From Anolis carolinensis (taxonomy: Eukaryota): DNA of 64,000 nucleotides. Positions within the stretch are counted from its first letter, which is position 1. The number at the start of each line of letters is the position of its first letter. The DNA lies in the NCBI RefSeq assembly GCF_035594765.1, contig NC_085842.1, forward strand, positions 277,869,749 through 277,933,748, written 5' to 3'. The notes under the pieces are model-generated. The model was given only the letters and a program-made list of their open reading frames with translations, did no database searches and was not told where the DNA came from. Made by a program: the position numbers and the translations under genes. This document shows positions 1 through 64,000 of the stretch, in pieces.

Positions 1-877
1 ATTTTTCAGTTTCGAATTGGGTGGAATTTCTGGGAGAGAAAGGAAATACATGTATTATACATGTGATTATCCATATAATGTTTCCTGTTGTTCTCGATCA
101 TGCCCTTTGCAGCTTTGCTCTTAGGAGTAAAATGCCAGAAAAGTGTAACAGATAATATGGCAAAACTTACATTGTTTCTTAGAGTACAATCTAGTTGGGA
201 TTCCTTTGCAGGTATATGTTTTCTGCACAGCCCCACTTCTCACTCGGGCGACAGACTCATTATGGGTGTAACAGTAAGCACACCAGCTTGGGACTGTGTG
301 CCAATAAAATCAATGGTGTTTGTTTATTTCTGGATCAGTGTGCTTGGACAGAGATGTTAAGCTATATAACTTGGAGCAATTCATTTGCTCCAGAGTCTTT
401 AGTGCACGGACTCTTGTATGACATATATTACAGATTAATTTGCTTATCATAATACTCATGTGGAAGTATCTTAAAAACATTCCTTGTGGCTTTGCCAAGA
501 CAGTTGAAAATGTATCGCTAAATAGATACATTCCCATTCTTGTGGAGAACATCCATATCAGTAGCAGCAAATATCAAAACTAGGCAAAACTCAATCTGAG
601 GTGCCTTATGTGCCAAATTGATCTTTAGTTTTATAATTCCTTGTTTAATGCCACTTTTAATAAATCTTTGCATGGGACCATGACATTTGAATTGGTGCAG
701 AGAGAGAGGGGGGTGGCTTTCTTGAAATTAGTATAACTTTAACATACCAGTGCCACAATCAGTGTTGGTTTACAAAATTGTCACTTTGCTTAATTTCTTC
801 ATATATTTGAACTTTGCAGTATGTTTCTATAGATTCTAAGATGCCCTACTCTGTTAAATCTTGATTGTTCACTATTA

Positions 878-1200
878 CACTAGAGTCTCACTTATCCAAG
901 ACTCGCTTATCCAAGGTTCTGGATTATCCAATGCATTTTTGTAGTCAATGTTTTCAATATATTGTGATATTTTGGTGCTAAATTCATAAATACAGTAATT
1001 ACAACATAACATTACTGTGTATTGAGCTACTTTTTCTGTCAAATTTGTTGTATAACATGATGTTTTGGTGCTTAATTTGAAAAATCATAATTTAATTTGA
1101 TGTTTAATAGGCTTTTCCTTAATCCCTCCTTATTATCCAAGATATTCGCTTATCCAGGGTTCTGCTGGCCTGTTTAGCTTGGATAAGTGAGACTCTACTG
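878..1200. mobile_element. Tc1/mariner (Tigger-type) MITE
   Basis: TIRs CA(C/G)TAGAGTCTCACTTATCCAAG...CTTGGATAAGTGAGACTCTACTG with TA on both sides. Same family at 7026 and 60461. Confidence 0.85.
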
Positions 1201-1409
1201 TATAACCTTTCCCAGTGGGGTGACCTCTGAATATTTTGGCCCAACAGTAGTCAGGAAATATGAATGATGGAGCCAAAAACATCTGGAGAGCTTCTGGCTT
1301 TGAAAGGCCATAAAATGTGTGGAATTACATCTTTAGCCTAATTGCCGTGGCTGGGTTTTTGTTTTGGTTTGTTTTTGTATTTAATCTCTGATTTTAGTGT
1401 TTCCAGGCT

Positions 1410-1475
1410 TTTTGTCTTGAGTCCCCTTGGGGAGAAGGGCGGGGTAGAAATATCGGAAATAAATAAATAAATAAT
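1410..1475 (+). mobile_element. LINE (L2-type) 3' tail fragment
   Basis: TGAGTCCCCTTGGGGAGAAGGGCGG...(TAAA)n, the same tail as the L2 fragment ending near 50470. Confidence 0.55.
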
Positions 1476-2853
1476 TGTCTGTATCCATGTCTCCTTGTAG
1501 AGAAAAAAAGTGCAGTATAAATAAACATAATCATAATAATAATGAAAATTTGTGCCATATTATAGTTCGCTCATACTTTAAGGTGCCTTGGGACTCTGTT
1601 GTTTTTGTTACAAATAACACGGCTACACCTCTTGAAAAATTATGACTTGTTTTCATATGGTTGCTATGGTCCAAGTAAGAGTGAATTATTCCAGTACTAC
1701 AGTCCTCTTCACTCATTTCTGTAATATTGCTCTTATCTGGATGATAACTAAGATCATACAGATACATGCATAGTGTTATGCTATACATAGTAATTATTCT
1801 CTGTAGGTTGGGGAATGGAGTGTGGATACAGATTCCTTTCCCTTTCCTTCATTTGGCAGGTGAGCTATACTAACAGAGAAAAAAAGATTTGCAAAAAAAT
1901 TGTTCAATCTGTTAAAATATGTTAAATATTCATATCACTAAAATGTAAAATTATTGAAATTTGACCAATTACATCCAATTAAATCCATTTTACCTTATTT
2001 CTGGATAGTTTTGTGGGGCATGAAGAGAGTGGTTGAATATTAGTTGAAGATGTTGGCACTATAAATCTAATACTGCTGTGAGTTTAGTAGATGCATAATG
2101 CCAATTCATATTATGCCTCAGCATGAGTTTATATCTCCTAATTAGTGCCACCTTTTTATGGAGAGCACATGCTATGAAAGTTTGTTTGTCATGTCAATAG
2201 AGACCAGGGGATGTAGAAGAGTTCTCAGTTAGAATAGGTGGTTTGAGAGGAGCACAAGAGACTTGTAATTTAATAAAGGAAGAATGAAAAAGTGCATTTT
2301 TCAAAAGTATAGAGTTAGATCCATTTTGTGATGAACACGGGTATGTGCTCATTATCCGTGTCCTCCTTATCTTTTTTGCCTTATTAATTAGACTTAATTA
2401 AAATGTTATTTAAAACGTGGATAGAAACATTAAAAACATAAAAGTTTTTATTCTAGCTTTATAAATGTATAATATTATGATATTCAAATGCTAATCATAT
2501 CACTTAGCAGATGACTGAAGAAAGGAGTATTTCGAATAAAGACATAAATTATAAATTGTAAACAGTGCATAGGGGATATGTTATAACTGTGTCTCATTTA
2601 AATTAAGTCAGGGAGCTTTCTCTGAAGCAGATTATGTGACTTCATTAAGTTTTAAAATTCCCCACTTTGTAATGTTTTATTAAGATCTATTGGCAACAGT
2701 CTACACCAACTTGTGTTAGAGGAGAACATAATTGTATAAAAACTTTAGCTGAAGCTCAAAAGAATGTCCGTATATGATGATGCTTCCATACTTTTCTGTA
2801 CTGTTGTGGTAAGTACGCTTTCTCCAATGCTCCCCTCTATCCCCAGAAATATC

Positions 2854-3317
2854 NNNNNNNNNNNNNNNNNNNNNNNNNNNNNNNNNNNNNNNNNNNNNNN
2901 NNNNNNNNNNNNNNNNNNNNNNNNNNNNNNNNNNNNNNNNNNNNNNNNNNNNNNNNNNNNNNNNNNNNNNNNNNNNNNNNNNNNNNNNNNNNNNNNNNNN
3001 NNNNNNNNNNNNNNNNNNNNNNNNNNNNNNNNNNNNATATTCTTTTTTTGTGTGTGCCTGCTTGTAGCTTGTTCTCAAGATTCAAGATACATTTTTGATT
3101 AATCANNNNNNNNNNNNNNNNNNNNNNNNNNNNNNNNNNNNNNNNNNNNNNNNNNNNNNNNNNNNNNNNNNNNNNNNNNNNNNNNNNNNNNNNNNNNNNN
3201 NNNNNNNNNNNNNNNNNNNNNNNNNNNNNNNNNNNNNNNNNNNNNNNNNNNNNNNNNNNNNNNNNNNNNNNNNNNNNNNNNNNNNNNNNNNNNNNNNNNN
3301 NNNNNNNNNNNNNNNNN
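2854..3317. other. Assembly gaps (N runs 2854-3036 and 3106-3317)
   Basis: Runs of N. Confidence 1.
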
Positions 3318-6300
3318 TGAAAGAAATAGTGTATATGTTTTAATTGAAACTTTTAAGAAGAACTCCACTCATTCTTAATGCATATAAATACTTTGTTTCC
3401 CATTTATGTATCCCCCGTCATCCTCATTTCTTCTTCCAATTTTATCATTTTGTGTATTACTTTATAAATTTCATGTTGTTATGCCTTTCCATATTAGTAT
3501 CCATTTAGTATTGTCATTATCCTGGAAGGAAACAGGCAAAGCCGTTTAAAGGGATATTTTTGACTTTTTTTAGTCCCATTGCCAGAGGGGGCTGAATTCT
3601 CAGTTCAGACAAGAACTAAGGTTTCCAGCTGTGAGCTTGCAGTGGATTGTTCAACATTTTTATTCCATGTTTGTCTCAAAAATACAGTTCTGAACCTAGC
3701 GGAAGGGTCATACGAGGTAACCCCAAACCTTTTTTGACTTCTGAAGACCTGTTTAATCACATTTGCTTCATCTGTAGTAATTTGTCTTCTATTGCTAGAC
3801 AGAACATAAATAAGAAATAGTGGTGCAGTTGGTATGTTAACACCTGGAGAACATTTTGTACCAAGCCTGTCTATGATTTGTAATGCTACAGGCAAGAGGC
3901 TGTATCATATGGTGGTGCATAAATAAGTGAAAGCTCTCTGGGCTACTTGAGAACTTCCTTGTAAAATGCTTAAAATCGCTGCCTTTTCTTCATCCTAGCA
4001 TAGATCCTTCTCTGCTGCTGATACAATGATTTACATACTTTTTCTTTCCTTGTAAGAGTCCATACTGTACTGTCATGGGTTAATTAGACACAATGACGCT
4101 ATTAAAGATGGAGGGGAAAATAACACATCTGTCATGAACTCCCTCTTGGAAATGAGGCATTTTAAATATTTTATAGTGAACACAAACTATCTTGAGGAAA
4201 TGGGCTTATATTCTCTGCCCACAAACAAACATCTATATGAGATGAATAGTTCTGCTTAAACAATTAGAATTCTCCACCATTTGTTAAGATCTCTGCATTT
4301 AAAAGAAACTGTGCTATATAAAATGTTTCATCTCAAATCATGTATTTAGAACATTTTGGCATCTTGGTATCTTGTACATATTCATGTAATTTGGTGTCAT
4401 AAAATGAGAAGCAGCAATGAGGAATCCTGCCAATAGAAAGGACATCTTGTTCCCAATGATTTATTTTCATCCAACATCTAGACCAAATTGAATGCAAATA
4501 CTTTGTACTTTAAACTAATTGGAACCGAATCTCTGGCCGTATTTATTACAAGATACGCTTAATTTAACAAAACCAATATTTAGCATATTTGCATAGTGCC
4601 ATTTTGTGATGTGAAATGTTTTCCCATCTTCTGCTTATATAATTTGTAACTTTGTTTAGAAATACTGTGGGATGTGGATATTCAAGTTTGAATTTGAGTG
4701 TTTATAGCTGTTCAGATAAGTGGAACAGTAACTTCCCAAACAGAGGAGTAAAAAGCAAGTGTCTTGTATGCTAAAATTACACAAATCTCATAGTTTTGCA
4801 TTTATTAATTACTAAGGCATGAATTTAAAGCATGTAATCATGGATTCCTCCCTTCCTGTACCTTTTAATCCTAATAAGAAAAGAAATATTCCCTACTAGA
4901 TATCTTTTTAAACTATTTCTCAACAAGTACCATTCTGTCCATTCGATGTAAACATATATTTCATCTTTGACAACTGTTTCATGGCACTTGGTGTTACTGA
5001 TGGTGCATGCACAACTTCTGCTTCTTTTCTTTTCTGTTTAGGACAGCTGCCAACTACAGTTGACCCTGCTGTGTTTTTCAGCTCCAGTACATCTTACAAA
5101 ATAAAGTAGTGTTGTCATGCTGGAAACATATTTGAGGAAATAATTCATGACTGTAGTTCACTAGACTGAAAGGGAGACTCTGCATTGTATAGAAAATATC
5201 TTTTGGTTTCTGACTGAATGGTGACAACCAAAACACTTCTCAAGGACCAGCTCAAGAAAGAGACTAGGGATGAGCTTTGATGAATAGTCTCTCTGGTACC
5301 CCCACACTAAGCTTAACCGGTATATCAGTGTTTCCAATAATAATCCCAGCCTCTTCCCAATAATCGTTATTTGTTTGTTTCATTTATGAATTGTCTTGTT
5401 GGCAAAACTCTCAATCTAAATCATATAACTTTAAAAAATATAAAAGGTAATATAAAAACAACATATAAAAGTAGAGAAGTACTAGTGCAACAAGGGAAAG
5501 GGCAGTTTTCAAACAAAGCTTTGCAAACAGGTTAAAAAAACCTTATTTTTAAAAGAATCATTCTTTTTAATTTCTGCAAGAATAGAAAATATTATTGTTG
5601 TTTGTAGTAGCAGTAGTTTTTAAAAGGCCTGCAAGAATAGGGAAGGGTTTGATCTGGCATTGCAACATCAGCAGAGTGTACAACAGAGTCCCTTCTTAGG
5701 AAATCGTTCCACGTTTGGAGGCCACTGTAGTATACAGACACTTAGAGTGCCACCTCCAATGATGGTCTCCTGGAAAAGGCAGGAACATTTTTAATTTATT
5801 GTGATTTTCTATCTAGAAACAACTCTCAACTAATCAGAATCATGCTCCATAACATGCCTTTTCTCAATTTCTCTTTCTGTGTACCTCCATATGAGTTTGT
5901 GCATGTGCCTTCAAGTCTTCTGTTGACTTATAGTAGCCACATGAATTGTGTAGGATTTTCTTAGACAAAGAATATGCTTTGATTTCCACTGAAATATAAC
6001 CCACTGCACCTAATTAGTGGTCTCCCGTTCAGGTAACTTCCAAGATGGGGAGCAGGTGCTTTCAGGATATTTAAGCCCTCCAAACATGTTTACCTGTGCA
6101 GTTTAAAAAAATATTTTCTCAAATTAGAAGACTTCTGAAAATTAGTGGTAGAGGACAAAAATTATACAATCTGTTCAATCCCCAAAAAAACAACATTTGA
6201 CTACATAGCCACATCCTAAGAATCAGAACTTTTACACATTTTCAGATGTCCTCCGACTTTTCTCTCCCTCGTTATGAACTGATTGTAATTCCTTTTAACT

Positions 6301-7025
6301 GAACCACTTTCACATTTACTGACTGGTGGACACTTCATGTATGAGGACTTCTTGCACTTTCTTATCCATTGTTTAGTTAAATTTGTTTAATTTGCTTTGT
6401 GCACACATTATAAGAGCCCTTCCTTGGTGATGGGTTTCTCTGAATTACATCGTAAGATGTGATTTAGCCCTGATAAAATGTAATATTTGCTATTATAATA
6501 AATCACCACCAAAATACCTTGCTTAGCTTTAAAATATTTTCTTTTATTATGTTAGATCTCCCAGTTTGGCACTCCAACCTACACATATTTTTCTATATTA
6601 TGAACCTTTTTATTCTCTCTTATGTTTGTTTTCTCCAGTCTGCCAGACAGAATGAGAACAGTGATGTTGAGATAGAATGCTGATGTATGATTCTAAAATC
6701 TGAAATAGACAAATATTTTGTCAATATATGACAAAGAGCTTGAGATATAATCAGTTTGGAGAGAAATGACTAATCTTTGATATTTCCAAATAAAATATAA
6801 TTTCTGAGAACATGGGAAACAAATTAAAACAGAAGCACAACTGAAAATTCTAATTAAAAATCAATCACAATAAGCTAAAGGAAAGATCTTGTTGACTCAG
6901 CTAAGATCTAAGGAGTATACATGAGTTTTGCACTTGAGACCATGGTCCTTACAGGCAGTCTTTGTGCAAAACAGGAAAAAGCAAAGGACTTTAGATAAAG
7001 TAAGAATATATGTTCAAAGGATATA

Positions 7026-7435
7026 CAGTAGAGTCTCACTTATCCAAGCCTCGCTTATCCAAGTTTCTGGATTATCCAAGCCATTTTTGTAGTCAATGTT
7101 TTCAATATATCGTGATATCTTGGTGCTAAATTAGTAAAAATAGTAGAATCATAGAATCATAGAATCATAGAATAGTAGAGTTGGAAGAGACCTCATGGGC
7201 CATCTAGTCCAACCCCCCGCTAAGAAGCAGTAATTACAACATAACATTACTGCGTATAGAACTGCTTTTTCTGTCAAATTTGTTGTATAACATGATGTTT
7301 TGGTGCTTAATTTGTAAAATCATAACCTAATTTGATGTTTAATAGACTTTTCCTTAATCCCTCCTTATTATCCAAGATATTCGCTTATCCAAGCTTCTGC
7401 CGGCTCATTTAGCTTGGATAAGTGAGACTCTACTG
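7026..7435. mobile_element. Tc1/mariner MITE (family of 878-1200) interrupted by a CR1 tail
   Basis: Same TIRs, TA flanks, about 85-bp insertion relative to the 878-1200 copy. Confidence 0.85.
7143..7227 (-). mobile_element. Heavily 5'-truncated CR1 LINE 3' end nested in the MITE
   Basis: Reverse complement reads GGTTGGACTAGATGGCCCATGAGGTCTCTTCCAACTCTA...(ATTCTATG)n, the CR1 terminal octamer repeat. Confidence 0.8.
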
Positions 7436-7954
7436 TAGATACAAAGTTGTGCAGATAAATTTCAAGAGACCTCACACTTTGTTTCAAGACTAATATGTGG
7501 CTTTTCATTTTATTTCAAATAGAACAGGAACATACTCATTTTTAACGTGGATAAAAACATTGCTGGTAGTTCTAGGTTCTGAAATTCTGATAGTTTTTAC
7601 AGAGAAAATACATAGTAAAATTCAGATGTTTTCTGTTTGACTTTAAATGATTAAACTCAAACTGTCAGCATAACAGAGATTCTTATATTTGTTCAACAGT
7701 CATGATGTTTGTATCTTATTTGTAACTCTTAAATGTGATTTTGATTATTTGAAATTTTATAATGAGAAAACAGGGAGAAAAGTTTGAGTGTACGGTACTC
7801 CATCTGTCATGTAGTAATCATTACTTGATTTAATCACATCAATCTGTGTTTGTTTAAATAATGATGAAGCAGGTGAGTAAAGAACTTTGTATTATTTGTT
7901 GATTTCATATCCTACCTTTCTCCAAAAAGAAATTAAACAAACATTTAAACATAT

Positions 7955-8190
7955 ACAGTTGGCTTTCCATATCCATTGCTTTTGTATCCACGGATACAAA
8001 GATTCAACCATCCACAGCTGGAAAATACCCATCCTAAAACTTTCTAAAAAGGAAATCTTCATTTTTCCATTTTGTATAAGGGACACCATTTTACTACATC
8101 ATTCTTGATTATGGAACTTGACCATCCACTGATTTTGGTGTCCATATGGGGCCTTGGAACCAATTTACAGGAGATACCGAGGGCCTGCTA
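7955..8190. mobile_element. Degenerate Tigger-like MITE
   Basis: TA-CAGTTGGCTTTCCATATCC...GGAGATACCGAGGGCCTGCTA-TA, degenerate terminal inverted repeats. Confidence 0.5.
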
Positions 8191-11100
8191 TACAGAGAAG
8201 GAGCTTGTTTAGCCTCTTTAGAATGATGATTTAGAGCTTGGGAGCAACCACAAAGAAGGCTCTGTTCTGTATATCCACCGACTGTTTTTCTAAAAGTGGC
8301 AAGACCTAGAGAATTGTCCCAAGGTTCTCAAATCCCAAATAGCTTTGTATTGGAAAATACATTCCTTCAGGTGATCCAGATTCAAGTCATTTAGTTCATA
8401 ACCAGCACTTCAAATCATGCCCAGAAACAGAAGAGCAGCCAGTGCAGTTGTTATCCAAATGGGATATAAGCAAGGCTTTTGTTACTGTGATCTCTGCAAG
8501 AACAGCAAGAACAGTAACTTTAACTATGCAAATATAGCCCTTTGCCATCTCAGAGGCCTGCGCTGATTAGGGCTAGATCCCGGAGAATACTCCAGCTGTG
8601 AACATGGGCCTTCAAACATTCAGGTTGAATCCATGTTCCCTGAGATTGACCAGAATCACTTGTATCTTGCTTCAATCATAGGTCATCCATCAAAGTGCCC
8701 ACAACTATCGCTGATCCATAAGCAAGCCTGAAACTAGATTGAAATGGTTCTAATTGATGTCATTCCAGAACCGCTGAAGCTGGGATCCTATCACATGATC
8801 TGATACCTTGCCCATAAATGGAATTTTAAAAACTTGCTAGTAATTATGCAACTTGGTAGGATTCAGGGAGTGGTTTTCAATAGATGTCTTACAACTTTCT
8901 CTCTTAGGCATGTAGAATCTTCTTTTTACTACTAGGACAGTCCCTCTCTGGTGTTTATAATAAGTCAGAAAGAGAAAAGATCTAGTAAGCACATGATGAC
9001 TCATGGAAGGTGGTGCATTTTCTTGCTTGTGACATGTCTTCTTTTAGGTTTGAGTCAAAAAATCTGGGTAAGCATTGACAGCTATTTAGAACAGTGATTT
9101 AATTTCAACACAGATAAAGAAAAATCACAAGTGTTGCCTTTAAGAATTTATTACTAGCTGGAAGCAAAAAAATGGCTGGAAGCAAAACAAAAGGTGTCTG
9201 TACAAGGTCCTAAAGAGTGATTGTTTTCAAAAGTAAGGTTGTCTTGGCTTCAGATATCCAAATCTCTTGGATTCAGTGGTGAAGTAAATGCATCTGTATG
9301 CATTTGCAGCCTGTTCCCTTTCACCACCTTCACCCTCTTTCCCCCTTCCCCTTTTAATTCTGTTGTTTTGCTGACCATTTATGTGAAGTTTAGTGGAAGA
9401 AACAACTAAAAACAGAGGAAAGAGCAAAAAAGAAAAGTAAAATTTATTTCCTTCTTTCTTCTCCTTTACTCTTTTGCCCACTAATTTCTTACTTTCGAAG
9501 GATAGACTCTTGTTTTTTATTACCTGTTTATAAGTTCCTATTTTTTAATATTACATTGGGATTTGGTTGTGTTTTGGTGTCAACAGCTTATAAGATTTAG
9601 AATAGATAATACCAGATACTTTAGGTTATATTTCAGAGGAAGGGACTGCCAAAACTATCTCTGAGTAATTCTTGCCTAAAGAAAGCCTTGTGAAATTCAC
9701 AAAGTTGCCACAAGTCGAAAGGCAACGTGAAAGTGTATATCATATAAGCATTGGGAGCATATAAGCATCATGTAGCTTCGTTGTGTGGTCTTTTACTGAA
9801 TGGAATATTTAGTATGCTCTCAGGGAAGCTGAGTAAAAGACCAAACACATTTTGTTGGTATGCCATGGGGGGATGCTGTGGCCTTTATGCGTATCTTGAA
9901 TAATTAGCTGTCCAACCAAGATGTCAGACAGGCACAAAGATAAACTCTGTTTGTGTTAGAGGATAAGAAAACGTTCAAAAGCAGAAGCATTTAGACATAT
10001 GGAATACATGAACCACACTTAATTTGTCGTATTATTTTGTGCTTTATAAGCATCACACAGACACTTGTGTATGTAATGCTAGATTACTGGAAATTTCTGA
10101 AGATAAATGCTGAGAGGCAAAAAAGATAGACTTAAACATGTTTTTTAGTGAAATCATGTAAATTTAACCTAATAATTAAAAACTGTCATGGCCATGTGAT
10201 GGCTTATCAACAATATCATAGATGTAGTTATTGTAAACATACTGTATGAAACAGTAGCATCCATTTTATTTGGTTAATCTTTACTGTTCTTTTCAAATCA
10301 GTAAGCAGATAAAAATATTACCCTACTATCATACATTTTTTCAAGCCATTGTTATCCTCACATTCCTGGATGATCAAAAAATGTTTGGTACAGGATAAAA
10401 CACTCTCGAGACCTGATGGGTGTAGAAAGCCTTTGCTTTACTCTAATTGGTCAATATGGCTCTAATGGGACATTAGGTTAACTAACTTTAAAGCTAATTT
10501 TCTGTCCTTTTTCTATTACAAAATCATGAAGTTAGCTCCTCATTTAGTAAAAAAGATGAGAGGGCCTCTTGTCCTGTTTAGCCATTGCTTGAGATAACTC
10601 TAACAATGGTTCTGATTAGAACTAGCAGATCTGGCAAGATCTGGCAATAGGTGCACAAGTAAATGGGTTTCTATAAATGTCCTTAATCATAACGTAGAGT
10701 TTATTTACATTTGTCTTTTTCACAATTCTAATAGACGTAGGCTGGTCTTGTTTTCTGTACTTTATCTCTGGACACACGCACACCTTAGGACCCAGTAAAA
10801 TGTACCTGAGGGACTGGTCCTGCTTACCTGACTCCTGACTTTCTTTTTCATAAGTTAAGGAAATCAGTTCATTCTAATAGTTTTTTCCCAGTCCTATAGC
10901 AAAAAAAAAAATGACCCACTGCTTTCAAGGACACTATTGTAAAGTATGTGTTTTCTATTTAGCAACTTTCAAATTCAATCCATGGTATCTCCAGATTATA
11001 TGAGGGAAAGGGCCTGAAGAACCATTGCAAATCAGTTAAAACAGTATTAAACTTGATGGACTAAAGATATAAGGCACTTCACTGAAAGGAATGTTCTGAT

Positions 11101-11514
11101 GTTCCTATCACAGTATTCAAGATATGTAGGAACGGTGATGGTACATAAGGAGAAATATAGAGAATAGAAAATACTTTATACATTTCTCCAACCCTATCCA
11201 TGGTTGATTATGACAAAAACATTGGCACCAGAGAAGCTATTCAAATTTTAGTGAGAAGTAGGACAGTAACAGATGGGCCTCATCCAGTGACATAAAGTAG
11301 AAAATAGTGCTGAAAGCTGATTTGTATTTCTAAAACTTATTTCTAATTTTGTCATATTGTTCACTCTTATTCTACATGTATCATTTACAGATCTAAGTCA
11401 AGTGAAAGCAATCTATAGAAGATATGACAGGTTGTCTTCTCACCATAAAGAAAATACGAGAATGGCAAGTTTGTTAGCAGTATATACTGCTGAATGTAGT
11501 ATATGAAACAGGAA

Positions 11515-11876
11515 TGTCCGGCTCACTTCAAAGGACCAGTCTGAACGCAGATCAAAGATAGCTGCTCTCAAATCCAATCTTTATTGAAGAATACATGACT
11601 TTGGAAAAGTCGAGAATGACCTAATGTTTACATACAATCATTTTTATCACCTCTGATGCAACGTAACACCACACGCAAATATCATCATCAAACCCCACCC
11701 CTTGTATCACATTTCTACTATTCCCACACACTATACCAATTATAATTGTTTATACTTTCAACCCCGAGTTCCCAGGCTCATTCTATCTTCTTCTGCCAGG
11801 TGCTTCCAGGATTATTTATGTTATGACTCCAAGTCCAGGGCTTGGAAATTCAGCCCTGGGACTTGGTTCCATGACA
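11515..11876 (-). repeat. 3' LTR
   Basis: Direct repeat of 16826-17187, element-sense TGTCATGG...CCGGACA. Confidence 0.97.
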
Positions 11877-11928
11877 TGGCACCCTCTTTTTCTTCGTCCT
11901 CCTCTTCGGCTCTTCTTTCATCACAATC
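11821..11928 (-). CDS. Predicted second coding exon of a spliced Gag (35-aa acidic tail DCDERRAEEEDEEKEGAMSWNQVPGLNFQALDLES)
   Basis: Preceded by TTATTGTTTGATTTATTTCAG acceptor, phase 0, matching donor CTG|GTGAGT at 15144/15143; open to TAA at 11821-11823. Confidence 0.6.
   Translation of the reverse strand, partial: DCDERRAEEEDEEKEGAMSWNQVPGLNFQALDLES
11877..11918 (-). promoter_or_regulatory. Polypurine tract (PPT)
   Basis: Element-sense AAAGAAGAGCCGAAGAGGAGGACGAAGAAAAAGAGGGTGCCA immediately 5' of the 3' LTR. Confidence 0.8.
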
Positions 11929-11951
11929 CTGAAATAAATCAAACAATAACT

Positions 11952-14900
11952 CTATGTGTCCATTTTGTCCAAAGTACCCATATACTTTTTCAGTAAGCTG
12001 CGATGGAATACTGGGTGTATTTTCCCTAAACTTTTTGGCAATGCCAACTGGAAAGTCACTTCGTTGATAACCCCCTGTATTCTGAATGGTCCAATATATT
12101 TGGGGCCCAATTTTCTCGAAGGTAGCCCCAATTTGATGTTTTGGGTACTTAACCACACTAAATCTCCTTTCTCCAATTTATCGCCTTCCACCCTTTTTCT
12201 GTCTGCGAATGTTTTATACTTTTTGTGTGCTTCCTTTAAGGATGCAGTCACTTGACTCCAGCATTCTAGCATTTGAGTTTTCCATTTCCCTGCCCCTGTT
12301 TCTTCATTCTCTGTCCATTTTGGCAACTGGGGCAGAGGCTGTATTTCATACCCGTAAACTACTTCAAAGGGAGTTTTATTTGTTGCTGAATGTATAGTCG
12401 AATTAAAAGCTAGTTCTGCGAAAGCCAGCCACTTAGACCAGTCATTTTGTCTCATGTTAGAGTACATTCGAAGGAACTGCCCAAGTGTCTGTTGAGTACG
12501 TTCTACTGCCCCGTTTGTCATGGGGTGAAAAGCAGAACTTAGACTCCTTTCTGCTCCTAGCATTTCCAAGAATTTTTCCCAAAATTTTGCTGTGAATTGA
12601 ACCCCTCTGTCACTGACCACTCTACTGGGACATCCATGAAGTTTGTAAATATGGTTTATGTATAATTCAGCTAGTTTTTCTGCCGATGGTAATTTTGTCA
12701 GTGCTATAAAGTGGGCCTGTTTAGAAAACAGGTCTAATACTGTCCAAATATAACGATGTCCTTTGCTAACCGGCAGTTCCCCCACAAAGTCCATAGCTAC
12801 ACATTCCCAAGGCCTGGTAGGTTCCGCTACTGTTTGTAATAATCCCATTGGCTTCCCTCCTCTCGATTTATTTCTGGCACAATCATCACATTGAACAACA
12901 TAATTCTTTATGTCCTTCCTCATTCCTGGCCACCAACAATGTTTTGCTATTGCCTTTGTTGTTTTTGTAATTCCTGTATGACCAGCGCTCTGGTTATTGT
13001 GAAAACGATGCAAAATCTTAATCCTTAATATTGCTGGGATATACAGTTTCTTGTTCACAAACCAAAATCCCCCCTTCTGCTCCCCCTTTTCTGCGTTGGA
13101 TGCGATCCACTGATCTCCTTCGTATGACTGTTTCAGTTCTTTTCCCCAACTACTTTCCCCGTCGAATTCAATAATAGCAGTGTTCTCTCTTTGGGTTTGC
13201 GCTCTTGTCCTGACAGCTAAGCCCCATTGTTTATCAGAGAATATTGTTCCCTCTTTTGCTGTGGTTATGCCTTCGTGTTGAGGCATGCGTGAAAGAGCAT
13301 CAGCCAAGACATTCTGTTTCCCTTGGAAAAACTTTAATTGGAAATCGAACCTGCTGAAGTATTGTGCCCATCTAATTTGTTTGGGGGACAATTTTCGAGG
13401 AGATTTTAAATACTGGAGGTTCTTATGGTCAGACCAAATTTCAAATGGGATTCCGCTCCCTTCGAGGAAGTGTCGCCAGCATTCTAAGGCTTTTAATATG
13501 GCTAATGCCTCTTTTTCCCATATGGGCCAACATTTTTCAGTTTCACTGAACTTCCGGGACAAATATCCACAAGGTTTTAAGTTCCCATTTTGATCCTTTT
13601 GCAATAGTACTGCCCCGTATGCACAGTCTGAAGCATCGCAATGGATTATGAAAGGGCTCCGGATATCGGGGTGTTTTAGGACGGGTTCTTCTGTGAAGCA
13701 TCCTTTTAGGGTTTCAAATGCCTTTTGGCATTCTGGCGTCCAACTCAGTTTGGCGCCAGGAGCTTTCACTTTTGCTGTCTCCCCTTTCCCTTTTGTTTTT
13801 AAAAGTTCAGTAAGGGGTGCGGTTATTTGCGCAAAGCCTTTTATGAACGATCTATAAAAATTTGCAAACCCCAGAAATGATTGCAATTGCCTCCTTGTTT
13901 GGGGTACTCCCCATTCTTTTACGTCTGATACTTTAGACGGGTCCATAGCTAACCCTTCTGGAGATATCCGATACCCCAGAAAGTCAATTTGAGTTTTATT
14001 AAATTCACATTTGGACAGTTTTGCATACAGCTTTGCTTCCCTTAGTCTCTGCAAAACTTCCCGGACCAATTCCACGTGCTTTTCTTTGTCTTCGCTCACG
14101 ATCAATATATCATCAAGGAATATGAATACCCCTCGGTACAACAATGGGTGCAGTATTTCATTTATAAGCTGCATAAAGCAACTGCCGCCATTTTTTAACC
14201 CAAATGGCAAAATTTTATATTCAAAATGGCCGAATGCGCAGGAAAATGCAGTTTTCCAAGTATCCTCAGGTTTGATTCTTAATTTATGATATGCTTCAAT
14301 TAAATCAAGTTTAGTAAATATGCTCCCTTTCTTCAATACGGTAATTAAATCCTTTACTAAGGGCATAGGGTATTTATTGTCCTTAGTAATTGCATTTAAA
14401 TTTCGATAGTCAATGCACAATCTTAGGGAGTTGTCTTTCTTTCTCCTAAATAACACTGGGGCTCCGAGAGGAGAACTGGATGGCTTAATGAAGCCTCGCG
14501 CCAGGTTCTTATCAATATATTTCCTCAATTCCTCCTTCTCCTGAACAGACATGGGATACACTTTTGGTTTTGGTAAGTTTGCTCCTGGGGTTATTTCAAT
14601 TTCTACTTCTATATTCCTCTTGGGAGGTAATTTACTTGCCTCTTTCTGATTGAAAACATCCACAAAGTCTCTGTATTCAGGTGGCAATAGCTGTGGGTCT
14701 ATTTCACCTGCTTCATCTTCCTCGTCCTCCTCTCCTGCTATTTTGCTTATCTCCCATTGCGTCTGTTGTTCTTTAAATGCTAGGCTCTTTCCTCTCCAAT
14801 CTACTTCGGGATTTGCCTGTTCGAGCCATGGGATCCCTAGTATTACGTGGTATGTGGCAATAGGGGCTATCACAAAGGATATTCTTCCTTCCCATTTGCC

Positions 14901-16772
14901 TATTTTACATGGGACCCCCCGTATTTCCTTTGTAGATACTTCCCCAGCAGCAACTGATCCATCTAGCTGCGAAAATGCAATTGGGGAGTCAAGCAATGTC
15001 TGCTGGCATTTCAGCGCTCCTGCTAGTTCCGGAGTTATAATGTTCCTAGAACAACCGCAATCCACGAATGCCCTGCAGGTGGCCCGATTCTCTAGCCCCG
15101 ATAGGCAGATTGGCACTACTAGCATGCGTTTGTCTCGACTCACCAGCCTTTCCGAAGATTCTGGGGCTCGCACCTCCTCCTCCGCTCGCCTCCCGGTTGC
15201 TGGCTTGGGCTTTGAGGGTTTTGGCGGCTCCCCCTTCCGGGCCCAACATTCTGCTGCTCGATGGCCCGTCTTCCCACATACAAAGCATCCCGGCTTGGGT
15301 TTGTTGTCATCTCCTTTGAAGGGGATCCCCGGCCTCCCTCCGGGCCTTTCCTGCTTCCTCGTTTCTCCTCGACCTCTCGCCACCGGTCTTTGCTGGCCGC
15401 CGCCGCCCCTGAAACGCTTTACTTGGGCCAGGGTGGATTCGACGCGCCCCGCTAGTTGTATCCAGCCCTGGAGTGTTTCTGGGTCGTCTCTGTGCGCTGC
15501 CCAACTAAAAACCTCGGGGCGTAGTCCCTCTTTAAATATCTCCACTTTGGTCACTTCAGACCACTCTGGTACCCTTTCCGCGAGATGGAGGAATTCCTCT
15601 GCGTACTCGGGCACCGTTTTGTCCCTCTGCTTTATTCCTTTAAGCTGGTCTCGAGCCCTCAATTGCTCTAGCCGGTCTCTGAACCGGTTTTCCAGTGCGG
15701 CGAGGAAGCGGGGCACTGACCTCAGGCATGGGTCGCGTCTGGCATGTAGTTGCACATACCAGCTGGCCGCTCCTCTCTTTAGTGTGTTGCCGATGGCCCG
15801 AACCATGCTTGCTTCGGAGGGGAATGTGTGTGCATTGTCTTCCATATATCCTCTGATGCTAATGAGGAAAAAGTTCAGTTCAGATGATTCCCCTCCGTAT
15901 TCCAGTTTGAGATCTTCCCTCCTTTGCATCCATTCTGCGGCCCGTTGATGCTGTCTGGGAGGCATGGGGAAGGGTTGCATCGGGTTTCCTTGGACGGCCC
16001 CTTTGAACACGCCGCGCCCCACTCCGGCGGTCGTTCTGCGCGGCTCCCGAAATTCTGCCGCTGCTGTCGGCCCTTCCACCCATCCGAATGCGGGCCTCGC
16101 TGTAGCCCCCGCACCTCGCCTTCCCTCGTCGTACAGCACATCCTCCTCCTCTTCCTGGATCTCCGGCTCCTCTCCGCCTTCGTCCGCTAATCCACTGGAC
16201 CCGATCCCTGGCCCCAGTGGTCTTTCCACCCCGACGCCCATTCGGGGGGTTGGAAGTTCTGTCGGAGTTGGCGGCCTCAGAGTTCCCAGAGCTTGCTGGC
16301 GCTCCATTTCGCGCGCCATTCTGTCTCGGAACTCCAGTTCCTGCCAGTATTCCTCATCCCCCTCGCCCCTCGCCTCCACGGGGCTCTGCGTTGAGGCGCG
16401 CTGGCCCCTCTGGCTCCAATCTCCTTCTTTACTTGGCTCTCTCTCGGCGCCATATCGGGTGGGCTCCTTTTGGAGATTCTCTTCCAATAGTGGCACCAAC
16501 CTCCCCACGGTTTCCGACAGCCTGGATAAATTAGTTTCCAGTATGGATAACCGCAGGGCCACGGTCTCCGGCATGCTTCCTCCAGATCCCCAACTGGTTT
16601 CTGCAGCCGCAGAGACGCCTCTTCCTCCTCTGGGAATCCTCTGGGTCACGCCGTTCGGCCTGGGGTACCCCGTAGAGGAAGCTATGGCTTGCAGCGTCTC
16701 TTCCCCCAACGGCCGGGCCCCTGGCAAAGGCCTCCCTGCTCCATTTGGGCTTTGATCTCCTTCTTCATTCAT
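11952..16772 (-). CDS. Gag-Pol polyprotein, single ORF, 1606 aa from ATG 16772 (ORF track starts at an upstream GTG, 16778)
   Basis: PEG10/LDOC1-like capsid region, CCHC knuckle CFVCGKTGHRAAEC, protease FVDCG, RT (LPFGLKN...FLDD), RNase H (CDAS...WSDH), integrase HHCC + D,D,E and GPF motif. Domain order PR-RT-RH-IN is Ty3/Gypsy. No chromodomain. Confidence 0.97.
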   Translation of the reverse strand: MNEEGDQSPNGAGRPLPGARPLGEETLQAIASSTGYPRPNGVTQRIPRGGRGVSAAAETSWGSGGSMPETVALRLSILETNLSRLSETVGRLVPLLEENLQKEPTRYGAEREPSKEGDWSQRGQRASTQSPVEARGEGDEEYWQELEFRDRMAREMERQQALGTLRPPTPTELPTPRMGVGVERPLGPGIGSSGLADEGGEEPEIQEEEEDVLYDEGRRGAGATARPAFGWVEGPTAAAEFREPRRTTAGVGRGVFKGAVQGNPMQPFPMPPRQHQRAAEWMQRREDLKLEYGGESSELNFFLISIRGYMEDNAHTFPSEASMVRAIGNTLKRGAASWYVQLHARRDPCLRSVPRFLAALENRFRDRLEQLRARDQLKGIKQRDKTVPEYAEEFLHLAERVPEWSEVTKVEIFKEGLRPEVFSWAAHRDDPETLQGWIQLAGRVESTLAQVKRFRGGGGQQRPVARGRGETRKQERPGGRPGIPFKGDDNKPKPGCFVCGKTGHRAAECWARKGEPPKPSKPKPATGRRAEEEVRAPESSERLVSRDKRMLVVPICLSGLENRATCRAFVDCGCSRNIITPELAGALKCQQTLLDSPIAFSQLDGSVAAGEVSTKEIRGVPCKIGKWEGRISFVIAPIATYHVILGIPWLEQANPEVDWRGKSLAFKEQQTQWEISKIAGEEDEEDEAGEIDPQLLPPEYRDFVDVFNQKEASKLPPKRNIEVEIEITPGANLPKPKVYPMSVQEKEELRKYIDKNLARGFIKPSSSPLGAPVLFRRKKDNSLRLCIDYRNLNAITKDNKYPMPLVKDLITVLKKGSIFTKLDLIEAYHKLRIKPEDTWKTAFSCAFGHFEYKILPFGLKNGGSCFMQLINEILHPLLYRGVFIFLDDILIVSEDKEKHVELVREVLQRLREAKLYAKLSKCEFNKTQIDFLGYRISPEGLAMDPSKVSDVKEWGVPQTRRQLQSFLGFANFYRSFIKGFAQITAPLTELLKTKGKGETAKVKAPGAKLSWTPECQKAFETLKGCFTEEPVLKHPDIRSPFIIHCDASDCAYGAVLLQKDQNGNLKPCGYLSRKFSETEKCWPIWEKEALAILKALECWRHFLEGSGIPFEIWSDHKNLQYLKSPRKLSPKQIRWAQYFSRFDFQLKFFQGKQNVLADALSRMPQHEGITTAKEGTIFSDKQWGLAVRTRAQTQRENTAIIEFDGESSWGKELKQSYEGDQWIASNAEKGEQKGGFWFVNKKLYIPAILRIKILHRFHNNQSAGHTGITKTTKAIAKHCWWPGMRKDIKNYVVQCDDCARNKSRGGKPMGLLQTVAEPTRPWECVAMDFVGELPVSKGHRYIWTVLDLFSKQAHFIALTKLPSAEKLAELYINHIYKLHGCPSRVVSDRGVQFTAKFWEKFLEMLGAERSLSSAFHPMTNGAVERTQQTLGQFLRMYSNMRQNDWSKWLAFAELAFNSTIHSATNKTPFEVVYGYEIQPLPQLPKWTENEETGAGKWKTQMLECWSQVTASLKEAHKKYKTFADRKRVEGDKLEKGDLVWLSTQNIKLGLPSRKLGPKYIGPFRIQGVINEVTFQLALPKSLGKIHPVFHRSLLKKYMGTLDKMDT

Positions 16773-16811
16773 TATCACTTCACTGCGAATCCGCAGGAGG
16801 GTGAGAACGGG

Positions 16812-16822
16812 ATTCTCGACTT
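16812..16822 (-). promoter_or_regulatory. Self-priming primer binding site (AAGTCGAGAAT)
   Basis: Starts after a 3-nt spacer (TTT) following the 5' LTR, lacks the TGG of tRNA PBSs, exact complement of LTR 16918-16928. Confidence 0.85.
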
Positions 16823-16825
16823 AAA

Positions 16826-17187
16826 TGTCCGGCTCACTTCAAAGGACCAGTCTGAACGCAGATCAAAGATAGCTGCTCTCAAATCCAATCTTTATTGAAG
16901 AATACATGACTTTGGAAAAGTCGAGAATGACCTAATGTTTACATACAATCATTTTTATCACCTCTGATGCAACGTAACACCACACGCAAATATCATCATC
17001 AAACCCCACCCCTTGTATCACATTTCTACTATTCCCACACACTATACCAATTATAATTGTTTATACTTTCAACCCCGAGTTCCCAGGCTCATTCTATCTT
17101 CTTCTGCCAGGTGCTTCCAGGATTATTTATGTTATGACTCCAAGTCCAGGGCTTGGAAATTCAGCCCTGGGACTTGGTTCCATGACA
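16826..17187 (-). repeat. 5' LTR (TATA-like GATAAAAA 16952-16959, predicted TSS about 16928, AATAAA 16891-16896)
   Basis: Direct repeat of 11515-11876; motif order fits U3-R-U5. Confidence 0.97.
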
Positions 17188-17326
17188 CAGGAATACATTC
17201 TCTGTTGCTTAACAAGTGTTTTACCTCATCTTTTCTGTTTCTGTTTCCCTGAGACAGCTTTGACTCCTTCTTAGAATATCACAACAGTGATTCCTGTTTT
17301 AATTACTTTTTGATTAGACTACTGTG

Positions 17327-17485
17327 TCAAACCAGCATGGTACAATGGTAAAGACCAGGTTTGAATCCCCACTCAACCATGGAAGCTCTCTGGGTGACCT
17401 TGGGCAAATCACACTCTTTGAGCTTCTGAAGAAGGCAAAGCAAATCTTATCAGAACAAACCTTGTCTAGGAAACCCCATAACAGG
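17327..17485 (+). mobile_element. Old tRNA-derived squamate SINE (related copies near 34430-34620 -, 37255-37480 -, 57920-58085 -, 58437-58640 +, tails near 5900, 9650, 21600)
   Basis: Shared A/B-box-like head (GGTTCGAATCCC-like), CTGGGTGACCTTGGGCAAGTCAC core and RTE-like tail ...GACTTGAAGGCACACAAC. Confidence 0.6.
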
Positions 17486-17647
17486 TATCAATTCCACTGC
17501 GTTCCAGTTTGCCTGCAGTTGGTTTTGACCAACAAAATGGCTTGAAACCAAGAGAGTTTAATGACTGGCTTCTCCCATATGAGCTTATTGAGAATTTGAA
17601 AGTCTCAAACAATGGATATACATTTTATTTATTTTTATTTTTATTTT

Positions 17648-17904
17648 AAAAGGTAAAGGTTTTCCCCTGACATTAAGTCCAGTCGTGACCGACTCTGGGG
17701 GTTGGTGCTCATCTCCATTTCTAAGCCGAAGAGCCGGCGTTGTTCGTAGACACCTCCAAGGTCATGTGGCCGGCATGACTGCATGGAGCGCCATTACCTT
17801 CCCGCCAGAGCGGTACCTATTGATCTACTCACATTTGCATGTTTTCGAACTGCTAGGTTGGCAGGAGCTGGGGCTAACAGCGGGTGCTCATTCCGCTCCC
17901 GGGA
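17648..17904 (-). mobile_element. Sauria SINE (5'-truncated)
   Basis: (ACCTTT)n tail and characteristic body CGGTACCTATTGATCTACTCACATTTGCATGTTTTCGAACTGCTAGG. Confidence 0.85.
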
Positions 17905-18180
17905 TTTATTTATTTATAGTATTTATATTCTGCCCTTCTCACCCCAAAGGGGACTCAGGCAGATCACAGAACATACATATGCAGCAAACATTCAATACCG
18001 TTTATATGCTGACAAGACAGACAATTGTACATAGATAGAGGTATATATAGGCTTTTCCCATCTTCAGCATCTTGGGGGCTTGTGCTCGGTTCCAGCTATT
18101 GGCAGGTGGGGTGCTGTCGCTCCATCTCCCTGCTAAAGAGCTTTGTTTGTAAACTTCTTCCTTGATCAAATTGCTGGCAT
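17905..18180 (-). mobile_element. LINE 3' end (L2-type tail)
   Basis: Reverse complement CTGAGTCCCCTTTGGGGTGAGAAGGGCAGAATATAAATA...(TAAA)n. Confidence 0.55.
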
Positions 18181-20572
18181 TTTAATGAATCAAGTACTAA
18201 ATTAGTATTTTTATTTAGTGGTTGTATTTAATAGATTTGTATTCTGCCAACACAAAAGAACATTTATCAAAAGTGTAAAGAGACATAAATCAATCCAGAG
18301 TTGTACATATCAAAACAAGACCAAAAGCAATGAAAAGACACCTACCAAGAAAACACGGGGAAAATACAATGGTGTTTTACATGGTGCATGAAGGCAAAAA
18401 ATATAAGTACTAGGAGCACTTCAGTTCCATAGTTAAGAAGTCACAGCTCGAAAAGCCCTATTTTGCATAATTTCAATAGGAGGACTACCTCAGTAAACTT
18501 TTAAGAGAGGTCATCTTATTTTTGTTTCTCATTCCCTAAATATGTTCTATCATAATATCTGGCATATAAAGTTTCACCAAGCTTATTAGGAGAGACAAAA
18601 AGTTGACTCGGAACAATTTTGTAGGGATGGGAGAGAATTTTGTTTCATTTGCATTTTTAAGTGAACCCAACCTAGTTTGTATCACCCAGATGAATATACA
18701 GATAATAACATAATATGCAAAGGGATCATGTAACAACTTCGAGACTAAGTCTGAGGCACTAGACTTTGTCTACGAAACCTTGTGCTACCACTTTTGGTCT
18801 CTCATTCTATAAGGTCCTACAAGATCCCTTTGCAAACCTATATTCCAGACCAACACTGATATTCAAAGGCAGCATATCTTCTACAAACTGTGCATTTCTC
18901 AAAAACTTGGGGTACATTTTTGGCTCAATTGTGGCATGAAAGATGCTTCAGTTAAGGAAAGTTTCAAAAAATGCATCTTAGGGAAATTGTATATGAAAAT
19001 AAAGGCAAATATTTGTGTGTTAAAATCACAGACTGGTGGAAAACTGGCATGAAACAGACTTATGAATGAATGAATTTATGCAGAACTGGCACAAATGCCC
19101 CTAATATTTGTGAGAAATTTATTAACTCATCTATTGATCAGTGCTTATCCTTATTGTGAGGGACTTGTACTGGCATGCCAAAAAATATGGTAATTGCTGT
19201 ATCTATAATCTAGATTCTGGACTTCTAGAGTCTAGAAGTCCAGAGTCTCATTTTTCTATTTAACTTTCCTCTCACTTTAGTTTATAGTCGGAATTGTTTG
19301 ATGAGACAATGGGTGGGTGTGTTGACTTAAGTTAGATGCTGAAATAAGTGGTCAGTTTTGACATACTCTATTTATTCAGTGAGCAGTTTTTTCAGATTCT
19401 TCATCTTTAGGCAAAGGTCACTCACATCGGTGAAAGCACTCCAATGACATGCCCTTGGAAAATAAATTTCAGGTTGGCAGAGGCTCCATACATATTTTCC
19501 TTGAAAGGATATATTCTGGCATGAAGAAGGAGAAAAAATGTCCATGTATACTAGTGTATAGTACCATAAAAATAATGTTTAGGTGTCTCCACTTTCTGTA
19601 TATGTACTAACTGGGTACCCAGTGCAAATGAATGTACAGCTGCTGAATGGATAAATCAACACATGAGAACGCGTACAGTGTTTGTGTCACATGTATAGTC
19701 CCAAAGCTGTCCTGAGAATGTTCTTATTAGTCAACAAAGTAAACTATAACATTTTTATGTTATTGCTTTATGACCTAGTACTTCTATAATTTCTGATAGA
19801 AGTTGATTGATATGCCATACATTATCATACATTCTTTTAATAGTGTCAGACAAGAATATGTATAAATGCATTTATGGAATTCTCAGTGGCTGCTGCTTAG
19901 TGTAGGACCTCTGTTCCCTAAAGATGCATTTAACATCTTCTAGATTGGTTTGGAACAGCTTTTAGAAATAAGATGACATTAGGGGAAAAGGACTTGGTAA
20001 ACCTTTTTAAGTTGGGTAAAGGCCATCTTAGATGTTATGCTTTCATAATTTTACAAGGATTGTGCAAAATAATGGTCTTATTTACAAATAAAAAAACTAG
20101 AAGTGACTAGAAGTCACTTTTCATTTTGGGGGAAAAATATCCCCTCCTGGTCCTGAAACCATTATAAGGCCAAAGATACTGCAGAATTGTCCTGTAGAGA
20201 GCAAGAAGGCATTTTCTAGAAAGAAAATTGGGGTGTCGGGTAGCACTATACTTGGCCTACCCCTGTTCCAAAGTGTTACATCTCTAAAATATAATTCCAA
20301 AGAGGGATTTCTTTGGAGTTATATTTTAAATCTGTTCTTAAACTTTAAAAATTTTGAAGCACTAGAGGAAGATCCCATTACTATATATGGAGTTCATGAC
20401 TACCATTAAATATTGTGCACAAACTTACCTTTTACTTCAAAGGGCATCTATGATCATATCTCCTGGGATTCTCTCAGGATACCAAAAACAATCAAACCTT
20501 AAATATTTTTGTTATCTAGTTAGACTGAAAGCTTGATTTTTTTTGTAAACCAGTTGAAGAGGTCAAAAATCA

Positions 20573-21256
20573 GGGCATATCCACACAGTACCAAAATCCA
20601 CACCAAAGTGGGTTTAAATGACCTGCTTTGGCATGGATTTCTGTCCCTACTCGCCCAAAAAAAAACTGGGCTTTCCGGGCGGGGAGGTGGCTACATGCCA
20701 TCTCAATTAAAATCGGGATAGCATAAAACCACCCCGAAGGCCTGCAATTTCCTCCTAAAAATAACTTTAAAGGTACTTGGCTACCATAACTTCCCTCCTG
20801 ACATCCTCCTGGCATGAGGAAATGACACCTGAGGAGAGAGAAGGGACAAGGAGGAAAATCCCTCGCTCCTCCGTCTCCTCATGTCATTTCCTTGCACCAG
20901 GAGGACACGAGGAGGAAAGTTATGGTGGCCAGGTACCTTTTAAGTTACTTTTAGAGGCTAAATAGGGGCTTGGAGGGAGGTGTGTGTGCCATCCCACACC
21001 TTTGGGCTTCAGGAGCCCAAAAGATTCGGGGTGGTAATGCAGACTCGCCCCGGGTAGTCCCAGGACGTGAGTCTCTGCAGACCCAATACCCCATTAGACC
21101 TCGACCTTTCAGCCAGGACCGGATCTAATGGGGTATCAAATTAATTTGGAACAAACCAAGGTTCTGAATTAATGTGTTTTTACCGTAGTCATAGTTTGGA
21201 CACCTTTAGTAAAAACAGAGATTGGTCCGGGTTTTGGGGCCTGTCTGGATGGACCC
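20573..21256. mobile_element. Non-autonomous PIF/Harbinger-like DNA transposon with internal hairpins
   Basis: Imperfect TIRs GGGCATATCCACACAG / CTGTCTGGATGGACCC, 3-bp TSD TCA (20570-20572, 21257-21259). Confidence 0.65.
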
Positions 21257-35556: not shown

Positions 35557-36518
35557 ATCTAGAGCGTCAAGGTTTCTCCACCTTGGAGACTTACTTGAAA
35601 AGAATGTGTGTGTTTTATATGTTTGTTCCTTTGTTTCAGATGAAAAAATACATTTAGCCCACCTTTAGATGCTAATTATAACAGTCATAGGTGGGTGACT
35701 TAAAAAAGAAAAATATTTTTCATTTCACTTAGATTGTTATATTTTTATTTGACGAGTTCTGGAGCTTGTCAAGTAACAGAGGTATTGCCAAGTAATCTAT
35801 TCTAAAATCTGATTAATAGATTTTAAGATTTTTATTGGATTCAGACAACAGCCAAAGATACAGAAACCTAATCACTTCCCCATTTTATGCAGATACATTA
35901 CTTGATGTTGTTGTTGCTCTTATGTCTCCAGTATATAATGTAATATCTCTTCTGTCCTTTACGCCAAGTCTCATGAGAGGCATGCTTAGTTCCACTGGAA
36001 TAAGAAAACACAAAATGAAAGAATAATTTTGTTGTGTATGTGTGTGTGTGATCTTAGACTCTTAATCAACTTCACATTTCAAAAAAACACCTGCTAGTAT
36101 GCTGTTAAAATATCCAAATGATGAAGAATTTATCATTTGAAAAATCATATTAGATACATTGTTTGACTGAAAAAATGTGAATTGATTGTGTACAACAATG
36201 CCATGAAATAAAATATTTTTCACACTTTCAGTTAAACAAATTTCCTTTTAAAAATGTGATTAATTAATTGATTGATTACAGTTATTACAATAAATGCTTT
36301 TAGAAATATGTGTTAATTTCCATGATAGTATTACTTGAAGTATCTGAAATATGTTTACCATAAATTTCACACTTTAAACAAATATTAGAATATTATTTAA
36401 TATGTGTGTGTTGAATCAAGAGAGATTAGGGGAAATAGCACTGTCATAAGTTAAATATATAGCTGCTAAAACTGCAGCTATGTCAATGTTGGGAAACGAC
36501 ATGTTTCTATGCTACAAT

Positions 36519-36850
36519 CAGAGCTGGCCCTAGGTATTTTTCAAGTGTAGGTGAACAGAATTTTGCCGCCCCCCCCCCCCCAAACCAATCACTGAAAAAT
36601 AAAAGTGTTGGATAAGTGAAAATGTTTGATAATAAGGAGGGATTAAGGAAAAGCCTATTAAACATCAAATTACATTAAGATTTTACAAATTAAGCACCAA
36701 AACATCATGTTTTACAACAAATCAACAGAAAAAGCAGTTCAATACCTTGCAGAGGCAGGCCGCAGGAGACAGGAGTTGCCTCGATGGCGCCCCCAACAAG
36801 ATGGCACCACAGGCAACTGCCTAGTTGGCCTGGTGGTTGAACCGCCTCTG
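36519..36850. mobile_element. Non-autonomous hAT element carrying a mariner-MITE fragment
   Basis: CAGAG...CTCTG ends, perfect 8-bp TSD GCTACAAT (36511-36518, 36851-36858); about 36606-36745 matches the interior of the 60461 MITE. Confidence 0.8.
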
Positions 36851-39184
36851 GCTACAATTATTGCATATAATTCAAACCTATTGATTAACTTGTGGAATTG
36901 GAATTTTTACCAAGGATTCATTCTTTTTTTGTTACTCACTGAATTATAATAGATACGGAGTTGTATTGATGATTACTATAAGTTACAGGGATTAAATACT
37001 TCTGCTTCAGATTTACTATATAAGATAAAACCTGTATCTCAAATAGCTGTTTATTAAGACAAGCAGTGTTCTCCTAGGGCACTCTCATGTAAAGCTCTTA
37101 AAGGAGACTACCAAGTTTATGATTACAATATTGGTGTACTTGGTCCAAAGTAGTGACCATTGTCTACAAAACCATAGGCTGGATAACTGTTGACTGCAGT
37201 TCTGTTAATGTTTACTAACCAATACTTTGAATGTGTGGGTCCTGGTATATTTGTTAGTGTTGTGTGCCTTTAAGTCATTTCCAACTTATAGTGACTCTAA
37301 TGCAAACGTATAACAAGCAAGTTTTGTTCAGAGCAGCTTTGCCTTTGCCTTCCTTTGAGACTGAGGGAGCGTAACTTACCCAAGGTCACTCAGTGGATTT
37401 CCGTGGGTGAGCTGGGATTCAAACCCTATTTTCCAGAATCCCTGTCCATTGCTGAAACCAGTACACCATGCTGGCTCTCACTGGAATATTTATTTACCTT
37501 TTTATAATTTCTACTGTCTGTCAATCATACATTGAAGAATATATTGTTTTTCTTATCCCACCTAGTGCCACCAAAAGATCACTATATAAATGTCATTACC
37601 CTCTTAACACATACTGACATTCTAGAGAGGAGCAGATGAGCAAGGAGATTTTAAACATTAAAACAAACTTGTTACTCTTTATTTAAAACCACTTTATGTC
37701 ATGGAATGTTGAATTACATAGAATGAATGAAAGCTTCTGGTCTGAGATTTTATGACAGGGGCAGAGCAAAACCATTATTACACAGCTGCCTCCATCTCAA
37801 ATCTCACTGCTTGTTTCTAATTGCTTTGTCCTAAGAAGTTTCTCTTCCAACCTGCATCTAGGATCTTCCTTCCTCAGGAATTCATAGTTAATGCCTTCTG
37901 AGATTCTGAGCTTGTTTCTTAGCCTCTTGCTTTAAGCCGTATAAGTGTTCCTTCCTCGAGTTCTTTACTGCATGAAGTGACTGGCCTTCTCCTTCTGACT
38001 CCAGACAGTGTTGGGACATTGCTTGTGTGAAGTCTAGCCAGGTCCTTTGACCAAGAAATATGGTATCAATCCACACATTTTAGAACTTTTGATCAAATCT
38101 GATAGCATACAAAAGAAAAGAAATATGAACATGGTGATACATGGTTGATACCGAAATTATGAATTTAATAGTATTTGGAACTTAGAAACTAAATATTGAC
38201 CTAACCAAGAGACAGAATTGGAATTGGCTCCTACAATTGGTACGTGAATGTGGCCTTGCTTTCTCAGCACTCATAAAATCCACAGACTTTTCCCTTTTAA
38301 CTCCGGAGAAAGCACTATTCCCTGCATACCCTTGCAGCAATTGTTATTTTAAGGAAAATTCAAGTACTGGCATGGAAGGAAGAGAGGGGTTTGTTTTCAA
38401 ATGTATGTGTTTTTATTGTTTTTCTAGTCTGTCCTTGATCTGTCAATTACTTATGACCTTAGTGTTTGTCATTGCATTTATCTTTAAAATGAATTCCCCT
38501 TTGACACAGCAATGTATGATTTCAAAACATCATATTTCCTAATGTCCCTTTTATACAGCGTTTTCCATTCCCATGCTGTTGTCTTTGAAGCTGCGGGGGA
38601 TTTCTTCCATATGTCTCCAGGACTTATTGGATAATGCTCAGGTGGCTGCTTTAGTTATTTCTCTGACACTTTGCATAATTTCATTTGATTTGTGGACTTT
38701 GCAAATAAGATATTATCTTGTCTACCTATACCTAACATGAACTTGGGACACCAGTTGTATTTTAATTCAATTCTAAAAATAAATGATCCATGTGGATTTA
38801 TTAAGATACAAAATGCTTACAAAAATGACAGTATTGTTTGAAGACAGAACAGCTTTAAAACCAGCTGCTGTCGTCAGGGCTGTCAGATACTGAATGCATT
38901 AGGACTTCTGTGCCTTTAACATTTTTATAGATGAGGAAAATGTGTCAGATGACATTTCTCTTATTTGAGAGCTGCAGTGGGAAGAAAAAGCACACCCTGA
39001 AGTCCTCCCTTTTAACAATAAACAAAGCAACCCTATGCTGCTTAGTCAGAAACAATTCCCATTGAGTTCAGTAAACCTTATTCTCATGCAAGTGTATGTA
39101 AGACTGCACTGTAAATCAATGAAGCCCTGTACCATTCAAAAACTGTCAGTCCCAAATACAAAATTTAACTTTATACACTTAGAC

Positions 39185-39367
39185 CAGGGGTATCAAACTC
39201 ATTTTCACCGAGGGCCACATCAGCCTTATGGTTGCGTTCAACGGGCCATTTTTAATTGTAAGACTATTTAAATGTAACTATGTTGTCCAGGCATTGAAAG
39301 CTCGCGAGCCACATAAAATGACATGGCAGGCTGGATTCAGCCTGTGGGCCTTGTCTTTGTCACATGT
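39185..39367. mobile_element. hAT (Charlie-like) MITE, degenerate
   Basis: CAGGGGTATCAAACTC start, GGGCC/GGCCAC subterminal motifs, degenerate right TIR. Confidence 0.5.
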
Positions 39368-40584
39368 AATTTCGACAATTCTGATACATAAGCATTCAGT
39401 TATACCACTTCCTCCATGGTAAGATTATTATAGGTATTTGAAGAGCTCAGCTTTGGAATATCTTTATAAGATCCACTGAATGAGAAATCCATTATCTCAC
39501 TGAATTTCCGTAATACCAGAAGCAAAGAATAAATAATAATTTTTTAATTTATTTTATTTTCAAGTAAAGAAATGTCCCCAGAAAATGAATCATTACTCTT
39601 GGAAGCTTCTGTGAGCAAAAGTTTATCCTTAGTCCTCCTAAAAACAAAATCAAAGGGATCCTGACAGTACTAGAACTTGTATTGATTCTCTATGTTGTTA
39701 AAAGGGGAGGAAATTCTTAATTTATTATTATTATCTCATTTTATTTTCATCTAAAATTATATTTAAATGGCAAAGTGCAGGCTCAGCTAAAAGCCCATTC
39801 TATGTGATTCTATGGCCAACTTCAAGCGAAATTGACCATATAGTAGTGCTGGAAGACCGAGAAATTTCTTAGAGAGGTGTTCTCTCAGGTTAAAAAAAAA
39901 TAGCAATTCATAGTATTTTACGTTCACAGAAGTTTTGTACCCCCAACCCCAGGTAATGTGGAGGGCTGACTCTCTAGATATATTTTACAGTCCACCATTC
40001 CAGGTTCTGTTTACACACATGATTTCACCGGGCTTTGGCTGTACTTGAAGTGCACTCTGCTTCAGCTATGTGTTTCTCTTACTGTCTAATACAGTGGCAC
40101 CACAACAGTCAATCTCAGATCCCTGTCACGTGTCTGTGTTGATTATTGTGCACATACTTATTAAAATTGTCCCTCAGAAAAGAAACCGATACCTGCAAAC
40201 TGCATGGCAAAATTCAGGGGATTCCTTTTTATTTGTATTGTATTTTTCAGTCATATCATAAAAAACAGCATTATTGGCCTTACTCAATTACTAGGGTGTG
40301 GTGGCAGTGGGCTTATCCCTATGGCTAAAGGCTAAAGTCGGTTTGTTATGTGATTAGAAACAATGCATAACAGATTCAGAATGGCAAAACCATGTAGGCC
40401 TATAGCATATCCCAGAGCATGTGATACATGAATTCACCTCCTATGTTCTTGGATATAGTAGAAGTGAGAGAGAGAATGACAAAAGGATTTACTGAAAACA
40501 GTAACATTTCTAGCTGGAAAGAAGTCAGTGATAATTCTTCGGACCAGTTTGTTCAGTTTTTTTTTTTTAGTGATAGGGAATAGT

Positions 40585-41030
40585 AGTATTTTGATTAAAT
40601 TTGCAGCTGATATTGAACTACAAGGCATTGTCAATGCAGGGAAAGATCAGGAAATTATGCAGAATGAAACAGATGATCTTATGAACTTGTGTAATAGAAA
40701 TAAAGGAGAATTCAATATGTGTAAGGTCATGCATGTGGGACTAGGAGGGGTCATCCAACAGAAACAACTGAGGAGAAAGGCGATTTCAAGATAGTGGTTG
40801 GTCACAAGATGAATATGAACCATGAATGTGATGCAGATGTAAAGAGGAAAAGTCAGTTCTATGTACTTGAAGGCAGAGCTGGTTCTTGGATTTGTAAAAG
40901 ATGTTTATAGTAGAAGCGGGGTAGTTATTCATATCCTACTAGAGAGCACTAAACAGACAACATCTAAAAGGATGCCTAGTGTTGGTCATCTGTATTGAAA
41001 ATGATTAATTCAGTGTAGAACAGGCAGCAA
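40585..41030 (+). pseudogene. Ancient CR1 LINE ORF2 (RT C-terminal) fragment
   Basis: LIKFAAD..L.G.......MQ...DDL......N...FN.CKVMHVG resembles CR1 LIKFADDTKLGG...FN..KCKV.H.G. Confidence 0.7.
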
Positions 41031-42629
41031 AGCAACTACAACAAAGAAATGTAAATTATATTTTATTAGTAGATATTATAAAAGATTTCCCTATTTGTCT
41101 TAGATAAAGACACCGAGAAGAAATATGATAACATTTTACAGATATTATTAGACTTTTTTTGTATGGCACTTTTTCATAGAACTGTGCCCAAAGAGGCTCA
41201 TAAATAAATACACAACAGTAAGTACAGCATAACAATCGAGAAACTATAACAGGAGCAATTGCAAACAACTACAGTGTTAAATAAATACATAACAATGCAT
41301 TTTAATGAAACCTTATAAAGTTCAGCTAATCCGGAAACTTACAATTTTTGAAAGAGAGTAATTTCTAACATAAGAACAAAATCAGCTGCAAAGGGCGCCA
41401 AATAAATATCCATTCAGGAAGAGCGATGGTCCCAACCAATTTATACTTATTGACTCAGACACACTTCTCACTGAACGGCAATATTTTTCATAACACTCAT
41501 CAAGATTCTGTGTCTTTCCCCATTTCCTATTTGTGGAAGTAAATATTTCATCAAGCCCTACAGAACACATTGTCCCTTTCTACTAAACAGCCCTCCTAAC
41601 ATTTCTGTCTTCAAGAAAGCAACTTTAAGAAACTCCAGGGTGGGATGAGACGGGTAAAAAAGTTTTGGCCTGTGAGTGTTGACCTCTCCAGTGTGTAGCT
41701 CTTCTAACATTATTACTTCTAACATTATGACTACTTGAACTACATAAACATAAGAAAATTGGACATATAATATCAGTACATTTAAGTCTCAAATCAAAAG
41801 GTTTTAGTCTCTTCAAGAGGTTGCCTAGAATATTTGTAGAAGGGAAGAAATCCACTTAGTTGCAAAATTGCATTTCTTCACATGTGGCATTTTGTATCAG
41901 TGCAATCTCAGAATGTGCAGTAGAAAAAGCCTGAAAAAATGATTGGGGTTTCAGGAAACCAAAGGGACAGGAGGACCAGAAGTTGCAGATTTAGCATATC
42001 TGTTCAAAAAAGTAATGAAGACTAGCTTTTTATGGGGAACTGAGATTCTCAGTCTGCTGTGCCATTTCTTACTGAGCTATGCTTTGTGTATCTTCAAGCT
42101 GTCAATACTTGTACATATTGGAAACTATAACTACATGCTGCCTTTGTGTCAGTACTTCACCTTAGACATTTCAGCAAGAAGACAACTGTACACAGTATAA
42201 TTTTCATTGCCAGAAATGCGCATCCAAGTGAACTGAGTTTAGCTGTGTGGACATAGCCTGAAGAAACTGAAAATTGCAGGTGTCCTCAGGATCTTACAGA
42301 ACTGTTTGAGGGTTTACCACTGTAGCAAATATCTAAGATGAAACATATCAACATGGATAAATCCTCTGAGATGTAGATTGATACTGAGATCTCCCACCCT
42401 ACACAGCAGGGAAAACTTGCGTTTCTATACATCTTATCCATTCACTAGCAGAAGAGTTTTGTTGTTCTGTATTACTTGTGAAGTCCATGGAAGGAGGCCT
42501 TTGTCGTGCACGATAGGTAAACACTTGTGGATGGACTCCGTCCTGCAAAGACAGTCACTGCAGGTAGAAATGAGAGGGATCTTAATTAGGGTTGCCAGAG
42601 TGAAAACTTGGAAAGGTCTCCGGTGCCTT

Positions 42630-43010
42630 TTCGATTTCTATGTACGGTCTTGAAAGCTGTACAATAAAAGAAGCCAAAAGAAGGAGAATCAGCTCATTTG
42701 GAATGTGGTGCTGGAGGAGAGTGCTATGGATACCACAGATTGCCAAAAAAAGAAACAGCAGCAATGAAATGGATCCTTTTAAAAAACAGCCTGAACTGAC
42801 CAAATGTAGGTTATTTTCCATATCATAAGACAACATGATTTCTTGACAAAAGATAATGCTTTGTAAAGTGGAGGGCAGTTGAAAAAGAGAAAAACTAGAA
42901 GTGGATAGACTCAGTCAAGGAAGCTCTGAGTTTTCAAAGTGTTAACAGAGTTGTTTATAACAGGGTGCCTTGGACTTCTCACATTCATAGGGTTGCTGTA
43001 CATTGAGGTA
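42630..43010 (+). pseudogene. RTE/BovB-like LINE 3' fragment
   Basis: MYGLESCTIKEAKRRRISSFGMWCWRRVLWIP resembles BovB MYGCESWTIKKAE.RRIDAFELWCWRRLLR.PW. Confidence 0.8.
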
Positions 43011-45525
43011 TAATTTCAACAATAATTGTTTGTTTTCTGGTTTTGTGATAAGCAACAACAGCCGATAATTCTTACTTCTGCACAATGAATAACGGTACAG
43101 GAGCCCTCTTCATTTTTCAGTCTGACAATCTTAGTCTTGATGTCAAAGGAGATTACAAACTCCTTCTTGTTGACCAAAAGTAAATAAAAACCTTTACAAA
43201 AATGTTTGCAAACATATAACTATAACTATTATGTCATACAAGATTGTTTTCTGATTGGTATTATGCAGACCCACTATTGACTTATTTTTGTTTATCATGT
43301 CAGAAACAAACTGAGGATACAGTTATAATGTATTTTTAAACACAAAATTTAAAAAATGGCATTATACTAGATTTCCTTTGACCACAAGCTAGCCATTTGG
43401 AGTGCCTCTGGTATCACTGTGAAAAGGTCCTCCGTTGTGCATGCGGCAGGACTATTGATCATAATTTCTAGAAGCATAAAATAAATCCACTTAGATGTTT
43501 TCTGGTGAATCTGGGGCAGATTTTCTAGGGAATATACCATACCTAGATTATTGGAACTTACCTATGAATAAATAAGCATAGCCTTAGATTGTAAATGTCT
43601 AGTTGCACTGTCATCTCTGTAAACTGATACCCATTTTAATGGCTGAAGGAGGTTGGGATGGTTTGTTGGTGCCTCCCACCAGTCTCTGGTAGTACAGAGG
43701 AACACTTGTGAAGTAGAAGCAGTTTTCCCTGCAAAGAAAAACCAACAACGGTGTGCGGGTAGAAAAAACGGCACCAGCAATTCTTCTGTCAGGGTAGTTG
43801 TCGAAAAACTACCCTGATAGTTTGCCTTTAGGATAACAAGAAATACTCCCCATTCTGTCTCTCCCCCCCCCCAATTCCCTATATTGCACTAGAACAGATC
43901 TATTTTCTTGCAAAATAAATTTGAAGATAATCATTTGGCAATCTAATAATTCTCTGTTGTTGAGAAAATATTTGTAAGGAAATATAGTAAGCCTTACAGA
44001 ATTAACAGAATATGTAAATCAGTAGTATATTCTAGTTTCCTTGTATCCTTATAGGTGTTTTCAAAGATAATTTCAAAGATAATTGACTCTGTGATTTTTA
44101 TCACTCAGACCTGATTTGTATATTAATTTTCTACTTATTCTCATATCTGGTTGTGTGTGTGTGTGTGTTTTCCTAATCCAACATCTGTATTGTCAGGATC
44201 TCTGTTGTTTGCCAGTAATATTTACCTCATTGTTTGGCTTATAATAAAATGTATATTATCTTATTCCTTTTGCATAAATAACTAATAAATCTCATTCATT
44301 AGTAGATCCACGTTGGGTAAAATTATATGAGAGAATCAGAAGAGTGAGCAAAGGCTAATCCGGTCCAGCATTAAAGTGGCTAACCAGATGTCTGGGAGAA
44401 ACCCATGGTAGGACATTGAAGACAAGAGCAACCTTCTGGACTTCTGCATGGCAGCATCCATGAATACACTTCCCTCCTCCTCTGTATACCCTTAAAAACC
44501 CCTCATCTCCCCTCCCCCCCCCCAAATCTGCATTGAATGCCCCCCAGATTGGTGCAAGGGCACTATCCCCTCTGTTCCACCACTGGAAATTATTTCTTCA
44601 GTAGAAAGGGATAATTAGATACAACCCTTTGGCTTCACCACTTGTTTTTCACGTAACTTTAAAAAAAATCCTTTGATCCATTTCATTAATAAGGAAAAAT
44701 ATTTCCTGTACTCTTTAAACTGCTCCTTTAAATATCTCTTTTTAAAAAATGGCTGCTGTGGAAATCAGCAATTTTCCTACCTTGCTTCAATTAATCCCCT
44801 GTAAAACTAACCAAACTCTTAATAGTCACTGCTTCCAGTACAACTGAATCTTGATTATAGTAAGATTCCAGAATAGCCTTCTCTCACCTATTCAGTTTTC
44901 CTAGGTTTTGCTCCAGTATATACTTTGTATCACAATTCTGTGCATTTTACTGCATAACTCTAACAAAAAACAATTGTTTTTATTAAACCATATTTTCTCC
45001 CATCTCCAAACAATTCTATTTCTTGGTAAAGAGTTTATAGTAACTGTTGTGTTTTCAACAATTTCACTGTAGTTGATTCAGCCATGCAGTAATCATTATC
45101 TTTGATTATAGACATTGAGCTATAAAATTTCAGCTAACAAATATTTAAGGATTTTTAAAACAAACAATAGCCAACAAATACCTCAGTTGGCTGTTGCCAC
45201 TGTAGTGAATGAGTAAATTCTCAACAGTGGCAATAGCTAACTAAGTTATCTTAATCAGTGAAGTAAAAGCCTAAGCTTGTATCTAAGCAAAATATAGTGA
45301 GAACAGTGCCAAAACAAGCCCCCCCCCCCCCCCGACACTCACTCAAGGTGAAGAGAAAAGCAGAGACACAACATGTTTTTCCCCATGCACTTAAATAAGC
45401 AAGTGTTTAGATTTGTATGCTATCTATACAAAATCTTCTGTACCAAAAAGTGCTTCCAAAATTAACCCAAATCTCATTGTCCCAGACGGGAACCGCTGAA
45501 GCCCAGTGTGTTGCATGTAGACTTA

Positions 45526-45748
45526 GGGTGCATCTACACTGTAGAAGTAATGCAGTGTGATACCACTTTAACTTCTATGGCAGAATGCTATGACATTGTG
45601 TGAGTTGTAGTTTTATAAGGACTTTAGCCTTCTCTGCCAAAGAGTGCTAGTGCCTCATCAAACTACAAATACTAGAATTCCATAGCATTGAGCCATAGCA
45701 GTTGAATTGGTGTTTAACAGCATTAATTCTACAGTATGGAAGCACCTT
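45526..45748. mobile_element. Palindromic MITE family GGGTGCATCTACACTG (possibly Harbinger-type); further copies at about 53878-54090, 54338-54540, 54860-55052, 55209-55403, 55470-55605, 56340-56547, 62803-62990
   Basis: Long terminal inverted repeats with shared interior; at least 8 copies in the window. Confidence 0.7.
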
Positions 45749-45921
45749 TTGTTGCTCATTATTTTATATTAATTTCAGTAGGCCCATTTTAAACACAGGT
45801 AATTTAAATCTCATTGATTTTCATTGACCAGAATGGAGACCTTGTCTGCCTCTATTCTGATTTCACTGATTTCAGGGGAATTCATATTTGGATAGATGTT
45901 TAGATGGACATCCCACTAAAA

Positions 45922-46055
45922 CAGGCATGGGCAAACTTGGGCCTTTCAGGTGTTTTGGACTTCAACTCCCATAATTCCTAACAGCCTACCATCTGCTAGG
46001 AATTATGAGAGTTGAAGTCCAAAATACCTGGAGAGCTGAAGTTTGCCCATGTCTG
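45922..46055. mobile_element. Palindromic hAT MITE (CAGGCATGGGCAAACTT family; also about 48700-48836 and 50578-50779)
   Basis: TIRs, hairpin interior, TSD CACTAAA(A/G). Confidence 0.8.
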
Positions 46056-48329
46056 CACTAAAGCAATACAGCTTGAATATTGAAATGTGTACTTATATAT
46101 TTATCCAAATATGAATTCCACTGAAATTAACTGAATTGAAATAAAGGCACATGATAGCCTCTGCTCTCTATTGGATGTACATTTGGCTATCTGTGCCATA
46201 ATCGAGTAAGTGATGTTTGCCAGAGGAAGCCGGCTTTCCTACCTGGATCTCTTTACTTGGCTCAGCATGATAAAACAGATGGAGGAAGTAAAAGGAGCAA
46301 AATACACTTTCTTGCCCCTCTTTCTACCTTCTTGAAAAAATATATTGTTTCCCATATAAAATGTGTGCCACATACAGAACTCCAATAAAAGCAGTCCATT
46401 TAGACCATTTTGATAAATGAACACATTTATTTATTGTAAGAATGACATATATGAATTAGCAATTAATTTATGAGCCCATTAGAACTCTAAAGTAAGTTTC
46501 ATGTTTACTTTCACTAAAGCATTTGTAGTTTTCAATCTATGTTGTTTTTTAATATATTGTTAGCCACTTTGAGTCCCATCGGTGAAGGAATAACAACAAC
46601 CGACAATGTTTGTGGGTCCACACTTGTTACTTGTATCACTATCCAAATATTTCTGACTACTTCAATATGGTTTTAGTTAATATTTTAGCATATTGTTAAC
46701 ATGAGAACTGTTCCATTCAGCACAAAAGATAGGCCTGCGGGATCACTACGTAAACTCAAATGCTTGCCTCCTGCTCCTTTCATTAGTACAAATGTTGTGT
46801 AATAGAATATTCTTACCTGTGGGGTTTTCCTTAGATGGTGGGACTAATCTTTTTACTATGAAATCTGGGAAAGACTTAAGTACATTCCCATTCTCAATAG
46901 GTGACTGAAAATATCTATCTCTGAGAAAAATGTGACATCTCAGATGTTCTGAAGGACCAGCATTTATACTTGACAAGATGAGAGGGCTGGGATGTTCAAG
47001 CATTCCTAGTCAAGCCATGCTACAGATCATCATAATTGTAAAAACTAAAAAGCCACTGTAGTGATTTTACCACCAGGGAAATTGTTCATCCATCAGTAAG
47101 ATTATTACGGTTAAGAGACAATGAGGAGAGGGAGTTAAAATTGCTTTAGCCCGTTGAATCATCAGTTCCCTCTGGATTCAAAAGCTTGAATTGGTTTTAG
47201 AGTGAGGTGCCATAAGAGGGCTGCTACTAGAAATCTTAACAAGTTGATCACAGTCTCAGAAACACTAGCGAGTGTGAGTATGATCTCCTCCGAGGGAAAG
47301 TATAGGTTATATTTTGAAGGAGAAAAAGATGGGAGTGCAATTAGCCATGGCTTCGTTTACTTGTTTCCTTGTCGTGTGCATCAGGAAGTCAGCTGTTCTA
47401 AAAAGGGAAATTTGTGTGATAAATAATAAAACCGCAAGTAATTGAATATTACTTCTTGGGGGGACTTCTTGGGGAGGCAAAAAGAGAGAACATTTAAATT
47501 AGAGAACAATAAAAGGAACAAAGTGCAGAAAACATTTGTCTGGAGACGAGTAGCTCCTTATGGTGTTAATGTGTGGAATGGAATAATCTGTGAACAGGAA
47601 GTCTTATGTTTGTGTTCTGCCTAAATTGAGTTCATTAATAAGAAAGGAACAAAAACATAGAGCTGTGATTACCTGTTCAAAAGGAGAGTGTTTGGGGTAG
47701 TTATCTTTTCACCTACAGATCCTATATGGCATGAAGCATATACCAAAGTTTACAAGATGTTATCTTGTCAGTAGCATAATTATACCAGTGTATCCATGAG
47801 CACATTATGTTTTGTATTTTTATTTGGCCATGGTGAGTTCTTTGTATCTCGCAGTTGTTTGCCTCGGTGCATATTCTTTGTCTAAAATGTGCTTGTGTGC
47901 AATTGTGAATGCTTTCTTATAGGAGCCATCTGTGAAGGACAGATCTTTGTTTGAAGTGACCTGCCTTAAGTGTTAACAGAGTGCAAGGGAATGGATGTGT
48001 GGCTCCGATTTGAACAGGAAGCCTCTGCTAGGGCATGTATATGTACCGAAGGAGCAGCGGAGCAGGAGCAGCGTCTTTGTGTCGAGGTTGCCTCCGGAGA
48101 GGGATCTCTTTGTAGGCATAGTAAGAACGCCAGTTTTAGAACGGGTTGGCTTTATATAAATGGCAGGCTGGTGTCACGCCACCAGTGTGATCCAGAAGGG
48201 GATTCGCAATACGCTTTTCTTGCCTGTGCTCCTTCCTTCGCTGTTTTCAGAAACGCCAACCCACCTGTCAGGCAAGCTCTCCTTCAGGGTAGGCCCGGAC
48301 CATCATGTCCTTTATTGTCGTAACTCCCA

Positions 48330-48501
48330 NNNNNNNNNNNNNNNNNNNNNNNNNNNNNNNNNNNNNNNNNNNNNNNNNNNNNNNNNNNNNNNNNNNNNNN
48401 NNNNNNNNNNNNNNNNNNNNNNNNNNNNNNNNNNNNNNNNNNNNNNNNNNNNNNNNNNNNNNNNNNNNNNNNNNNNNNNNNNNNNNNNNNNNNNNNNNNN
48501 N
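48330..48501. other. Assembly gap
   Basis: Run of N. Confidence 1.
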
Positions 48502-49632
48502 GCCTGGGATCTGGAGGCTTCCCAGCAGCATCTCTGCATAATTGTGCTATCTAGGGAAAGGGTCAGAGCTCTTTCAGGACACCTGGTTGGTGGTGGGCTT
48601 CGAGGTGGGGGTTATATTGTGCAGTGCGGGATATAAATAGCAAATGGGGCAGAATTATGGGATATACTTCAATTATGCAGCTTTTGCTTTGGTTAAAGAA
48701 GGCCTGGGCAAACTTGGGTCCTCCAGATGCTTTGGATTTCAACTCCCATTTCCTAACAGCCTCGGGCCTGAGGCTGTTAGGAATTATGGGAGTTGAAATC
48801 CAAAACACCTGGAGGGCCAAAGTTTGCCCAGGCCTGCTACAGACGCACATATGTTGGAAATAGCAATCTCCTAAGCCTTTCACTATTTGTTTGTTAATGT
48901 ATCTATTTTCTAACCTGTATTCTATGTGTCTGTTGATTTGCCAATTTGACTATACCTCTTTGGTGTGGAAGGGGTTATAAACATGTGCTTGTACTGAGCA
49001 TGTTCAGACTCAGAACTCCATTTTGTATTCAGTCTGCTTAACACCTCATTGAAGGTGGATGCATGTTGCTGTTTGAACTTCAATAGAGAAGTATGACTTA
49101 TGGACTTCAGTGAGTACAACTATACTTAAAGACTATGGACTATTGATTAAGAATGATACCCTGTGTAATCAACACAAAGAAAGCGACATCCTATCTGTAA
49201 CTGAACTTTAATAAGAAATGTGCCTATATGGTGAATTAATACAGGATGTTTGTGAGTAAACAAGATACGTTATTTTTCAAAGAAGACTTTGGTTTTTTTT
49301 TAATCTCTGAGTGTATATTTTAAACGAAGAAGTTTTAAGGGAGTATATATCTTTTGGGCAATTACAACTACTACTGCAATTTCAACTTCAAAAAAACAAC
49401 CATCCTTTGCTAGCCAAATATATTTTTGTAGTGGCATGTCTTCAGTTTAACAATACATGGTTCTTCAGTTTAACAGCTGAGTTACCTGTGTGCCATTACA
49501 TGAATGCTTACGAATATTACTTGTTCAAAGAGTTGACTTCTAAGAAGGTTATGCTTTTCTTGACTAGTGGTTTTTAAAAGGTGGTCTCCACATGTTCATG
49601 GAGATTTACATTTGCCAAATGGATATGACATT

Positions 49633-49965
49633 GTGTTGTCAAAGGCTTTCATGACCAGAATCACTGGGTTGCTGTGAGTTTTCCGGGCTGTATGGCCATG
49701 TTCCAAAAGCATTCTCTCCTGATGTTTTGCCTGCATCTATGGCAAGCATCCTCTGAGGCTGTGAGGTCTGTTGGAATCTAGGCAATTGGGGTTTATATAT
49801 CTGTGGAATGATCAGCGTGGGAGAAAGAGCTCTTGTCTGTTTGAGGCAGGTGTGAATGTTGCAATTGGCCACCTTGATTAGCACTGAATAGCCTTTCAGC
49901 TTCAAGGTCTGACTGCCTACGGGAACCCTTTGTTGGGAGGTATTAACTGACCCTGATTGATTCAT
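49633..49965 (-). mobile_element. Penelope pseudo-LTR (hammerhead core mutated)
   Basis: Similar to 27402-27790. Confidence 0.8.
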
Positions 49966-50470
49966 GATTCAAAGTGCAGGTTATTACCTATAAAGCCCTT
50001 TACATTTCAGGTCCAACCTATCTGCGAGACCACATCGCTTTCTATTAACAAGCATGGGCTTTAAAATCAACCGGGGTGACCCTCCTCTTGGTCCCACCTC
50101 TGTCTCAAATGCGGTTGGTGGGGACGAGAAGGAGGGTCTTCTAGGTGGTAGCCCCCCCAGAATGCCCTCCCAAGGGAGATCAGGCTAGTCCCTACCCTCC
50201 AATTAAAGACCCGGCTTTTTTCCGACAAGCCTTCGATCATCTTTAGACTCTCAAATAATACATACAAAGACCTTTATTAGCACTTTACAGTTCTGAGGAC
50301 GAATACTTGTTCTATCTACAGCAATTGCTGTATTTTATTGTTTCTACCAGGGGAGACAGAATTCATGATGTTGTGTTAACTTGTATTTTGTATGTCACAA
50401 CTTGAGTGTTCTGTGAGCCACCCTGAGTCCCTCTGGGAGATGGTGGTGGGATATAAATAATAATTTATTA
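49966..50470 (+). mobile_element. L2 LINE 3' fragment
   Basis: FKVQVITYKAL...GPTYLRDHI...NALPREIR, resembling the L2 ORF2 C-terminus, followed by the GAGCCACCCTGAGTCCC...ATAAATAA tail. Confidence 0.75.
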
Positions 50471-50577
50471 TTATTGTTATTATTATTTCAGAAAGTAGTG
50501 TTCAGTGGGTGCCTGCCCCAAAATGGGGCGGAATTAGGGCATATACTTAAATTAAGCAGCTTTTGTTTAGGGTAAAG

Positions 50578-50779
50578 CAGGCATGGGGCAAATTTGGGCC
50601 TTCCTGGAAGTGTTTTGGACTTCAACTCCCACCATTCCTAACAGCCTCAGGCCCCTTCCTTTTGCCCCTCAGCCGCTTAAGCGGCTGAGGGGCAAAAGGA
50701 AGGGGCCTGAGGCTGTTAGGAATGGTGGGAGTTGAAGTCCAAAATACCTCGAGGGAGGCCCAAATTTGCCCCATGCCTG
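50578..50779. mobile_element. hAT MITE with a 132-bp perfect spacerless palindrome (50613-50744)
   Basis: Arms checked base by base; centre CCGCTTAAGCGG. Confidence 0.85.
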
Positions 50780-50859
50780 CTGTAGACACCCATAGTTATG
50801 CAGTTGCATAAGCGTCCACACTGACCCTATAGCGCGGTTTCAACCTGCATTCTATGGCA

Positions 50860-51590
50860 GCGCGGGGAAACTAGCGCGCGCGCGCACGAGCCTCTCCTGT
50901 GTCTTCCTCTTCTGATGAGCCTCGTGTGCGTTCCTTCATCATGATCTCCTTCCTTCCTTGGCTGCAGGCACAGAGCGGCACGAGCTCACCTCCTGGAAGA
51001 GCCACGCGTCCATCTTCCGCTTCTTCCGCGAAGCCCTGGAAGCCAAGACCAGCGGCGGCGGCGGCGGCGACAGCAACGACAACAACAATGGCGGCGGCAG
51101 CAGCACCAACAGTAACAGCGGCGGGAACGACTCCTTGGGCAAAGCGGATCCGCCTCGACGCTCGCAGCGCATCCGCTACGATGAGCTGTGATGGGAGCCG
51201 AGCTGGGCTTTTCACGCCTGCGCAGTAGCAGCAGCAGCAGCAGCCTCACCGCCCCATCCACACTCCCCTCTCCCCTTCCTCCCTCTCCTCCTCATTAGAT
51301 TGTTTTCTTCCTAGAGCACCGGGTCGCCGCGTATACCTCTGCATTATTTCTAGATGAGTGCAACTGTCAAAGCAATACGGGTTCACTGGCTGCGTGTGCT
51401 TCCTGTGGGCGGCGGCCTCCCCGTCAACGCGCAGATTGAGGCTGACAGCGCCGCCGGACGCGGCCCTAATGGCCCGGACTGGGCAGGGTGACGGCGCCTG
51501 GGTGGACACGCCCCTTGGAGACAGCCACGCCCCTAGCGACGGCGCCCACCCCGCCCGCCGGCCCGCTAAGCCCGGGTCCTAGCGCCCGCC
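50860..51590. promoter_or_regulatory. CpG island over the terminal exon and 3' UTR
   Basis: Dense CpG/GC against an AT-rich background; CACGCCCC x2 and GC boxes near 51505-51560. Confidence 0.75.
50968..51191 (+). CDS. FAM172A: FAM172A (ARB2A) last coding exon, phase 1: (G)[28 protein letters not shown]...[11 protein letters not shown]
   Basis: Acceptor CCTTCCTTCCTTGGCTGCAG|G. Translation matches the human C-terminus as I recall it ([29 protein letters not shown]...RRSHRIKHEEL). Stop TGA 51189-51191, candidate AATAAA at 51699. Confidence 0.9.
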
Positions 51591-51719
51591 AAGATTCTCT
51601 AACCTTCCACTTCCATTTTTTAAAATTTATCAAACTAAGATCTCTTTTTAAACACCCCCCCCCCCCCGGGAGGGATTACTTGTTTTTAACCCAGTCATAA
51701 TAAAAAGGTTCCAGGCATC

Positions 51720-52590
51720 CATATATATGTGTGTGCTGTGTGTATATGTGTATGTGTGTTTGACACATACACATATACCTTAGCATAATTCCGTATACAT
51801 ATACCTTACCTATACCTATAGCTTACCATAATTCCGGCCTTTTACCTATACATATACATATACACATACATACATATATGGCCTGTAACTTTTTTCATTA
51901 TTAGTCAAATCTAAACATATACATACACATATGCATATACATATACTTTACCATAATTCCATATACATATACCTTACCTATACCTATAGCTTACCATAAT
52001 TCCGGCCTTTTACCTATACATATACACATACATATACACATACATACATATATGGCCTGGAACTTTTTTCATTATTAGTCAATTCTAAACATATACATAC
52101 ACATATGCATATACATATACTTTACCATAATTCCATATACATATACCTTACCTATACCTATAGCTTACCATAATTCCGGCCCTTTACCTATACCTAATTC
52201 CATATACATATACATTACCCTACCCAAACCTTTACCTAACATATACCTATATCTTGCCATAATTCCACCCCTTACATATACATACATAAACATACGTACA
52301 TAGACAGATATATGTGGCCTGGAACTTTTATTATTATTGTTGCCAAATCTACACATAAACATACACATATGCATATACCTTAGCTATACCATATCTATAC
52401 ATTAACCTTAATTCTGCCCCTTACCAAGACATATACACATACATACATATACATATATTAATGCCTTAACATAATTCCATATACATATACCTTACCTATA
52501 CCTTAAAATAATTCCACCCCTTACATACATACACACACACATACATACACATACATATATCTGGCCTGGAATTTTTAAATTATGATTGTC
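51720..52590. repeat. Complex (AT/AC)-rich minisatellite, about 170-bp period
   Basis: Unit ATAATTCC(A/G)TATACATATACCTTACCTATACCTATAGCTTACCATAATTCCGGCC recurs at about 51786, 51953 and 52127. Confidence 0.8.
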
Positions 52591-52814
52591 AAATCAAGAT
52601 TTCATTTTAAAAATATTCCTGGGAGGGATTATTTGTTTTTAACAAGTAATAATAAATAATAAATTTCCAGTGCTTTTCCTTTGTAGTCCATCGCCCTGAA
52701 TAAATAGTACTGACTTTAAGGTAGATTTCCAAAGGAACACAGAAATACACTAGACTAGAATGACAATAAAGGTAATTTTGCTTCATTTGTACACCTCACA
52801 CTGAAGAAATAGTT

Positions 52815-53465
52815 ACCGGGTTGCTGTAAGTTTTTCCAGGCTCTGTGGCCATGTTTCAGAAGCATTATCTCATGACATTTTGCCTACGTCTATGGCAGGC
52901 ATCCTCGGAGGTTGTGAGGTCTGTTGAAAACTAGGCAAGTGGGATTTATGTATCTGGAAAATCTTGGGTGAGAGAAAGAACTCTTACCTGTTTGAGGCAA
53001 GTGTGAATGTTTCAGTTGGCCAGCTTGATTAGCATTGAATAGCCTTTCAGCTTCAAGGTCTGACTGCTTACTGCCTGAGGCAGTGGTTCAACATGTGGGT
53101 CTCTAGGTGTTTTGGCCTACAACTCTCAGAAATCCCAGCCAGTTTACCAGCTGTTAGGATTTCTAGGAGTTGTAGGCCAAAACATCTGGGGACCCACAGG
53201 TTAAGAACCACTGGTCTGGGGGAATCCCTTGTTGTGAGGTATTAGCTGGCCCTGATTTAACACTTGCCTCAAACAGACAAGTTCTTTCTCCCACCCTGGA
53301 ATTTCCACAGATATACAAACCTCCCTTGCCTAGTTTCCAATGGACCTCATAACCTCTGAGGATGCCTGCCATAGATGTGGGTGAAATGTTTCTGGAACAC
53401 GGTCATACAGCCTGGAAAACTCAAAGCAACCCAGTGATTCCAGCCATGAAAGTGTTTGACAACAT
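52815..53465. mobile_element. Inverted pair of Penelope pseudo-LTRs with a nested hAT MITE (53081-53213)
   Basis: Left copy on -, right copy on +; MITE CAGTGGTT...AACCACTG with degenerate 8-bp TSD GCCTGAGG/GTCTGGGG. Confidence 0.8.
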
Positions 53466-53604
53466 TTCTTTTTAACAATCTTCCTGAGAGAGATTATTTG
53501 TTTTTAAACCAATACGAATAATAAAGTTCCAGGCCTTATTAAAAAATTTGTTAAATCAAGATCTTTTTTTAACAATCTTCCTGGCAGGGATTTTATTTTT
53601 AACC

Positions 53605-53659
<55 letters not shown>
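53605..53659. repeat. (AAT)n microsatellite
   Basis: About 18 AAT units. Confidence 0.95.
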
Positions 53660-53660
<1 letters not shown>

Positions 53661-56600
53661 AGTTCCAGTGCTTTTTTCAGTCAATCGCCCTGAATAAATA
53701 GTAGTGACATCAAGATAGATTCCCAAAGGAACACAAAAATGCATTAGAATGACAATAAAGGCCATTTTTGCTTCCTTTGTATGCCTCACATTGAAATAAT
53801 AAAATTACCACTTGGGTATATGTAGGATTAGCAGGGAAGGTTTGAACCTTTTAGACTTTGAGCCTCAAAGGTCTAAGAGGGCATCTACACTGTAGAAATA
53901 ATGCACCTTTGACACTACTTTAACTGCCATGCTGTGAAGTTATGGGAGTTGTAGTTTCACAAGGTCTTTAGTCTTCTCTGCTAAAAGTGTTGCTGCCTCA
54001 CCAAACTATGAATCCCAGGATTCCATAGCATTCAGCCATGGCAGTTAAAGTGGTGTCAAACTGCATTAATTTTACAGTGTAAATGCACCCTAAAAGGCAA
54101 AAGAGGAGTGAATTTTACACCCAAATGCCACCCAAGACTGGTAGTGGAGATGTATTAGTGACCAATGTAATATAGAGCAAATGCCTGTGTTTTTTTTAAT
54201 ATAATGTTAATTCTAGTGCTAAGTTGAAGTGTTTATTTTGTATTCAAACAGAATATCTATTTTGTGACAAATCAGATTGCTGATAGCTTTTGTAAAATGC
54301 TGGAGGGCACCGCCCTGCCTCCAGTCCCACTTACCTGAGGGTGCATCTACACTACAGAATTAATGGAATTTGACACCACTTTTAACCGCCATGGCTCAAT
54401 GCAATGGAATCCTGGGATTTGTAGTTTGGCACCAGCACTCTTGTCAAAGAAGACTCAAGACCTTATCCCTTGATTCGATAGCAGTATGCCATGGCAGTTA
54501 AAAGTGGGTCAAACTTCATTAATGCTGTTGTGTAGATGTCCTCCCTGGCGACACTGTGACTTATAGAGCGGACACCCACAAAGAAGCATGCCTCACTCAC
54601 TTGGTTGATCCTTTTTGTCCTAACAAGATGGCTTCCTTGGTTCATTCCTTCCATTTTTAATCCCCATGAAACATTCAACACAGGCCTCACATTCACTATT
54701 TGGCTCCCAGATAAACCATTTCAGCCTGGGCACTACAGGCTCCAGAGTCTCACTGTCCTTCTTTGTGGAGAAAACAAGAGAAACGGATGCCAGCTTACTT
54801 TTAAACAGACCCTGCAGCAACTGGTACGATAAAAGAGTTGGTAACAAGCTTTCCTGAGATGTATCTACCTTGTAGAATGAATGCCAATGGTTCAATGCTA
54901 AGGAATCACGGGAGTTGTAGTATGGTGAAGCACCAGCATCCTTTGGCAGATGAAGCTGAGGATCTTGTAAACTACATATCGCATGATTACATAAGATTGA
55001 GACAATTGAAAGTGGTATCAAACTGCCTTAATTCTACAGTTTAATTGCACCCAACTGAACTTACCCACTTTTCCACACAAGCATTTTGACCAAATTTTAC
55101 CACTGTTCTCCTTTGCTAAGATGGGGGGGCAGAGGGACCAATTTAGACCCAAAAGCAACAGTGGAGTACAACAGGACTGGTTGTTTTGCTCCCACATTTG
55201 GTACCATGGGGTCCGTCTTACATTGTAAAATTAAGGCACTTTGACACCACTTCAATCCTGGGAGTTGTAGTTTGGCTAGGCACCAGCACTCCTTGGCAAG
55301 GAAGAGTAGAGACCTTGTAAAATACAGCTCCCAGGATTCCATAGTATTGAGCTATGGCGGTTCAAGTGGCATCACACCGCATTAATACTACAGCATAGAT
55401 GTACCAAAAGTTTTCATTTGGGGGCAGAAGGGAAGCAAGGAGTGGGCTGGGAATCCCAAGAGCGGTGGTTTCGTGAGGTTTTTAGCCTTCTCTGCTAAAG
55501 AGTGGTGGTGCCTCACAAAACTACAAATCCCAGGATTTCATACCCATGAGCTGTGGCAGCTAAAGTGTTGTCAAACTGCATTCATTCTACAGTATGGAAT
55601 CACCCATGGGCTTCCTGAACGCTTTACCTGTTTCCATCTCAGCCTGTCTCCTCCTCATATCTTCCTTCCTTCCTTCCTTCCCTCCCTCTTTCTCCCTCTC
55701 CCCTGTGTAATGTCATCCTCAGGGTGCCCTGCTCATAGACATTGTGTTTCTGTCCTTATTCACAGATTTCCTTTTCCTACCTATGATACCTTTGGGTCCT
55801 TCCTGACCAAAGGGAAACAAACCTTAGATCACACCCTGTCAGTTGGGAGGAAGCCAATGTGGTTTTGCAAAGTGCCAAATCTTTACTTGTGGTGTTTTGT
55901 TCAATTCCAAGTGTATCCTTTTTTCCCCTTCTATTTCCCAAAGCGGCCCACCGGCCCCTCATCTTGTCTTTGTGTAGTTGCCTGGTTTGTCTCCTTCCCA
56001 CTTACCGAATGAACTAGAAAGCACAGGGAATTTGTTTCAAGATCTGTCTCTTTTCTGTTTACACTGAACCAATAATTAAAAAGATGTTTTCTCTTCTAAG
56101 ACGCAGCTGTGGTTTCTTTGTGTTTCTGGCTGGAGTTGATTTGCTAACCAATCCACTTGCCATCGATATGGAGACCAGTAGGTTCTCCTGAAGACCAGTT
56201 TGCTCTTGAAAAGAGTCTGCAGCAAACCTTAAGGAGCTGCCACTTAGGAAACCACTACCTGAATTGCCCTGAGGAATAATGAAGCCCTGAGGGTGCCTTT
56301 TGTAGATGGGAAGGATTGTTTATCTCAAAGTATATCACTGTCTACACTGTAGAATTAATACAATGTGACACCATTTTTAACTGCCATGACTCAGTGCTAT
56401 GGATTTGTGGAAGTTGTAGCTTTGCAAGGTCTTGGTCCTTCAAAGAGTTTAGGTGCCTCACCAAACTACAAATGCGATTATTCCATAGCATTGCAATGAC
56501 AGCTCAAGTGGTGTCCAATTGTGTTAATTCAACAGTGTAGATGCACCTTTATTCACCTACCTAGAAATCAATAAATCTTTTGAAATAGTTCTTAATTTGT

Positions 56601-58682
56601 CTGCCTCTACCACAAAACCGACCTCATTATAATGTTACCATCAATTCCAGTCTGTTCAAGTTGTTTGAAAATATACTACGATCAAATTAAGCGTGTAAAA
56701 TTGTGCTCTTCTTGGCACAAGCATCTAGCCCAAGGAAGCTTTTCTTCCCTTATTTAGGGATTTCTTTTTCCTACCTATTAGACCTTTGACTCCTTCCTTG
56801 ATCAAAGAACTACCTGCTCAAGTTATTTACAATGAATTCCTTTGTGTAATAGCCAAGGCAGAATGTCAAATAATGTTTGGGATAATGGGGGATAAGGACT
56901 CCTTTGACAGAGTGGAAATCCCTATGACATTTATGGGGTTGCCACCTACGACTTGAAAGCAGACACACCACATTATCTGACCTTGGACTCTTTCCCACAA
57001 ATACTACTACCTAGGACTTCCAGGATGTTAGGGAAAGGGTCTTCTTTTTTGGACGGTCACTCCCAGCATCCCCCAACTTCACCCAATGGTGAAGAAGAAA
57101 TATCACAGGATCCAAGTGCTGTTTTGCTGTTATTAATATTATTATTACTAGTAGTAGTACCAGTAGTAGTATATCCTTCTGTCACAGGAGATGACCAGGT
57201 AGACAGGCCCAAAGTATGTTTTGTACCAGGAGACAATGGAAAAGTCATGTTACTTCTAAATTGTAAATATAAGACTATGCAACAAAAATTTTTTGTTCCT
57301 GGTTGGAAAGCATTATTTCCTGTTTAATTGATAGAACCAATTAGAAAATGACATAACTCGGGAACAAAAATTGTGTCACATTGTGTAATGGGACTTGCTA
57401 GGAGGAAAGGGTCCAGACTGGGTTACTGTGAATTTTGTTTCACCCACATCTGTGGCAGGCATCCTCAGAGGTGGTGAGGTCTGCTGGAAACTAGGCAAGT
57501 GGGGTATATATATCTATGGAATGTCCATGGTGTGTTGTCTATTTGAGGCAAGTGTGACTGGCGCAATTGGCCGCCTTGATTAGCATGGAATGGCCTTGCC
57601 AGGAAAACTCACAGCAACCCAATCATTCCTTTCTGTAGCCAATTCCTTTGCAGTCGGCAAGTACTTTGCAGAATATGAAAATATAAAACATGACAGAATA
57701 ACCCCACTTGAATTCATTATTAGTATTATTATTACTATATTTACATACATTCCACTGTTCTCTCTTGAGTCAGAAGTAGACCCAATCCTCAAAGTGGGTG
57801 GATCCCTTCAAGGGGACCTGAAGGAGGATAGATTCTCAATGTCAGATCATGAGACACACCCTCCTTTCAAGAGGGCGACAACCTTGAGATTCCCTCCATC
57901 TAAAAGGATGGAGATGTTTAGGAAGCAGGCTCTTGTGCGCCTTCCGCTGACCTAGAGTAGAACCTATCATAGGATATTCTGGGGCTGAGAGTGTGTGACT
58001 TCGCCTGTGGGTTTTCATGGCCAAGCAGGATTCGAACCCTGGTCTCCAGAGTCCTTGTCCAACTATCAAATCATTATAACACCCGACTAAAGGCTTTTTT
58101 CTACATGTTTTGGCGAAAATCAAACACAGGGGACACTATCCCTTCCCTGGCCCCCTCCACCCCTCTGGCACTTTCTGGGTCACTGTCCTCTTTCTGGTCC
58201 TGCCTCTGCCCTTTTCAACCTGCTCCTTAATTGGTGAGATCCGCGACACACAGACTCCGAGCCAATTGACCGGCTTTAACCGGATAACATTCATTTCTAG
58301 GGAGGGTGGCGGTGGTTGTCATTCATTTATATCCGACCTCTTTCTCTATACTGGGATTCCATGCGGCGTTAAAACCAGCACAGAATTAAAACATGCACAA
58401 ACATCAGTATATATACATTGTATGTGCACGTTGAGAACCAGCATAAAGTATTGGTTTGAGTGCTAAACTTGGGCTCTCAAATCCCCGCTGGGCCATGAAG
58501 ACTAAGGGCTGACCTTGTGCAAGTCGCAGCCTCAGCCTCAGAAGAAGACAAAGGCCTCTGAAGACATACAACCAAGAAAACTTTGCGATAAGGTCGCCCC
58601 TGGTCAGAAACTGCTGGAAGGTACGCAACAACCACAATCAATATATGAAATTGGTTCAGATTATCTAAAATTAATTAAAAGG

Positions 58683-59040
58683 CTGCTGGCAGTTTTCCGG
58701 GCTGTATGGCCATCTTCCAAAAGCATTCTGTCCTGAAGTTTCACCCACATCTATGGCAGGCATCCTCAGAGGTTGTGAGGTATATTGGAAACTAAGCAAG
58801 GGAAGTTTATACAGTATATTTGTGGGATGTCCAGGGTGAGAGAAAGAACTCTTGTCTGTTGGAGGCAAGTGTCTATGCTGCAATTAATCACCTTAATTAG
58901 CATTGAAAGCTTTCCAGCTTCAAGGTCTGGATGATTCCTGCCTGGGGGAATCCTTTGTTGGGAGGTGTTAACTGGCCCTGAATGTTTCAAGTCTGGAATT
59001 CCCCTGTTTGCTGAGTATTGTTCTTTATTTACTGTCCCAG
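58683..59040 (-). mobile_element. Penelope pseudo-LTR (hammerhead motif 58732-58772 with UUC triplet); further fragments at about 57432-57625 and 62030-62400
   Basis: Similar to 27402-27790. Confidence 0.8.
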
Positions 59041-59910
59041 TTCTTAGATATGGTTCTCATGATTTCCTATGTGTGAGTCAATGGCAACAGGTAGATGGCA
59101 TATATTCTGTATCTCAAAAACTAGAGCCGAAAGGGAAATCTAACTGATGTCATTTTTGCAATCAGCAGGTCAAAATATACTCAGAAACAAGTCTTAATAC
59201 TCGAGGAACCAAAATGTGTGTTGACCACTACTCTAGCCATCGATTGTCCTTAGGCCACAAAACATATGTCTGTTTTGATTTTTGAAAAAGGAAAATAAGA
59301 GTCCTCCCCCACCTCCCCTCCTTTTTCTGATTGTCATGTTAGTTGCCATTTTGCTTGAGGAAAAATTATAAATAGAAAGTCTGCATCACCTTTGAAGAAT
59401 ATTTATGGGTTTTTTTTTCTCCTTGGCTCCCCTTCTCACCTGTGGAGTAATTTATAGATAACACATATTCGCAGTTCAAAATAAGAATATAATAATACTG
59501 TAAGTAGGCAAAACTGAAGCGTTTCTGCCCCAGTTGCTTTTCGCTCCTCTCCAGCCAGCTCAGACTCCCAGTTGAAGTCCCCAAACCCATTTCCCTTCTT
59601 CGAGTCCTGCTTTTATTGAACGAGACAGAATCCTAAAGATGGGAGAAGCTTTGGAGTTTAGGCAGAGTTCCTTCGCAGGCAGAGCTCCCTTTCAGTGGAA
59701 AAAGGGGAAGGGATTCAGGCCGGATTGCTGGCTCAAGACCCAGCTGCCGGAAACTTTGCAAACAATGATCCAAAATGGTCAGTTCAAGCACCAGCCAAGC
59801 CTCCAAAATGGGCTTTAAAGGGATCACTGATACGCCTGTGCTCTCTCTCGGGAAGTGGAAGATGCAAAAAACAAAAGTCTGGCCGTTGTATCTTCTTGTC
59901 TAGGGGAATA

Positions 59911-60270
59911 AAGGCAGGCCCCAAGTTAGGAACAAGATAGAGTCTATAGGTTTGGTCTTAAGTTGAATTTCAACGTAAGTCGGAACAGGTACATCTTGTA
60001 AGTGTAGCTCCATATATATGTGTGTATGTATGTGTAATATATATATATGGAGCTACACTTACAAAATGTACCTCTCTCTGTGTGTGTATATATACATACA
60101 TACATACATATGATACACAGGTACATTTTGTAACTCTATATGTACATATGTATATGTGTGTGTGTGTATGTGTGTGTGTATGGAGCTACACTTACAACAT
60201 GTACATATATACATACATACATACATACATACAGGTACATTTTGTAAGTGTAGCTCCATATATGTATGTA

Positions 60271-60322
<52 letters not shown>

Positions 60323-60425
60323 GGTACATTCTGTAAGTGTATCTCTCTCTTCTCTTTTTCTATATATATGTATATATATAGAAAAAGAGAAGAGAGAGAT
60401 ACACTTACAGAATGTACCTGTGCGC

Positions 60426-60456
<31 letters not shown>

Positions 60457-60906
60457 TATACTGTAGAGTCTCACTTATCCAACATAAACGGGCCAGCAGA
60501 ATGTTGGATAAGCGAATATGTTGGATAATAAGGAGGAATTAAGGAAAAGCCTATTAAACATCAAATTAGGTTATGATTTTACAAATTAAGCACCCAAACA
60601 TTATGTTATACAACAAATTTGACAGAAAAAGTAGTTCAATATGCAGTAATGCTATGTAGTAATTACTGTATTTACAAATTTAGCACCAAAATATCACGAT
60701 GTATTGAAAACATTGACTACAAAAATGCGTTGGATAATCCAGAACGTTGGATGAGTGAATGTTGGATAAGTGAGACTCTACTATATATATATACATACAC
60801 ACACACACATATATATACAGGTACATTTTGTAAGTGTAGCTCTATATAGATATATGGAGCTACACTTACAAAAAGTACCTGCTCCAACTTACGTAGAAAT
60901 TCAATT

Positions 60907-60961
<55 letters not shown>

Positions 60962-61240
60962 TTTTATATTCACACACACATACACACAATATATATTTAT
61001 CATAGGGAAGGGTTAACACCCCTGGCGTACTTGTTTTGCTGTCTGTGAGCCTGCTCAGAAGATTTCACCTCACTGTCTGTCCCTGTGATCTTTGGATTTT
61101 GAAAACACTGGCTTGACATGGAAATAAGAATTGGTGATAAAGCTTCAGTGGAGACACTCCCCCCCCCCCGCCCCCCCAGAACTCTAAAGTGAATTTCCCT
61201 TCTAAAGGCAGATTTCTCTCGCTTCCCGTTGTCTCAGCCC
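59911..61240. mobile_element. Probable Tigger-like non-autonomous element with an internal fold-back and (TA)n array
   Basis: Terminal-like AGGCAGGCCCCAAGTTAGGAAC; motif CAGGTACATTTTGTAAGTGTAGCTC repeated in both orientations. Confidence 0.45.
60461..60783. mobile_element. Tc1/mariner MITE (family of 878-1200, opposite orientation) inserted in (TA)n
   Basis: GTAGAGTCTCACTTATCCAAC...GTTGGATAAGTGAGACTCTAC. Confidence 0.85.
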
Positions 61241-63071
61241 GGGCCCCTGCTTCCAGACTCTCCTATCCCAATGAAGGGAGAGGGGGCTTGGAGAAAGCCA
61301 TGCCTCCCAATGGACCGGGCCTCTGTCCCCAGTCGGGGCCTTCCTAGGGGTGGCCCTGGGAGGGAGGCCCTTCCCCAGCAAAGCCCCGCTTCCTTGCCTG
61401 CCTGAAACGCCTTTGTCGGGAAGTGTTAGGGAGCTCTGGCTGTGGCTTTCGTCCTCCGCCTTCTTCTAAGAATCACATTCCTTTGGCTTACTGCTACGCT
61501 CACGTCTTGCTGGTGGTTTTGGCGAGTGCTGTAATTCTTTATATAATAACAACAATAACAATAATTTTACTCATTTTACTTTGCCACTTCGTCTGGCGCG
61601 GTGTTTCTCTCTGAGGAGTCAAAAAAGCGAAGAAGAAGAAAAGAGCGACTGGGTGGTCTCGGAGGCAAAGAATAGAGGACTGAATGGACAAAACAACTCC
61701 AGGAACCCGTTCCCTAGGACCAATATCACCTCCTTCGGGATGTGAATGGGAGCGAATGAAGAGATCTCTCGTTTGAGATGGAGGAAGGGGGTAGCCCCCC
61801 CCCCTTTAGCCGCCCCCATTTCACCCCTCGCCCCCCCCCCCAAAAACCCTACAGGAGTTGAAACGCAGAGAAGAAGAAGGGCAGATCCCGGAGATTCAAG
61901 GCTGGCCAAGCTTTTAGCTCTTTGGGTTCTTCGAGCTCTAGGAAAGCAGCCTTGGTTAAGACCCGTAGTTGGGACGAATCTCAGAGAAAATAGTCCAGGC
62001 TGGTCTCTCCTCCTTCACCAGATCCTTCAGATTTCAACAGAAAGGAGGAAACCATGGAAATGAACAAAATCTGGCTACCAGTATTAAAAAAAACCTCTGA
62101 AATCAGTCAGAAACACTCAGAAACAGAGGAATTCCAGACATGACTCAATCAGGGCCAGCTACAACCTCCCAACGAAGAATTCCCCCAGGAAGTAAGCAGC
62201 CAAACCTTGAAGCTGAAAGGCTATTCAGTGCTAATGAAGGGGGTCAATTGAAACATTAACACCTGCCTCCAACAGAAAAAGAGTTCTTTCTCCCACTCTA
62301 GATATTCCACTGCTATATAAACCCCACTTGACTAGTTTCCAATAAACCTCACAACCTCTGAGGATGCCTACCATAGATGCAGGAGAGAATGCTTCTGGAA
62401 TTGACAACATATCCTTCAGCTACTCTGCAACCGACCCCTTTCTCCCAGTTGTCAAGGTTTATGCAATAGAAAGCTATTTTTGAGATATTCTGCCCTAAAC
62501 TCGTACACTGGCAGTTCACTCTCCAGGCTGTTAGAAGAAGGAACGGGCAGAACCATCTCAGAGTATGCCTTGCCTAATAAAACCCTATGAAATTCACAAA
62601 GCACACACAACACACACACACAAACCTTCCTGCCTGAGAGAGGCCCTTCTCTCTGCCCCATTGCTTTCTCGGTCTTGTACAAACAGAAGCAAAGGCCTTC
62701 TTGGTGGCTGCTCCCAGTCTTTGGAACTCCCTGCCAAAGGAGTTCCAAAGATGCTCCCCTTCTTATTTCCTTTCTGCCTCTAAATGAAAACTTTGTGTGT
62801 ATCTCTACACCATAGAATTAATGCTGTGTGACATCACTTAAACTGCCAAGGCTCAGTGTTATGGAATCATGGGAGTTTTAGTTTGCAAGGGTTTTTTTTT
62901 CTACCAAAGAGTGCTGGTGCCTCACCAAGCTACAAATCCCAGGATTCCATAGCATTGAGTGGCGTCAAACTGTCTTAACTCTACAGTGTAGTAGATAGGC
63001 GTTCAGGAATTGACTGCTATGGGCTTTTATTTCTTATTTTGTTGATTTGTAAAGAGCCTTTTCATTTCTTG

Positions 63072-63603
63072 TGGAAGGCTTTCATGGCCATATTCACTGG
63101 GTTGCTGTGAGTTTTCCAGGCTGCATGTTCCATGTTCTCGCCAGACATTTCACTTGCATCTACAGCAGGCATCCTCAGAGGTTGCAAGGTCTGTTGCAAA
63201 CTAGGCAAGTGGGGTGTGTATATATCTGTGGAATGTTTTCCTCAGAAAACAGAGGAATTCCAGACATGACTCATTCAGGGCCAGCTAACACCTCCCAACA
63301 AAGGATTCCCCCAGGCAGTAAGCAGCCAGACCTTGAAGCTGAAAGGCTATTCAATGCTAATAAAGGTGGCCAATTGCAACATTCGCACCTACCTCAAACA
63401 GACAAGGTTTTTCTCCCACCCTGGATATTCGACAGATATATAAACCCCGATTGCCCAGTTTCCTACAGAGCTCACTACCTCTGAGGATGCTTGCCACAGA
63501 TGCAGGCGAAAAGTCAGGAAGGAATGCTTCTGGAACATGGCCATACAGCCCGGAAAACTCACAGCAACCCAGTGATTCCTGCCATGAAAGCCTTCGATAA
63601 TAC
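63072..63603. mobile_element. Inverted pair of Penelope pseudo-LTRs
   Basis: - copy about 63072-63235, + copy about 63241-63603, each with a degenerate hammerhead motif. Confidence 0.8.
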
Positions 63604-63632
63604 ATATCTAAGAAGTTAGAGCTGATACGGTC

Positions 63633-63812
63633 TTCTTGTTGTTGTTTATTCGTTCAGTCACTTCGGACTCATGGACCAGCCCACGCCAGAGCTCCCTGTC
63701 GGCCATCGCCACCCCCCTCCTTCAAGATCAAGCCAGTCATTTCAAGGATGTCATTCATCCCTCTTGCCCTTGGTCGGCCCCTCTTTCTTTTTCCTTTAAT
63801 TTTCCCCAGCAT
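63633..63812 (-). mobile_element. RTE/BovB-like LINE 3' end
   Basis: Reverse complement ...AAGAGGGGCCGACCAAGGGCAAGAGGGATGAATG...GACTGAACGAATAAACAACAACAA. Confidence 0.7.
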
Positions 63813-64000
63813 CTAGGGCTGTAGTCAAATTTTAAAAAATTTCAGTTTTTTAAAAAACCTGGTTTACTCATAAATTTTAACTGATTAACCAAATCCCCAC
63901 GAGTGTCCACTGAAGTTTATTGATGGACCCTGATTTATAAATTATTTTTGCGTTATGGAACTACTCTTCATGATTCCCTAAAAAAAGTTTCAACCCCCCC

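What the first reader, a model, noticed from the sequence alone, without database searches (positions are those of the whole stretch)
16812..16959. tRNA-independent self-priming (Tf1-type) signature
Seen: the PBS position reads AAGTCGAGAAT, with no TGG/tRNA complement. The LTR contains ATTCTCGACTT (16918-16928; also 11607-11617), its exact 11-nt complement, and the match does not extend on either side. That 11-mer starts about 31 nt downstream of a TATA-like GATAAAAA and upstream of AATAAA, where the transcript should begin. A weak U5/leader stem (GTGAG/CTCAC, CGG/CCG) brackets the PBS. Known: fission-yeast Tf1 primes reverse transcription with the first 11 nt of its own RNA, and this is proposed for the Tf1/sushi group. 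Inference: an intact amniote element that self-primes.
Basis: partly seen in the sequence, partly recalled or inferred. Interest (0 to 1): 0.7.

Follow-up and report, generated by a model that had tools for sequence, protein, structure and literature searches.

The report
Self-priming lizard retrotransposon, six families
A young, unbroken jumping gene in an anole lizard has no landing site for a host tRNA; the site instead pairs with 11 letters of its own terminal repeat, five related families keep such a pairing with different letters, and copying errors cluster at the edge of the pairing, so the element likely starts copying itself with the front end of its own RNA, a trick proven so far in fission yeast.

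Summary
Observation confirmed. A 5.7-kb Ty3/gypsy element (minus strand, identical 362-bp LTRs, one 1606-aa Gag-Pol frame) has an 11-nt PBS (16822-16812) exactly complementary to LTR 16928-16918; 0 of 2000 shuffled LTRs match as well. Five further families in the same genome (RT 46-80% identical) each carry their own 10-12-nt PBS/LTR match; in four it lies 30-31 nt below a TATA-like box. The nearest family differs by two compensated pairs. Recurrent copy errors pile up at the PBS edge that pairs with the predicted +1 (top-ranked site in two families), not at +18. No tRNA 3' end fits (38 tRNAs tested); a tRNA-Pro internal near-match is likely chance. Corrections: the CGG/CCG stem rests on a base private to this copy; flanking 'pretzel' stems are unproven; the start site is untested (no raw RNA reads). 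Self-priming is a known, published property of the Tf1/sushi group, vertebrates included, so this is a new member. Extras: this clade lacks the chromodomain, has one reading frame and mostly 6-bp target duplications. The scan noted a similar element before in another genome.

The parts
16826..17187 (-). 5' LTR, 362 bp, TG...CA, identical to the 3' LTR
11515..11876 (-). 3' LTR, 362 bp
17188..17193 (.). 6-bp target-site duplication, upstream copy
11509..11514 (.). 6-bp target-site duplication, downstream copy
16952..16959 (-). weak TATA-like box GATAAAAA at -31 from the predicted start
   Evidence: weak score; families B, D, E, F have a clear TATA-like box at -30/-31
16918..16928 (-). predicted self-primer = predicted nt 1-11 of the RNA (ATTCTCGACTT); A16928 sits in a TCA+1TTCT initiator-like context (consensus recalled)
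   Evidence: start site inferred, not measured
11607..11617 (-). copy of the 11-mer in R of the 3' LTR
16891..16896 (-). AATAAA polyadenylation signal (nt 33 of the predicted RNA; used in the 3' LTR copy)
16823..16825 (-). 3-nt spacer TTT between LTR end and PBS (2 nt in most sister subfamilies and families)
16812..16822 (-). primer-binding site AAGTCGAGAAT, complement of the LTR 11-mer
16810..16812 (-). PBS 3' boundary; the equivalent places are recurrent-error sites among young copies
16830..16830 (-).
16783..16796 (-). small leader hairpin (5-bp stem) before the start codon
11952..16772 (-). single Gag-Pol ORF, 1606 aa from ATG 16772 (1622 aa stop to stop): capsid, CCHC knuckle, protease, RT, RNase H, integrase with SH3_Tf2-1 domain; no chromodomain
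11882..11895 (-). polypurine tract, 5 nt upstream of the 3' LTR

Best explanation
This is a young, open-frame Ty3/gypsy retrotransposon whose primer-binding site is the exact complement of 11 nt in its own LTR, and it likely primes reverse transcription Tf1-style with the 5' end of its own RNA rather than a tRNA. Steps: (1) RNA polymerase II is inferred to start at A16928; (2) nt 1-11 are predicted to fold onto the PBS 106 nt downstream; (3) by analogy with Tf1 the RNase H domain would cut between nt 11 and 12 (not tested); (4) RT would extend the freed 3' end through spacer, U5 and the rest of R and jump to the 3' R; (5) the plus strand, primed at the polypurine tract, would copy the primer to its 5' end and so rewrite the PBS from the primer, which would explain both the PBS/LTR covariation and the error cluster at the PBS edge (inferred); (6) integrase inserts with a mostly 6-bp stagger (duplication length shown).
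For: Exact 11-nt match at the PBS position; 0 of 2000 shuffles, 0 of 1221 internal windows. The helix closes the minimum-energy fold of the predicted 5' 159 nt (-50.9 kcal/mol, z -3.6). Six of six families examined have a family-specific 10-12-nt match starting 1-3 nt after the LTR; own pairs 10-11 of 11, cross-family pairs 0-9; A versus B differ by two compensated pairs; shuffles reach the length in at most 4 of 2000. In 4 of 6 families a TATA-like box lies at -30/-31 of the match. L189, a diverged family-C copy, changes one base in both LTRs and the matching base in the PBS. Errors: in B the last PBS base is the most often independently changed of 4309 rare-variant non-CpG sites (5 events in 40 copies, mean 0.116), in D the second base after the match is top of 4156 (4 events in 34 copies, mean 0.049); the prediction was noted before most B, C, D copies were fetched. 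The +18 window expected for tRNA priming holds 0-2 alleles. Longest tRNA 3'-end match 1 nt among 38 distinct tRNAs. RT-RH tree places it among vertebrate chromodomain-bearing elements, the group for which self-priming is published.
Against: No measured start site, cleavage product or primer-linked cDNA: only assembled contigs of guessed RNA runs were served. The TATA box of family A is weak, family C has none by this score. Flanking duplexes of the Tf1 'pretzel' are no better than chance in A (157 of 276 windows; 20 of 200 shuffles). The error cluster is weak in the window's own subfamily (2 events; 58 of 4649 sites reach 2) and in A2 (1 event), sits in a homopolymer run in C, falls at offsets 0 to +2 rather than one fixed place, and recombination between copies can mimic recurrence. 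Only 38 tRNAs of 22 anticodon types were tested; tRNA-Pro nt 22-35 pairs with the A-family PBS at -15.4 versus -14.1 kcal/mol.
Confidence: 0.9

Rival explanations
1. A 5' fragment of tRNA-Pro (cut in the anticodon loop) primes family A, copia-style, and the LTR match is a side effect.
For: tRNA-Pro(AGG/TGG) nt 22-29 match the PBS region for 8 nt and form a 13-pair duplex with one bulge, -15.4 kcal/mol against -14.1 for the 11-nt self duplex.
Against: The best 14-nt tRNA window beats the self duplex in 7 of 8 rows, with tRNA-Pro in the three A rows and a different tRNA and region in B, C, D and E, so this score is routine. The sister family B changes two PBS bases together with its LTR and away from tRNA-Pro. 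Copying a tRNA-Pro primer should delete the bulged base in some progeny: no PBS deletion in 97 of 97 A copies.
Confidence: 0.03
2. The LTR/PBS duplex is real but is a structural element (packaging, dimerisation or translation control) of an RNA that starts elsewhere; priming uses an unknown host RNA or a nick.
For: The start site is unmeasured; family A's TATA box is weak and a better consensus match lies at -17; the pretzel's side stems are unsupported.
Against: A structural helix need not sit 1-3 nt from the LTR end in all six families, nor begin 30-31 nt below a TATA-like box in four, nor coincide with a recurrent-error site; no other primer site exists at the LTR end.
Confidence: 0.05
3. 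Chance complementarity in one element whose tRNA site has decayed.
For: Eleven bases is short.
Against: 0 of 2000 shuffles; 38 of 39 other A1 copies keep the perfect match; LTRs identical and frame open; five other families show their own match.
Confidence: 0.01

Closest known systems
Tf1/Tf2 of Schizosaccharomyces pombe (self-priming shown by experiment; PMC7175516, passages read)
   Same: No tRNA site; an 11-nt PBS complementary to the predicted first 11 nt of the RNA; Ty3/gypsy domain order; SH3_Tf2-1 integrase tail; single Gag-Pol frame.
   Different: Vertebrate host; Gag has a CCHC knuckle (absent in fission-yeast elements per bioRxiv 2022.12.06.519325); no chromodomain; side stems of the pretzel not supported here; start and cleavage unmeasured.
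[quoted passage not shown] 2001 not held, known only through citing passages)
   Same: RT-RH groups with fish, frog, snake and lizard chromodomain-bearing elements; self-priming and the pretzel fold are proposed for this group; full-length chromoviruses are reported in reptiles (PMC3670739, passages).
   Different: Families A and B lack the chromodomain, have one frame where non-yeast members mostly frameshift (families C, D, E here use two frames), and make mostly 6-bp duplications (97 of 138 copies) where families C and D make 5-bp ones (67 of 78, none of 6 bp). No named reference sequence was available to test identity with an Amn family.
Tj1 (S. japonicus) and Tosmo/Tcry elements (PMC4600332 and bioRxiv 2022.12.06.519325, passages read)
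   Same: Self-priming inferred from PBS/LTR complementarity, as here.
   Different: [quoted passage not shown]

Membership tests
Ty3/gypsy LTR retrotransposon | LTRs TG...CA, target duplication, PPT, order Gag-PR-RT-RH-IN, no env | tested here: met
   best solved relative Ty3 Gag-Pol, E 5.6e-125
Tf1/sushi group | RT-based placement with fungal and vertebrate chromoviruses, apart from plant ones | tested here: met
   quick IQ-TREE tree, 46 rows: A+B (SH-aLRT 100) inside a squamate clade (100) inside a fungal+vertebrate clade (99); careful tree not finished; no named Tf1 or sushi-ichi row
Tf1/sushi group | PBS not complementary to a tRNA 3' end | tested here: met
   no TGG; longest 3'-end match 1 nt in 38 distinct tRNAs from 30 loci, a partial set
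Tf1/sushi group | PBS complementary to about 11 nt of the 5' LTR, covarying | tested here: met
Tf1/sushi group | The complementary stretch is the 5' end of the RNA | tested here: inconclusive
   indirect only: TATA-like spacing in 4 of 6 families, error cluster at the PBS edge; no raw reads
Tf1/sushi group | Three-duplex 'pretzel' (two side stems around the PBS) | tested here: inconclusive
   candidate stems exist but only 1 of 9 rows stands out for each side stem (C for one, D for the other); subfamily A3 changes keep a 6-pair stem by eye
Tf1/sushi group | RNase H cleavage between nt 11 and 12 frees the primer | not testable with these tools
   RNase H domain present; cleavage needs bench work
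Chromovirus (strict, structural sense) | Chromodomain at the integrase C-terminus (usual, not universal) | tested here: not met
   no PF00385 hit in A1, A2 or B; ORF stops 75 nt before the 3' LTR; D and E pass the cut-off, C is below it. Filed as a chromovirus-clade member that likely lost the domain, not as a chromodomain-bearing element

The most novel reading that the evidence does not exclude
The lizard genome holds a fossil record of self-primed reverse transcription in a vertebrate: the plus strand copies the capped 11-nt self-primer to its end, leaving a recurrent-error site (and possibly a cap-derived C, present after the PBS in 5 of 6 families) that maps the RNA start without any RNA data, and rewriting the PBS from the primer so that primer and PBS co-evolve automatically. 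The window's clade (A+B) is a derived squamate branch that lost the chromodomain and the gag-pol frameshift and shifted to 6-bp target duplications while keeping self-priming.
Probability: 0.55. Interest if true: 0.55.

Novelty: new member of a known kind. Interest (0 to 1): 0.38.

Why it matters
Self-priming is shown by experiment in fission yeast and, per the passages read, proposed from sequence for vertebrates. Six young families in one amniote genome give a clean covariation series, and the error cluster at the PBS edge offers a sequence-only way to locate primer ends that could be applied to any young LTR family, including the self-priming candidates outside this group. The chromodomain-less, 6-bp clade beside 5-bp chromodomain-bearing sisters is a natural comparison for what sets integrase stagger and targeting. 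The core claim itself is not new.

Tried and rejected
RNA start site: no RNA holder listed, only assembled contigs of guessed RNA runs; 4 of 24 runs laid show no molecule ends and their depth cannot be read, so nothing was concluded. CGG/CCG stem: rejected as a family feature. A 7-pair leader stem to 16880-16874 seen in A1 breaks in A3. tRNA-Pro fragment priming: rejected. A second 10-nt match in family D at offset 0 was set aside for the offset-2 match that lies 31 nt below a TATA-like box; this choice was mine. The 432-aa antisense frame (14650-15948) has no Pfam hit and is not kept in A2, A3 or B. Primary papers not held: Lin and Levin 1997 and 1998, Atwood-Moore 2006, Butler 2001, Esnault and Levin 2015. 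Searches for an Anolis or vertebrate description of this feature, of the error cluster or of 6-bp duplications gave nothing relevant, but subscription journals, Repbase and GyDB entries were out of reach, so absence from print is not shown. No supplements were read; the additional files of PMC6317226 may list self-primer predictions for V-clade elements. No other vertebrate genome could be searched.

Full report
Anatomy. The finding lies at the 5' end of a minus-strand LTR element. The LTRs (17187-16826 and 11876-11515) are 362 bp and identical, with a 6-bp target duplication. One frame of 1622 residues stop to stop (ATG at 16772) carries capsid, CCHC knuckle, protease, RT, RNase H and integrase with an SH3_Tf2-1 tail, and no chromodomain; it ends 75 nt before the 3' LTR. 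A UniRef protein labelled Anolis carolinensis is 99% identical over the RT region. The family is young: 40 matches to the LTR-leader were scored of 2420 candidates, all 98-100% identical, and 17 of 39 other copies have identical LTRs.

The observation. After the LTR's CA come TTT and AAGTCGAGAAT (16822-16812); its complement occurs at 16928-16918 and 11617-11607 only. None of 2000 shuffled LTRs and none of 1221 other internal windows give a match that long. RNA starting at 16928 folds with this helix closing a long stem (z -3.6, 2 of 200 shuffles as good). Of 39 other copies of the subfamily, 38 keep the perfect match and one has a CpG transition in the PBS.

Covariation. Anolis-labelled relatives were used to find other families in the same genome and whole copies were fetched. 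Families, with RT identity to the window and LTR match: A (95-100%) ATTCTCGACTT, 12 nt in subfamily A2; B (80%) ATTCTTGGCTT; C (61%) AGTAAAAGCTT; D (46%) GCGGAGTCAA; E (57%) ATTCAGTACAA; F (63%) AGTAGTGTTATT. Each is the exact complement of that family's own leader, beginning 1-3 nt after the LTR; shuffles reach the length in 0-4 of 2000 and internal windows in 0-2 of about 1100-1300. Cross-family pairing is 0-9 of 11; A and B differ by two compensated pairs. In B, D, E and F a TATA-like box at -30 or -31 is the best or near-best in the LTR; in A it is weak and in C absent by this score. Within families the match is perfect in 27 of 29 (A2), 24 of 28 (A3, 1 unparsed), 35 of 41 (B, 1 unparsed), 38 of 41 (C, 1 unparsed) and 37 of 37 (D) copies. 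L189, a diverged C copy, changes one base in both LTRs and the partner base in the PBS. E rests on 3 copies and F on 2.

tRNA test. Thirty loci of a tRNA family search gave 61 tRNAs, 38 distinct, 22 anticodon types; the longest 3'-end match to the leader is 1 nt. tRNA-Pro nt 22-29 match for 8 nt and give a bulged duplex of -15.4 kcal/mol against -14.1 for the self duplex; but the best tRNA window beats the self duplex in 7 of 8 rows, with unrelated tRNAs outside family A, so this is routine chance, family B moves away from tRNA-Pro, and no A copy of 97 deletes the bulged base. The tRNA set is incomplete.

A footprint of the primer's end. Template ends being error-prone for reverse transcriptases is recalled knowledge; my searches returned no passage for it. 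If the plus strand copies an 11-nt primer to its 5' end, errors should gather at the PBS 3' edge, not at +18. I saw such variants in A, noted the prediction, then fetched more copies. In B the last PBS base changes T to A in 6 of 41 copies scattered over the tree while the LTR base stays; by parsimony it is the top site of 4309 rare-variant non-CpG sites (5 events in 40 copies; next base 3; mean 0.116). In D the second base after the match is top of 4156 (4 events in 34 copies; mean 0.049; one of these variants was already visible). In A3 the three boundary bases are the most allele-rich of 298 windows. Against: A1 shows 2 events (58 of 4649 sites reach 2), A2 one, and C's 4 events lie in a homopolymer run. 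Pooled without C, 13 alleles fall in 15 nt against 271 in 1485 (binomial p 8e-6), but this includes the A data that suggested the idea, copies were chosen as best matches, and recombination can mimic recurrence. Twelve of 14 boundary alleles are transversions or indels against 145 of 317 elsewhere; the +18 window holds 0-2 alleles. Rows dropped: 2 of 30 in A3, 2 of 43 in C, 1 of 38 in D, and a few more without a full-length alignment. The base after the PBS is C in A, C, D, E and F, A in B; cap copying is a guess.

Side stems. Tf1 needs a three-duplex fold (bioRxiv 2022.12.06.519325, passages). In A neither side stem beats chance (157 of 276 windows; 20 of 200 shuffles), one stem stands out in C and the other in D. 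Inconclusive.

Placement and derived traits. A quick RT-RH tree (46 rows; careful search unfinished; midpoint root; no named Tf1, sushi-ichi or Amn row) puts A+B (support 100) beside C (95) in a squamate clade (100) whose snake members carry chromodomains, within a fungal-plus-vertebrate clade (99). D and E have Pfam chromodomains, C a sub-threshold one, A and B none. A and B have one frame; C, D and E keep gag and pol in different frames. Target duplications are 6 bp in 97 of 138 A+B copies (20 of 5 bp, 4 of 4 bp, the rest ambiguous, absent or incomplete) and 5 bp in 67 of 78 C+D copies, none of 6 bp. In a plant survey 6-bp duplications were 0.4% (PMC6317226, passage); I found no vertebrate figure.

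What is known. Tf1 primes with its first 11 nt after RNase H cleavage between nt 11 and 12 (PMC7175516, passages). Self-priming is called a common feature of the Tf1/sushi group, described for yeast and vertebrate members (PMC6317226) and 'implicated' from fungi to vertebrates (PMC4600332). Full-length chromoviruses are reported in reptiles (PMC3670739). PMC3601003 and PMC4340606 passages added little. The primary papers were not held.

Verdict. It is a new member of a known kind, with a modestly unusual clade profile. Interest 0.38.

Noticed in passing
window 11509-11514 and 17188-17193; families A and B versus C and D: Target duplication length shifts from 5 bp (67 of 78 C+D copies) to mostly 6 bp (97 of 138 A+B copies) on the branch that also lacks the chromodomain and the gag-pol frameshift.
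   Followed up: yes
window 16825 (first base after the LTR's CA): This base is changed twice independently in A1 and twice in A2 and in two A3 copies, never in B or D; spacer length also varies (2 or 3 nt) among A subfamilies. May be a second replication junction; unexplained.
   Followed up: partly
window 16783-16796; L047 leader: A short GC-rich hairpin just before the start codon in A (loop change only in A3) and a similar one by eye in B; possible packaging or dimer signal.
   Followed up: no
L053 (family D), LTR 1514-2489: 976-bp LTR whose predicted start lies 546 nt from the LTR end, AATAAA at +478, and pol runs about 295 nt into the 3' LTR; 37 of 37 copies keep a perfect 10-nt match. 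Possibly the published Anolis chromovirus (recalled, not checked).
   Followed up: partly
L050 7334 region (minus of element orientation), family C 3' LTR U3: A third copy of the family-C primer/PBS motif lies in U3, and L189 carries the same base change there too; unexplained.
   Followed up: no
window 14650-15948 (+): 432-aa antisense open frame over gag/protease; no Pfam hit, not kept in sister subfamilies.
   Followed up: yes
window 26240-26869, 48160-48636, 55386-56012, 60059-60538: Other open frames of 158-209 aa outside the element have no Pfam hit.
   Followed up: partly
window 18716-18834: Imperfect 34-nt inverted repeat (76%), perhaps a small DNA-transposon remnant.
   Followed up: no
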